Shown: positions 1 through 64,000 of the stretch, one piece after another
How positions within the stretch are numbered: the first letter of the stretch is position 1
Layout: every line of letters starts with the position of its first letter
NCBI GenBank assembly: GCA_964016885.1
Contig: OZ024741.1
Coordinates: forward strand, 236,158,001 to 236,222,000
Reading direction: 5' to 3'
Length of the DNA: 64,000 bases
DNA from: Eledone cirrhosa
Taxonomy: Eukaryota
Made by a program: the position numbers and the translations under genes
Notes under the pieces: model-generated
What the model was told of the DNA's origin: nothing
Databases searched by the model: none
The model's input: the letters and a program-made list of their open reading frames with translations, nothing else

Positions 1-569
1 GGATTGGCAAAATTGGTAGAACATTGGATAAAATGACATAGCAGTATTTGTTGAGATTTTTTACATTCTGTGTTCAAATCCTGCTGAGGTCAACTTTGCC
101 TTTTATTCTTCCAGAGTTTATAAAACAAACTACCAACCAGTCAAATACTGCAGTTAATTTAATCAGCTTTGTCCGTCACCCATATTTTTTAGCATTGTGC
201 CTAAATTAAAAATCAATATTTTGGCTTCAATATTTAATATTTCAAGTGTAGAATAAAATTCAATAGAGTAAATGCTCAATTTATTAACATCCTGTAATGG
301 TTTAGTAGAAAATATTTGTTTTTTCAGATGTTTATGTTATCTTCAGTAGGGAATAGATTATTTTGAACATTTGCAGTATTTCTCTACAGGACATTAAGTG
401 TTCATAGACTAATAGGGGGAAGGTGTGTTTGTTAATGCCCAAAGTCCATTAAATCAAAAGTAACCTAGGTGGCATTTTTATTGTAAAAAACAAACAAACT
501 TTGACAATATACACATGTGCATGTAATGTTTATACTTCACTTTTGACAGTAGGGCTGTATTATTTATAA

Positions 570-762
570 GGCGGTGGATTGGCAGTATTGGTAGAGGGTC
601 GGATACCATGCTTTGACGTATAGAGTTACGGCCCTTGCCATTCTGAGTTCAAATCCCGCCGAGGTTAACTTTGCCTTTCATCCTTACAGGGTCGATAAAA
701 TAAAGTACCAGTAATACTCTGGGTAATTGCTGGCCTTGTGCCAAAAGTAGAAACAATTATTT
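570..762 (+). mobile_element. tRNA-derived SINE (dominant family in this window)
   Basis: A-box-like TGGCAGTATTGG, B-box GAGTTCAAATCC, central GCCTTTCATCC...GATAAAATAAAGTACCAG, an ATT-type tail, and the flanking direct repeat ATTATTTATAAG. Older copies are at about 1-215 and 916-1128. Confidence 0.85.
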
Positions 763-1329
763 ATAAGGCTGAATAAACTAAGACCTGGGAGCCTCACAAA
801 GACTAAAGAGCTCGACAATAGGTTAATATGGGCTCTATTTGACAGTGTAGTTGAAGATTATTTTGCTGTAACTATAGTGGTAATACAGTATTGTATTATT
901 ATTTGGTCTGTTAAAGGCAGTGAATTGGCAGAATCAGTGTTGGGCAAAATGCTTTGTAGCATTTAGTTACAGCCCTTTATGTTCTGAGTTAGAATCTTGC
1001 CAGGGTCAACTTTACTTTTCATCCTTCCAGGGTCTATAGGATAAAGTATCAGTCATACACTGGAATCAATGTTATCGACTTCCCCTCCACACATTGTTGT
1101 CCTTGTGACTAAATTCGAAACCATTATTTGGTTTTTTAAATACGAAATTTACCCAATTGATAACCCTTAAAATAAAGGTCTACTGTATATATTTGTGTTG
1201 ATTACATAATATATTTATTCTAATGTTATTAAATTCTTTTTTTATTTCTTACTTTGAGATTTGTAATTATGTTTTCATGAATATAATGTAATTTCATTTT
1301 TATAAAATGTTTAATAACATTTAATTACA

Positions 1330-1570
1330 ATCCTGAATTATTTCCTACCTCATCCAAAGTTTTCAGACCCTCAATTACTCCCCCAGTGCCTAAAGTTTCC
1401 AGTTGTGAATTATCTCTCTCCCTCTCACTATCAAAGTTTTCAGGCCCCTAATTATGCCCCCACCAAGGTTTTCTAAATTATACCACACCAGCCCAAAGGT
1501 TTCCATTCTACTACTACCTCTCCCCTCTTCCAAAATTTCTTGCCCTGAATTATACTCCACTTATAACCCA
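1330..1570. repeat. Degenerate tandem repeat of about 35-50 bp
   Basis: Recurring CCAAAGTTTTC...AATTA...CCCC blocks. Confidence 0.45.
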
Positions 1571-1630
1571 AATATCTGGTCTTGTACCAGTGTTTGAAAC
1601 TGTTTTCATTGTATGTTTTATATTAACATC

Positions 1631-1665
1631 TAATTTTGTTTTGTTTTTCTTTTTTCTCTTTTCAG
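1631..1665 (+). promoter_or_regulatory. Splice acceptor opening the ZNF-1 coding exon (exon starts 1666; about 1.25 kb of 5'UTR in this exon)
   Basis: CTAAT branch-like motif, a long T/C tract, then TTTCAG|CCACT. Confidence 0.6.
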
Positions 1666-2555
1666 CCACTACAGATTTCACCCAGTAAATGAAGGGATTC
1701 CACCACCTTCCTCTCTCTCTCTCCCCCCTCTCTCTCCTCTGTGTCTCTCTCTTCCATTCATTTTCTCTCTCCCCTTTCTCCCTCTCATACTTCCAGTTCC
1801 AACCAGAAAAAAAAATTTCAAATATCCACGGAATTTACCTCCCCTGATATTTTTTCTCCACTGGGATTTGTGCCAAGACATAATGAAGATACCAACCATT
1901 ATTTCTCTTCATCCTCCAATCCTTATTTAACTCTCTAAATGAACAGTATTATCTTTTTACTAACTTTTCTCAAGAAGCCTAATAACTTTGCTGATTATCA
2001 TTATTATAATTATCATCATTATTTTGAATTGTATATTTTGTTGCTGCCTGACAGCAACATTACTTAATGAGGATGAAACAGTTGATTAATACGATGTGGC
2101 AGTCATGCTTACCATTTTACCATTTCACTCCTCCAGGCGTTCTCTCTGACCAATAAGTCTTTGCTAATTCACCACATACAGTTTTCTCTTGTGTTCAAAT
2201 CTAAGGTGGACCACTTTGAATATCAATGTATGTTTATTTGCAGTTAGGAAGTAACACAGTTGTATATTCAATGATTGAAATGTTAGTGTTTTGATATGAA
2301 TAACTACCATGTTTGGTGAAACAGATTTCCAGACATTGGAAGGAGGAGAATTCTTTCTCGTTTGATAGCAAACACTTTACATTTGGCGAGAGGCTAAACT
2401 GGCAGGCAGAAGGACATAACATAGAATAGATAATATATACAGATATATAGTGAGAGAGGTAAGTAGGTAGATATGTCCAAAGAAATATGGACACAATGAC
2501 ACATAGAGATATTCACATAGAAGTATAGTGAGAATATATATACACGCAAAAAACG

Positions 2556-2619
<64 letters not shown>

Positions 2620-2915
2620 AAGAGAGAGAGGGGGAGAGAAATGAGTATTGAAAGGTAAAAAAATATATGAACTGAACAACATTTTAGGGGAGAGAGAGGG
2701 AAAGAGAGAGAACACACCAACTCCTTGAGCAAGTCTTTCCACATGAAATGTATTGAAATGTCTCCACAGTTAATGTATCCATGTTAATATTGTGAATATT
2801 CCAGAAACAATGTTCTCTTAATAACAACAACAACAACAAAAGTAATTAAGACTAACAATAATAATAATAACATTTAACTAAAACATTTTCCCCTCATCTC
2901 ATCAAACTGTACGGA

Positions 2916-3632
2916 ATGGAGTCCTTACAACCTATGTATTCCTCATCTGGAACTGGTTTAGTGCCTCCTGGAAATAATCCCAACACAGGGCAAGATACTA
3001 ACAGCAGTGGTGGCCGTGGTGGTGGAGGAAATCGTGTGACCAATAGTAGTGGTGGCACCAATGTGGGTCGACAGGCGACCAGCATGGAGCACATGAGGAG
3101 CAATGACGTCTTCTACCGCGACAACTTATTGAAGGGACCACATCCTCCCACTGGACATACTCACCATGCTCACAGCCACGCTCATGGCCATGGGCACAGT
3201 GGTCATCATGATCACCACGCTCATGGTCACGCTCGACATACTAACTGTAGTAGCAGCGGGGCTGGAGCTGGTGCCGGTAGTGGAGGCACTGGCAACCATC
3301 AACATCATCACCATCACCACCACCATCACCACGGCCATATTGGAGGCGTTAACCAGAACACACTTCATTCGGGAGGAGGTGGCGTTGCTAGCACCGGTGG
3401 CAAGGGCCTCGCCGTTGGTTTGAACAACACAAACATGAACACGAATGTTAACCCAGGCCTCAACGTAAACCTAGGACCGAGCCCGAATACTGCTGCAAAC
3501 ATGCAACCAGCTACAAGCATTGCAGGCAATGTAAACATAGCCCCTCCCCAGCAGCAGCAACAACAACAGCAGCAGCAGCAGCAACAGCAGCAACAGCAAC
3601 AACAGCAACAACAGCAGCAGCAGCAACAACAA

Positions 3633-3670
<38 letters not shown>

Positions 3671-4865
3671 ACAGCAGCAACAGCAACAAGCACCACACTC
3701 ACAGCCACCTTCGACAAGTTCCACAGCCACTACAATGAATATGAGTATGCCATCAGGCATGATAGTGAACGCCAGCATGGTCGGTATGAACATGAATGCC
3801 ATTCATACGATGCACACCATGCATGCGGCCATGAACATGATGATGATCAAACGTCACCCAACAGGCAGTGAGAAAGAAGAGAAGCAACACAAGTGTGACG
3901 TTTGCCGTAAAACTTTCACTCGACGGTCGGACCTGCTGAATCACCAGCATGCTGCTACGCTGAACGACGATGGCAAGCACTTCTATTGTTCGTTTTGCCG
4001 TAAAGCATTCCCTATCCGAGCTCGACTCAAGGACCATTTACGCACACACACCGGAGAGAAACCATTCCGATGTGTCTACTGTGAAAAGATGTTTGCACAC
4101 CAGACCAACCTAAAGTCTCATCTCCGCCTACATACAGGCGAAAAACCTTTCAAGTGCATCGTATGCAGTAAAGCTTTCTCGCACCAAACAAACCTGAAGA
4201 GCCACGAGCGCACTCACACGGGCTGCAAGCCGTACCACTGTGGATACTGTGGTAAAGCGTTTTCTCACCAGACAAACCTGAAGGACCATCAGCGGATCCA
4301 CACTGGTATCAAGCCCTACCGATGCAGTTATTGCGACAAGGCCTTCAGTCATCAGACGAATCTCAAAGACCACGAAAGGACACACACCGGCGTGAAACCC
4401 TTTCAGTGTACATACTGTGATAAAGCCTTCAGTCACCAGACAAATTTGAAGGACCACCAGAGGACTCACACGGGCGAGAAACCCTATAGTTGTTCCTACT
4501 GTCAGAATGCGTTCAGCCATCAGACTAACCTGCGAGATCACGAAAGAACACACACGGGTGTACGACCCTACCAGTGTCGCTTCTGTACAAAAGCATTTAG
4601 TCACCAAACGAACCTGAGAGATCATGAACGGACTCACACAGGTGAAAAACCTTATCAGTGCGCGTACTGCGAGAATGCGTTCAGCCATCAGACGAATCTG
4701 AAGTGTCACGAAAGGCTGCACACCGGTGAAGCTGCTAAGACATTCACGTGCACGGTTTGCAACAAAGGTTTTGCTCACCAGACTAATCTGAAGGTTCATG
4801 AACGCACTCACAACAGGGGGCCGTCAGCACAAGAGCAGAACAAGGCACCACCACCAAAAGGGTGA
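2916..4865 (+). CDS. C2H2 zinc-finger protein (ZNF-1), 649 aa; Gly/His-rich N-terminus, long polyQ, 10 canonical fingers plus 1 atypical lead finger
   Basis: ATG-to-TGA ORF. It has repeated CxxC-x12-HxxxH motifs with TGEKP-type linkers and a CAG/CAA tract at about 3549-3689. Confidence 0.96.
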
Positions 4866-4910
4866 ACAGTATATATACATACTAGTACGCATATGTATAT
4901 ATAAGAGAGA

Positions 4911-4953
<43 letters not shown>

Positions 4954-5804
4954 TATATATATATATATACGATGTAGGTTACTATTGTATGTAGCTTTAA
5001 ATGTAGTCTTCTCATTAAAGAGATGACTTGCTGCACATACACACGCACACATATATGTATGTATGTATACAGACATATATATATATATATATGGATGAAT
5101 GTATATGCATATATGTACATAAACGTGTGTATATATTTGCATATATATATACTCATGTGTGTATATATATGCATATATACATATATGCATACATACATAT
5201 ATATATATATGTGCATGTGTGTATGTGTGGATATTGATAAACATTTGTAAACAATACAGTTCGAAAGTAAAAATGCGAGACAGTCCTCGACGGGAAATTG
5301 GACCGTGTCCCTCTTGCTGACGAGGTTGACATATGCACCCAATACATTACGAGTGACACCAGCATTTTCCTCACCTTTTCAACTGATTTTTCTCCCTTAC
5401 AAATGTTTATCTATTTTATTGAGAAACACATCATCATGACTATGTTCTATCATGATACAACCAGAATTTACACAGCGTTATTTACACTAGTGTGTGTGTA
5501 AGTCAGGTAGCAGCCTCGTGATATAAGCCGGACATTTAAGGTGCAAGGTTCATTTCCCGCCGTGGGCATTAGTCGCATTTTTAATTGCGAATCGTATTGT
5601 TTACAAATGTAGAGCCATATACATACATATATACATGTATGTATGTAATAGCTTCTCTTATGCTGTGTAAATTCAAAAATGTTTTCAGTAAAATGGATAA
5701 ATGTTTTGGGTATTCATGTCTATGCATATGTATTGAGATACACGTGTATATGCATTTTTATATACATGTATGTGTGTATATGTATAAATATATACACACA
5801 TTAT

Positions 5805-5845
<41 letters not shown>

Positions 5846-6554
5846 TATGCACACATCCATTCATATCTGTATATATTTGTGTGTGTGTATATATGCTTGT
5901 GGTTTTCTATACACACACAGATGCATACATATATATTATTGTTTCTTAAACAGAAACAAGCCAAAAGAAGTGGGGCAAATCACAGAATGGTGAAACATTT
6001 AACTGAGGAATCTAAAATGTTCTAGAATTTTCTAAACCCAAATTCTGTGGACAAAATTGGAGATATTGCTACCAAATGTTGGTTCCTTTTCATTTCTTCA
6101 ATTTTTTATAACACTTTGGGGGGGGGGGGGGGGGGTTTAAAATGCTAATTGAGATGACAGTGGTCAGATTTGAGCCCAAAACATTTTGTATGTAAAAGGG
6201 CTCTTATGTGTGTTTAGTCCCATGAGTGTTGACTGGAAGGGATATCAATAGAAAAAAAGCACATATTGATTGTAGTGAGAAGGTGGCTGAGTAAACAAAT
6301 ATAAATACATCAACAATAGTAGTGTACACAATAAAAATGTGTTACTGCTACAACAACAATATCAAGGAAAATCTTTTGAAACAAAGAAAAGACATTTACT
6401 TTTTATGAACTACCTACAATTTGTGTGTGATCGTGTGCATATAATATATATATATATATACATATACACCGAATATCTAAACAAGACAGGCTTGCACGAA
6501 ATCTTAGGTAGGGTTTCACGTCTTGTTACTGGACACACACAACCACACATACAC

Positions 6555-6605
<51 letters not shown>

Positions 6606-6849
6606 CACAGACATAAGCATGTATATACACCATAAAGTATCACTGAGAATTTAAACAACTTGGAACACAAGTAAGACAAAACAAAAATGACTGAATAAAT
6701 AATACAAATATGTAAATGGTAAAATATAGCTGCCATTGTATGTATTTTAATGAAATGATAGTATTGAGATAAAAAAAAAAGAACTACTGTTTGTGAGGTG
6801 AGGGGAAACAATATAAAAAAGAGAACGTGAAAAATGTTGGAATTTGTCG

Positions 6850-7220
6850 GAAATGACATGAGTATATTCTGAAAAAGCTATGAAAGATATATGTCACGCA
6901 AAATACATGGATATATTCTTGGAAAGACGTGGAGAAACCATGAAAGCTACTTGGAATATATGTCTCAATATAAAGATATATTCTGGTAAAGATGTGGAGA
7001 TTTGCAATATATTGAAATATGTCAATATAAGGAGACATTGTGAAAGACATTAAGGGATATTTGATACAAAATACATGGATACATAGAAATATTTTGTAAA
7101 AGACATGGAGATATGTGACAAAATTCTTCGAGAGATTTGCTATGAAAGCTATTTGATATGTCACAGAAAACCTGAAGACATTATTAAGGATGTGAAAATA
7201 TGCCATGATAAACATGGAAA
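6850..7220. repeat. Degenerate tandem repeat
   Basis: Recurring ATGAAAG...ATATGTCA...AATACATGGATA...AAAGACGTGGAGA blocks. Confidence 0.5.
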
Positions 7221-8317
7221 TAAGTTACCAACAACATGGCAGACATAGACTGTGTGAAAAGACATACAGATATGCACAGAAAATAAAAACAACAAACAAA
7301 ACGTAAACATTTTCGCAAAAGACTTTTAATAAAACAACCTCTTATCAATGTTCTGTTGTATTGCTGTGGTGGCAGTAATTCCTTAACAGATTGAATCAAT
7401 GATGCATTTTCTTTTCCCAGCCTCTTGGAATTGTTTTCATTTGAACACCATTATTGCCCATGGGAAAGGCATAACTATCATCACAACACCACTTTCATAT
7501 CTGTCTAACAAATTATTATTAGCAAACTCATCAAACTCTTATTAATACCACTGAACATAAAGTATTGGTCGGAAAAGGGATAAAAATGAAATAAAAAATC
7601 GATGAGAATTAATTCTGTTGATTTATAAGTGTATATGTATGTATGTTTGTATACACGTGTGTGTATATATATATATATATGTACACACATATATATATAT
7701 ATATATATACACATACATACATACATACATATATTGTATGGGCGGGGATCTTGTGAAATGGTGTGACGAGCACAATTGAAGAAAAATAATAAAAACGACA
7801 AATAAAAAAAAAAGTAGAAAGTGGATTAAATTATTAAAAGTATCAATTGTGTGGTGTATTTTTTTTAAAGACAAGAGACTGGTTCAAATTTTGCCTACCC
7901 CAAGACATCATCAAGGAAGGACACGTGTGTATATATGTGTGAGTGTGTGTGTGTATATATACACACACACACACATACATCCACGTGTACGGAGAACTAA
8001 CACCAAGTTAAAGAAAAAGAGACAGACAAAAAGTTAAGGGGGGATCATTTGATATCCAGGCTGTTTCACTTGGTGGATTGTTTCCCTTCTCTCTGTGCTA
8101 CCTTTCTGGATTATAATTCTTCGGAAATTGTTTCTTTTTTTTTTTTTTTATGTTGTCATTGAAATGATACGTAACCCTTAATTTATTTTGTAATCTTGCT
8201 TAAAAAGAAGCCGAAACTTTAAATGAGAAAACCAAAGTTTATCGGCAACCGGGTTGGTTAGCAAGCGGGGAAGTGTGGTGGAACAGGATTGACTAAACTG
8301 GGTGTGAATGTTGGAGG

Positions 8318-8385
8318 AATAAAACAAGCTACAATTTGACTGTCATTGATGTTCTCTTTTGTTTTTGTTTGTTTAATGTTTTTAG
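8318..8385 (+). terminator. Candidate poly(A) signal for ZNF-1
   Basis: AATAAA followed by a T/GT-rich tract. Several other AATAAA motifs occur upstream, so this site is not unique. Confidence 0.3.
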
Positions 8386-8494
8386 CAAATGTTCATATCC
8401 AGGCATGGCTTAATGGTTGAGTAGTTTGCTTTTAACCATTATGTTCTGGGTTCAGTCCTGTATGGCACCTCAGGCGTCTCAGGATGACCTATGC

Positions 8495-8531
<37 letters not shown>

Positions 8532-9599
8532 ATATGTGTGTTTGTGTCAATGTTTATGTCCTGTAACTTAGTAGTTTAACCAAAAAGATTGATGAAATAA
8601 GTGCCAAGCATGAAAAAGTAAGCATTGAGGGCAATATGATCAACTAAATCAAGGTGGTGCCCCAGCATGGTCACAGTCTAAAAAATAAAAGGAATATTAT
8701 GAACAAACTGTCTTGCTTTCCTAAAAGAAATTTAAGGTTTTGCATTACACTGTTGAAAGCCTGCTATTTTTTATTATCTCTTTTTCTATAAAAGAAATAA
8801 TTATGATTCTAGTTAAATAATAATGGTTTGACTTCAAGAAACAGGATATATGGCAGTTGTGTTCCTTTTCATATAAAGAAATCCAGTGGGCAATCAGAAT
8901 AAAGCTTTCGTTTATATATGTGTGAACACATGTAAGTGCACATGACCAGAATTCGAGAGATATAAAGTTTGATTTCCACTGTTAACCACTTATTTTCTGT
9001 CTCTAAGGGTTTACCCAGTTGTCTAACACCATTATCATTATCATCATTATAGTGACTGTCTTTGGATATAAAATTTTTCTAATTTCAATAAAATATATAT
9101 CTGACTTGAATAACAAGAACAGGGTTAAAATTCCTTCACTGCTGTTGCCCCAGCATGGTTGCAGTCAACTGACTGAAACCCGTAAAAGAATATATAATGC
9201 ATGTTTTTTTTTGTTTTTTTTTACTAATAATATGCAATTGCATTCATGTGAGTGTTGTGTTTGAGTACAACTATAAATTTTACATTGATTTTATTGAACA
9301 TCTTGGTAAGAATTTTTTTTTCTTTTATAATATTAGAAAGTTGCTAGCTCTAAAGTTTATATGGAAACTTGTCCAAAATTGCTGGAGAAGTAAGCGGGGC
9401 GTTATACACAAGCTACTATTGTGGGAAATAACTCACAAGAGGAAGGCTTGCTCAGACCTTCATTGATCAACTCTCAGACGATACAAATCTAGCTAGGGAG
9501 CTTTCTGTGTTAGGGGAATAAATAGGTACCAAATCATATGGTACCTATTCATAAATAGGTTCTACCTCATACCAAAGTTAATGATGCTCTAATGTGCAT

Positions 9600-10280
9600 A
9601 TAGCTGCATTGTTGTCTGCTGCTATAAGGGGAGAGAAAAATTACCAAGACATCAATCAAATGGGTCAATATGATGGTCACAGATTGCACAATTTATTAGG
9701 GAAAAAAATTAATCTTGATGAGATGCTGTTTGACTTTGTTCATGGGAAAAGCAGTACCAATACCATCTTTTTAGTTAGGCAGCTGCAGAACTACCTAATT
9801 AAGAATAAACACTTATACTTATTCATCAAGCTGGAAAAGGCAGAATCCCATGCACTGTAATTTGGTTGTCACTTAGGAAACTAGATAGAAGAATGACTTG
9901 TGAAGACCGTACAGGCCATGTACAGAGGTGCAACCAAAGTAAAAGTCAATAATGAGTACATTGATGAATTATATTATAGTACTCCAGGCCATAAATGAAT
10001 TCAAGATTGATTGTCTGTGGGCGTTCCTATATGCTGATGATCTAACTCTCGTAACTGAAAGAATAGAACTCGATGTTTCATACACGGGAGCAAAACCTGG
10101 AAATGAGCCTCAAAGTAAGCCGAACAAAAACTAAAGCTGGAAAGTGTATAAAACTCCCATGCCTAATAAGCAGAAAATGATACACGAAATGTAGTGAGAT
10201 CACAGGTAGTCTGACAAAGTAGGTAGACATGCACATTAAGGTACTAGTGAAATAAACCCCCTCAAATGTTCAATCTTTAG
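9600..10280 (+). mobile_element. Highly decayed RTE RT fragment
   Basis: Remnants of IFLVRQLQ, LEKA and LYADDL. Confidence 0.75.
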
Positions 10281-10399
10281 ATACAAAGATACCGGCTAAC
10301 TGCATATAATGTCTCATGGAACCTTACTCAAGATTTTGTTTTGCTTTTCAATAACTGTTTTATCATCAAAATGTATTTTGATTGTAAATACTAGACATC

Positions 10400-10745
10400 A
10401 TCTCTTCTTCTTCTTCCTTCTGCTTTTGCTCGAGGCCGGGTCATCCTAAGCCAGCGATACCAAAGCTGACCAGGTCCTCCAACGCCTCTGCATCCTCCAA
10501 GGTGATGTCGAGCCTCCTGAGATCTTCCCTGATAATATCCAGCCACCTGGCATGGGACCTCCTCTAGCCTGCCACTGCTGTGTTGAAAGAGAGTAAGATC
10601 CTGGTGGAAAGTGGATTTGTCCGTACCAGCACATGCAGTGGATAGCTATGAGCTGCTGCATGTGCACACACACAACACTTTGTTGGAAACATGGTGGTCC
10701 CATCTGATATTTTTGATGGTACTCACGGCTCTGCTATCAAACCTC
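10400..10745 (-). mobile_element. Decayed non-LTR retrotransposon 3' end with a (GAA)n tail
   Basis: WYG-type C-terminal remnant, GC-rich sequence, and (TTC)n at about 10403-10418. Confidence 0.5.
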
Positions 10746-10945
10746 TTTGTTAGGGGTCACGTTTCTTCTCCATAGAGGAGAACAGAAAGGACATGCATTG
10801 TACTGAGATTAAATGGACTGAAAGCAATAATAAATTATAAAGTTTTCATTTAGAAAGGAAGCCTCATTCTTCAAATTAAGTGTTTTAATAATTTTAATTC
10901 AAACTAAGCAACTATTGCACAATTTATTCAATTATAAAAAAAAGG

Positions 10946-10976
<31 letters not shown>

Positions 10977-11032
10977 AGTGTGTACATATATATTTATGTC
11001 TCTGGGTGTCTATCCATCTAGGTGCACGCATT

Positions 11033-11066
<34 letters not shown>

Positions 11067-14000
11067 GCTTCCATTAGATGGTTTAACTAATAGCTGGGTT
11101 TGTGATCCTGTCATTATGCAACATTAAAGGAAGATATTGGAAACCAGCCTTCTTATATTTTCATTGAAGTATATAATATATATTTTTATATACATGTGTG
11201 TTTATAAATTCTGCATGTATTTCAATCAACTGAACTGCCTATTTGTGAAATTAATATGCAAGCAGCTGAACAATGTAGTTTTCAGGAAGATGCAGTGTGA
11301 CAAGACTGGCTCCTTGAATTATAGGTACAATTCATTTTTGTCGGCTAAGTGAACTGGAGCAACATGAAATAAAGCGTCCTGCACAAGGACACAACGCACC
11401 ACCCTGTTTGGGTATCAAACTCACAACCGTACAACCGAGCTGAACCATGAAGGCATACACCTTCAGGAATTCTATATATATATACTCTCCATGTGTGTAA
11501 TGTGAACTCTATATGCATGTATGAATAATAACTCTAACATGGTTACATTCATTCTTTCTTTAAACATATTTTTAATAACTGCAAACTTAATGTTAAGAAC
11601 TTAGACACTTCTCCTTCCGTCAATCTGTTGTTGAGGACCTGCATATACATGTGTGTTGTACCTGAAAATGTATGTAGATATATGCATGTGCATACATACA
11701 TATATATATGTGAAGGTGCGTGGCTCAGCTCATGAACTCAAGGTCTTGAATTTGATTCCTGATGGCACATTGCCTCCTTGAAGACAGATTCATTCACTCT
11801 GCTCCTGTCGACTCAGCTTACAAAAATGAGCTGTACCTGTTATTCTAAAGGCTAACCTTGTCACACATTGTGTCATGCAGAATCTCCTTGAGAACTACAA
11901 TAAGGGTACATGTATCTGTGGAATGTTTAGCCACTTACAGTTTATTGATCAAACTGGAGCATTTGCCATTGGAACTGACTGAGGTCTAACACATATATAT
12001 CCGTGTGTCTGCATATGTCAGTTCAGTAGTAAGAATTATTATTACACCTAAATTTATAATCCCACAGCTGTTAGGCCACATCCAACATAATGTTAAATAG
12101 ATTTAAAAAGAAGTTCTGGAAAAAAGAAAAATGAAAAAAAAAAAAGTATTTTGAGGTTTTGAAAATGGATTTATTGAAATATAAATACCAATTAACATCT
12201 AGAAATTAACGAGTAAGGCAATTAACTATTCTATTTTGTACAATACTTAAGACAATCATGATGACGAGAGAGGATGTAACTATCACTCCATCGTATAGAT
12301 CTAGGGAGATACTGTAATGTTTGTTGTCTGGTCACCTTATTGTATTTCATAAGAAACAGATGGATGTGGGGAACAAGGGTTTCATTATTTTTGTTGTAGT
12401 TTGTAAGGGTTGCTGGTCCTGGAGACAGACTAAAATAAAAAACTTTTAAACAAAGATATATATATATATATGTGTGTGTGTGTATGTATACATATATATA
12501 TATATAATTGTGAGTGAATTCCCGATGGAGAACGGGTAGTGACCACAATTAAAAAAGGTATTCAATACAACAGTAGAGTTATGGTATCTATATTTTATAT
12601 AGAAATGGCTTATAAAGGACTAGAATTGTTACATTTGTATGACTTTCCTGATGATTTCATATGAATGAAACAGTTCCAGTCCTGTAGAAGTCATTTCTAT
12701 ATATATATAAACACATTCATAAATATACATACACTTACACACACACACACACACATATATATTTATTAAAATAACAGATTAAAGTTTAAGCAAAGAAAGC
12801 TCTGGTGAAAGCAGAGATTCTTTGCTTAAACTTTAATCTGTTATTTTAATAAATATTTGCTCTACGGTTCTTATATATTTGATATATATTTATCCTTTGG
12901 ATTTTAGTCTTCAAATTTATTATTATTACTATATATATATTTATTAAAATAACAGATTAATTTATTATTACTATATATATATATATAGCTTAAGCAAACA
13001 GAAGTCTGATGAGCTTTTGATTCCAGAGTCGGGCCCGATTTATAGAGATCAAACCTTGAGCTGATCAATTGCAAAAGGCGTACCACACCTGAATAAACTT
13101 AATGATATTACTATATATATATATATATGTATGTATATGTATTAAATACATATATATGTGTATATATATATACACAGACGCACACATATATATAGAACCT
13201 GCAGGACTGTATTTATAAACACACAGCAAAAATGAAGACAAACAATGAAAGAGTGAAAGGAAAAAAAAATCAGAATGAAAAATAGAAAAGTGAAAACTGT
13301 CTTTAAGAGAGAGAGAGAGATATAATATATTGGCTATTGTTGTTTAGCCCTAGGTCAGCAGTGGCTGAGTAGACATATTATCACCAATAACAACTCAGTC
13401 ATGAGCAATCTTTTCTTTTGGTTGGAGACTTTAACAAATTTATTTCTTCATTATTATTTTATTATATACATTTTCCATGTTGGTATGGGTTGGATGGGGT
13501 CATCACAGTTTGGTTCAGAGTTACTGCTACTCTAGACAGGTCTGGAGAACCATGTCTCAAACGTAAAATAGGTTTGGCATGGGTTCTACAACTGGATGCC
13601 CTTCCAAACATAAACCCCTTAATAGAATATATTTTATTGTTTGGAAAAATTACAAGGATGGAAGTTGTGGCATGCCAACCACCACTTCCCCAAATATTGA
13701 CATCAAGTCTCTAAACTCAAATAGTAGTTTCCTAGACAAACTTAATGCAGGAAAAATGTGATGAAGCATTGATGTTTTTCTCAAGAGTAACTAGGAGGAA
13801 TCAGAGACTGGTTGTGGCTGTTTTGGGAGGAAAGGGGGAGAGTCTGTTCCCTAAATCACAATAAAATGTCTAATAGAGTAAAACTCAAGGTCAAACTGTT
13901 ATTTTGTTTTATTGACCCAGGAAGGTTGATAGGCAAACATCCATCTCGGAAAGATAAAAACTAATAATAAATAAATAAGACAGTAAAATAAAGATAATCG

Positions 14001-14891
14001 TTTAGAAAAACAAAAATAATAATTTTAGAAAATGAAAGAAAAACTAAAAAAGGGGACACTGAAAAGCTATGTAGAAAAAAGGAAAATATAGAAATAGATG
14101 GAAATTGAACATAGACAACACATCAGGTTGTTGTTAAAGGCTACTGCAATAGACTCCACTTGTGACACCAGGGTGGTATTGTACAGGTTGATGGGACAGA
14201 CCACTGCAAAAGACAACATTTTGGACATTTGGCATGTCAGTTCAATGTAGTAGCAGAGCAAAGTGATGGGAATTGTTATCTTAACATTGCTGTGAAAGAT
14301 TTGGAGTTATGGTGATGCCAGGAGGGTATTTGGGGTATGGTGTGGGCTAGAGACATTCGACAGAAGAAACAAAGAAACCTAAGCATATATATACACAGAA
14401 TAGGCAATGTTTATAGTGTGCACACACCAAAATGAATCTCTTCTTTCTCTCTCTCTATATATATGTGTGTATTTATTTATTCCTTTTCTTACAACAAAAC
14501 TGCAATATTTCAGCAAAGTGACAGCGCCTTAAGCATCATTGGTCATTTCACTGATGAAGTCTAAGAAACAACCATTTTTCTGAAACATTGCAGCCTTGCT
14601 ATAGGAAAACGAATAAATCAACCTATATCTATATATGTTGATTTAGTCATTTTCTTATAGCAAGGCTACAATGTTTCAGCAAAATGGTTATATATATATA
14701 TATACACACATACACACATACACATATATGTATGTGGTTGAGGGCTGAGAGAAAATAGTACTGAATACTGAAGTAGAGTTTTAATATTCATTTTATTAAG
14801 GCTAAATAGTGAGTCTTGTTACTCTGGAGTTTCACCTGTTTGTTGCTGGCGAAACTCCAGAGTAACAAAACTTAGCCTTAATAAAATGAAT

Positions 14892-14924
<33 letters not shown>

Positions 14925-15091
14925 CACATACACACAAACACACACATTCACATACAAAAAGAAATAGATAGATACACTCACACACACACTTTACATAAAT
15001 GATGTACAGTTATATATATGTACAAAGAATTCATTTGGGCAATGTGCCCGCTATTATTGTAAAAAGGGCAGCATAGCATTGGTTTGACTGA

Positions 15092-15285
15092 AATAATTGT
15101 TTCTACATTTGGCACAAGGCCAGTAATTATCCCAGTGCATTACTGGTACTTTATTTTATCGACCCCGTAAGGATGAAAGGCAAAGTTAACCTCGGCGGGA
15201 TTTGAACTCAGAATGGCAAGGGCCGTAACTCTATGCGTCAAAGCATGGCGTCCGACCCTCTACTGATACTGCCAATTCATGCCTT
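15092..15285 (-). mobile_element. tRNA-derived SINE, same family
   Basis: Reverse complement of 570-762 with the target-site duplication GTTTGACTGAAATAAT. Confidence 0.85.
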
Positions 15286-17210
15286 GTTTGACTGAAATAA
15301 TAACATAAGATAATGTTAGACAAAGAAGGGCAGAAGAAACATCTAGAATTCACTGAATATATGTTGTGGTGGTAGCAGTAATAATATTGATTGTAGTCCG
15401 AAGTTTATGCAATACTTGGTGTGTCTGTGTATATACATACTTATATACAAACACACACATATATATACATACACCAAAAAGTTAAAGTCTGTCCCAAGCC
15501 ATCAGGCCGGTGCTTATCCCCAGTTTCATTTTCCATTGGCATTAAGTGACTGAGAGTACAAGACGCCAGTCCATTGCAGGATTAAACCCCAGCTACAGTT
15601 GGTCCTCATTTTCAACTGAGTGTACTGAAGCAACATGAAATGAAGTGTTTTGCTCAAGAACACAAAATGCTACCTGGCCCAGGAATCGAACCCACAACAT
15701 TATGTTTGCAAGTTCAACACCTTCACATATATTATATTAATTAATAGATACTTCTAAAACAAACAAAGAAATCATACGTAAGTCATGATTGAATATGTGA
15801 ATAAGTGCATATACACATGGCATCTCCACTAGGAAAAACAATGTTTTATATATATATGTGCATATGTGTATATAATTATATATATATATATACACACACA
15901 CATGAATATATTATTGGCTGAACAGTTGAGATATTGCTGGGTGAATACTCCACACCTATCAGAGGTGAAGGTCATGGGAACAGAAGGTACTATACGTTGC
16001 CATATGGCATCACATTCAGACCCTTAGGCAATGATCTTTCTTCTATATCCCCCTATCTACACCATACTCCAGCTTCATGATTGAGCAGTCTGGTGTTAAA
16101 AGAGAAAATTTCAGTTGTAAAATTACCGGCAGTACCAATAAATGTCAAAATTTGCAGCACGATCCAACCCATGCTATCATATGAAAACAAATTTATAAAA
16201 GAGTAACATAAGAATTTTAACCCAACTGTTACAGGATAATCATCGTTGGAAACAGTTGATGTCTAAAGTTAATCAATTCAGAGTTAGTCTCGTAGTAATT
16301 AGATGGACAATTAAGAAAGTCCCTTCTAACACTGATCTCAGACAACAGAATGTCCAGCTTTGAGAGTTTTGTATTGCAAACAACCATCCCAAGATGTTAG
16401 CAGAGAAAATAGTTTTAATTCAGTGACTGGGTAATGGGACATCTGTTGCATGGCACTTAAAAAAAAAAATTGTAAAAACGGGCTAACAAGAAGTGATTCG
16501 TTAAATTAACAATAAAACAGAGACGGCCAGTTGCTATACAAAAAATATGGCAAAGAATGACCACTCATCATAGTAGGAAAAAATCGTCGTAAAAGAGAAG
16601 AGAGAAAAAAAAATGTTTTAATAGATATTTATAATTGAGAATCTACAAGGATTTACTATGGAATAAGTATGACATACATGAGTTTTCTACGACAAAAAAT
16701 GAAAAAAAAAAACACTCTCAGTACACATCTTTCTACTGTGTTATGTGAGCGAGAGTTGATAGCCTGGAAGTTAAACGACTCTTGTGGTGTACACAGGTAC
16801 AACCATAATATCATGTAACTGCTTCAGTTTTCTCCATTTCTTTTTGTGTGTGTTTTACTAATGGTTTAGTGGTTACCTACTGATTCATTGCATCCCAATC
16901 TCCTACATTTACTGATAAGTGTAGTACAAAACACCACCAATTTTCTAGGGGCAGGAAGAGTGCTAATGTAATGTAATCATAGGAGCCACAAGAAATGATG
17001 TAATATCTTAAAAAAAAACTACTCATCCAACCTTGGACTGTAGACTCATTAAGGGAATCACTTTTCTGAATATGACAAAATTTTTTCCCAGGAGCTTGAA
17101 AGAAAGGTAAATCAAATGAAGAAATTAGGGACCATTTGAAAAAGGCTCCTCATGCAGAAATCTCATGTTTTCTTTTCAGACTTCTTTCTCCTGAAGTCCC
17201 ATTGAAAAAG

Positions 17211-19259
17211 TTATTGTAAAAGGGTTTGAATATAGCGTACAGCTTCCTGGCTCTCACACTTTCTCTGTCCAACAGCATATGCTGTAGTAGCTGATGGGTT
17301 GGACCAACCAGAATTCCAGGCCGTAGTAACTGGGAAGTTGCGTTTCCAGTAGTTATTGTCAGGCCTCTGTGGAAGTTGATGCGGTGATGTTGAGTTCATT
17401 GATGCTGATGCTACGGTAGCAGGTTGCTGTCGTATAGAGGCATGCTGGGACATCATTTGATGGGAACAAGCTGCTGGAGACATTGAGGATGATGATGATG
17501 ACGACTTACGCATCCCTGCTTGATGCTGTGACATCATTTGACATGACGAAGATGGGGAAGACGATGGTGTAGATTGCTGTTGATGATGATGGTGATGTTG
17601 GGCCTGCTGCTGCTGTTGTTGTTGTTGTTGTTGCTGCTGCTGCTGCTGCTGTGGAGGTGGTTGAGGCTGTTGCTGTTGTTGTTGTTGTTGCTTCCTCGGC
17701 GGTGGTGGTGGTGGTGGTGGAGCTGCATGTTGTGTTGATGATGACTGCGTCATCTGATGGGAGCAAGAACTTGAAGTTAGGGTTCCTGAAGTTACAACAG
17801 TGGGGGAGGGTGATGTAGTTGAGTGTTGTTTTCTCATTGATGTCGAATGATGGGCTGAGGCTGTCGCAGATGAGGTTGATGCTGAACTAGAGCTGGCTGC
17901 CATTTGGTGGTGAGTAGTGTTACCCCCACTGGCCACCAGGGCCGGTGTCTGCTGCTTATTGGCATGGCTGTCCCCAGTCATTTGAGACTCTGATGGACTG
18001 CTGTTAGTGTGGTGGTTTTGATGCTGACTATGATTATGGACATGATGATGATGATTATGGCCCATAGAATGAGAAAATTCCTCCCCAGCATGAATATGAC
18101 TGTGTTGCTTCAGGTGGGTCTTCTGGGAGAATGTCTTCAAGCATACGGTACACTGGAAAGGTTTCTCCCCCGTGTGTGTTCGTTTGTGCTTGTTTAAATG
18201 GTCCTTCTGGGCAAAAGACTTATTACAAATCGGACACTGATGTGGTTTCTCACCACTGTGTGTGTGTTTGTGTGTGTTCAAGTGCGATTTCTGTGCAAAA
18301 CATTTCCCGCAAAGGTTGCATGTGAAAGGTTTCTCTCCAGTGTGTGTTCTTTGGTGATTCTCAAGACGATCTCTCTGTGGGAAGACTTTACTGCAAAACG
18401 GACATGGGAAGTGTTTGCCAGTTTCTGGAGCAAGTTGGTGCCGGAGTAGGTAGGCTTTCAAGGTGAAACCCTTGCGACACACATCACATTTAAAGGGTTT
18501 ATCTCGAGCTTCATTTCCTCTGTTAATTGTTGGGAATGCTTTAGAGTTAAAGTGACCACTGTTTTGGAACGATGTTACATTGCTTCCATGAAAATGACCA
18601 TGGTTGTGGTTGTGGTTATGGCCATGATTATGATTGTGGCTGTGGTTATGGTTGTGGCCATGGTTGTGGCCATGATTATGACTATGGTTGTGTGAGTGGT
18701 TGTGGCCGTGGTTGTGACCGTGGTTGTGGCTATGATTATGGAACTGTTTGCGAGGAACCATCATGGCAATGTTGCCAGAATGGTTGTGAAGGTTCTTGTG
18801 TTTCACACGGTTGGCTGGTTTAATACCTTGGTGAACCATCTTGTGTGTATTCAGGTGAGACTTCTGTGAGAATGACTTGGAGCAAATGTCACAGGTGAAA
18901 GGCTTCTCACCAGTGTGTGTCCTCTCATGTTTCTCTAGCCTGTCACGTTGTGGAAAGACTTTGCTGCAGAAGTTACAATTAAAATGTTTACCAGCCTCTG
19001 GCGCCAGCTGGTGCCGCTGTAGGTAGGCTTTCAGAGTGAAACCTTTACGACAGACATCACATTTGAATGGCTTGTCACGGGCTTCATTTCCTTTTGCTTT
19101 GAACATAATCGATCCATTGTTGTTGTTGTTGTGATGATGATGGTGGTGGTGATGATGGTGATGGTGGTGGCCATTCGGTGGTGAGTAAGACTGAGAGTGA
19201 TTGTGGCCACCACTTCCACAATTGTCAAAGCAATTATCATTTGACTGAACCGAATACAT
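17211..19259 (-). CDS. C2H2 zinc-finger protein (ZNF-2), 682 aa; 8 fingers in two modules (3+5), polyH, (HNHG/S)n, and a polyQ/P/S C-terminus
   Basis: ATG-to-TAA ORF with C2H2 motifs and TGEKPF linkers. The two finger modules start with near-identical sequence. Confidence 0.95.
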   Translation of the reverse strand: MYSVQSNDNCFDNCGSGGHNHSQSYSPPNGHHHHHHHHHHHHHNNNNNGSIMFKAKGNEARDKPFKCDVCRKGFTLKAYLQRHQLAPEAGKHFNCNFCSKVFPQRDRLEKHERTHTGEKPFTCDICSKSFSQKSHLNTHKMVHQGIKPANRVKHKNLHNHSGNIAMMVPRKQFHNHSHNHGHNHGHNHSHNHSHNHGHNHGHNHNHSHNHNHGHNHNHNHGHFHGSNVTSFQNSGHFNSKAFPTINRGNEARDKPFKCDVCRKGFTLKAYLLRHQLAPETGKHFPCPFCSKVFPQRDRLENHQRTHTGEKPFTCNLCGKCFAQKSHLNTHKHTHSGEKPHQCPICNKSFAQKDHLNKHKRTHTGEKPFQCTVCLKTFSQKTHLKQHSHIHAGEEFSHSMGHNHHHHVHNHSQHQNHHTNSSPSESQMTGDSHANKQQTPALVASGGNTTHHQMAASSSSASTSSATASAHHSTSMRKQHSTTSPSPTVVTSGTLTSSSCSHQMTQSSSTQHAAPPPPPPPPRKQQQQQQQQPQPPPQQQQQQQQQQQQQQQQAQHHHHHQQQSTPSSSPSSSCQMMSQHQAGMRKSSSSSSSMSPAACSHQMMSQHASIRQQPATVASASMNSTSPHQLPQRPDNNYWKRNFPVTTAWNSGWSNPSATTAYAVGQRKCESQEAVRYIQTLLQ

Positions 19260-19849
19260 TTTAGTATTGTCTTAATTCTTTCTAAAACTGAACTTCAGAG
19301 AAAATAGTAAATGAAAAAGATGAAGAAAAGTTACTGTTATCTTCTCATTGGCAAACAGTCTTCATTTAGTTTTGTGTTTTATATAGATGGGATCTTCCTT
19401 CTAACACAACACAATGAAATCATATTTTTGTTTATGTGTTTCTTCAAAAATAAATAAGTCCACTTTACGCAGTACTGGATAATATCTTAGTCATTTATCA
19501 TGGTTTCTAATTTCTTCACAGACACAACCACATATGGCATGATGGTACTTTACTCAGTTTGTATTTCATATACCCAACAAAATTACACAGAGAAGACGAA
19601 GAAGGAAATAAAACTAACTCTAAAAAGTATTCCAATATATGTAATGTATGTCTTGAGAAAATTTGTCCGTGTTCCTGACACTTTCTTATTCAATGGATGC
19701 ACAGAAATATTTCAAACATGGAGAAAAATAAATGTATTGAAAAGTGTTTTAAAATCTGTGAAAGTTCTGAATGAACTTATATACTCAGCTCCATGAATGT
19801 TCTAAAGAGAAGGGATCTGATTTCAAATGTTAATCACAGCAGCCAGGAC

Positions 19850-19885
19850 CTGGGGGAGAGAAAAAAAAGGACAAAATTGATTTAG
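19850..19885 (-). promoter_or_regulatory. Splice acceptor opening the ZNF-2 coding exon (exon starts 19849)
   Basis: The minus strand reads ...ttttgtccttttttttctctcccccag|gtcctg. Confidence 0.65.
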
Positions 19886-20007
19886 GTTTCATATTTATCA
19901 ATACTTTATTTAGTAGAAAAAACCAAGAGAATTATATATATTTAACCTTTTCATATTAATCAGCCTGATTTTATCATACAATTCCTGTTCTCCCACCCAT
20001 TTCTATA

Positions 20008-20186
20008 ATATGGTTTCTTAAATAGGCACAAGGCCAGCAATCTTGGGGGAGAGGAAAGTCAATTAAATCGCCCCCAGTGCGTGACTGGAACTTTATTTTA
20101 TCGACCCCGTAAGGATGAAAGGGTTGTAACTCTATGCTGCAAAGCATGGCGTTCGTCCCTCTACCGATACTGCCAATCCACCGCCC
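20008..20186 (-). mobile_element. tRNA-derived SINE, internally deleted
   Basis: Same family; flanking direct repeat ACCCATTTCTATAATA. Confidence 0.8.
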
Positions 20187-20274
20187 TACCCATTTCTATA
20201 ATATAAAATCCAGTCACCTCCCCATTCTATTATACAAAACATGAAACACCACTCAACGTTCTAATATACAAAAG

Positions 20275-20520
20275 GCCGGTTATATGATACCTGTGTGAGG
20301 TGCGCGATGCTGCATGGTAGTGAGACATGGGCAACAACTGCAGAGGATATGCGACGGCTGGAAAGAAATGAGGCAAGCATGCTCCATTGGATGTGCAATG
20401 TCAATGTGTGTGAACGACCGAGTACGGATGTGTTGAGAGAGAAACTGTTTAAGAGGGATAAGTGTGCGGGAGAGAAGACTGTGATGGTATGGACATGTGA
20501 TGCGCATGGAGGATGACCGC
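20275..20520 (+). mobile_element. RTE family B internal fragment
   Basis: Encodes AMLHGSETWATTAEDMRRLERNEASML. Confidence 0.85.
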
Positions 20521-20610
20521 TGTTAAAATAGAGTGGAGCCCTGTCATCTTGATTGCATTCTGAGCTGATCCATATCGAAACTATCGTAATATGTCAATTA
20601 AGTTTGTACC

Positions 20611-21661
20611 AGATCCTCTCAGGAAAATGGCCTTGCTCAGTATGTAGGAAAGGTGTAGGTAGGAACTCCATCCTCTGCTCCAAATGCAAACAATGGGTAC
20701 ACAAGAGATGTAGTGGGATCTCAGGAAGCTTAACTAAGAATGTAGGCTTCATATGTAGCAGCTGTGCTGGGACAGCAAGCAGCAAACAGCCAGAGGAAAC
20801 AAGTACCACCAATCTCTGGGACGGCTCTGTAGAAACAGTAGACAGCTTCTGCTACCTAGGTAACCGAATTAGCAGCGGAGATGGGTGTTCGGAAAGTACA
20901 ATAATTAGGGTAAGAACAGGATGGAAGAAGTTTCAGGGAGCTACTGCCACTGCTAGCTGCAAAAGGCTTTTCCCTCAAAATGAAAGGCAAACTGTATGAT
21001 GCGTGTATACGAACAGCAATGTTACATGGTAGTGAGACCTGGGCGTTGTCTGTAGAAGACTTGTGTAGATTAGAAAGAAACGATGCTTGCATGCTCTGAT
21101 GGATGTGTAATAGTAATATACGCGAATGGCAAAGCATAAACAAACTGAGAGAGAGACTGAGCATAAGAGGAATCAAATGCTGTGTGCAGGAGAGGAGGTT
21201 GCATTGGTATGGACATGTGATGCATATGAAGGATGACAGCAGCATAAAAAGGTGCAGCGCACTAGAAGTCGATGGCAGCCGCAGAGTGGGGAGACCCAAG
21301 AAGACCTGGGATGAGGTGATAAAAGCCGACCTTACCCAATTGCACCTCTCAAGGGCGATGACACACGATCATGACCTCTGGCCTCACACAGTAATACAGA
21401 AGACCCGACTTCCCACGGGAACAAGTCGAAGCTGAAGCATATAGGCAATATGACCCCACCCCTCACCGCAAAGTGGTCGTGGAGGCACCACGGCAAAAAA
21501 GCACCCAGCCCACACTGTAAATGCGGTTGGTGTTATGAAGGGCATCCAGTTGTAGAAATCAAGCCAAAATCAACACTGCCCACAACAGGACAGCCCGTCT
21601 AACCCATGCTAGCGTGGAAGAACGGACGTGAAACGGTGATGATGATGATGATGATGATGAT
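20611..21661 (+). mobile_element. 5'-truncated RTE (family A)
   Basis: Highly similar to the reverse complement of 30800-31915. The (GAT)n tail is at about 21636-21661. Confidence 0.92.
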
Positions 21662-22029
21662 CTAAATTTATAGATTTTTATAATCATTCTAACCTAATCA
21701 GTTTAAGACCTGAACATATGAAATAGACAACCCTCTTTTTAGAAGGTAGTCCACAAATTTCCTAAAGGCTTGTGATACCTTCTTTCTACAATTCTAGAGT
21801 AATTAATGGTCATAGTTTCTCTAAACCCTAGTGCAGTGATGCAGAACATTTTTCAGAAGGTGCTCTACAAAATCCACGAGGAAAATTTTATAGACCACCA
21901 AATCTAAATTTACTTTCATATAATACATCACCACCATCAACCGTTTATGTCAGTTTCTCCAATAGGAGAACTATCCAACACTTGCTAGTGGACAAAATGG
22001 GAGTTAAATGATGATAAAGATGATTGTAT

Positions 22030-22670
22030 AAGATGCGCAGAGGCTGTGAACAGCAATAGATCACATGAAACAAGCCCTTTTAACTGTTAAGGTGGCTTCC
22101 TTGAAGTAGTAGACAGCTTTTGCTACTTGGGGGAACAAATCAGGAGTTGAGGTGGGTATACTGAAAATAGACTAGCCAGTTTAAGGACTAGAAAAAAGTT
22201 CAAAGAGCTACTACCATTGCTGGCTACAAAGGGTTCTCCTTCAGAGTGAAAGGCAGATTGTATGATACCTGTGTGCAAACAACAATGCTGCATGGAAGTG
22301 AGACATAGGCCTTGTCTTCAGAGGACTTATAAAGGTTGGAAAGAAATGCAGTGAGTATGCACCGATGGATGTATGTGTAATAGTAGTGTACATGATTGAT
22401 GAAGTATCAATGAGCTGAGATAGAATTTGGGCACAAGAGAAATCAGATGCAATGTGCAGGAGAAGAGACAGCTGTATAAAGAAATGTAAAGCACTTAAAG
22501 TCAATGGAACCTATGGAAGGGGAAGACCTAGAAAAATGTGGGATGATGTGGTGATTGCTGACTTCACACAGTTGAACTCCACAAAAAGGATGACCTAGGA
22601 TTGAGTTGACTGGGGACATGTTCTATGGCAGAAGACTTGCCTTCCCATTTAAACAGGATGCAACAAGTCT
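22030..22670 (+). mobile_element. Old decayed RTE fragment
   Basis: Recognisable remnants of VDSFCYLG, MLHGSET and GRGRPRK. Confidence 0.75.
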
Positions 22671-25549
22671 GAAAAGATAGCCTCCACCAACTCCTGACTC
22701 CCACCCCCATCAACCTTAAATCTGTAGAGAAGCGGAATATTTAGGTCCTCGTTTGCCAGTATACTCCCAATTTTCCCCACATAAATCTTCAGTTAGCCCC
22801 TGCCCCCATTCATACCCTTCTTCCACACCTTTTAATTTTTCCTACATAAACCTTAATGGCATCCATGGTTGTGTGTGGAAGTCACGCTGGGCGACCAAAA
22901 CTGTGTTGTGGACAAAGTTGGGCAACACTGTATTAGATGTTAACAAATATTAACCCTGAAATGGTTAGCTGTACCCACGAAAAGATGAAATAGAATTGTG
23001 AGCATGACTTCCCTTGCACACGGACTTAAACTTACACTCAGTAGGCACCTCTTAATCCAATATACATCCCACCCACCCCTACACCACCCTTACTCTGTAA
23101 AGTTATGTTGGTACCTCAAAACATCCAGCCCACACAGTAAAGTGGTCGTGTAAGAGACACGGCAAAAAGCACCCAGCTGTAGAAAACCAACCAGAAACAG
23201 TCCTATACAAGCGAGATACGGTCACCAGACTCAACTTGCATTCAATGGGACAAACCCGTCTAACCCATGCTAGCGTGGAAGATAGACGTTAGACGATGAT
23301 GATGATGACTCCTTCCTTATTCACAAGTGGAGACTGTAAAACCCACTCACACTCAATGTGATAAAATTGAATACACAGAAGATCTCAACAAAAGAAAATT
23401 AGCTAACTTCTATGTGGTTGCTTGGCATGCTAGTAATAACAGCCAAATCTTACACAAACCACATCCTCATGTTTTCAAAAAAGGACACATTGGATGGAAT
23501 AGTCTGAGGTATGTAATTCATGAAAAAGAAAAAAAGAAGGGATGGTCAATAGCTTGATATGGTTTTGGGCAATGCTAACATAGGAAGAAACAAAAAGATG
23601 TAATCTACAGAAATCAACAGACCCCGTTTGATGAGTCTGAAGTTCGAACCACCCCAAGTCCCGTTTCAGTGAATTTAGTGACTCCATTAATGTATTTTAC
23701 CTTCGTTAGAGTCAAACATTTGGACCCTAAATTCTCCAAGAGACAGGATCAATTCAAACAAACCCTACAAGAGAGAAAACTATCATTAATATGAACTTTC
23801 TAGCAACTAGTCAATATCGTAATATCAATTTCGTTAGATCGAACCCTACTCTGGTTAACCTTATTTATTACTGAACGAGAGAGTGGTGCGAATAAATTGA
23901 TTCCTTATTAATTAGTTAATTGTTAACGTTAATTAATGTAAATTAACAATTAAAGAATAGAATTCCAAACGTGTTGATGGGTTTTCACTTGCAACCAAAC
24001 CTTAACAACCACAGGAAGAAGTTAATATCGCGAAATTCTACGTAGTTGATCGACCAGCTAGAAATAGCAATCAAAACCCCAGTCTTAAAAACAAAAAGTG
24101 AACACAAGTTTGATTATGTAGTCATAGATATACTTAAATTGACTGAAGGCTTGCACTTGGAATATCATGGATCATAGACCTATCTACTTGATAAAAGTTG
24201 ACCTGGGGGTAAACAACAACATTTAAGTAAAAACACATTGGAAAATGTTTCTCTCTCATATTTGAAATTAACGACGATTTCGTGTTTTTTAAAAATAATC
24301 TATAGATGAAGGGTGTGGGCGGGGGTCGTTTTTTTTCTCGATTTCCGAACTCATAAATGTTTTTGGACTGTTATGAAGATATAAATATATTAAGATCATA
24401 TTTATAAAAGTGTACAGAAGCCAGTCAAAAGGCAAGTTAACCACTGCATATGTAATTTTCTTATCCTCAGCCTGCATACTACTGATGATGATAAACATCG
24501 TTGTGAAGTACAAAGTAGAAAATACCTCTCTGACTGTGAGTGTGTGATGACTAATATTTACATTGAACCAGAAGAGTTATATATATATATATATATATAA
24601 TGTACACATACACATCGCGTGTATTTCTATTTATTTAGATTGGACAATATGATCCCTCAACCTAAAGTACAACAGTATGTGCTTTTACACGATTTTACAC
24701 CAAGCTTACAAAACAAATGTTATTATGGTGATTCTACACACAATAGTTTCACTTAGAAAAGAAAAAGAAAGAAAAGAGTCAAATTAACGTTTTTCAGTGC
24801 TTCGTTACTGTTATAATAATAAATGTCATATGACCTATATAAATAAAAGTACTTGCTCAATCTAAATATACAGAATACGCGCGATGTGCAGATATATACG
24901 CTCCACACTTGTATAAATAAATATATATATATATATATGATAATAGCACATATGTGTGCATATTTATTATATAAAGCATTTATCTATCAATCTGTGAAGT
25001 ATATATATATATGTATGTATGTGGGGAGCGAGCGCTATTTACCACGGATTTTCTCTAGGTTTTCATGGCTTTCTGTTTAAAATATAGAATTTATGGCGGT
25101 AAAGAAGGTTGGCGCTGGAGGACATCTCGCCTTGACGCCATAAAAAAATATGTAAAGATGTTGGGTGAGGGGCGAAGACAGAGCGATGAACAGAGACGTA
25201 GTAGTAGAGATAGATGGATGCAGAGATAAGAGATGTTGAAAATAGAGACATAATGAAATAACGAGGGAAAGAAATAAACATAGAGAGACGAGTAAATAGA
25301 GAAAGAAGAGAGAGGATGATGTGAAGAATAGAGTGAGTACGATTAGAGAAGAAGACTAGAGGAGGAGGGAGAGCGAGAAGTGGTGAGTTGGAAATAAATG
25401 GTTTTGCGATAATTAGACGAGCAGCTTTAGAATGAAATGGTCACAAACGTTGATTGTAGAGGGGAAGAAGATTTGTAAGTAAATACATCGAGGAAATTTG
25501 GTGGAAGGGAAACTGAAATAAACAAACTGATTATGAATGTGTCACTTAC

Positions 25550-25900
25550 TATAAGTCTGGTCCTTCAAGTAGAATGTAATGAGAGAGAGGGGGAGGAGGG
25601 AACCCTACACTGCATCGGGCAGCTCCATTGGTTCCAGCAAAGCCAAACAGCGATGGGTCTGAATTCATTCGAGTAGTTAACATGTCAGTATGATAGCCTA
25701 ATATTCAGTTTGTCGTTGTTGTTGTAGATGTGGTTGTCATAGCAGGTACCTTTCAGGAAAAAAAAAAGAGACCGAAGGTAGGTATAACGGGAGGAGGAGT
25801 GCGCCAGCGACGACATAAGCCAAAGGGAAATAACTCGGCGAGAACGGAAGAGGAGGCATAGCTAAATCCGGATAATTTAGGTTACCACATAATTGCTTAA
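25550..25900 (-). promoter_or_regulatory. Candidate first exon/promoter of ZNF-2
   Basis: Donor TATA|GTAAGT with the intron starting at 25549. The region at about 23.8-26.5 kb looks CpG-enriched and TE-poor relative to its flanks (visual estimate). Confidence 0.45.
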
Positions 25901-27888
25901 TTTTCCCTGCTTTATTTTTTAAAATAATTCCTAGCTGTAATTATAAAAAAAATCAATTATATGAATTCATCACAAAATAACGAGATGGAATATGCTACAT
26001 TTGAAAATAACATGGTAGATACTAACCCAGAAGTTTTTTTACGGAGGAACATTCATGAATATGTCCGAATAAGACTGGCCTAGTTACTAGAATTATCTAG
26101 AGTTATCAGAATTATCTATCAAATATTTTAACTCAAACAATAAACCAAGCCATTATGTAATCACACATATCATTAAAAATATAGATATAACAAATTAATA
26201 TATATATTGCATAATCTTTACTTAATTCATAAATATCAATTTCTCGCGTTAATCACAAAACTAACTTTAAATGGGACGGATTTCTTTTCGCAGTGAACGA
26301 TTCACCGCTTCTTATTGTTTCAAGTGGAAGGCTTAGGAGAGACAAAGAAGTCTTCCAGAGTCAGTTATTCCACTATTCCTCCCCTTTCCTCCTTCTTATA
26401 CCCTACTAATACTCCTTCTTAATCCCCCTCTCTCTCTCGATGTAGTATTACTCTTCCTCTGCAATATTATAGAAGAAGGTAGGAGGAGAAAGATATAGAA
26501 GACGTTAGAAAAATGTGGGAACGGAATTTTGAAAATAAATACTGAGCGTTATACAGCATGTACATGTATGGTGTATATCATTCAGTAAATATATATATAT
26601 TCATTTTATTAAGGCTATTTAGCCTTAGTCAGTCTTGTTACTCTGGGTCATCGGACGGATATATATCCATCTATATTTATATATATATACACACACACGT
26701 ATATATGGCTTACGTACATGCATACATAGAACGATCTAATATTGACTGAATGAGCGCTCAATATATATTTTCGAAGAAAAAGGTAGCAAGTTTTAATGTT
26801 AGTTCCAATTTAGAAACAAGGTCAGCAATTTTGGTGTGTATGGTCAATTAAATCGTCTCAGTACTTAATACTATCAACCCCCGGGAGGATGAAAGACAAA
26901 GTTGACATCGCCGAGATTTGAACTCAGAACGTGAGGGGCTGGAATAGATACTGTAAAATATTTTGAACGTCGCTGTGACGATTCTCTATCTGCTTCAGCA
27001 TGTAACTCTAGACTCTTGAGTTATTTAATGTAGCATCACAGTTAATGTATATAAATGCATACACATACACACAAGCTTATATATGCACACACATACACAC
27101 ACACTTGTGTGCCACTCCATCCTCCCTTTCTCTTTATATGTTCACTCTGCCAATCCATTCATCCCTCTCTTTCTCTTTCTGTTTAAGCTTCCAATCGATC
27201 CTTTCCATCCCCTCTATTTCCATTACTCCACCCCACTCGCCCCCCGCATTGACAGCCATAATGACCATGTAACAGAGCAATTAGAAGCTAAACTCAGAAG
27301 TAATTCTCTCCAAATGCTCCCTGCTTCCCTTTACAAAAAACCTCAGCCACAGAAAGAGTAGTTTGTCTTCTGCTAAGTGGCTCTGACATGTCCAGTAGCA
27401 TTTAGGTGCTGGCTGCAATTTTGTCAGTAAAGCCTGAAGAATCTGAATCTTCAACATTGCAAGGTATATAGGTTGTTGTTTAACCCCAGTCCAACTATTA
27501 TTAAAGCTGTCAATGCATCCATGATATTATCCAATGTGTGCTTCTTTTTTGCACAAGATACTAAGATGCGTTTTGAGGGGAATTTGGCCACAATTTTTAG
27601 CTGGCTAAGCAATTATGTGTTGGCTCTCTGGTTGACTGTGTACTGAGAGGGCAAATAAACTTGTGTAACCAAGCAGACACCCATATATTATAATTATGTA
27701 TATTTTATGGGTATGTATCTTTATATAAATACATATTGATATACTTTTATGTGTGATGTGTGTGTATATATATATATATATAAGACCCTCTTCCTTCTAT
27801 ATCAAGCGTTAACGTAATATATCCCTTCAATATACTGTACCGATTGGGTTGTTATTTCTGTTTACCTTTTACATACATATATATATAT

Positions 27889-27890
<2 letters not shown>

Positions 27891-27920
<30 letters not shown>

Positions 27921-28270
27921 TTTACGTCCGCTTTTCCCTGCTTGCAAGGGTGGGACGGGTCTTATTCAGCACAGCATCTCTCCACTCGTCACGGTCCCTC
28001 GTCATCTCCACCGTGAGCTTCAATGATCTGAGGTCTGTTCTCACCACCTCCGCCCATGTTTTTCGTGGTCTACCTCTACCACGTCTTCCTTCAACTGGCA
28101 ATTCCTGGCACTTCTTCACCCATCGGTCATCCTCCATGCGCATCACATGTCCATACCACCTCAGTCTCCTCTCCCGTACACTACATTCTATCCCTCTCAG
28201 ACACAGTTTCTCTCTCAACACATTTATGCTGGGTCGTTCACGCACATTTACACTGCATATCCAACGGAGC
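27891..28270 (-). mobile_element. 5'-truncated RTE (family B) 3' end
   Basis: Encodes RRLRWYGHVMRMED...RGRGRPRKTW. Its (GAT)n tail abuts (TA)n. Confidence 0.9.
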
Positions 28271-28280
28271 ATATAGATAT

Positions 28281-30240
28281 GTTTCTTTATTAGCCACAGG
28301 GGCACAAAAGAAGGGGACAAATACAAAGGGGGAAGTTTACATACAATAAAAACGTGTAAAATACTATCCAAATGCAATTTAAAAATTAGTCGATTTTCCC
28401 CAATAGGGGGAAACATTACATATGGGTAACACATACCCCTGAAAAAATGTGCAACCCTCATCTCCAGGAGTACGAAGAATTTGTACCCCTTTCCTCTCTT
28501 CCGCTTTTTGCTCAACCTACAGGCTGATATAGAGAGAAGGCCCATTCACTCGGGCCATTCTCGCCACTTTCACCCACCTTTCATAAAACTTGCTGGGGTA
28601 CAGCACCTCTCTCTCCCTCCTGATTCTTCTTCCAAAGTGGTATTTGAAAAAAAGAATCAGTTGTTGGCCGGAGAGAAAAGTGTCTGACCTCAGCCCTTTT
28701 AACCTCGTCCACTATACAACCTCTTTCGCCATAGCTATCACACAGAGGAAAACCGCCTATCCTTCGTTTTTGAAGGAGGGTGGCGGTTTGATCATGACAA
28801 TAGACTCGGTGGTCAACCGGATTGGTCCCATCTGCGACAATAGTCGTTTTACATAGCCCCACAGGTCGGTAACGCCCGGGCAGTGGACGAATGCGTGCGC
28901 AACGGTTTCTTCGTCTCACACGCATCTCGGACAGATCTTTTTCGAAGGGTCCCTGTCCGGGTGCCCGTGTCTGTAGAGCTTGTCTCGAACTGGTAAAGAT
29001 CCTCGGTAGCACTGCCAGGCCAGGGACTTTTGGAAGTTGTACATCGATCCCGGGCGGAAGGTCCTACCGAACAGACTGGCCAGTTCGTTTTCCTCTACGC
29101 CTAGAGTTTCTCCGAGCGCGTCGTCGCATTTGCTGCGGACCAACCTTCTATAGAATGATGAAGTGGAGTCTCCACTGATCGCCGGGTCCGCCTGCCAGAC
29201 GGCTGTGAGTGCCTGAGCACATTCAATGTGCCAGTCGCCCATTTTCCTCGGTCTTTGCTTGACCCAGGACTGCAGCTTGGTCAGCGAGACGAGTCGTGGG
29301 AAGGCCCGCCTCACGAACGGGGCCCACACCGGTTGTCCGGTGAGGAATACGTAGAGATGCCGCAGCCTGAGCGTGTGTTTGCGCATCGTCGGCCACGGCA
29401 TACCCAGCCCTCCGTTGGAAGGGTGTTGGCAGCAGATGGATCTTCTCACCAAAGGAGCCTGCTTCTTCCAAAGGAATTGGAAGAGCACGCGTGAGCGTTT
29501 TGGCTGGACAAGGCACGACGGTCAAGCGGTAGTAGATGGCGGACGCTATAAAAGTGTTCGCCACCTCCACTCGACTTCTCAAGGATAGTTTGCACTCGGC
29601 CCACTTCTGGGTGAATGCAAACACCTTGGCCGTCACCTCGTTCCAGTTCTTCTCCACCTGGAGGTTCAGACCAAACCAGACTCCGAGCAACTTCACCGGT
29701 CCTTCCGTCCAACATCCGACGACGCCATCGGAAGGCATCTGTTTGCCTCTCCACGATCTGAGCTGCAAACCAATGGACTTGTCTCGGTTCAGCTTCGCTC
29801 GTGTGAAGCTTTTGTATTTCTTCAGTAAGGTGCCGACTTCCTCGATTTGCGAGGTGCTGGACACCATTATTGTCACGTCGTCGGCATAGGCCGACACCGC
29901 TTTCTGCAGTCCCGGTTCCAGGGGGATGCCCTGCAATATCTCCAATTTCTGCAGTAGTGGCTCGAGAGTCAGTACGTACAGAAGGGAGGAGAGAAGGCAT
30001 CCCTGTCGAATGGATCGCGTGATATGGAATGGCTCCGAGAGGTAGACGTTCACCTTGACCCTTGAGCAGATGTTGCTGCTGTGCATTGCAGCAATCCAGC
30101 CCCTGAACACGGGTCCGAAGCCTGCCGCCTCGAGCAACACATCCAGGTAACGATGGTCAACCCTATCGAAAGCCTTAGACTGATCCAAGTTGATCAGGGC
30201 CCCACCGAAGCCGGGTTTGCACCCTACACTCTCTACGATG
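28281..30240 (-). mobile_element. 5'-truncated L1/Tx1-like non-LTR retrotransposon (RT + C-terminal Cys/His motif), pseudogenised
   Basis: Motifs DQSKAFDRVDH, RQGCLLS, LEPLL and AYADDV. The C-terminus reads CPRCV*DEETVAHAFVHC. The 3' end is AATAAAGAAAC, the body is GC-rich and the flanks are TA-rich. Confidence 0.88.
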
Positions 30241-30457
30241 TATATATATATATATATAGATAGATATATAGATAGATTAAGAAGACTCCAAAGTCAGTGT
30301 TGCAGCATAGGTACAAACTTAATTGACATATTACAATTGTTTCGATATGGATCAGCTCAGGGTGCAATCAAGATGACAGGGCTCTACTCTATTTTAACAT
30401 CACATCTGATTTGCAAGTTTTAACATTACATCTGATATGCAAGTTTATATATATATA

Positions 30458-30781
30458 TCATCATCATCATCATCATTTTACGTCTGCTTTTCCCTGCTTG
30501 CAAGGGTGGGACAGGTCCTATTCAGCACAGCATCTCTCCACTTGTCACGGTCCTTCGTCATCTCCACCATAAGCTTCAGCGATCTGAGGTCTGCTCTCAC
30601 CACCTCCGCCCATGTTTTTCGTGGTCTTCCTCTACTACGTCTTCCTTCAACTGGCATTTCTTAGCACTTCTTTACCCATCGGTCATCCTCCATGTGCATC
30701 ACATGTCCATACCATCGCAGTCTTCTCTCCCGTACACTACAACTTATCCCTCTTAAACACAGTTTCTCTCTCAACACATCC
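30458..30781 (-). mobile_element. 5'-truncated RTE (family B) 3' end
   Basis: Close similarity to 27891-28220, with a (GAT)n tail next to (TA)n. Confidence 0.9.
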
Positions 30782-30797
30782 ATATATATATATATAT

Positions 30798-33700
30798 CAT
30801 CATCATCATCATCACCGTTTTACGTCCGTTCTTCCACGCTAGCATGGGTTAGACGGGTTGTCCTGCTGTGTGCAGTGTCTGGTCGGCTGACCATGCCTTG
30901 CTCATACAGGAACTGATCTGGCTTGATTTCTATAGCTGGATGCCCTTCCTAACACCAACCTCATTTACAGTGAGTGCTGGGTGCTTTTTCGTGGCGCCTA
31001 CACGTCCACTTTACAGTGTGGGCTGGGTTCTTTTTTGCCGTGGCACCTCCACGACCACCTTGCGGTGGGGGGTGTGGGGGCATATTGTTTATATGCTTCA
31101 GCATGTACCCATGGGAGGTCGGGTACTCTGTATTACTGCGTGACGCCAGAAGTCACGGTCGTGTGTCATTGACTTTGAGAGGTGTAATTGGGTAAGGTCG
31201 GCTTTTATCACCTCATCCCAGGTCATCTTGGGTCTCCCCACTCCGCGGTTTCCATCAACTTCTAGTGCTCTGCACCTTTTTATGCAGCTGTCATCCTTCA
31301 TACGCATCACATGTCCATACCAGCGCAACCGCCTCTCCTGCACACAGTATTTGATTCCTCTTATGCTCAGTCTCTCTCTCAATTCATTTATGCTTTGTCG
31401 TTCACGTATATTACTGTTACACATCCATCGGAGCATGCAGGCTTCGTTTCTCTCTAATCTACGTAAGTCTTCCACCTTCAGCGCCCAGGTCTCACTACCA
31501 TGCAACATCGCTGTTCGGATACACGCATCATACAGTCTGCCTTTCATTCTGAGGGAGAAGCCTTTTGCAGCTAGCAGTGAAGTAATTCCCTAAACTTCTT
31601 CCATCCCGTTCTTACCCTAGTTATTGTACTTTCTGAACACCCACCTCCGTTGCTAATTCGGTCACCTAGGTAGCAGAAGCTGTCTACTGTTTCTACAGGG
31701 CCCTCCCAGAGATTGGTGGTACTTGTTTCCTGTGGCTGTTTGCTGCTTGCTGTTTCAGCACAGCTGCTGCATGTGAATCCTACATTCTTAATTAAGCTTC
31801 CTGAGATCCCGCTACATCTCTTGTGTACCCATTGTTTGCATTTGGGGCAGAGAATGGAGTTCCTACCTACACCTTTCCTACATACTGAGCAAGGCCATTT
31901 CCCTGAGGGGATCTGGGTTCTGTTTTCTCGTCTACTTACAAGGACCTTAGTCTTTGTCATGTTGACTTTGAGACCCTTTCTTTCTAGTCCCTGCTTCCAG
32001 GTTTGGAATTTATTCTCTAGTTCTACCATAGATTCAGCTATGAGTGCGAGGTCATCAGCATACAGGAGTTCCCATGGGCATCCGGTCTTAAACTCCTCCG
32101 TTATTGCCTGCAGGACTATGATGAACAGGAGAGGGCTAAGAACAGAGCCCTGGTGGACCCCAACCTGTACGCTAAATTCCTCGCTATACTCATTGCTAAT
32201 CCTAACTTTGCTGACTGCTCCCCTATACATGGCTTGTACCGCTTTCACAAGCCATTCATCTACTCCTAGTTTTCTAAGAGCCCACCAGATTACAACACGT
32301 GGAACTCTGTCAAAGGCTTTCTCAAGGTCGACAAATGCCAAGTAGAGTGGCTTACTTTTAGCTAGGTACTTTTCCTGTAATTGCCTCACAAGGAAGAGGG
32401 CATCAGTGGTGCCTCTTCCTGGTACAAACCCAAATTGCATCTCGTCTATTTTCACCCGGTCCCTAATCAGCTGTGCTATAACTCTTTCTGTTACTTTCAT
32501 GACCTGGTCCATCAACTTTATACCTCTATAGTTTCCTCTATCTAGTGCATCGCCTTTACCTTTGTAGCAGTTGACAATGATGCTACTGCACCAATCTTTT
32601 GGTATGGCCCCTTCTAGTATTACCTGGTTAACGATACGTGTGGTTATACAGTTCCTGTATGAGCAAGGCATGGTCAGCCGACCAGACACTGCACACAGCA
32701 GGACAACCCGTCTAACCCATGCTAGCGTGGAAGAACGGACGTAAAACGGTGACCTACAGACCCAGATGCCTTCAGCATCTCGGCAGCTATACCCGATGGA
32801 CCGGTTGCCTTCCCCATATTCATATCTTTGATTGCCTTACTTACTACGCTGCTGCTGACTTGTACTGCTGGTCCCTCTATAGGGTCTACTTGGGGTAGGG
32901 TCTCTTCTTCCCATGCATTCTCCTCATTTAGTAATCTATCATAATGACTCTTCCATGTATCTTTCTTCTCAGCACTTGTGAGGGCAAGCTCACCTTTATC
33001 ATTCCGGATACACTTCTCTCCAATGACATCACAACTATTTCTGACACACTGCCTCGCAATCTTGAACACCTCCTGTTTCTGGTCCTCACGTTGTAAAACA
33101 TGCTTGAATTTTCTATCCTCTGCTTCCCTCCTAGCTAAGTATACTTGTCGCCTAGCTTCCCTCTTGGTCTCTATGTAATGTACCCTGCTCCCCCCGTTCT
33201 TCCATTCTTTCCATTCCTGTCTCTTGGCCTTAACTGCTTCATCTACCTTATTGTTCCACCACCAAGTCACTCTCCTCCTGCTTGAGGTCTTACTCCAGCC
33301 ACAGACCTCATCCGTCGCCTCTAGTAAATTATTTTTTAGGAACTCCCAGTTCTCTTCTACGTTAAATCTCTATCTGTTCTTCTTTACTGTCGTAGGCGTT
33401 GAGTAAAATATCTTTAAATCTGTTACTGGTTGAGGGGACTTTCAGCTTCCAGATCTTTCTTCTCCAGGTTGGCCTCTGTTTCCGGGTTCGTCTAGTTCTG
33501 ACCGTGAGGTCGCTGACAACTAAGCTATGTTGGGATGTACATTCCTCACTAGGGAAGGCTTTTGTGTTTACGACCGTCCATCTGTCACGTCCTCTGATGA
33601 GGATAAAATCTAACTGACTAGAGTGCTCCCCTGATCTATAGGTGATCAGGTGGTTGTCGGGTTTTTTAAAGTTTGTGTTACATATGGACATGTCATTGGC

Positions 33701-34256
33701 GTCGCAGAATTCTAGAAGTCTGAATCCTTCCTCATTCCTTGTGCCAACTCCATGGCCTCCATGTACTCTATTGAAGCCGTCGCAGTGTTTACCTACGTGT
33801 CCGTTAAAATCTCCTGCAATGATTAGGAAGTCCTTGTCGTCTGTTAGAGCAGTAGTGTGTATTAGGGACTCGTAAAACCTATCCTTAAGTTCGTCTGACA
33901 GCCCCGATTGGGGTGCGTAAGCTGATATTATTGTGGTAATTGTTTTATTCAGGACTAGTCTGAGTTTAATGATTCTTGCATTTACCCTGTACACTGAGAT
34001 TACTTTATCTACCCACTTGTCAGCTAGTAGTATACCTACACCACACATCCCATCGTCATTTCCCACCCAGAAAAATTTGTAGCACCGACTTTTTCCTACC
34101 AGGACTCTGGCAGACTCTCCTCGCCATCTAGTCTCTTGCACACAGCATACGTCAACTTCCTCTCGCTCTAGCATTTCTACGATTTCTCCTGCTCTTCCTT
34201 TCATTGAGCCTATATTGATGGTACCAACTCGGAGTTTTGGGCATTTGTCGACACTC

Positions 34257-34257
<1 letters not shown>
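30798..34257 (-). mobile_element. Near-complete RTE-clade non-LTR retrotransposon (family A; APE endonuclease + RT), disrupted
   Basis: APE motifs VQETRW, SAYAPQ, AGDFNGHVG, LDFIL and SQH. RT motifs FVDLEKAFD, QGSVLSP and LYADD, followed by RTE-type RLRWYGHV. The (GAT)n tail is at 30798-30813. Frameshifts lie near 33370 and 31570 and an insertion at 32649-32752. Both ends abut (TA)n. Confidence 0.95.
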
Positions 34258-34292
<35 letters not shown>

Positions 34293-34300
<8 letters not shown>

Positions 34301-35553
34301 ATACTTGGGGAGGGTCATATTTGTGTAATATTGCCAGAATTAATAACAGAACACACTCACTGTTTGGTTGGTTTTCGCTTCTCGCTGTCTTTTATATCGG
34401 TAATCTAACTTACTCGGTCCTCAATGTTGCCATTGACTGACCGACGGTCAAAAATAATACAGATACAATATAGACACAAACACATATATATAGTTTATCA
34501 TAAATCTTTCGTTGCACATCTGCAACATCGTCAGTGGTGTTATATTTTCCTCCTGTTGTGTTGTATGTCTACGCTATTTTTATTCATAAAATCCCTGATC
34601 AGCAAAACCTACCCTTTTAAGAAAACCCACTGTACCAATAGGAAATGTATCATATGTAAGGTGAACCCCGGATAAACTGTAAAACTAGAAACGTAGTATA
34701 TAGCATAAGATGTACAGAGGGTACTTGCAGAAACATGACAACAACATACATAGGTGAGACAGCTCGTAGCATAGGTGAAAGGATAGACCAACACTGGGGG
34801 GAACTAAAAGGACGAAAAAACAGGTCAGTTCTATACGAACATGCTAGACAACAACATGACGGTAACATAGACAACATGGAAATTAGAATAATATCTAAAC
34901 ATAGAAATGACCCAGCAGATAGGCAAATCAGAGAGGCCAGTGAAATAGAAATTAGAAGACCAAAGCTAAACAGAAAGAATGAATGGAATAACAACAACAC
35001 CCAAACAAACAACACTGACCTAAGAGAAGTATAAATAAGTAAATAAAATAAGATAAATAAATAAATAAATACATACACAAGCACAATAACAACAAGCACA
35101 TAAACACACACTAATCACCCATCACACAGCAAACATAACACTATACACACACGTAAACGCATGCGCAAAGAAGACGAAATAAAATAAATAAATATATAGA
35201 CAGACTGAATAAAAATGGCGTAGACATACAACACAACAGGAGGAAAATATAACACCACTGACGATGTTGCAGATGTGCAACGAAAGATTTATGATAAACT
35301 ATATATATGTGTTTGTGTCTATATTGTTTCTGTATTATTTTTGACCGTCGGTCAGTCAATGGCAATATCGAGGACCGAGTAAGTTAGATTACCGATATAA
35401 AAGACAGCGAGAAGCGAAAACCAACCAAACAGTGAGTGTGTTCCGTTATTAATTCTGGCAATATTACACAAATATGACCCTCCCCAAGTATAACAATATT
35501 TGTTTCGACACACGATTTCATATAAAAAACCTCGCAAAACTAATTCATCGCCG

Positions 35554-35554
<1 letters not shown>
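34293..35554 (+). mobile_element. 5'-truncated Penelope-like element: GIY-YIG endonuclease plus pseudo-LTR, with an inverted pLTR copy at the 5' end
   Basis: 34587-35034 encodes ...C..RNVVYSIRC...C...YIGETARSIGERIDQH...RQIREA...PKLN (frameshift near 34672). 34293-34586 is an inverted copy of 35206-35499. The flanks are (TA)n. Confidence 0.9.
35250..35298 (+). ncRNA. Minimal type I hammerhead-ribozyme-like motif in the Penelope pLTR (mirror copy on minus at about 34494-34542)
   Basis: CTGACGA at 35258-35264, stem II GTTGCA/TGCAAC, GAAA at 35282-35285. Stems I and III are weak. Confidence 0.6.
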
Positions 35555-35598
<44 letters not shown>

Positions 35599-35772
35599 TT
35601 GGTGCTCTGAAATAGCTATATATACATATATACATTCATATATATACATTCATATATATATAGCTATTTCAGAGCACCAATTCTAATTTTCAATTTCTGC
35701 TTGACCGGCAACCGTTCTGTATAATCATTTCCTGATTATTTACTAGAATTCTATAAGAATCAAACATCCATG

Positions 35773-35866
35773 ATTTTCAGCAAACAGGAGGAGTAGTTGG
35801 CTTTGATAAGCATCAAAAAATGCGAAACAGGGCCCTGTCAGCTTTATCTCCCCTGTTTGCTGAAAA
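35773..35866 (+). ncRNA. Degenerate type I hammerhead ribozyme (probably Penelope-derived)
   Basis: Long stem I (TTTTCAGCAAACAGG.../...CCTGTTTGCTGAAAA), core TTGATAA instead of CTGATGA, stem II GCAT/ATGC, then GAAAC-AGGGCCCT-GTC. Confidence 0.7.
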
Positions 35867-35972
35867 TTAAAGTAAGTGAGACTATCACTACTCTAAAACA
35901 ATAGCGTAAGGTCTTCGAAATGCTTTTAATTAAGCATACAGTGTATTGCAAAATACACTATATATACATTCT

Positions 35973-36000
<28 letters not shown>

Positions 36001-36003
<3 letters not shown>

Positions 36004-36444
36004 GGTGTAACAAGTAATTTGGGACAAATTCCAAATGAGTATATTTCTAATTGTTGGAGTCTAAATCTTAAATATTACCAGCTTGAATAATCACTTGTTC
36101 TATTTTTTTTATTTGACATTGAACAAATTATGAATGTTAATAAAAAATTAAACCGTAGAAGTGTAATTGTCAAATTATTCCGCACTGGCAAATATGCTGG
36201 GGAGATTGTTAGGGCCACAAAGTATGGCAAATCTATTGTTTTTAGCGTTGTCTCCAATTTCAAGAAAAGTCAAGATGGTCAGAGAAAGCCACACAGTCTT
36301 TGCAGTGACCGAAAAGGCACACCTCGCTTCTTAGCAGGACTTAAAAGATCGATTGAGTCGAACTCATCAAAATCGATGGCGAAGTGGGCTCAAGATCAAT
36401 GTATCAGTAAAATGATCATTTCTAAGGCTGTGAGACAAGACCTC
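36001..36444 (+). mobile_element. Tc1/mariner-superfamily left end and transposase N-terminus (fragment)
   Basis: (TA)n|CAGGGTG terminus. ORF 36130-36465 resembles the HTH region of a Tc1/maT-type transposase. Confidence 0.6.
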
Positions 36445-37080
36445 CAGAGAAACGAACTAACCTGAAGTTTCTGGTTTGACTGGGAAAAACTCTGCCAGAA
36501 GCACTCAGAATATTGAAGCAAGTGTACAGAGATGAAATGATGTCACACTTATGGGTTTTTGAGTGGCACAAAAGGTTCAAAGAGGGATACAAGGACATGG
36601 AAGATAACTCCAAGAGTATGACTGAGGCCACTGTTGCATGTAAGGCTGGTGGTGAGTGGCGATCTTCAGTTGACTGTCTGACCGATTGCAAGTGAGCTGG
36701 GCATGAACCGTGACAGTGTTTGGAAGATTATCACTGAAGATTTGGGCATGCAGATGATCTGTATGAAGATGGTGCCAATGTTACTGGCTGAGAAGAATAT
36801 CGCAGTGCTGGAGTAATGTCCCTACTCACCCGACCTGGTTCCATGTAATTTATTTTATTTTTCCTAAGCTCAAGGGGACCTGTTTTCCGGACATGGAAGT
36901 CATCAAGAGGGCCATGACGATAGAGCTGCTGAAAGAGAATCCTGGTAGTACATGGAAGTGTAGCGGAGAAGGATGGGAAAGTACAGTAGGCTTGAGGGGA
37001 TTATTTCTAAAGGAAAGATTTGTAGTTTGGATTTGAAATATTTTTTGTGACTACAGTCCTATTTTTTCTGGCACACCTCG
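36445..37080 (+). mobile_element. Internally deleted mariner element
   Basis: Encodes ...LKQVYRDEMMSHLWVFEWHKRFKEG and a PYSPDL motif at about 36819. The right end reads ...CACACCTCG|TA. Confidence 0.85.
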
Positions 37081-37100
37081 TATATATATATATATATATA

Positions 37101-38940
37101 TCATCATCATCATTGTTTAACATCTATTTTCCACGCTAGCATGGGTTCGATGGGTTGTCCCATTTGAGGCATGTTGTGTCAGGTGACCATGTCTTGCTCA
37201 TACAGAACTGTTTCTGGCTTGGCTTCTATGGCTGGATGCCCTTCTTAATGCTAACCACATTTACAGTATATGCTGGATGATTTTTGTCATGACACCTACA
37301 CGACCACTTTACAGTGTGAGAGCTTTTTTTACAGTGTAAGGGTGGTGTGATAAGATGTGGGTGGGGTGTTAGGGTGCGGGGGCTGTATGGAAGGGAGAGA
37401 GAGGATAGTGGTTAAGAAGTACATACTAGATACATACTTCAGTTCATGTGCATGGGAAGGCAGATCTGTATTCCTGCTTATTGCCAAATATTTCGTTTCT
37501 GTGTTATTGTCTTTGAGAGGTGCAATTGTGCAAGGTCAGCTTTTATCACCTCTTTCCAGGTCTTTCTACTCCATAGCTTCCATCAACTTTGATTGCCCTG
37601 CACCCTTTTTATACATCTGTCATCCTTCATATGCATCAAATGGCCATACCAATGCAATCTCCTCTCTTGCACACTGCATCGGATCCCTCTGATGCCCAAT
37701 TTCTCTCTCAGTTTATTTACGCTATGCCATTTGTGTATATTACACATCCATCGGAGCATGTATGCTTCATTTCTTTCCAGTCTTTGCAGGTCCTCTGCAC
37801 ACAGTACCCAGGTCCCACTATTATGCAACATTACTGTTCGTATACATGCATTGTACAATCTACCCTTAATTTTAAGGGAAAAACCTTTCTGTAGCTAGCA
37901 GCGTTAGTAGCTCACTGAACTTTCTCCATCCCGTTATCATTCTGGCTACTGTACTTTCAGAACACCCCCCTCCACAGCTGATTTGGTCACCTAGGTAACG
38001 GAAACTGTTGATTATTTTTACAGAGCCCTCTGGGCATTTGAAACAGCTAGTATCCCGTGGGCACTTGCTACTTACTGAACCTGTGCATCGACTGCATATA
38101 AAACCTATGTTCTTTGATAGCCTGTCTGTGATCCCAATATATCTTTTATGTATCCATAGTTTGCATTTGGGACATAGGATGGAATTTCTACCTACTCCTT
38201 TCCTCCACACTGAGCAAGGCCATCTGGGACCTATTTTCCTTTTTATATACTGGGACTTTAAGACCTTTTGATTCTAGGCCACGCTTCCAGGTTTGGAATT
38301 TCTTCTCTAATTCTGCCATAGATTCAATGTGATCGTTAGATCATCTACATACAAGAGTTCCCATGGGCAGCCAGTTTTAAACTCTTCTGTTATAGCCTGT
38401 AGGGCAATAATAAACAGGAGAGGGCTAAGGACGGAGCCCTGATGGACACCTACCTGCATGCTAAATTATTCACTATAGTCATTGTTAATTCTAACCTTGC
38501 TGACTGTTCCTCTATATATGGCGTGTACAGTCTTTTCAAGCCACTCATCTACTGATAGTTTTCTAAGAGCCCACCAGGTAATGGAACAGGGGGTTTCTGT
38601 CAAAGGCTTTCTCCAAGTCAACAAAAGTTAAGTAGAGGTGTTTACTTTTAGCTTGGTGTTTCTCTTACAGTTGCCTCACAAGGAAGAGAGCATCTGTGGC
38701 ACAGATCCAAACTACATCTCATCTAGGTTAACTTGGTCCCTAATCAGCTGTGCGATAACTCTTTCATGACCTGGTCAACCAACTTAATGCCTCCATAGTT
38801 TTCTCTGTCTAGAGCATCTCCTTTACCCTTGTAGCAGTTGATGATAATGCTGCTATGCCAGTCACTGGGTATAACACTGTTTCAGCATCTTGGCAACTAT
38901 CTCCGGAGGTCCAGTTGCTTTGCTTGTTTTCATAACCTTA
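37101..38940 (-). mobile_element. Decayed 5'-truncated RTE (family A-like)
   Basis: Colinear with about 30800-32800, including GVGRNSILCPKC and RLHWYGHL. Its (GAT)n tail abuts (TA)n. Confidence 0.9.
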
Positions 38941-38945
38941 CTTAT

Positions 38946-38982
<37 letters not shown>

Positions 38983-39596
38983 ATATGTCTATATTTTATA
39001 TAGAAATGACTTCTACAGGACTAAAACTGTTTCATTCATATGAACGAAACAGTTCTAGTCCTGTAGAAGTCATTTTATATATAATAAAGATGCTTATACT
39101 CTATCAATGGATAGAGTACCTTTTTTAACTGTGGTTAACACCCACCCCACACTGACACAACTTGGGAATCTACATATATATATAGAGATCTGTAAATTTT
39201 GGATCCCACATTATTTCCTTCTACTAACCCCTAGCCTGTCTAGATACACTTATCATTCTCTGCCCCCCCCCCCCCCCCCCCCCCACACACTTACCATAAC
39301 GACAAATTTGACCACAATACTACCATGACTAGTGACCTATTTTTTCACACTGCAAAAATTCATACACTCTTGAAAAGGCTTGCTGAATACACAAGCTGAA
39401 GCTGTTTGGTGCTGCGGTTGGGATTTTACCTATCTCTATACCCACTCTTCATCCTCCCATAATTAGGGTCTCCATGGTTTCATCATCACAGACTCTATAA
39501 TAGGTAATTTTGTTAATAACTAGAATGCATGTCACTGAAATCAACAGATCCTTTTAGTTTACTAATATATACTCATTGAATTATAGAGTAACTGAC

Positions 39597-39711
39597 TGAA
39601 TGTTCCACTGTCATGTGAACATTTAATATCGTCCTCTGATCCATCTAGGTGGGCAGTGAGCTCCAAATAAGAACCAACTTGATCTGTAATAACCCATGCC
39701 ACCACAGAGAA
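39597..39711 (-). other. Candidate exon (115 nt)
   Basis: Acceptor cattttatgtcag| and donor TCA|GTCAGT bound unique-looking sequence. Confidence 0.3.
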
Positions 39712-40696
39712 CTGACATAAAATGATAAGTATTAAAATGATAATATATTCTTTTGTTGATTTCAGTAATTGAACAGCAACCGTATAGGAGTCTTTAGTTC
39801 ATCATATAAACTTCTGTACTTATTTATTTTATCAATCTCTGTTTATTAAGTAGCTAGGTTACAAATTGATATAAATGGACACAACCTCAGTTTACAAACT
39901 CAGTCATGGACACATGCATAAGATTGGATTTTCTGTTAAGCATATAAATTAATTCTTAAAATTATCTCCCCTTTCCTTGAGAGTGGCTAAGAATTAACGC
40001 AAGATATTTATTTTTGTTTTCCAACTAAGAGGAAAATATCAATTAATTGAGAATTGAATATGATGCATTGAATATTTTTCTTTTCTTCCATTTGTAAACT
40101 CAACCATACTTTCCCCTCCATGTATGTAAAAGAGTGTTACTGCTTTCAACCAGGGCCAGATTAAGTCCTTTTGAGGCCATAAGCACTGAAAGATACTTCA
40201 CTTTTTTCAATGCGTTAGTCAAAAGAAGAAGGGCAGCACATGACAATTTCTAGGGCCTGCCAAACTTGTGGCGGGGGTGAAAGGAACAAGTTATCCTAGC
40301 TTGAATGCTTGCAACAGTGTAGACTCTGCTAAAGGCACCATGGACCAGGCAATGGATTAACTTTAGGCTGGTTTGAAATTTTGCACTCAGACCAAAATGT
40401 TGGATCATCATCATCATCAATATAACCAAATTCTTTCTCGGACTGGAAACCTAGCTTAAATGCTTAGAACAAGGTGAACTCTGCTAAAGTCACTCAAAGA
40501 CCAAATTGTGCTGAAATAATGGATGAGCTTTGTGTCAAATGTCTCAAATGTGTTCAATTTTGCTACTATATTCTTTCTCATAAACATCCAAGAAGATTAT
40601 CTTAATGTATGTGAATGGTGCTTGTTGTGACAGGCCATGTAAGTAGCATATAACAGTGTGCTGATCAAAGCCTTCAGCTGTTATTGTTTTCAAAAA

Positions 40697-40889
40697 GGGC
40701 AGGATTAAGTTTTTTTGAGGGCTTAAGCACTTATGAAATTATGGTGCCCCTCATTCCATGTTTGGAAAAAAGTTTGGAAAAAAATGTTTTTAATAATGAT
40801 AAATACATTTGATTTTAATAAAATTGTGCCCATCTTCCCTTGCTGCTCTAAGCATATGCTTATTTTGCTTAATGATTAATCCAGCCCTG
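40697..40889. mobile_element. hAT-like MITE; second copy at about 40985-41168 and a partial copy at about 40151
   Basis: Terminal inverted repeats AGGGCAGGATTAA and TTAATCCAGCCCTG. Confidence 0.6.
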
Positions 40890-42289
40890 TATTGAATACA
40901 CACACCACTGACTGACTTCAGTAAGATTAGAAACCCTATATATAGAAGAGTTGATAATCAGACAATCCCATCTAGAACAAACACACGACTTCATTAAGTT
41001 CTTTTGAGGCTCTAAGTACTTATAAGATTGTTGTCCCTTCAAAGAAAAAAATCTGTAAACAAGATATTTTGGGAATAACAAATACATTTAATTTAAATAA
41101 AAGGATGCCCCTCTTCCCTTGATGCCCTAAGTATGTGCTTATTCTGCTTAATGCTTAATCCAATCCTGATTTAAACCCACTAATGCAGGCCAACCAACAA
41201 GTGCAGCTGATTAGACAGGGCTGGCTATATGACATGTTGACACCTTTAGTGTATAGGTTTATAAGCCTACTTACCATATATATGTATACATTAAACAGTA
41301 TATGTATACATTAAACAGGCACCCAGTTCACCCTATAAGGTGGTCATACAGGTGCAACAATAAAAAGCACCCATTTAGACTTGCAGATAGTGTTAGTATT
41401 ACAACAAAAAGCACTCTGTCAACCTTGAAGGTGGTGGTGGTGTTGGTGCCAAGAAAAGTTGTTGGAGTTAGGAAAAGGCATCCATCCATAGAAATTCAAG
41501 CCAAAAATATAACGTATGAGCAGGATGTGACCACCTACTAGTCTGACCTCAGTATGCGATGACCTGCCTAACCCATGCATAGACAATAGATGTTAAATGG
41601 TGATAATGATGATGATGATTAGATCAAGTGTGGACAATCTGTGACTTGTGTACTACATCTAAGCTTTCTTTTGGTGTGTGTGTGTGTGGGGTGGGGGTGA
41701 GGGGGATTCAGCAACACTACCAGGAGGGATGAGAAAAAATTCATGCACACACGTCCTCCCCAACTAAACATTTACATGTCCTGTCTGCATCTGAGGCTGC
41801 ACACCAATAATTGGTATGCATAGCCATCAAATAAAGCACAAATAAAGGAGGTGATAGTCATCATTAGATTCAGTAGTGTGCAGGGGGGGGGGGGGCATTC
41901 TTTGGAGAAACGAACTTAATAAATTTGATTGATTTGTATTAAAATCGAATAAAGTGTTTATTTCATGTTTCATCTGTGTTTATATATTCAAAATGTTTTC
42001 CTTTCTCATAATATTTCTCAGTATATTAGGCCGTATACTTGAGTCTTTGGGACATATAATCAAGATTTGCCCCAGGCATCACCAGAGCTCTGCACGCTGG
42101 TGATTAGATTCTAGGAATAAATCTATCCCTAAAAATGTCAACCAAACAGAAACAAATATATACAAAAAAAAAAAAAAAAAAAATCAAAACAAAAAAAACT
42201 TCAATAAATAACATCTTTCAAGACAATAATTTGTACAGAGACTTTTTATCTAATTTTATTTCATCAAATTATGAAATCTGTTATCTTAC

Positions 42290-42496
42290 ATAGCAAGCAA
42301 GCCTGTTGGTGTTATTTCTGCGACTACTACTACTATTGCTGCTGCTACTACTACTACTATTACAATTTCCTCACATTTACCCCCTGAACTGTTTGATGGG
42401 CCAACACGAAGGAGTGGAGGAAGTGGGGGATATTCAACCAAACTGACTTGGTATCTCCATAAAATATTCTTCAACATCAAGTCTGAGGTGTGTTAC
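42290..42496 (-). other. Candidate non-coding exon (207 nt)
   Basis: A long (CT)n pyrimidine tract ends in ttttctaag|. The donor is TAT|GTAAGA. Confidence 0.4.
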
Positions 42497-42657
42497 CTTA
42501 GAAAAAAGCAGGGTGGAGAGAGAGAGAGAGAAGGGAGGGAAGGTGGCAAGGGATTAAAAAATATACAAAACAATGTCAACCCCCCCCCCCCCCCTATATT
42601 ATAAACATTATACAAGAACAACTGGGACTTTCCATATATTTCATGTTAATGATTCAA

Positions 42658-45540
42658 TAATAATGGTTTCTAATTTTGGCACAAGGCCTGTCATTTTGGG
42701 GTAGGGAAAATCGATTATATCGACACCAGTACTTTAGTGATACTTTATTTTAATCAAACCCTGTAAGGATGAAAGGCAAAGTTAACTTCAGCAGAATTTG
42801 AACTCAGAATGTAAAGAGTCATCATCATCATCATCATCATCAGTCGTAACATATAACGCAAAGCATTTTGTCCAACACTCAAACGATTCTGTTAATCCAC
42901 TAGCCTTTTAAAATTAATAATTGTTTCTACTTTTGGCACAAGGCCAGCAATTATCCCAGTGTATTACTGGTACTTTATTTTATCGACCCCGTAAGGATGA
43001 AAGGCAAAGTTAACCTTGGCGGGATTTGAAGTCAGACTGTAAAGGGGCTGAGTTCAAATCCCACCAAGGTTAACTTTGCTTTTCATCCTTATGTGGTCGA
43101 TAATATAAAGCACCAGTAATACACTGGGTTAATTGCTGGCCTTGTGCCTATAGTAGAAACAATTATTAATATTATTTTAATAATGCCTAGTTCAAATTAA
43201 GACACAAAGCCACATACCTTGGAGGATGAGGAAGGTAATATTTAATCACTTCCATTGACACTTCCCATGTTCCCCTCAATGGGGTTTGAACTTAATATAA
43301 AGTGACATAATTAAATGCTACAGGATTTTGTCCAACACTGATAGCCATTCACCTTTATTATTAATAATAATAATAATAATAATAATAGTAATAATATAGA
43401 TTTCTAACATAAACACAAGGACTGAAATATGAGGGAAGCTGAAAAGATTATAATCAATCTCAGCAATCCTCAGCTCCATTGACCCAGGAGAGATGAAAGT
43501 CAATGTCAATACTAACAGGATATAAACACAACCTACATAGTTGTAATTAAATAATAAAAGGCCTTTTATTTAAATGCTCTTCCATATCTGTGAATCCATC
43601 AATAATAATTGTTTCTACATTTGGCACAATGCCTGCAATTTGAAGGGAAGGGGAAAATTGATTAAAACAATTCCAGTACTTAACTGGTACTTTACTTTAT
43701 TGATAAATCTTTTTAACATTGGTACATGGCCAGCAATTTGATGAAAAGGGGAAAGTTAATTATATTAACTCCAGTACTTCACTGGTATCTTTCTAAAATT
43801 GGCACATGACCAGCAATTTGGGGGTAAGTCAATTAAATCGAAACCAGTACTATATTTTATCAATAAATCTTTTTTACATTGACTCATGGCCAGCACTTTG
43901 GAGGGAGTTGATTAAATCAACACTGTACTTCACTGGTTATTTATTTTATCAATTCTGGAAGAATGAAAGGCAAAGTAGACCTTGGGATTTGAACTCAGAA
44001 CGTAAAGAGCTAGATCAGATACTGCAAAACATTCTCTCTTTGATGCTCTGATGGTTCTGCCAATCCTGCACCCTACCAATAATAATAATCGTTTCTACTT
44101 TGGGCACAAGGCCAGCAGTTACCCAGTGCATTACTGGTACTTTATTTTATCAACCCCGTAAGGATGAAAGGCAAAGTTAACCTCGGCGGGTTATGAATTT
44201 TTTCGACAATAATAAGGGTGTGTGGGCAGTTGACAGAATATTTAATAGTATTTTATTAGTACTTTAACTGTATTAGCCACTCATATCTAAGGATAAAGAG
44301 CAATATCAACCCACAACCACTGACAACAGAGACCTGACTCTTGAAAAAAAAAAAAAAAAAAAAAAAATAAGAACAGTAACAAACCATGTAGAGGATACTT
44401 CTCCAGATTGATATTATAGCTTTTATTTAGTAATTAAACTCACTGCTACATCTGAAGAATATGATGATGATGAATTTGAGAATTGGAGCTAGACTAAAAA
44501 TTTACTAAGGCAGCAAGTATAGTAGCCAATTGACAGCATCCTCTCCCCAACAGCATTGACGAACTTATGTTTTGTTTTGTGTGTGTGTGTGTGGGGGGGG
44601 GGGGGTCTTCTGAAGTTTGAAATGTTAGGGAGAATCCCCCTGCTTTGCAACCAGTGAAAACAATTGCTCCTGTGATACTGTGATGTTTCAACTGCATTAG
44701 TTTCACGGTAGATTCAACAGTCTCCTCCTCTCCCCCATCTATCGCACAGCTTGCGTATTATTTTACCAACCACCACTTTAATTTACCGAAGGGGGTGTAA
44801 TAGTCAAAGATGTCACACTTTGAAACCATGAGAGAGTGAAACTAATTAATATTGCAAAGCTTTGCTGTCTCCACCATACTGCTCTGAGCTAGGCACAAGG
44901 ACCAATCTCTAAACTTTGGGATGAGGTCATGCATTCTGAGGGAGCAGTAGATTTTAATGGCTCAGTGGAACAATATAATGATTTATAGGATAGACACAAA
45001 ACCTTAAATCTACATGGGAGGTGGGGGGAGATATCGAATATGACGGGTATCTTATTTGATCAATCCCAGGAAGGATGAGGGGCAAAGTTGACCATGGTAA
45101 AATTTGAACTCAGAATATGAAAGAGACAAAGCTAAATAGTGAAAAGTGTTTTGTTCACCAGTTTACAGAGTCTGCCAATCCACCACCCTCATGAGGTAAT
45201 AATAATAATAAGTATGATAATGATGACAATCTCTAACATAGGTAGAAAGCTGGCCAGATATTTTGGGGGAGGACTTGCTTAATCTCATTGACCTCAATAC
45301 GTAACTAGTACTACCTTTAATAATTGTTTCTACTTTTGGTACAAGACCACCAATTTAAAAGGGAGGGGGTAAATCGATTATATTGATCCCAGTGTGTTAC
45401 TGGTACTTTATTTTATCGACCTTGTAAGGATTAAAGGCAAAGCTAACTTCGACGGAATTTGAACTCAGAATGTAAAGGGCCGTAACTATATGCTGGCAAG
45501 CATGTTGCCCGACACTCTACTGATACTGCCAATCCAATGA
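42658..45540 (-). mobile_element. Cluster of full and partial SINE copies of the same family, mostly minus strand, including tandem tail-segment repeats at about 43600-43960
   Basis: Recurrent GGCACAAGGCCAGCAATT and GGATGAAAGGCAAAGTTAAC...GATTTGAACTCAG blocks. Confidence 0.8.
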
Positions 45541-45673
45541 TGATTAGTAATAAGTAGCTTGCATTGAATTTAAATATGGTAAAAAAGATAGAAAATAATA
45601 TGGTATACACATGAAAACTATGAACTATATGAAAAGTATGTTACACACGATGTGTACATCAATCCAGAGTGCA

Positions 45674-45715
<42 letters not shown>

Positions 45716-45912
45716 ATAGTTGCATCAGATCTGTAAATTTTGAGTGTGTTTTTTGGCATGTATGTATATATAAATATGTGTGTGTGTGTGCAAAGTAGAG
45801 GTTTATGGTGAATATAGTAGGCATGTTAGTGTAAGATGTAGTAAAGTGCATCACTTCACTATGAAGATATGTGTAAGCAAGAGTTTATGTTGAATGTATA
45901 AAAATGTGTGTG

Positions 45913-45998
<86 letters not shown>

Positions 45999-47868
45999 TG
46001 ATGATCATGGTAGATACAACAAAGTATAGTTGTTCCATTTCATCATCATAATTCAATATATATATATATATATTGACTAAATACACGTACACAACAATAA
46101 TAAACAACTAAGCACACATTCAGTGAGTCTTGTTACTCTGGAGTTTCATAGATAAGTATATTCAACTCCCACATACCATTCTATTCACTTTTGTCTTATT
46201 GCTTAATGTACTGTATACTATGAAGAGCCAATCAGTTTTGTCATACATCTATCAACCTGGCCACAGATATAACATTTAACTTCATAGAATTGTCAGTGAT
46301 CAGAGTGTAGATTAATGAAGACACTGTTTTGATACTTTGTACTAGATGACACTACCAACAAATAAGACAAAAGCAAATGTAGCTATATATATATATAAAT
46401 ATATATACAAACATACATATGTGTGTGCTTGTTTCAATCATTAACATGACTTCTCTCTCATATAATTGTTTCAGTTCCAACACATGGTCTCAAATCAACT
46501 CACTTGTCAAGTTCAACTTTGATATAAAACATACACACATAGAGGAGGTACTACAGCTGGAACCTCAATGTCATCACTACCTTTTTGTTTGAAAAATAAA
46601 ATATCTACTCTACTTTTCCATGTATTGAATACTCATTTAGATAATATTTGACTATTTCTATGTTTGATTATACATGGAACAACATTATTATATACACAAG
46701 TGAAACTCTTGCTAACAGGGAAAACAAATATTAAATGATGATATTTCTATGCACAGACAAAAACACGTATATAGATTATGTGAGGGTGAGTGATATATTA
46801 TAACTAATGCATTTATAATTTATTTCCTATTGGCAGGAAAATTAGTTGTGCATGCATCACTAGTCATGGTTTTCCTCTAGTCACTACAGTTGGAACATGA
46901 AACGTTAATTAAGTTGGTGTTAACATGGTCATGCCACTTTCTGTCTGCTCTAAAAAAAAAAAGCAGTTCAGTGATCATGTGTTTTTTCATTAACTGAATT
47001 TAAAAAGAATTATAATACAATAGTAGAGAAATTAAAAGCATAGGTTCATCATTTTTCAATGTAATTCCCTTGTTTTTTAACACACTTAGTCCATATTTGC
47101 ATAGATTTATGCTCTTTGTGAGAAATGCTTTCGGCTGATAGATTATAATGTATGCACAACTTCTTCAACCTTAGAGGCAAATTGGTGGCCTCTTAAGGTA
47201 TCTTTCAGCAGAGCAAACAGGTGATAGTCCAAAGTAGCAAGGATTTTGCACTGCATATAATTAATGACTTACCCTCATGTGTATGTATGTGTATATATAC
47301 ATATATATACAAAGGACATCAAGCCATAGAAAACTTGTCAAACAAAGGGTCAATGATAACTTCCTTAGTGCTGGTGCCACAATAAATTGCACTTGGTAGA
47401 ATGTAGGAACGTATGTGGGATGTGACTAACGGTCCATCTGAGGGGGTCAGTAGCCCTGTTTGAACAGTCACCTATCTGTGACGACTGTCTAACTCTTGTT
47501 AGCAAGGAAAATGGATGTTAAATGATTATATATATATAGTATATTGCTTCTCTAACTATATATATATCTATATATATACATACACACACATACAACCATG
47601 AGGAGATATAAGGTCGCTGTCATGGCATACTCATTCCTCGCTAGGTCTGCAAATAGCCTATTTTTTCCAGAGAGCCAGAGAAAGAAAGTGAGAAACAGAT
47701 AAAGAGGAAGAATGGACCCCACTACTGGACTGTTACTTTATTTATAAACCTCAAGGGATGAAAGGCAGAGTAGACTTTGGTGAGATTTGAACTCAGGATG
47801 CAGAGTGTCAGAAAGAATACATTAAAGCATTTTATCCGATGTTCTCACAACTCTGCCAATTTGCCTCC

Positions 47869-47912
<44 letters not shown>

Positions 47913-49100
47913 TACTATTCTAATTTGTCGTTCCAAGTCTTTGCGCTGCAGACACCCCATATATATGTATACATAGATATTTGTTCAAAGCTGATGATTT
48001 ATTCTGTTGTTACTCTGGATTTCTTGCCATGTGCAGTCTTTCAGGGCATTTGTATGTCCAAATGTATGTGTGTGAATATATATATATACATGCACACAAC
48101 ACAGTAACTCCTTATGGACGGTTTCAAATGCAGTGTGAAGTTGTAAGAATTGATATAGAGATTGTGATTTTAACATGTACTTTTTTTTATACAATGATGA
48201 TACTGAGCCTCTACATAGTCATTTAACTGGCTGAAAATAAGAGCCAAATTGTTTTCAAATCACACCATTCCATCTGATATAAAGTTAGGACACTTATCAG
48301 CTACAGTAATCCTATATAGCTCTAAAAAGATGGATTGCTCATGGCTGGAATGCCTTAGATTATATGTCTACTCAATCAAGGTGGACCTGAGGTTAAACAT
48401 CAATAGAAACTGAGCTAACCTTTATTTCCAAGATAAAACCATCAACTCACTGCACTCCACTCCCAAGAAATATCAAGGAAGAATAAATCAAACACCCACA
48501 GTGTCTATTAACACGAGGGACCCTTTACATGGTTGCTTGTCCTGTAAGAAATGGCAACTAAATTCCATCATATCACACCCTACTATCTATTAAAAAAAAA
48601 GGTGGAAAGGACACATTTAACAATGTAGTACTCTAATATAAAATGATGGAATTGGCATAGCTGGAATTCCTTTGATCACAAGTCTGCTTGACCTGGGTTG
48701 ACTTGGGGCTAAACAACAACAATTATGATAACTGTCATCAGAATGGGAATCTAGTGGTTTTTGTCACGGATATCTCCTCCTTCGAGATTCTGCAGGGAAG
48801 GCACTGCTGGGTTTAGAACCATGTCCAGTGGCAGTAAAAGACCAAAAACACTCATGAAATTACAACCCATTCAAGAATAAACAGCTTTAACTACCCTAAC
48901 ACACACACATATTGGTGTCAAAGTTAATCTTATGTGTAAATGGATGCTCACACACAAAACATTAACAGATGTTTGTGTATTGTAAGTATGTAATGTTTCC
49001 TAATAAAGAGAATCAAAGGCAATGTATTGTGTGTATATGTATATTTATGTATATGCTATGACGTCTAATGCATAGTAAAATATAAATGTCTGTGCATGTT

Positions 49101-49132
<32 letters not shown>

Positions 49133-49194
49133 TGTGTATGCATGAATAGTGTAAGTAGGATGTATGTGTAGTAGGTGTTTTATCCCCATAGAAA

Positions 49195-49353
49195 AATAAT
49201 TGTTTCTACTTTAGGCACAAGGCCAGCAATTACCCAGTACATTACTGGTACTTTATTTTATCGACCCCGTAAGGATGAAAGGCAAAGTTAACCTCGGCGG
49301 GATTTGAACTCAGACTGTAAAGGGACGTAACTATGCTAGAAAGCATGGCGTCC
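49195..49353 (-). mobile_element. 5'-truncated SINE, same family
   Basis: Family match; direct repeat ATAGAAAAATAAT. Confidence 0.8.
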
Positions 49354-49701
49354 AATAGAAAAATAATAATAATATGTGTGTATGCATGGTTTATGTAAGC
49401 TGCTTGTTAATGGCATGGAAATGTTAATTTTTAATTCATTCACAAAGACATACACTATATGAAAGAAAAAAAAAAATCTCCTCCCTACTGAAGCAGTACA
49501 GTTGTTGAGTTTTACAGAAAGAATTTGACACTGCACAACAGGGTTATTTTTGGGAGGTGGGGTGGGGGGATAGGGAAAAGAAGCTGTCTTCAGAGTTCAT
49601 CAAGAAAAAACATACATATACATACTTATGTAAACATATATACATATACATTGACTTTAAAAATCTGACAAACTTTGTTGAAGTGTCATGTTTAGTGGAT
49701 A

Positions 49702-49739
<38 letters not shown>

Positions 49740-49753
49740 TGTGTGTGAATGTG

Positions 49754-49812
<59 letters not shown>

Positions 49813-49934
49813 GCATGGTTATGTGTGAGATTGCATACCAATTAATTTTCATGTGGATAAGTAGATAAGGAAGTTTTTCAGTTGATATTTACATATTCTT
49901 TATTCACACATGCTTGTGTATATGTGTATGTGTG

Positions 49935-49973
<39 letters not shown>

Positions 49974-50164
49974 CATATGCATATATATGGTTGTGCTGTA
50001 AATATCGAGTCAGTCTTTCAATTTAGGGAGACTGAACCTTGCTCTGCAGTTGAAAGATGGTTACATATGCAACATATAGGTCACCCATTCATTGTTTAAT
50101 CATAGTGGACCTATCATCAAAATAGTCCAACCCTGACTATCACAACAGATTTTCAATGTCTATT

Positions 50165-53100
50165 GTAGCTGTAAGCACTATACAACAGACTATAGTACAG
50201 TTGTGGTGACAGTAGTGTATAACACACTGTAGTACAGTTGTGATGGCAGTACAACACACTGTAGTACAGTTGTGATGACAATACTGTACAAGAGTCTGTG
50301 GTACAGTTGTGCTAACAGTACTATATAACAAACTGTAGTACAGTTGTGACAACAGTACTATACAACACACTGTGGTACAGTTGTGCTAACAGTACTATAT
50401 AACAAACTGTAGTACAGTTGTGACAACAGTACTATACAACACACTGTGGTACAGTTGTGCTAACAGTACTATATAACAAACTGTAGTACAGTTGTGACAA
50501 CAGTACTATACAACACACTGTGGTACAGTTGTGCTAACAGTACTATATAACAAACTGTAGTACAGTTGTGACAACAGTACTATACAACACACTGTGGTAC
50601 AGTTGTGCTAACAGTACTATATAACAAACTGTAGTACAGTTGTGACAACAGTACTATACAACACACTGTGGTACAGTTGTGCTAACAGTACTATATAACA
50701 AACTGTAGTAAAGTTGTGACAACAGTACTATACAACACACTGTGGTACAGTTGTGCTAACAGTACTATATAACAAACTGTAGTACAGTTGTGACAACAGT
50801 ACTATACAACACACTGTGGTACAGTTGTGCTAACAGTACTATATAACAAACTGTAGTACAGTTGTGACAACAGTACTATACAACACACTGTGGTACAGTT
50901 GTGCTAACAGTACTATATAACAAACTGTAGTACAGTTGTGACAACAGTACTATACAACACACTGTGGTACAGTTGTGCTAACAGTACTATATAACAAACT
51001 GTAGTACAGTTGTGACAACAGTACTATACAACACACTGTGGTACAGTTGTGCTAACAGTACTATATAACAAACTGTAGTACAGTTGTGACAACAGTACTA
51101 TACAACACACTGTGGTACAGTTGTGACAACAGTACTATATAACAAACTGTAGTACAGTTGTGACAACAGTACTATACAACACACTGTGGTACAGTTGTGC
51201 TAACAGTACTATATAACAAACTGTAGTACAGTTGTGACAACAGTACTATACAACACACTGTGGTACAGTTGTGCTAACAGTACTATATAACAAACTGTAG
51301 TACAGTTGTGACAACAGTACTATACAACACACTGTGGTACAGTTGTGCTAACAGTACTATATAACAAACTGTAGTACAGTTGTGACAACAGTACTATACA
51401 ACACACTGTGGTACAGTTGTGACAACAGTACTATATAACAAACTGTAGTACAGTTGTGACAACAGTACTATACAACACACTGTGGTACAGTTGTGCTAAC
51501 AGTACTATATAACAAACTGTAGTACAGTTGTGACAACAGTACTATACAACACACTGTGGTACAGTTGTGCTAACAGTACTATATAACAAACTGTAGTACA
51601 GTTGTGACAACAGTACTATACAACACACTGTGGTACAGTTGTGCTAACAGTACTATATAACAAACTGTAGTACAGTTGTGACAACAGTACTATACAACAC
51701 ACTGTGGTACAGTTGTGCTAACAGTACTATATAACAAACTGTAGTACAGTTGTGACAACAGTACTATACAACACACTGTGGTACAGTTGTGCTAACAGTA
51801 CTATATAACAAACTGTAGTACAGTTGTGACAACAGTACTATACAACACACTGTGGTACAGTTGTGCTAACAGTACTATATAACAAACTGTAGTACAGTTG
51901 TGACAACAGTACTATACAACACACTGTGGTACAGTTGTGCTAACAGTACTATATAACAAACTGTAGTACAGTTGTGACAACAGTACTATACAACACACTG
52001 TGGTACAGTTGTGCTAACAGTACTATATAACAAACTGTAGTACAGTTGTGACAACAGTACTATACAACACACTGTGGTACAGTTGTGCTAACAGTACTAT
52101 ATAACAAACTGTAGTACAGTTGTGACAACAGTACTATACAACACACTGTGGTACAGTTGTGCTAACAGTACTATATAACAAACTGTAGTACAGTTGTGAC
52201 AACAGTACTATACAACACACTGTGGTACAGTTGTGACAACAGTACTATATAACAAACTGTAGTACAGTTGTGACAACAGTACTATACAACACACTGTGGT
52301 ACAGTTGTGCTAACAGTACTATATAACAAACTGTAGTACAGTTGTGACAACAGTACTATACAACACACTGTGGTACAGTTGTGCTAACAGTACTATATAA
52401 CAAACTGTAGTACAGTTGTGACAACAGTACTATACAACACACTGTGGTACAGTTGTGCTAACAGTACTATATAACAAACTGTAGTACAGTTGTGACAACA
52501 GTACTATACAACACACTGTGGTACAGTTGTGACAACAGTACTATATAACAAACTGTAGTACAGTTGTGACAACAGTACTATACAACACACTGTGGTACAG
52601 TTGTGCTAACAGTACTATATAACAAACTGTAGTACAGTTGTGACAACAGTACTATACAACACACTGTGGTACAGTTGTGCTAACAGTACTATATAACAAA
52701 CTGTAGTACAGTTGTGACAACAGTACTATACAACACACTGTGGTACAGTTGTGCTAACAGTACTATATAACAAACTGTAGTACAGTTGTGACAACAGTAC
52801 TATACAACACACTGTGGTACAGTTGTGCTAACAGTACTATATAACAAACTGTAGTACAGTTGTGACAACAGTACTATACAACACACTGTGGTACAGTTGT
52901 GACAACAGTACTATATAACAAACTGTAGTACAGTTGTGACAACAGTACTATACAACACACTGTGGTACAGTTGTGCTAACAGTACTATATAACAAACTGT
53001 AGTACAGTTGTGACAACAGTACTATACAACAAACTGTAGTACAGTTGTGACGACAGTACTATATAACAAACTGTAGTACAGTTGTGACAACAGTACTATA

Positions 53101-53365
53101 CAACACACTGTGGTACAGTTGTGCTAACAGTACTATATAACAAACTGTAGTACAGTTGTGACAACAGTACTATACAACAAACTGTAGTACAGTTGTGACG
53201 ACAGTACTATATAACAAACTGTAGTACAGTTGTGACAACAGTACTATACAACACACTGTGGTACAGTTGTGCTAACAGTACTATACAACAAACTGTAGTA
53301 CAGTTGTGACGACAGTACTATACAACACACTGTAGTATACAATTGAGATGACAGTTCTACAACAC
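50165..53365. repeat. Tandem satellite: 37-bp monomers A and B alternating as a 74-bp unit, about 43 units
   Basis: A=AGTACTATATAACAAACTGTAGTACAGTTGTGACAAC; B=AGTACTATACAACACACTGTGGTACAGTTGTGCTAAC. The edges are degenerate. Confidence 0.97.
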
Positions 53366-54153
53366 AAACAGCTAACTATTGATGATATAACAAATTATAT
53401 GTAAATTGTATGTGAATAGTTCTCTTCTGCAACAGATCTTTAGAGAGAGTATTGTTGTGATGTAAAAGATGGATGGCATTGAAGATGAAGTGAGTGCATT
53501 CATGGTATAAAATATTGAAATATTGGACCAGGAGTATTGAAGAAGATGGTAGGGTGTTTATGGGGAAACAAATTTTTAATGTATGTCTCTGTCGTTATTA
53601 ATCTAATAGATTTTCACATACACATAGCTGATAATAATCAACTGCTCTTTTATATATACATGACATTCATACACATGTATATACGTATTGTATGTTTTTA
53701 ATTTTTTTTAAATGTGTGTGTATGTATATATATAAATATATATAAGCATGTATGCATGTGTGTATATAAGAGTACGTATATCTTTATATGTGTGTATGTT
53801 GCATATATCTGAGATCTAATACCAAATCCCTACATGGGAGGGCAAAGTTTATAAAATATGTCTACAATCTTGGTCATTGTTTGACCAACCTCAGAAAGCC
53901 AGCCATTCTCTTTTGACTTGGTCCAGGCTGGACTAACTGGGATTAGAATTCACTCATTTGAATCCAGCACTTCAGTAGCTGCTATAGTTGGATGGCAATG
54001 AAATCATTTCACAACTTGTAGTAACCGTTTTTGTTGTTCTTGGTGATTACAATTGCTCATGAAAATCCATTCCTTTTCCACAATTTCCTTGTAACAAGAC
54101 TTTCAATGTTGTGTTGTGAGGAGCTCAGTACCATGATCTATGGAACTACAGGC

Positions 54154-56493
54154 TTACAGCTGCCACAGGTACGTGCTCATTGGTGGAAACTCTTCAATTG
54201 TTTTACTGTTGGAATTAACGGACACTTTGTGAGGTTTATTGCTTGGCTGGGTACCATTGTGGGTTTTCTTGTGTCTCTGCAGAGTGTCACCTCGAGTGAA
54301 CTGTTTAGGACACATGTCACAGTGATAAGCTTTTTCCCCACTGTGTGTTATCTTGTGCAGCCGCAGGTATTGTCTTTGAGCAAAAGACTTGAAGCATATC
54401 TCACACTGGTATGGTTTTTCGCCAGTGTGTGTCCGACAATGGATCTTCAGGGAATTTTTCTGAGCAAACTGCTTAAGGCAGAAGTCACATTGAAATGGTT
54501 TTTCTCCAGTGTGGGTTCTTTTATGCAATCGTAGGTAATGTTTGTGAGCAAAGTTCTTGAGACAAACATCACACTGAAATGGTTTCTCTCCTGTGTGTGT
54601 TCTCTTGTGTATCTGTAATGTGTTTCTCTGAGCAAACTGTTTGAAACAAACTTCACATTGGTACGGTTTCTCTCCGGTGTGAGACCTCTCGTGGACATGA
54701 AGATAGTGTCGCTGTGCAAACATCTTTAAACAAATGTCACACTGATACTGCCGCTTTGGAGCATGAGTGCGACGATGGACTCTCAGCTTGTCACTCTGAG
54801 CGAACCTTTTATCACAAATCTCACAATGGAATGGCTTTTCGCCTGTGTGAGTTCTGCGGTGAATTTGAAGGGTTGTTTTGCGAGCAAATTTCTGGATACA
54901 AAAATCACATTGGAATGGTTTCTCGCCAGTGTGAGTTCGTCTATGAATGATTAAGTAATGTTTCTGTGTAAACTTTTTCAAGCATATGTCACAGTGCATT
55001 AGTTTCTCACCGGTGTGCAGTCGTCGATGGATCTGAAGATAATATCTTTGGGCAAAGTGCTTCAGACAAAATTCACATTGGTGTCGTTTCTTCAAAATAT
55101 GTGTCTTTTGATGAATTTGAAGTTTTATTCGCTGTGAAAATCTTTCTTGACAAACTTCACATTGGAATGGCATCTCGCCAGTATGGGTGCGTCGGTGGAT
55201 CTGAAGTGTGTCCCTTCGAGCAAATTTTTGGATACAGAAGTCACACTGAAATGGTTTCTCTCCAGTGTGTGTTCTCTTATGAATTTCAAGATAATTCCTT
55301 GTACCAAAATACTTCATGCATACATCACATTGAAATAGCTTATCAGGTGTGAATTGTTTTTTGACCATTTGAGAATTTTCTTGCATAGGAACTTGGTAGC
55401 TGTTTCCAAGAACTTTGGGGGATTGGACAAGACCCTCCATATGATTTTTCTTATGTCTTTTCATAACATCCTTTCTTGAGAACTGCTTGTTACAGATGTC
55501 ACACTGAAATGGCTTTTCACCAGTGTGCTTCCTTCGGTGCATGTGCATCAAATATTCCTGAGCAAACTTCTTGCCGCAGTAATCGCAGAAGAGCTGCCTT
55601 AATACTTGGGGTTTGGTTTGGCTTGGCGACAATTTGTTCGGGCTATATTGTTTTTGAGACACTTCACCATGGAATGATTTATCAACACTAGATGTGGAGC
55701 TCTTCTGTGATGAACTCTCTTTAGATAACTGTCCACTCTCCAAGTTTGACTGCATTCTCTCAGTAGTTGGTAAGTAACATGGCTGAGAATATTGACTGCT
55801 GTACATATTGTTACCAGGGAACACTGTCTGACCAATGTAGGGTAGTCTCTGGCTATCTATAGTTGATTCATGTGAGAACTGGGTCCCAGGCAGGTCACTG
55901 TTGCTACTGTTGTCTGGTTTGTCAACTGGTGATGCTATTCTCTCTTTCTCCAAGTTATGTCTATGAGAAGAGATCTGTTTACTAGAGATGCTGTTGTGAA
56001 TATTTTTCTCAGGAACATGCGACATTCTTGGAGTCTCCTGGCAGCTTCCATGTGACATATGTTTACCTGAACTATGGGAAGATTTCTCAGCTACATGAAC
56101 AATCCTGTGTGTGTCATGGGAGTACTGCTTTCCAGAGTCACTGCTGCTATTATGGATAGATTTCTCACTGGGTTCTAACATTCTTTGTGAGCTGTGTGAA
56201 TGGGAAGAACTATGTCGATGATGAATGTGCTTTCCAGAGCTGTTGCTATGGTGATGACTGGATTTTTCTGCAATGGGTGTCATCCTTTGCTGTGAATGAG
56301 AGCTCTGTGAACTATGAATGGGAAATTGCTTGCCTCCCAATGGAGCCATCCTCTGAGTATCAATAGCATGTTCCTGGCCAAAATGCTTACCAGAGAAGTC
56401 ACTAAGAGCTGGCATCCTTGGTGTTGGAAGTCTGTGATGGAATGGCATGCCATACATTTCACTATAGATTGGAATCCCGGCAGACCTTTCCAT
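54154..56493 (-). CDS. C2H2 zinc-finger protein (ZNF-3), about 779 aa; 15 fingers and a Ser/His-rich repetitive N-terminus
   Basis: 15 CxxC-x12-HxxxH motifs were counted. The ORF-track start at 56517 is a TTG directly after an in-frame TAG, so the first ATG at 56493 (MERSAG...) is used. Confidence 0.95.
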   Translation of the reverse strand: MERSAGIPIYSEMYGMPFHHRLPTPRMPALSDFSGKHFGQEHAIDTQRMAPLGGKQFPIHSSQSSHSQQRMTPIAEKSSHHHSNSSGKHIHHRHSSSHSHSSQRMLEPSEKSIHNSSSDSGKQYSHDTHRIVHVAEKSSHSSGKHMSHGSCQETPRMSHVPEKNIHNSISSKQISSHRHNLEKERIASPVDKPDNSSNSDLPGTQFSHESTIDSQRLPYIGQTVFPGNNMYSSQYSQPCYLPTTERMQSNLESGQLSKESSSQKSSTSSVDKSFHGEVSQKQYSPNKLSPSQTKPQVLRQLFCDYCGKKFAQEYLMHMHRRKHTGEKPFQCDICNKQFSRKDVMKRHKKNHMEGLVQSPKVLGNSYQVPMQENSQMVKKQFTPDKLFQCDVCMKYFGTRNYLEIHKRTHTGEKPFQCDFCIQKFARRDTLQIHRRTHTGEMPFQCEVCQERFSQRIKLQIHQKTHILKKRHQCEFCLKHFAQRYYLQIHRRLHTGEKLMHCDICLKKFTQKHYLIIHRRTHTGEKPFQCDFCIQKFARKTTLQIHRRTHTGEKPFHCEICDKRFAQSDKLRVHRRTHAPKRQYQCDICLKMFAQRHYLHVHERSHTGEKPYQCEVCFKQFAQRNTLQIHKRTHTGEKPFQCDVCLKNFAHKHYLRLHKRTHTGEKPFQCDFCLKQFAQKNSLKIHCRTHTGEKPYQCEICFKSFAQRQYLRLHKITHSGEKAYHCDMCPKQFTRGDTLQRHKKTHNGTQPSNKPHKVSVNSNSKTIEEFPPMSTYLWQL

Positions 56494-56587
56494 GTTGATA
56501 ATGAAAGCATGAAACAACTAGAAGAACCTTAAAGAATGTTGCTTTAACTTGCTGATTGTCTTGTCACAAAACAGGTCACAGTACACT

Positions 56588-56615
56588 CTGAAATAGCAAA
56601 AAAATAAAACACTAT
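56588..56615 (-). promoter_or_regulatory. Splice acceptor opening the ZNF-3 coding exon (exon starts 56587)
   Basis: The minus strand has a T-rich tract followed by gctatttcag|agtgtac, 94 nt upstream of the ATG. Confidence 0.65.
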
Positions 56616-57553
56616 ACATACATGTAAGAATAGATATTTAATACAGTTAAGATAGTATTGTAGTTTGCAGGAAGCATTATGAAAAGTGTAGAAAATAATA
56701 TTTTTTGAGAGGGCTACAATACGAATAGAACATTAAATGTTAAAAATAATAAAGTTCTTGAAATGTTATCTAAGAAGAGTTTAATTAGTCCTTAAAATTA
56801 CAGGATAAAATCCCTTTGTCAAAAGAAAATTTAGGGAAACTAATTCGGGGCAGGTTGAATACCTTGTGTTTGTATGCTGGCATTTTTTAATCTGATTCAT
56901 AACATCCTGTCATTATCATTATCACTGTTTAACATCCATTTTCCATGCTAGCATGGGTTAGACAAATTGTCTAATTTGAGGTAAGTTAGATCAGGGGACC
57001 GTGTCTTGCTCATACAGAACTGTTTCTGGCTTGGCTCGATGGCCTTCCTAATATCAACCATATTTGTATTAAGAATGGCATCCAGTGTGGACTGGGTGCT
57101 TTTTATCATGGACTAGAACACCTTTGACTATTAATCTGGTGGATCAGGGTTGACCTTGGTCTAAACAAAAAACCCTCACCACTACTAACATTAGATATAT
57201 ACTATGTCTGAATAAAAAATTGGATGGTCTTGATGGAACACCTTTGACAATAGATTTGCTTGATCAGGGCTGACCAAGGTCTAAACAACAACTTGTCTCA
57301 GTTCATCTAGCTCTAAGGAGTAGGTATTATGTACCAGAACACTTCCAGAGATTAGACGTTCAAAGATTCTTATTGTATTTAAACATTAATGGTTCGTGTC
57401 TGGAAGAGCATCCAGCTGTACAAAAACTGTTGCCTCAAAACGTCTGGTCTGATGCATGCGAGGATGAAGAAACAAACGTAAAACTGATGATGATGATACC
57501 ACTTAGTTCAATGTATGTGTTGGAGACAATCACAAATAACTTGGCATTCTTAC

Positions 57554-57718
57554 CAAGCTGTTCCACAAATACTTCAACAGGTCTTGCATTTTGCTGGTAT
57601 TTCTTGAACATGAGAGTAGCTGTGATTGGTCAGTACCAGCTATTATTAATTGGCATTTGTAAAGCATTGTTGTCATTTACTGTATCAAGCTAATTCTTCC
57701 AAGTATAAGCCACTGCAA
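57554..57718 (-). other. Candidate 5'UTR exon of ZNF-3
   Basis: Donor TTG|GTAAGA with the intron starting at 57553. The acceptor (cttcag or ttgcag) is weaker, so the 5' boundary is uncertain. Confidence 0.35.
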
Positions 57719-58153
57719 CTGAAGTTGTGTTACTGAGTGATAAGAGTGGGGTGGGGTATATCATCATCATCATCATATATATATAATATCTTCCCTTTGG
57801 TATTCATTGTTGTTGTTATCTATAGTAAATGGCATACATGTAAACATTTTCATTCATGGTGTTTCCCTCTAATATTGTAATTAAGACCACACTAACGAGA
57901 AGAATTTATTTCTCCCATTATTGAGTATATAGAGACTACTTCAAAGTTTTTTGACTTGTGTTGCCTAAGTGCAATTAGAACTCCAGTGTACTACTCTAGA
58001 TATATATATGTAAATGATGAAGTTGTGTTAGTGAGTGATGACAGCAGGGTATATATATGGTAGAGTGGACACTTTAGTTGTGTAAAAGACATGATAAAAT
58101 GAACAGTACACTCAGTAAAGTGCAGGAACATATGCAAGCAAAAGATAGCCACC

Positions 58154-58574
58154 AACCCATCTGAGAGATCAGTGGCTCTGATTAAGCAATGACTTGGTCT
58201 ATGACAACCCATCTGAGAGATCAGTGGCTCTGATTAAGCAATGACTTGGTCTATGACAACCCATCTGAGAGATCAGTGGCTCTGATTAAGCAATGACTTG
58301 GTCTATGACAACCCATCTGAGAGATCAGTGGCTCTGATTAAGCAATGACTTGGTCTATGACAACCCATCTGAGAGATCAGTGGCTCTGATTAAGCAATGA
58401 CTTGGTCTATGACAACCCATCTGAGAGATCAGTGGCTCTGATTAAGCAATGACTTGGTCTATGACAACCCATCTGAGAGATCAGTGGCTCTGATTAAGCA
58501 ATGACTTGGTCTATGACAACCCATCTGAGAGATCAGTGGCTCTGATTAAGCAATGACTTGGTCTATGACAACCC
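58154..58574. repeat. 52-bp minisatellite, 8 apparently identical copies
   Basis: Unit AACCCATCTGAGAGATCAGTGGCTCTGATTAAGCAATGACTTGGTCTATGAC. Confidence 0.95.
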
Positions 58575-60597
58575 GTCCAACCGGGAAAGTGGACATTAAA
58601 TGAGGATGATACCCATTAATAATAGAAGATAGAAGATAGACAATGATGATGATGATGATGATGTACATATTGTATCTTTATTAGAGCCATTCCAATAATG
58701 GGATACAATATTAATACTCAGCTGCTGGGTTCATGCTGTACATTATACATTGAGTTCTTTTTAAATACAGTATTATGCCTACCAATGTGTGTGTGTGTAA
58801 ATATAAACTATATCTAGACACCATGTATTAATACAGACTATCATAATTTTCCATCTGTTTGTCCAGCATACCACCTCAACACATGTTGCTGCCACATCTT
58901 GGTTCTTCTAGTTTTAAGAGTTTAGGGAGATTTTGCTGATATTTCTAGCAGGTTCCTCGACTCTGAAGAAGACTCGTCATGACTAAATGTCTTGGAGGTA
59001 TTTTGTTGTCCGTTTATATTCAGAGTTCAAATCCAGCCAGGATCAACTTTGCCATTCTAGGGTTGAGAAAATAAACTACCAGGTATGTACTGGGGTTGAT
59101 ATAATCAACATGAACTCAAGCCAGCAAAATATGGAGCTTTGTGTCACATGTCACATACATGGCCACCTGAAATATGAAGATATTAGGAATAAGCTGATCC
59201 TTTGCTCAGTTGCTATTTAGCAGTTTTGCACCAAGTGTGCTCATTCAGGCATTAACCCTTTTGTTCCAATATTTCTAATATTTGAATTAATTAATCAAGA
59301 ATTGAAAGGGATTTACTAAAATTATTCATTCAGTCATTATTAAGATGATATTTGTAATGTAACGTATCAAAAGGTTCTTATATCAAATGTTGGAAGACTA
59401 GAATTTAAATAGGAACCCTTTAAAATGGGTGGCTTTGAGTGTGTTGGTATTAAAGGTGTTAAGATAAATGACTGTATTGATAAGGCATCGCTTGTGTTGA
59501 TTTTTATTGCAATTATGATTTGTTCACTTTCAAGCTTTGAGAAATCAATACAACTGATATGAACCACAGATTGAGCCCACATGGTGCAAAATCACCTAAG
59601 TAACATCACAGTGAATCATCAACTGGTTCCATATAAATATACATTCTACACTATGTACTGAGTATTCTTTCTTCTGTCTGTAAATCAAATTGTGTATGTG
59701 TGTGTAATGTTTACTCTCCCTTTCCAGTGCCACAATAAAATGCACCCAGTATATGCTGTAAAGTGGTTGGCATTATGAAGGACATTCAGATGCAGAAACT
59801 ATGCTAAAATGGAAGGTATGTGCAAGATATAGTCATCTGACCTGTCTTGTCTCAGAATATGACAACCATGTCAAACCCATGCCAACATGGAAAAGTAGAT
59901 ATAAAACAGTTATCATGATAATATAATCACCATCATTTAATGTTCACTTTTCTATGCAAGTATAGGTTAGCAGTCCAAACAATATATATAAATAATTTAT
60001 TTCAAATGGAAATGACTTCAGTCAGTTGAAAAATCATCTGAAATAAATTATGTACCTTCTTTATTTAATGTACTGAGTATCATATTTAACTGTTGATCTT
60101 TTCCATTTACTATGAATAAACAATTTTATATACATAAATAAGACTGTTATTGTTCCAATCAGTCCCCCAGAACCCTAAACCAAAAGCCAACCTGTACTCA
60201 TAACTCCCGCCAAATCAAACTGTACTCACTCTCCAAATTCTGCAAATCAAATGCGAACCACCCATCTTTCTAATCTCAGCATATGTAACCAGGCTGCAAC
60301 AGCCACCAAATAGGGGAGACAGATGTTATCAAGTTGCAACTGTCATATTACATAGTTTCTATATAATAAAACTAAAGCAATTATTATCTACTGTGACTAT
60401 GACCCCATTATACAATAGGCCGTGCTCCACCTCCTCTTGTTGTGTTCTATTGTCATCTTCCAAGAGATGGCAAAATGAACAGACCTGCTTTTTCTTGAAG
60501 AAATTTTTTTTTATTTCTATCTCTACTCACTCTCCTTTATCTTTCTATTACTTCATAAAATTTCTCATTTAAAGCATGGAAATGCAGATGTAAAATG

Positions 60598-60778
60598 ATA
60601 ATTGTTTCTACTTTTGGCACAAGGCCAGCAATTACCCAGTACATTACTGGTACTTCATTTTATCGACCCCGTAAAGATGAAAGGCAAAGTTAACCTCGGC
60701 GGGATTTGAAATCAGATCATAAAGGGCCGTAACTATATGCTGCAAAGCATGGCGTCTGACCCTCTACCGATACTGCTA
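60598..60778 (-). mobile_element. SINE, same family; further decayed copies at about 26790-26990, 47720-47865, 58990-59130 and 61955-62590
   Basis: Family match. Confidence 0.8.
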
Positions 60779-60843
60779 AAAAAGGTAGGCATCAGGAAAG
60801 ATATCTGACCATATTTATATTTATATATATATATATGAAAGGG

Positions 60844-61150
60844 AAAGTGTCTTGCTCAAGGAAACAACACATCTCAGACCGGGTGATGTGTTGTTTCCTT
60901 GAGCAAGACACTTTATTTCACATTGCTCCAGTTTACTCAGCTGTAGAAATGAGATGATAGGGACTGGGGTCCAAATCATATCCACTGCAAAGTGGTCGTG
61001 CAGGTGCCACGGCAAAAAAGCACCCAGCACTCACTGTAAATGAAGTTGGTGTTAGGAAGGGCATCCAGCTGTAGAAATCAAGCCAAAATCAGTTCCCGTC
61101 CCACCCTTGCAAGCAGGGAAAAAGCGGACGTAAAATGAAATGATGATGAT
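60844..61150 (+). mobile_element. SINE with a V-domain-like core and an RTE-derived 3' tail; related copies at about 11330-11465, 11712-11990 and 15500-15725
   Basis: Core TGTTGTTTCCTTGAGCAAGACACTT...TTGCTCC. The 3' part matches the RTE 3'UTRs in this window and ends in (GAT)n. Confidence 0.7.
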
Positions 61151-61165
61151 ATATAATGAACTGAC

Positions 61166-61399
61166 CTGTAAAAGCAATGTCCACGTTGACATGCTCCAGG
61201 GAAGAAAAACTTTCAAGCAGTTCTCTGTGTCCGTCTCTGTCTCTCTCAACCCCAGAGCACAACACCAGCAACACACACCGTGGGTGAGAATCTGAAGAGG
61301 GGGTACCAGTTGATGGTAATGACACTATAATAGTGCTGTACCTGTTATAGTCAAAGGTCTCTGCCAATGTGAAGAGCTGCTGCTTCCTCTGGTAAAAAC
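61166..61399 (-). other. Candidate internal exon (234 nt), probably a leader exon of ZNF-3
   Basis: Acceptor tattttgtag|G and donor CAG|GTCAGT. The sequence is non-repetitive, more GC-rich than its flanks, and open in one frame. Confidence 0.6.
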
Positions 61400-61560
61400 C
61401 TACAAAATAGCAATAAAAAAATATTAAATAGAAAGAATTTCAGGTAAACAAATTAAATTGAAAAGAAAAAAAATATATATCTTTTTTTACATTTTTACAT
61501 AGGGACGAGGCCAGAAAATGTTGTACGTAGGTGGGTGTTGGAAACACTCAACTATATTAA

Positions 61561-61768
61561 CCCTTTAGCATTTACATTACTCTATATTTACTATTGTATT
61601 TTTGTGGTAAACACTTTATCTCACATAATATTGAATCTATGAGATTTTGATATTAATTATTTTGAGAACAATACCTTAACATAAGTATAAGCAGTTGGTT
61701 ATGGTTGGTTTGAACAGAAAGAGGTGAGAGAATTCTGGCCAGATATGGCCGGTTTAAAGGCTAAAGGG
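61561..61768. mobile_element. piggyBac-type MITE; decayed relative at about 59256-59460
   Basis: TTAA|CCCTTTAGC ... GCTAAAGGG|TTAA. Confidence 0.7.
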
Positions 61769-64000
61769 TTAACCTCAGTATTTGATTGGTACTTAATTAT
61801 CTTCATACTTTAGTCCTGTAACTCCTGAGGGAGTCGTAAGGGTGCCATATTGACATTTTAAAACCTGCTGGCACCCATCTCCTTTTCAGGTCTGAATACA
61901 GCAGATTTCTTCCAGAAACGGTTAGAGAGTGAGAGAAAGATTATACAGGAAGAATTGACCCCAGGACTAGACTGGTATTTTTTTTATTGACCTTGAATGG
62001 ATGAAAGGTAAAGTTGATTTTGGTGGAATTTAAACTCAGAGAGCAGAGAACTGAAACAAATACTGCAAAGCATTCTACCTGATGTTCTAACAACTCTGCT
62101 AATTCGCTGTCATGGTGCTTTATTATATCAACCTCCAAAGAATAAAAGACAAAGTTGTCTTTGATGAGATTTGAACCCAGAATGCAAGAAGCCTGAACAA
62201 ATTTTGTCCAATACTCTAATGATGTTACCAATTCACTACCAAAACATGATGATAATAATAACAATTTCTTTATTATTTTTTTAGGTACAAGACGAACAAT
62301 TTGTGGGGAGGGAAAATCAATTATATCAATCCCAATATTGGTATTTTATTATTTTATCAACCTTTGAAGGATGAAAGGGAAAGTTAATTCAGAGTGCAGA
62401 CAGCAAGAACAAATACTGTAAGGCATTCTACCAATCCATGATCCTTATAATAATTTCTAATTAGCAATTTTGGTGGGAAGGAAAAGCCAATTATATCAAC
62501 CCCAGCTCTTGACTGATATTTTATTTTATTTATCCAGGAAGGATGAAACGCAAAGTTGACCATAGCAGGATTTGAACTTAGGACAAAGAGATTTAAATGA
62601 ATATATATAATGAAATGCATTTTGAAGTTTTTTAAATGGCTTAGAAGAGGAGGAAGCTGGAAGCTGCATCCTTGAGACAGGTGGAAGTCCCTAGACTAGA
62701 GATATGGTCTAAATACTTGCAACAAGACAGGTTTTCACACATTTTTCATCTACTAAATTTCAGACAGGGCTTTGGCTGATCTGCAGTTAAGGTAGATAAC
62801 ACTTGCTGAACATTGTTATACAGGGATGGGATTGAACAGAAACCAATATAATTGTGAAGCAACATCTTTAGCTAAGCAGCCATTTGTTTGGCACTCTACT
62901 CCTATAATAATGACAATAACAACATCACTAACAGAGACATAAAGTTAGTTGACATGCTTTGTAATATATCAACCCTAGTAGTTAACTGGTACCATCATTA
63001 TCATTTTACATCTGCTTTTCACATGCTAGCAGCATGAGTTGGGCAGGTTATTATGGTCCAAGGTAGTTTTTATTGAGGTGGGGGGTGGGGGACCACACCA
63101 CACTTATACATTCTATTTTTGACATCATTACTACGGCTGGATGCCCTTCCTAATACCAACACTTCCACAGAGTGTACTGGGTGCATTTTATTGTAGCATC
63201 ATTATAGAGTGGTTGTTTTGTTCCTAGATGGCAAAAAGAATCCTCTCCACACCAGTTAACTGGTATTGTATTATATTATAAATCCCCCTGGTATTGCATT
63301 ATAAACTAGTGTGACAACTACTGATTTGTGGATCCCATGGTTTGCTGGTAACATAGACCCCAGTAATATACTGGTACTGTATTATATCAACCTCAATAGT
63401 TAACTGGTACTACATTGTAGACCCCACAGTAGCTAAATAGTCCTGTATTATATTGAATATGGAAAGATGAAGTCAACTTAGGCTGAATTTGAACTCAGAA
63501 TATAAAGGGGCATAACTCAGCACAGTGTCTGCTGCTGTTCTACTGATTCTGCACCCACCCCCACCCATGCACCAATAATAATTGTTTCTACGTTTGGCAC
63601 AAGGCCAGCAATTATCCCAGTGTATTACTAATAAAGTACCAGTAATACACTGGAATAATAGAAACAATTGTTATTGGTGCACGGTGGGGGGTGGGTGGGT
63701 GCAGAATAATAATAATAATAGTCATTTGTAACACAGGCAGCACAAGAACACAGAATTTTTGTGAAGTGGAATGTAGTTAATGTAATAGACCACTGTGTTG
63801 GCTTGGGCCCTCAACATCTGATGGAGAGACAGGCACACTATGATCACAGTCTCTCAGATATCACCATGATCTCAGACAACTTGGCAGAGCCCAACCTTCT
63901 CTGGGCCTGACCACAGCCAGCTTTTTTCCACAGAGTGAGAAAGGAGGGAGTAGAGATTGAATACCAATACTTATGTATACTTTATTTTATCACCCAATAA

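Follow-up and report, generated by a model that had tools for sequence, protein, structure and literature searches.

What might a protein read whose zinc fingers nearly all carry the same recognition helix? The question is raised by ZNF-1, a C2H2 zinc-finger gene lying in a stretch of 64,000 nucleotides from the genome of Eledone cirrhosa (the window, within which positions are given below). Nine consecutive fingers of this gene share the helix HQTNL. As argued here from sequence, ZNF-1 likely binds runs of CATCATCAT, which in the source genome are mostly the ends of a common jumping gene, and it may belong to a family of old proteins whose predicted targets are simple repeats.

ZNF-1 carries nine fingers with one recognition helix

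The open frame of ZNF-1 spans positions 2871-4865 (+) and, counted from its first Met at 2916, encodes 649 aa. ZNF-1 is present in a single copy in the 3.0-Gb genome, the next best match being 60-61% identical over the array. Its parts are:

2916..4865, + strand: ZNF-1 coding frame with 11 fingers, from the ORF and a domain search; further exons are possible up- or downstream
2916..3878, + strand: low-complexity N-terminal region (Gly/Ser/Asn, with a Met-rich stretch), from Pfam
3888..3980, + strand: finger 1, atypical, helix RRSDLLN, from alignment with the family; decodes to ACG
3981..4049, + strand: finger 2, helix IRARLKD; decodes to CGT
4065..4811, + strand: fingers 3-11, nine HQTNL helices, the first at 4098-4118 and the last at 4776-4796

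The N-terminal region contains a His10 tract (3303-3332) and a Gln47 tract (3549-3689), and within 2916..3878 no Pfam effector domain scored above the cutoff. Neither KRAB (PF01352) nor SCAN (PF02023) matched the open frame. Fingers 2-11 are classical Cx2Cx12Hx3H repeats with TGEKP-like linkers, and the ZNF-1 fingers carry the classic base-contact residues at -1, +3 and +6. In finger 1 the second His at the normal spacing is missing, a family-invariant His stands directly before finger 2, and the loop is 3 aa longer than in most relatives, these extra residues probably lying between the zinc ligands and not in a free linker. Finger 1 models as a finger (AlphaFold, fingers 1-3; mean pLDDT 88). 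At the other end, a possible splice donor coincides in part with the stop codon (4858-4866), so that one more exon is possible; the family C-terminal motif was found neither in the ZNF-1 frame nor downstream of it in the window.

All of fingers 3-11 (first Cys at 4071, 4155, 4239, 4323, 4407, 4491, 4575, 4659 and 4749) read F(S/A)HQTNL(K/R)xH, just as the sequence-only reading had reported. Its description of position +6 is equally exact: Asp occurs in five fingers and Ser, Cys or Val in the others (S, S, D, D, D, D, D, C, V in order).

The helix is kept by purifying selection

The nine helices are written in varied codons. All four codon strings quoted in the sequence-only reading are present in the array, and 350 of 622 same-residue codon pairs among the nine fingers differ (56%, with 54% expected at saturation). 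Inside the helix codons, too, synonymous sites are saturated. Compared between fingers, along the lines that had been proposed, pN is 0.002 in HQTNL and 0.475 at the hairpin positions.

The proposed comparison with an orthologue also found HQTNL kept, as far as it reached. In organism D (run X11) one contig spans 3700-4868 and shows 77 differences from ZNF-1, of which 62 are listed and form the basis of the comparison. Among the differences listed, 45 fall in the array and every one is synonymous, 11 of them in helix codons (a loose-end line is the source of 2 of the 45). Outside the array, three codons encode a different residue. Over the best-covered stretch, 4191-4669, dS is ~0.28 (24 of 27 differences listed), and pN would be at most 0.008 were all 3 remaining differences non-synonymous. 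The finger 1 helix is unchanged in this organism, as is finger 2 from -1 to +3. Hairpin residues of the array are also kept between species, which indicates that selection acts on the whole array. The saturated synonymous sites and the synonymous-only array differences in organism D thus show that the array is under purifying selection and that the helix is kept by it. Diversified or positively selected base-contact residues, the mark of arms-race ZNFs, are not found in ZNF-1.

No orthologue was found in protein collections, where the matches were long ZNFs (best identity 53%) or generic ZNF clusters, a result that does not amount to absence. Runs X6, X18, X19, X12 and X17 yielded no long ZNF-1 contig despite 17-23% shared words, and organisms C, E, F and G are therefore not counted as orthologues.

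ZNF-1 belongs to an old subfamily

Runs of fingers identical at -1, +2 and +3 are at most four long in all 268 of 268 database poly-ZNF matches (5,883 fingers), and both runs of four have hairpins 80-90% identical, which marks them as recent duplicates. ZNF-1 has a run of nine with a hairpin identity of 0.36. Its old paralogues in the source genome have runs of 8 (L041), 6 (L002 and L027), 5 (L050) and 4 (L021), and L042 is an old array with a near-uniform helix.

We surveyed 50 genes of the same genome with at least five fingers; because they were picked for their likeness to ZNF-1, they are not a random sample, nor are they independent. Of these, 34 are old (synonymous divergence 0.43-0.66) and 16 young (0.05-0.20). 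Base contacts resemble one another more closely than hairpins do in 28 of the 34 old genes and in 0 of the 16 young genes; ZNF-1, with an inter-finger synonymous divergence of 0.55 and a likeness of 0.69 in the helix against 0.36 in the hairpins, fits the old class. The young class (L005, L009-L012, L014-L016, L018, L038, L053, L054, L057-L060) is the opposite of ZNF-1, combining near-identical scaffolds with diverse helices, the pattern that would be expected of arms-race ZNFs. A significant helix period (p <=0.01 vs shuffled order) was obtained for 7 old genes, in each case of four fingers; two young genes have helix periods of 1 and 5.

The atypical first finger, with its invariant His in front of finger 2, recurs in many old members, ZNF-1 included (alignment of 22 family modules, one young row dropped). 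Many of the old members also have in common an N-terminal peptide and, at the C-terminus, a Trp-rich motif, the latter not universally, as ZNF-1 and some other members are without it. Two further ZNF genes lie in the window:

17211..19271, - strand: ZNF-2, of the same old subfamily, with two atypical finger 1 modules and the Trp-rich C-terminal motif
54154..56517, - strand: ZNF-3, 15 old fingers, helix period not significant

The Trp-rich motif of ZNF-2 (17214-17400, -) has no Pfam match and is a candidate effector peptide. ZNF-3 is flanked by a 37/74-bp satellite (~86 units; 50177-53364) and by a perfect 52-bp repeat of 8 units (58153-58574).

The recognition code leaves four candidate triplets

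From the helix, the sequence-only reading had predicted an (nAn)n target such as (CAT)n, (CAA)n or (CAG)n. Asp at +6 is classically assigned to C. Among the modules in Table 1 of PMC7317221 (cited in part, here and below), Glu+6 reads C, Arg-1 reads G, Asp+3 mostly C and Asn+6 A, while Asn+3 reads A in all listed Asn+3 modules but one, which stems from a row of uncertain order. Two published His-1 modules bear directly on ZNF-1: HRTTLTN, with the same His-1/Thr+2 pair, reads AGT, hence T at His-1, and in HTGHLLE His-1 reads C (PMC7317221). As these specify a 3' T or C, (CAA)n and (CAG)n are unsupported, whereas (CAT)n is upheld as the best candidate by genome context. A CAT module, TSGNLTE, is listed in the same source and failed on CAT in a yeast assay (PMC3919609, in part). 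Recognition codes are context-dependent, Asp6 included (PMC4330361, in part), and of 236 human KZNFs, only 11 had a predicted motif that agreed with experiment (PMC10547256, in part).

Our scoring code is our own simplification, built from published modules and recall. When Asp+6 was allowed to read T, (TAT)n and (TAC)n scored 29 and (CAT)n 22. By itself, the code does not separate (CAT)n from (TAT)n, (TAC)n or (CAC)n; that the target is some triplet-periodic YAY repeat is, as a prediction, quite probable.

ZNF-1 might thus read one of the other triplets, or accept (YAY)n permissively in compound microsatellites, and have nothing in particular to do with CAT-tailed LINEs. Besides the tie of (TAT)n and (TAC)n at the top of the simple code, abundance speaks for this: overlapping nine-unit matches in the genome number 301,809 for TAC and 239,138 for TAT against 81,983 for CAT, making the first two 3-4 times as abundant. 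Mixed TAC/CAC/TAT tracts are also common, and 4 of the 9 fingers have Ser, Cys or Val at +6. However, relatives predicted to read a 5' T use Ile or Leu at +6 (L050, L026), whereas ZNF-1 has Asp in five fingers, and the rival triplets hardly ever run on into CGT..ACG (counts below). We regard a target among the other triplets as unlikely, if worth serious consideration. What favours (CAT)n is genome context, namely that the CAT runs inspected are LINE tails, together with a match of fingers 2 and 1 to the junction beyond them. The suggestion that tracts within the gene serve autoregulation found no support: ZNF-1 contains no (CAT)4 run, and His tracts are common across the ZNF family.

CAT runs inspected in the genome are mostly LINE tails

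(CAT)n had been described as a LINE tail, and CAT-tailed LINE ends are indeed present in the window:

30798..34339, - strand: broken RT-encoding LINE, candidate target class, with its CAT tail at 30798-30812
27891..27920, + strand: (CAT)10 tail of a truncated LINE copy, candidate site
30459..30476, + strand: (CAT)6 tail of a truncated LINE copy, candidate site
21639..21659, - strand: (CAT)7 tail of a truncated LINE copy, candidate site

The long copy encodes an endonuclease, an RT and a C-terminal Cys/His finger, so that, as in RTE elements, endonuclease and RT are combined in a repeat-tailed non-LTR element. From its domain layout, which is like that of RTE-2_OV (PMC9115989, in part), we infer that the CAT-tailed LINE belongs to the RTE clade; the tail sequence was not found in 4 of 8 searched supplement files of that paper. 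The RT region of the long copy contains, in opposite orientation, a piece that matches the 3' end of the LINE itself (~32650-32836), and a second, different RT-encoding fragment occupies 29223-30293 (-).

The same association is seen outside the window. The first 30 (CAT)9 matches listed on contig C1 represent 14 loci, all of which (14/14, by eye) enter one element end. In an arbitrary sample of 39 10-kb stretches (390 kb), runs of at least four CAT units enter this end in 21 of 27 cases by pattern and in 24 of 27 by eye. LINE ORF homology, mostly at ~50-65% and up to 96% identity, was detected at 12 of 31 ends other than that of the long copy, among them 3 of the 8 whose junction is plain CGT; the remaining CAT-tailed ends are short, or may be SINEs. 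The tail end is common to LINE subfamilies whose proteins are only ~50-60% identical, so that the target would change slowly, and purifying rather than arms-race evolution would follow.

Fingers 1 and 2 may read the junction

In register, the LINE end consists of (CAT)n, then CGT (15/33, the commonest triplet at this place) or CAT (12/33), then TTA/TTT and ACG. Finger 2 decodes to CGT, in part through Arg+3 for G and Ile-1 for T, which we take to be their preferences, and finger 1 decodes to ACG, giving the order of the LINE end after its tail. Of 22 family modules, 2 give the first decoding and 2 the second, and ZNF-1 alone combines them. The genome contains 26,172 matches to (CAT)5-CGT and 14,016 to (CAT)5-CGT-nnn-ACG; for the rival triplets, the corresponding numbers are 0 for (TAY)5-CGT-nnn-ACG, 5 for (TAY)5 with a gap of 0-4 and 28 for (CAC)5 with a gap of 0-4. 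Fingers 10-11, with their relaxed +6, would land where tails often yield to (TA)n.

A site that reaches into the LINE end through fingers 2 and 1, as (CAT)n-CGT-nnn-ACG, is nevertheless doubtful. The match is post hoc, having been found after the tails were viewed and with a gap chosen to fit, and it depends on the code. Finger 1 is atypical, and fingers 3-4 have Ser at +6 although the predicted register puts C opposite. The parallel prediction for the closest paralogue, L021, which has the same finger 2 type, was (AAT)4-CGT; it is not enriched (629 vs a control of 677), and this failure counts against the junction reading unless L021 too reads CAT. The idea that a longer linker skips the 3 bp is weakened by the probable position of the extra finger 1 residues.

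Paralogues are predicted to read other simple repeats

Scored with the same code, L003, L026, L032 and L043 all fit (TAAA)n best (order-shuffle p <=0.01, 100 shuffles), and L008 gave p 0.12 on this repeat. In L003, L023, L026 and L032 the non-A-reading residue moves from -1 to +3 to +6 over three successive fingers, a shift of one position per finger that a four-base repeat unit requires; L008 shows it in part. These five four-finger-period arrays, predicted to tile (TAAA)n, lie at:

C2:234.8M: L003
C2:329.9M: L023
C7:8.83M: L026
C2:330.3M: L032
C2:236.5M: L008

L006, L019, L043 and L048 have a four-finger period without the shifting pattern of a tetranucleotide, and their arrays include a finger with two Phe at +2/+3. 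Further members decode to the AAT, ACT, AAG, ACC and poly(A) classes, all of which occur in the 390 kb of arbitrary genome; other triplets or poly(A) are predicted for the old near-uniform paralogues L002, L004, L021, L027, L030, L041, L042, L050, L051 and L052, among them (AGT)n for L002 and L042, (TAA)n for L050, poly(A) for L041, (TGG)n for L027 and (AGA)n for L030. Because the default helix reads A-rich triplets and the genome is AT-rich, this match of the family to genome repeats is weak taken alone. For L002 and L042 we could recognise no junction with an element. (TAT)n and (AGT)n runs share flanks between loci (L100, L103, L114; L101, L127, L128), which suggests that they are tails of other interspersed elements.

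It is a tentative proposal, and one we would not press, that the source genome has an old, conserved, KRAB-less subfamily whose helix periodicity tiles simple repeats, ZNF-1 itself reading the CAT tail plus the dominant LINE 3' end. Equally tentative is the finer scheme within it, in which a one-finger period would serve for triplets and poly(A) and a four-finger period for (TAAA)n, giving targets that a retroelement could hardly change.

Alternatively, ZNF-1 could be an ordinary transcription factor that applies subsets of its fingers to short CAT/ATG promoter motifs, uniform helices providing avidity or register shifting. Human C2H2 proteins often use their fingers in modules and often contain conserved internal duplications (PMC13541613, in part), and a Gln-rich N-terminus and an array conserved in its entirety, hairpins too, would suit such a factor. 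On the other hand, internal duplicates usually diverge in specificity (same source, in part). Runs of more than four were also not found in the 268 database matches, and the significant periods of the old class, 7 of 7 being of four fingers, fit tetranucleotide tiling. We judge this explanation rather improbable.

Some C2H2 fingers bind RNA or protein, and the LINE tail is where reverse transcription starts. On these grounds the ligand might be something other than B-DNA: LINE RNA tails, (AUG)n or (CAU)n, the RNA:DNA hybrid that arises in retrotransposition, or a repetitive protein. Against it stand the canonical TGEKP-type linkers and the classic contact positions of ZNF-1, as well as a fold search in which the model of fingers 1-3 resembled DNA-bound fingers, if in a generic way only (TM ~0.58). 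Such a ligand seems very unlikely.

Gene conversion within the array

One tract in the array bears on homogenisation:

4665..4700, + strand: conversion-like tract in finger 10, in organism B identical to finger 8 (4497-4532)

Organism B (run X5) differs from ZNF-1 at 6 of 474 bases, and its 36-nt identity between fingers 10 and 8 (simulated chance 0.0002) implies 4 changes, one of which turns a hairpin Glu into Gln. The tract looks like gene conversion, an assembly effect being the other possibility. In the source genome the array has a shared run of 22 nt. That recurrent short conversion keeps the helix mechanically, with no functional meaning, is largely refuted and scarcely credible despite this tract, since conversion cannot spare the synonymous sites, which are saturated in the helix codons, and the 22-nt run is within chance (P = 0.12). 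Selection therefore dominates the array, with conversion now and then; the earlier claim of selection instead of recent homogenisation stands in its first part, while the tract in organism B tells against the second.

Discussion

The uniform array of ZNF-1 is real, selected and unusual. We put at about an even chance the explanation that ZNF-1 is an old single-copy C2H2 protein predicted to bind double-stranded (CAT)n, mostly in LINE 3' tails. An old internal duplication would have given rise to the nine-finger array, which would stay uniform as every finger faces the same triplet. Asn+3 is predicted to contact the middle A, His-1 the 3' T and Asp+6 the 5' C. The array would wrap the (CAT)n duplex, one finger per triplet, and would thereby mark LINE tails; the putative effect of bound ZNF-1 is silencing, nucleosome protection, or activation via its Gln/His-rich N-terminus.

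With one helix, four candidate triplets and one junction, ZNF-1 offers a simple and cheap test. If the explanation is true, a defined ZNF would be tied to tens of thousands of LINE tails, and transposon recognition would be under purifying selection instead of in an arms race. The subfamily would provide repeat-binding arrays from nature, and recognition codes could be trained on it. A LINE class like the CAT-tailed element is reported to be active in octopus brain (PMC9115989, in part).

Microsatellite-binding C2H2 proteins and conserved internal duplications are already known (PMC2694838, PMC7083622 and PMC13541613, each in part). Our literature search, which mostly did not cover subscription papers, found no description of ZNF-1 or of a cephalopod periodic-helix family; the supplements or Dryad files of PMC12513265 may contain these genes. 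Like the cephalopod C2H2 expansions, ZNF-1 sits among clustered C2H2 genes in a large, AT-microsatellite-rich genome (PMC12513265, PMC9068888, both in part). In the part of PMC12513265 at hand, the binding sites of the expanded genes are posed as an open question and helix periodicity is unanalysed.

Closest in target is ZNF191/ZNF24, a natural C2H2 protein that binds a TCAT microsatellite (PMC2694838, in part), hence one containing CAT, the target of ZNF-1 being predicted only. It differs in belonging to the SCAN family and in its tetranucleotide target, whereas ZNF-1 has nine identical helices and no SCAN in frame. Zscan4 is likewise a C2H2 microsatellite reader, binding (CA)n, and genome protection is its model function; it is a mammalian SCAN protein with a dinucleotide target, and the part of PMC7083622 cited here does not report it within a family of many repeat classes. 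KRAB-ZNFs and other TE-targeting ZNFs, octopus included, are clustered poly-finger genes with predicted transposon targets, and octopus ZNFs are predicted in bulk, in general terms, to match transposons and simple repeats (PMC10547256, in part). Such transposon-chasing ZNFs have variable base contacts, whereas ZNF-1 is KRAB-less, with uniform helices under purifying selection. Finally, the engineered GGAA-targeted ZFA1 has a four-finger helix period, as do several of the paralogues (PMC9374162, one supplement row); the GGAA-targeted arrays are synthetic, while ZNF-1 is natural and has a period of one.

Follow-up and report, generated by a model that had tools for sequence, protein, structure and literature searches.

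An inverted copy of its own 3' terminus within an RTE-like LINE of Eledone cirrhosa is probably a cis-templated insertion

Background

How does a retrotransposon come to carry, inside its own coding sequence, an inverted copy of its own 3' terminus that is identical to the original at every nucleotide? The question is raised by an RTE-like LINE in a 64,000-nt window of the Eledone cirrhosa genome (assembly GCA_964016885.1, contig OZ024741.1, positions 236,158,001 to 236,222,000), to which the coordinates below refer unless another contig is named. As described in those sections of the literature that are drawn on here, inverted, microhomology-flanked templated insertions occur as human germline variants (PMC8421209), and snap-back synthesis that makes new microhomology is the model known as SD-MMEJ (PMC5728401). 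Models of twin priming and of 5' joining are likewise set out in the sections used (PMC2912911, PMC7617806), and further background is found in parts of PMC9115989, PMC13174262 and PMC13526784.

Results

Host element

The host element and its parts are as follows.

30796..34258, minus strand: host RTE-like LINE, 5'-truncated near the start of its ORF
33365..34255, minus strand: APE-type endonuclease domain (Exo_endo_phos; Pfam match)
31574..32648, minus strand: RT domain (Pfam match to RVT_1), lying downstream of the insert and accompanied by a PHD-finger match
30782..30811, minus strand: (GAT)n tail and (TA)n target run adjoining the source, read from the sequence

From its layout, we take the element to belong to the RTE clade. 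An APE endonuclease and an RT are combined in a single ORF, and two of the 16 near-full loci (L081 and L089) preserve it free of stops over 1,060 and 1,061 aa. The tail was a short tandem repeat, (GAT)n, and not poly(A), in all 30 family loci checked. The host copy itself is dead, carrying a 1-nt deletion near 31581 and a 2-nt deletion near 33367 in addition to the 104-nt insert, and it shows 18 private differences over 3,333 positions (0.54%) relative to its 16 nearest loci.

Several observations were made in passing. The PHD-finger match lies at 31760-31890, within the C-terminal part of the host's single ORF. At the host's 5' junction (34259-34319), the next 10 family bases are repeated exactly about 50 nt further on; this recurrence sits in the neighbouring repeat, past a TA run, and is possibly an anchoring microhomology. 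The 34293-35499 unit consists of 294-bp inverted repeats (98% identity) that flank an AT-rich stretch with a 124-aa frame resembling a GIY-YIG endonuclease, and is presumably Penelope-like. A separate repeat, found at 60982-61099 and at many other loci, has about 113 nt in common with the RTE 3' UTR (30906-31018) at about 90% identity and is possibly a SINE-like partner. Unusual tails occur elsewhere in the family: at L262 (C28 near 78315126), a 107-nt RTE 3' fragment is followed by poly(A) in place of the (GAT)n tail, and L239 and L268 have (ATA)n tails.

Structure of the insert and its junctions

The insert, its source and its junctions lie at the following positions; a slash within a junction sequence marks the join.

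32649..32752, plus strand: insert, an inverted copy of the host's own 3' terminus; 104 nt made up of 100 new nt and a 4-nt overlap
30812..30915, minus strand: source, the last 104 nt of the host RTE, which takes in the first TGA tail unit
32749..32752, plus strand: 4-nt microhomology GTGA (TCAC on the other strand), the putative priming junction, defined by the empty site; family matches resume here
32646..32660, plus strand: left junction ATA/CAG-TTC-CTG-TAT, the putative closing junction, with a 3-bp hairpin

As the initial annotation had it, 32649-32752 agrees with the reverse complement of 30812-30915 at all 104 of 104 positions. Its description of the source as the last 104 nt before the (GAT)n tail needs correcting at the boundary, since these 104 nt already contain the first TGA unit of the tail. 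That the insert lacks a tail and a target-site duplication (TSD) was borne out: no tail run is present, and the target lost 2 nt instead. Several ordinary copies of the family likewise show no TSD.

The empty site was read from an anchor present in 29 of 30 family loci, that is, the host locus and 28 others, some of which overlap. All 28 others read GGTTATA-GT-GTG(A/G), with GTGA in 27 of them, while the filled site reads GGTTATA, then 100 new bases, then GTGA-CCTACAG, a target loss of 2 nt (GT) against intact copies. The final GTGA (32749-32752) can be assigned equally well to the insert or to the target. The left junction is blunt in appearance.

The ORF had also been said to resume almost seamlessly across the insert. 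The sequence is indeed collinear past it, but the frame is broken by a net gain of 98 nt, and the upstream frame (ORF 32722-33369) ends at a stop eight codons into the insert. Intact copies translate as GH-TITTRIVNQ, and the C of the CITTRIVNQ reported earlier is the junction codon. The stretch from 32749 to 34258 is collinear with intact copies, and the earlier distinction from classical L1 twin priming stands on this ground.

The insert thus has the marks of a non-classical (EN-independent) LINE insertion, namely no tail, no TSD, a target deletion and microhomology, and lacks the tail repeats of an independent insertion made through target-primed reverse transcription (TPRT), its sole tail-like unit being the TGA that overlaps the target. 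It also has those of a locally templated inverted insertion: an inverted nearby copy from the same allele (104/104, with a private SNP) and the 4-nt GTGA microhomology.

Origin in cis

Two variable sites within the source were used to trace the origin of the insert.

30866, plus strand: private T>C of the host copy, common to the insert at 32698
30871, plus strand: subfamily-level variant, common to the insert at 32693; carried by 820 of 11,768 motif copies

Similarity at the level of the family carries little weight, because the genome holds 12,041 family 3' ends. A 31-nt motif across both variable sites, with 11,768 genome-wide matches, is informative in its exact two-SNP form, because that form is found at only four places, two of which are this pair. 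T at 30871 defines the subfamily of 820 copies, and C at 30866 occurs 52 times genome-wide; the two together are found at 4 of the 11,768 family 3' ends in 3.0 Gb (the host end, the insert, L202 and L203). Of the host's other private changes, L202 and L203 have none at the positions covered by them. Within the subfamily, C30866 is present in 2 of 818 copies outside the host locus, a frequency that matches the A>G background (0.20%), and in none of 79 copies covering the site in a sample of 80 loci, taken in order along contig C1 from the first 100 listed matches, minus a tandem array and the last few. At C1:39998456-40025875, eleven subfamily 3' ends, spaced about 2-6 kb apart, follow one another in what is probably a tandem array. 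A second host-private motif is unique in the genome.

The check proposed in the initial annotation, whether SNPs private to 30812-30915 recur in the insert, therefore came out in favour of derivation from the host's own 3' end. Because the private SNP is common to insert and source, we infer that the insert derives either from the host copy or from the molecule that gave rise to this copy. A parent or sibling carrying the SNP was sought by examining L202, L203 and L204, none of which groups with the host. Small clades that inherited C30866 do exist in the family (L100, L104, L110, L121), one of them on another background, so that the host may have inherited it from a source copy that has since been lost.

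Timing of the insertion

Rare differences among family copies are strand-symmetric and CpG-rich, as in chromosomal ageing. Across the 80 subfamily loci, 71 A>G changes were counted against 57 T>C changes, corresponding to rates of 0.20% and 0.27% (rate ratio 0.73) and thus to no A>G excess, and RNA editing was rejected as the origin of the A>G that insert and host have in common. The strand symmetry, the CpG richness and the sense-strand A>G rate, which is not raised, argue against RT error or RNA editing as the main source of such changes.

Identity over 104 nt alone says little about timing, because its probability is 0.33 even if both copies have aged since integration. The timing argument turns on one SNP, the shared private mutation. 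In a simple model, in which the share of private changes predating the insertion is assumed, the likelihood ratio of a later insertion against one at integration is 37, 15, 7.6, 4.0 and 1.8 at pre-insertion fractions of 2, 5, 10, 20 and 50%, respectively. At fractions of 20 to 5%, the shared private mutation favours an insertion after integration by about 4- to 15-fold.

A recurrent junction at 104 nt

The left end of the insert falls at a position where the family is recurrently truncated. Sixty-three family copies have a 5' junction exactly at 104 nt, versus 11 at a single control position (84 nt) scored with a more permissive pattern, and TA/CAG, as in the insert, is found at 49 of the 63 and at none of the 11. 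The 63 loci (L270-L331) are for the most part ordinary insertions with a tail, flanked by TA-rich sequence; some represent internal deletions.

An antisense strand ending at 104 reads CATA-CAG-GAA-CTG, and its fold-back could add TAT. The hairpin is weak, at -0.3 kcal/mol before extension and -2.5 kcal/mol after. C precedes ATA at 8 of 47 junctions versus 39 of 574 occurrences in flanks (p=0.019, post hoc). At L321 (C22 near 2299269), a 25-nt fold-back palindrome at this hairpin closes the 3' UTR of a long RTE copy, which has no tail and is followed by unrelated sequence. Snap-back on CAG-GAA-CTG of the antisense strand appears to account for the recurrent TA/CAG junction. Since such a snap-back can only start from an antisense 3' end that is free at 104, most likely it was the antisense strand that was newly made, with the sense strand as its template. 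Under this reading the blunt-looking left junction would hide a 3-nt ATA pairing, a second-junction microhomology that arises only through the proposed snap-back. We also considered the TATA palindrome at 30932-30935 as a priming site for the left end and dropped it, as its use requires an extra, unexplained loss of 15 nt.

Search for further cases

The 64 family ends in which GTGA is followed by a base other than T yielded no further case, in a motif scan that is blind to inverted inserts keeping tail units or ending elsewhere, and neither did the 80 subfamily loci on contig C1. An insertion scan of 405 kb of aligned family sequence (265 partly overlapping loci) gave no other inverted local copy of at least 10 nt. 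The insert is apparently a one-off, and no description of the same structure was found in the main texts of the open-access literature searched.

Discussion

The insert is probably real, and a cis-templated inverted insertion of a known kind. The account that we prefer, and to which we give about an even chance of being right, is that of a DNA-templated repair or template-switch insertion, likely made after the host had integrated. A break or stalled fork in the integrated host would have been followed by a locally templated patch. The sense-strand end at 32749, ending in TCAC, would have annealed to the GTGA that lies 1.8 kb away at the boundary of the tail, and 100 nt would have been copied from the sense strand. 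The new end would then have folded back on the CAG-GAA-CTG hairpin and added TAT, and the left end would have been rejoined via ATA with the loss of 2 nt. An alt-EJ or template-switching polymerase is the putative enzyme. Next to the template, the TA run and the AT-rich tail may have melted and trapped a primer ending in TCA.

A DNA template is favoured by the argument from timing, by how rarely starts in the family lack a tail and by a precedent at L276 (C1:250030700-250031250). There, a direct-orientation cis copy of 104 nt, together with the tail and about 23 nt of source flank, lies 233 bp from a 204-nt RTE copy, from which it shows no differences and with which it has a rare SNP in common; it has the same 104 junction and is most simply explained as a DNA-templated patch. 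Several features weigh against the preferred account. The copy starts exactly at the boundary of body and tail, where a reverse transcriptase would start, and of 27 GTGA sites open to a TCAC primer within 2 kb on both strands, one was used. The template is far away for local templating at 1.8 kb; the search for MMB-TI in PMC8421209 covers templates within 100 bp. Simple resection would not expose the template strand in single-stranded form, so that the account has to suppose either strand invasion or a fork that is uncoupled. Repair-templated insertion had been put forward in the initial annotation as the alternative to its main proposal; given the timing ratio of about 4-15 and the strand evidence, it has now become the best reading.

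Sequence alone does not separate a DNA template from an RNA template, and reverse transcription of the element's own RNA is a possible, though less probable, source of the insert. The sense-strand DNA end (TCAC) would prime on GUGA at the 3' end of the RNA, RT would copy 104 nt, and the cDNA would snap back and be joined like a 5'-truncated copy. Such a route makes the inverted orientation automatic and the start at the boundary of body and tail expected, and the far end coincides with the family's recurrent truncation junction, which is found mostly in ordinary tailed insertions. By suffix search, several ordinary 104-nt insertions have no TSD (L270, L278, L290, L297), the target TATA/GT resembles the flanks of ordinary 104-nt insertions, and tail-less, TSD-less L1 inserts associated with deletions are known at breaks from the sections of PMC1920257 used here. 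The same route meets difficulties in the lack of an A>G excess that would point to RNA editing and in the scarcity of tail-less starts: 64 of 12,041 ends have a base other than T after GTGA, and of these all but about ten keep a TGA run by eye and most are point changes in a normal tail. If it acted during host integration, on the same RNA or on RNA of the same source, which we consider unlikely, the private SNP must already have been in the RNA, and no parent or sibling carries it. Its action at a later time, on the host's own transcript, seems to us rather more unlikely still, as a nascent transcript would have to be captured at its own locus, for which no precedent was found in the literature searched.

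The main proposal of the initial annotation, a switch of RT onto its own nascent cDNA during TPRT, is quite improbable. The cDNA end at 32648 would move onto its own cDNA at position 104, copy to the tail boundary and return to the RNA at UCAC. The 4-nt overlap suits such a return, an RT error in the first strand would appear in both copies, and snap-back onto internal cDNA positions is a junction class observed for R2 (PMC11371274); in the sections of that paper drawn on here, snap-back precedes the joining to the target and no switch back to RNA is described. On intact cDNA, however, a primer ending in TATA is unpaired at 104, its terminal A facing an A. The proposal also has the opposite strand as the new one, leaves unexplained both the stop at the first tail unit and the coincidence of the junction with a hairpin whose folding depends on an antisense end being free, and has the timing ratio against it.

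An independent tail-less RTE insertion of 104 nt in reverse orientation, later homogenised with the host's 3' end by gene conversion or recurrent mutation, is highly improbable. Truncated copies of 104 nt are common and often without a TSD, and the diagnostic SNPs are 5 nt apart, so that one conversion tract would span both. The initial annotation had linked an independent insertion to an equally good match with other genomic copies; only 2 of the 11,766 others carry the two-SNP motif. Among the loci examined, no other neighbouring inverted pair with an overlap of at least 40 nt is identical, and one 39-nt pair is. General gene conversion among neighbouring copies was not seen in the pairs compared, and, because neighbouring independent copies are generally not homogenised, it is unlikely here.

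An assembly or long-read chimera is very improbable: among the matches listed from public runs the empty form alone was seen and no listed read spans either junction, a weak test in that the runs may come from individuals other than the one assembled, their contigs collapse a 12,000-copy family and the matches listed are part of the whole, whereas the junctions bear biological signatures (a 2-nt loss, a 4-nt overlap and a junction found at 62 other places). Two Hi-C runs covered almost none of the stretch and therefore have no bearing on the insert.

The comparison with known systems is limited to what the cited sections of each paper contain. MMB-TI (PMC8421209), the four-point template switch (PMC5453318) and yeast fold-back insertions (PMC11724301) resemble the present case in the inverted nearby copy, the junction microhomology, the return to nearly the same position and the occurrence in the germline. 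In the cited sections their templates lie within about 100 bp, against 1.8 kb here, and the present insert differs further in that it begins at the tail boundary of a LINE and that one of its junctions would have been made via a second, tiny snap-back. The likeness to SD-MMEJ, as presented in part of PMC5728401, lies in a short inverted repeat that primes limited synthesis and in new microhomology at an apparently blunt join; unlike that model, the snap-back proposed here would seal a templated insert of 100 nt and appears again where ordinary RTE insertions have their 5' ends, with a polymerase that is putative.

Among events linked to LINEs, non-classical, endonuclease-independent L1 insertions share the lack of a tail and of a TSD, the target deletion and the microhomology, but are mainly attributed, in the sections of PMC1920257 cited, to captured L1 mRNAs, whereas the present insert matches its own host copy. 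The snap-back of R2 cDNA (PMC11371274) and L1-associated inverted duplications (10.1101/2024.12.14.628481) are, like it, inverted duplications linked to a non-LTR element; in the parts of these reports used they lie at the 5' junction or in the flank, whereas here the host continues for 1.5 kb beyond the insert in its original orientation. Twin priming of L1, in the description drawn from PMC2912911, also places a segment of the element in reverse orientation, but it inverts the 5' part and does not restore the orientation, whereas here the 3' terminus is duplicated internally.

Conclusions

As a repair scar, the insert would be one more long-range templated inversion, in a family whose 12,000 copies give an unusually clean pedigree, from which source, direction and rough timing can be read. 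If the element's own RNA was the template, a LINE can write into its own locus; such self-insertion would differ from twin priming, and a genome-wide class of inverted cis inserts, beginning at the tail boundary and having private SNPs in common with their hosts, would be predicted. A 3-bp hairpin in the RTE 3' UTR acting as a hot spot for 5' junctions would tie the natural truncation of LINEs to joining of the SD-MMEJ type; this by-product of the analysis may matter more than the repair scar itself.
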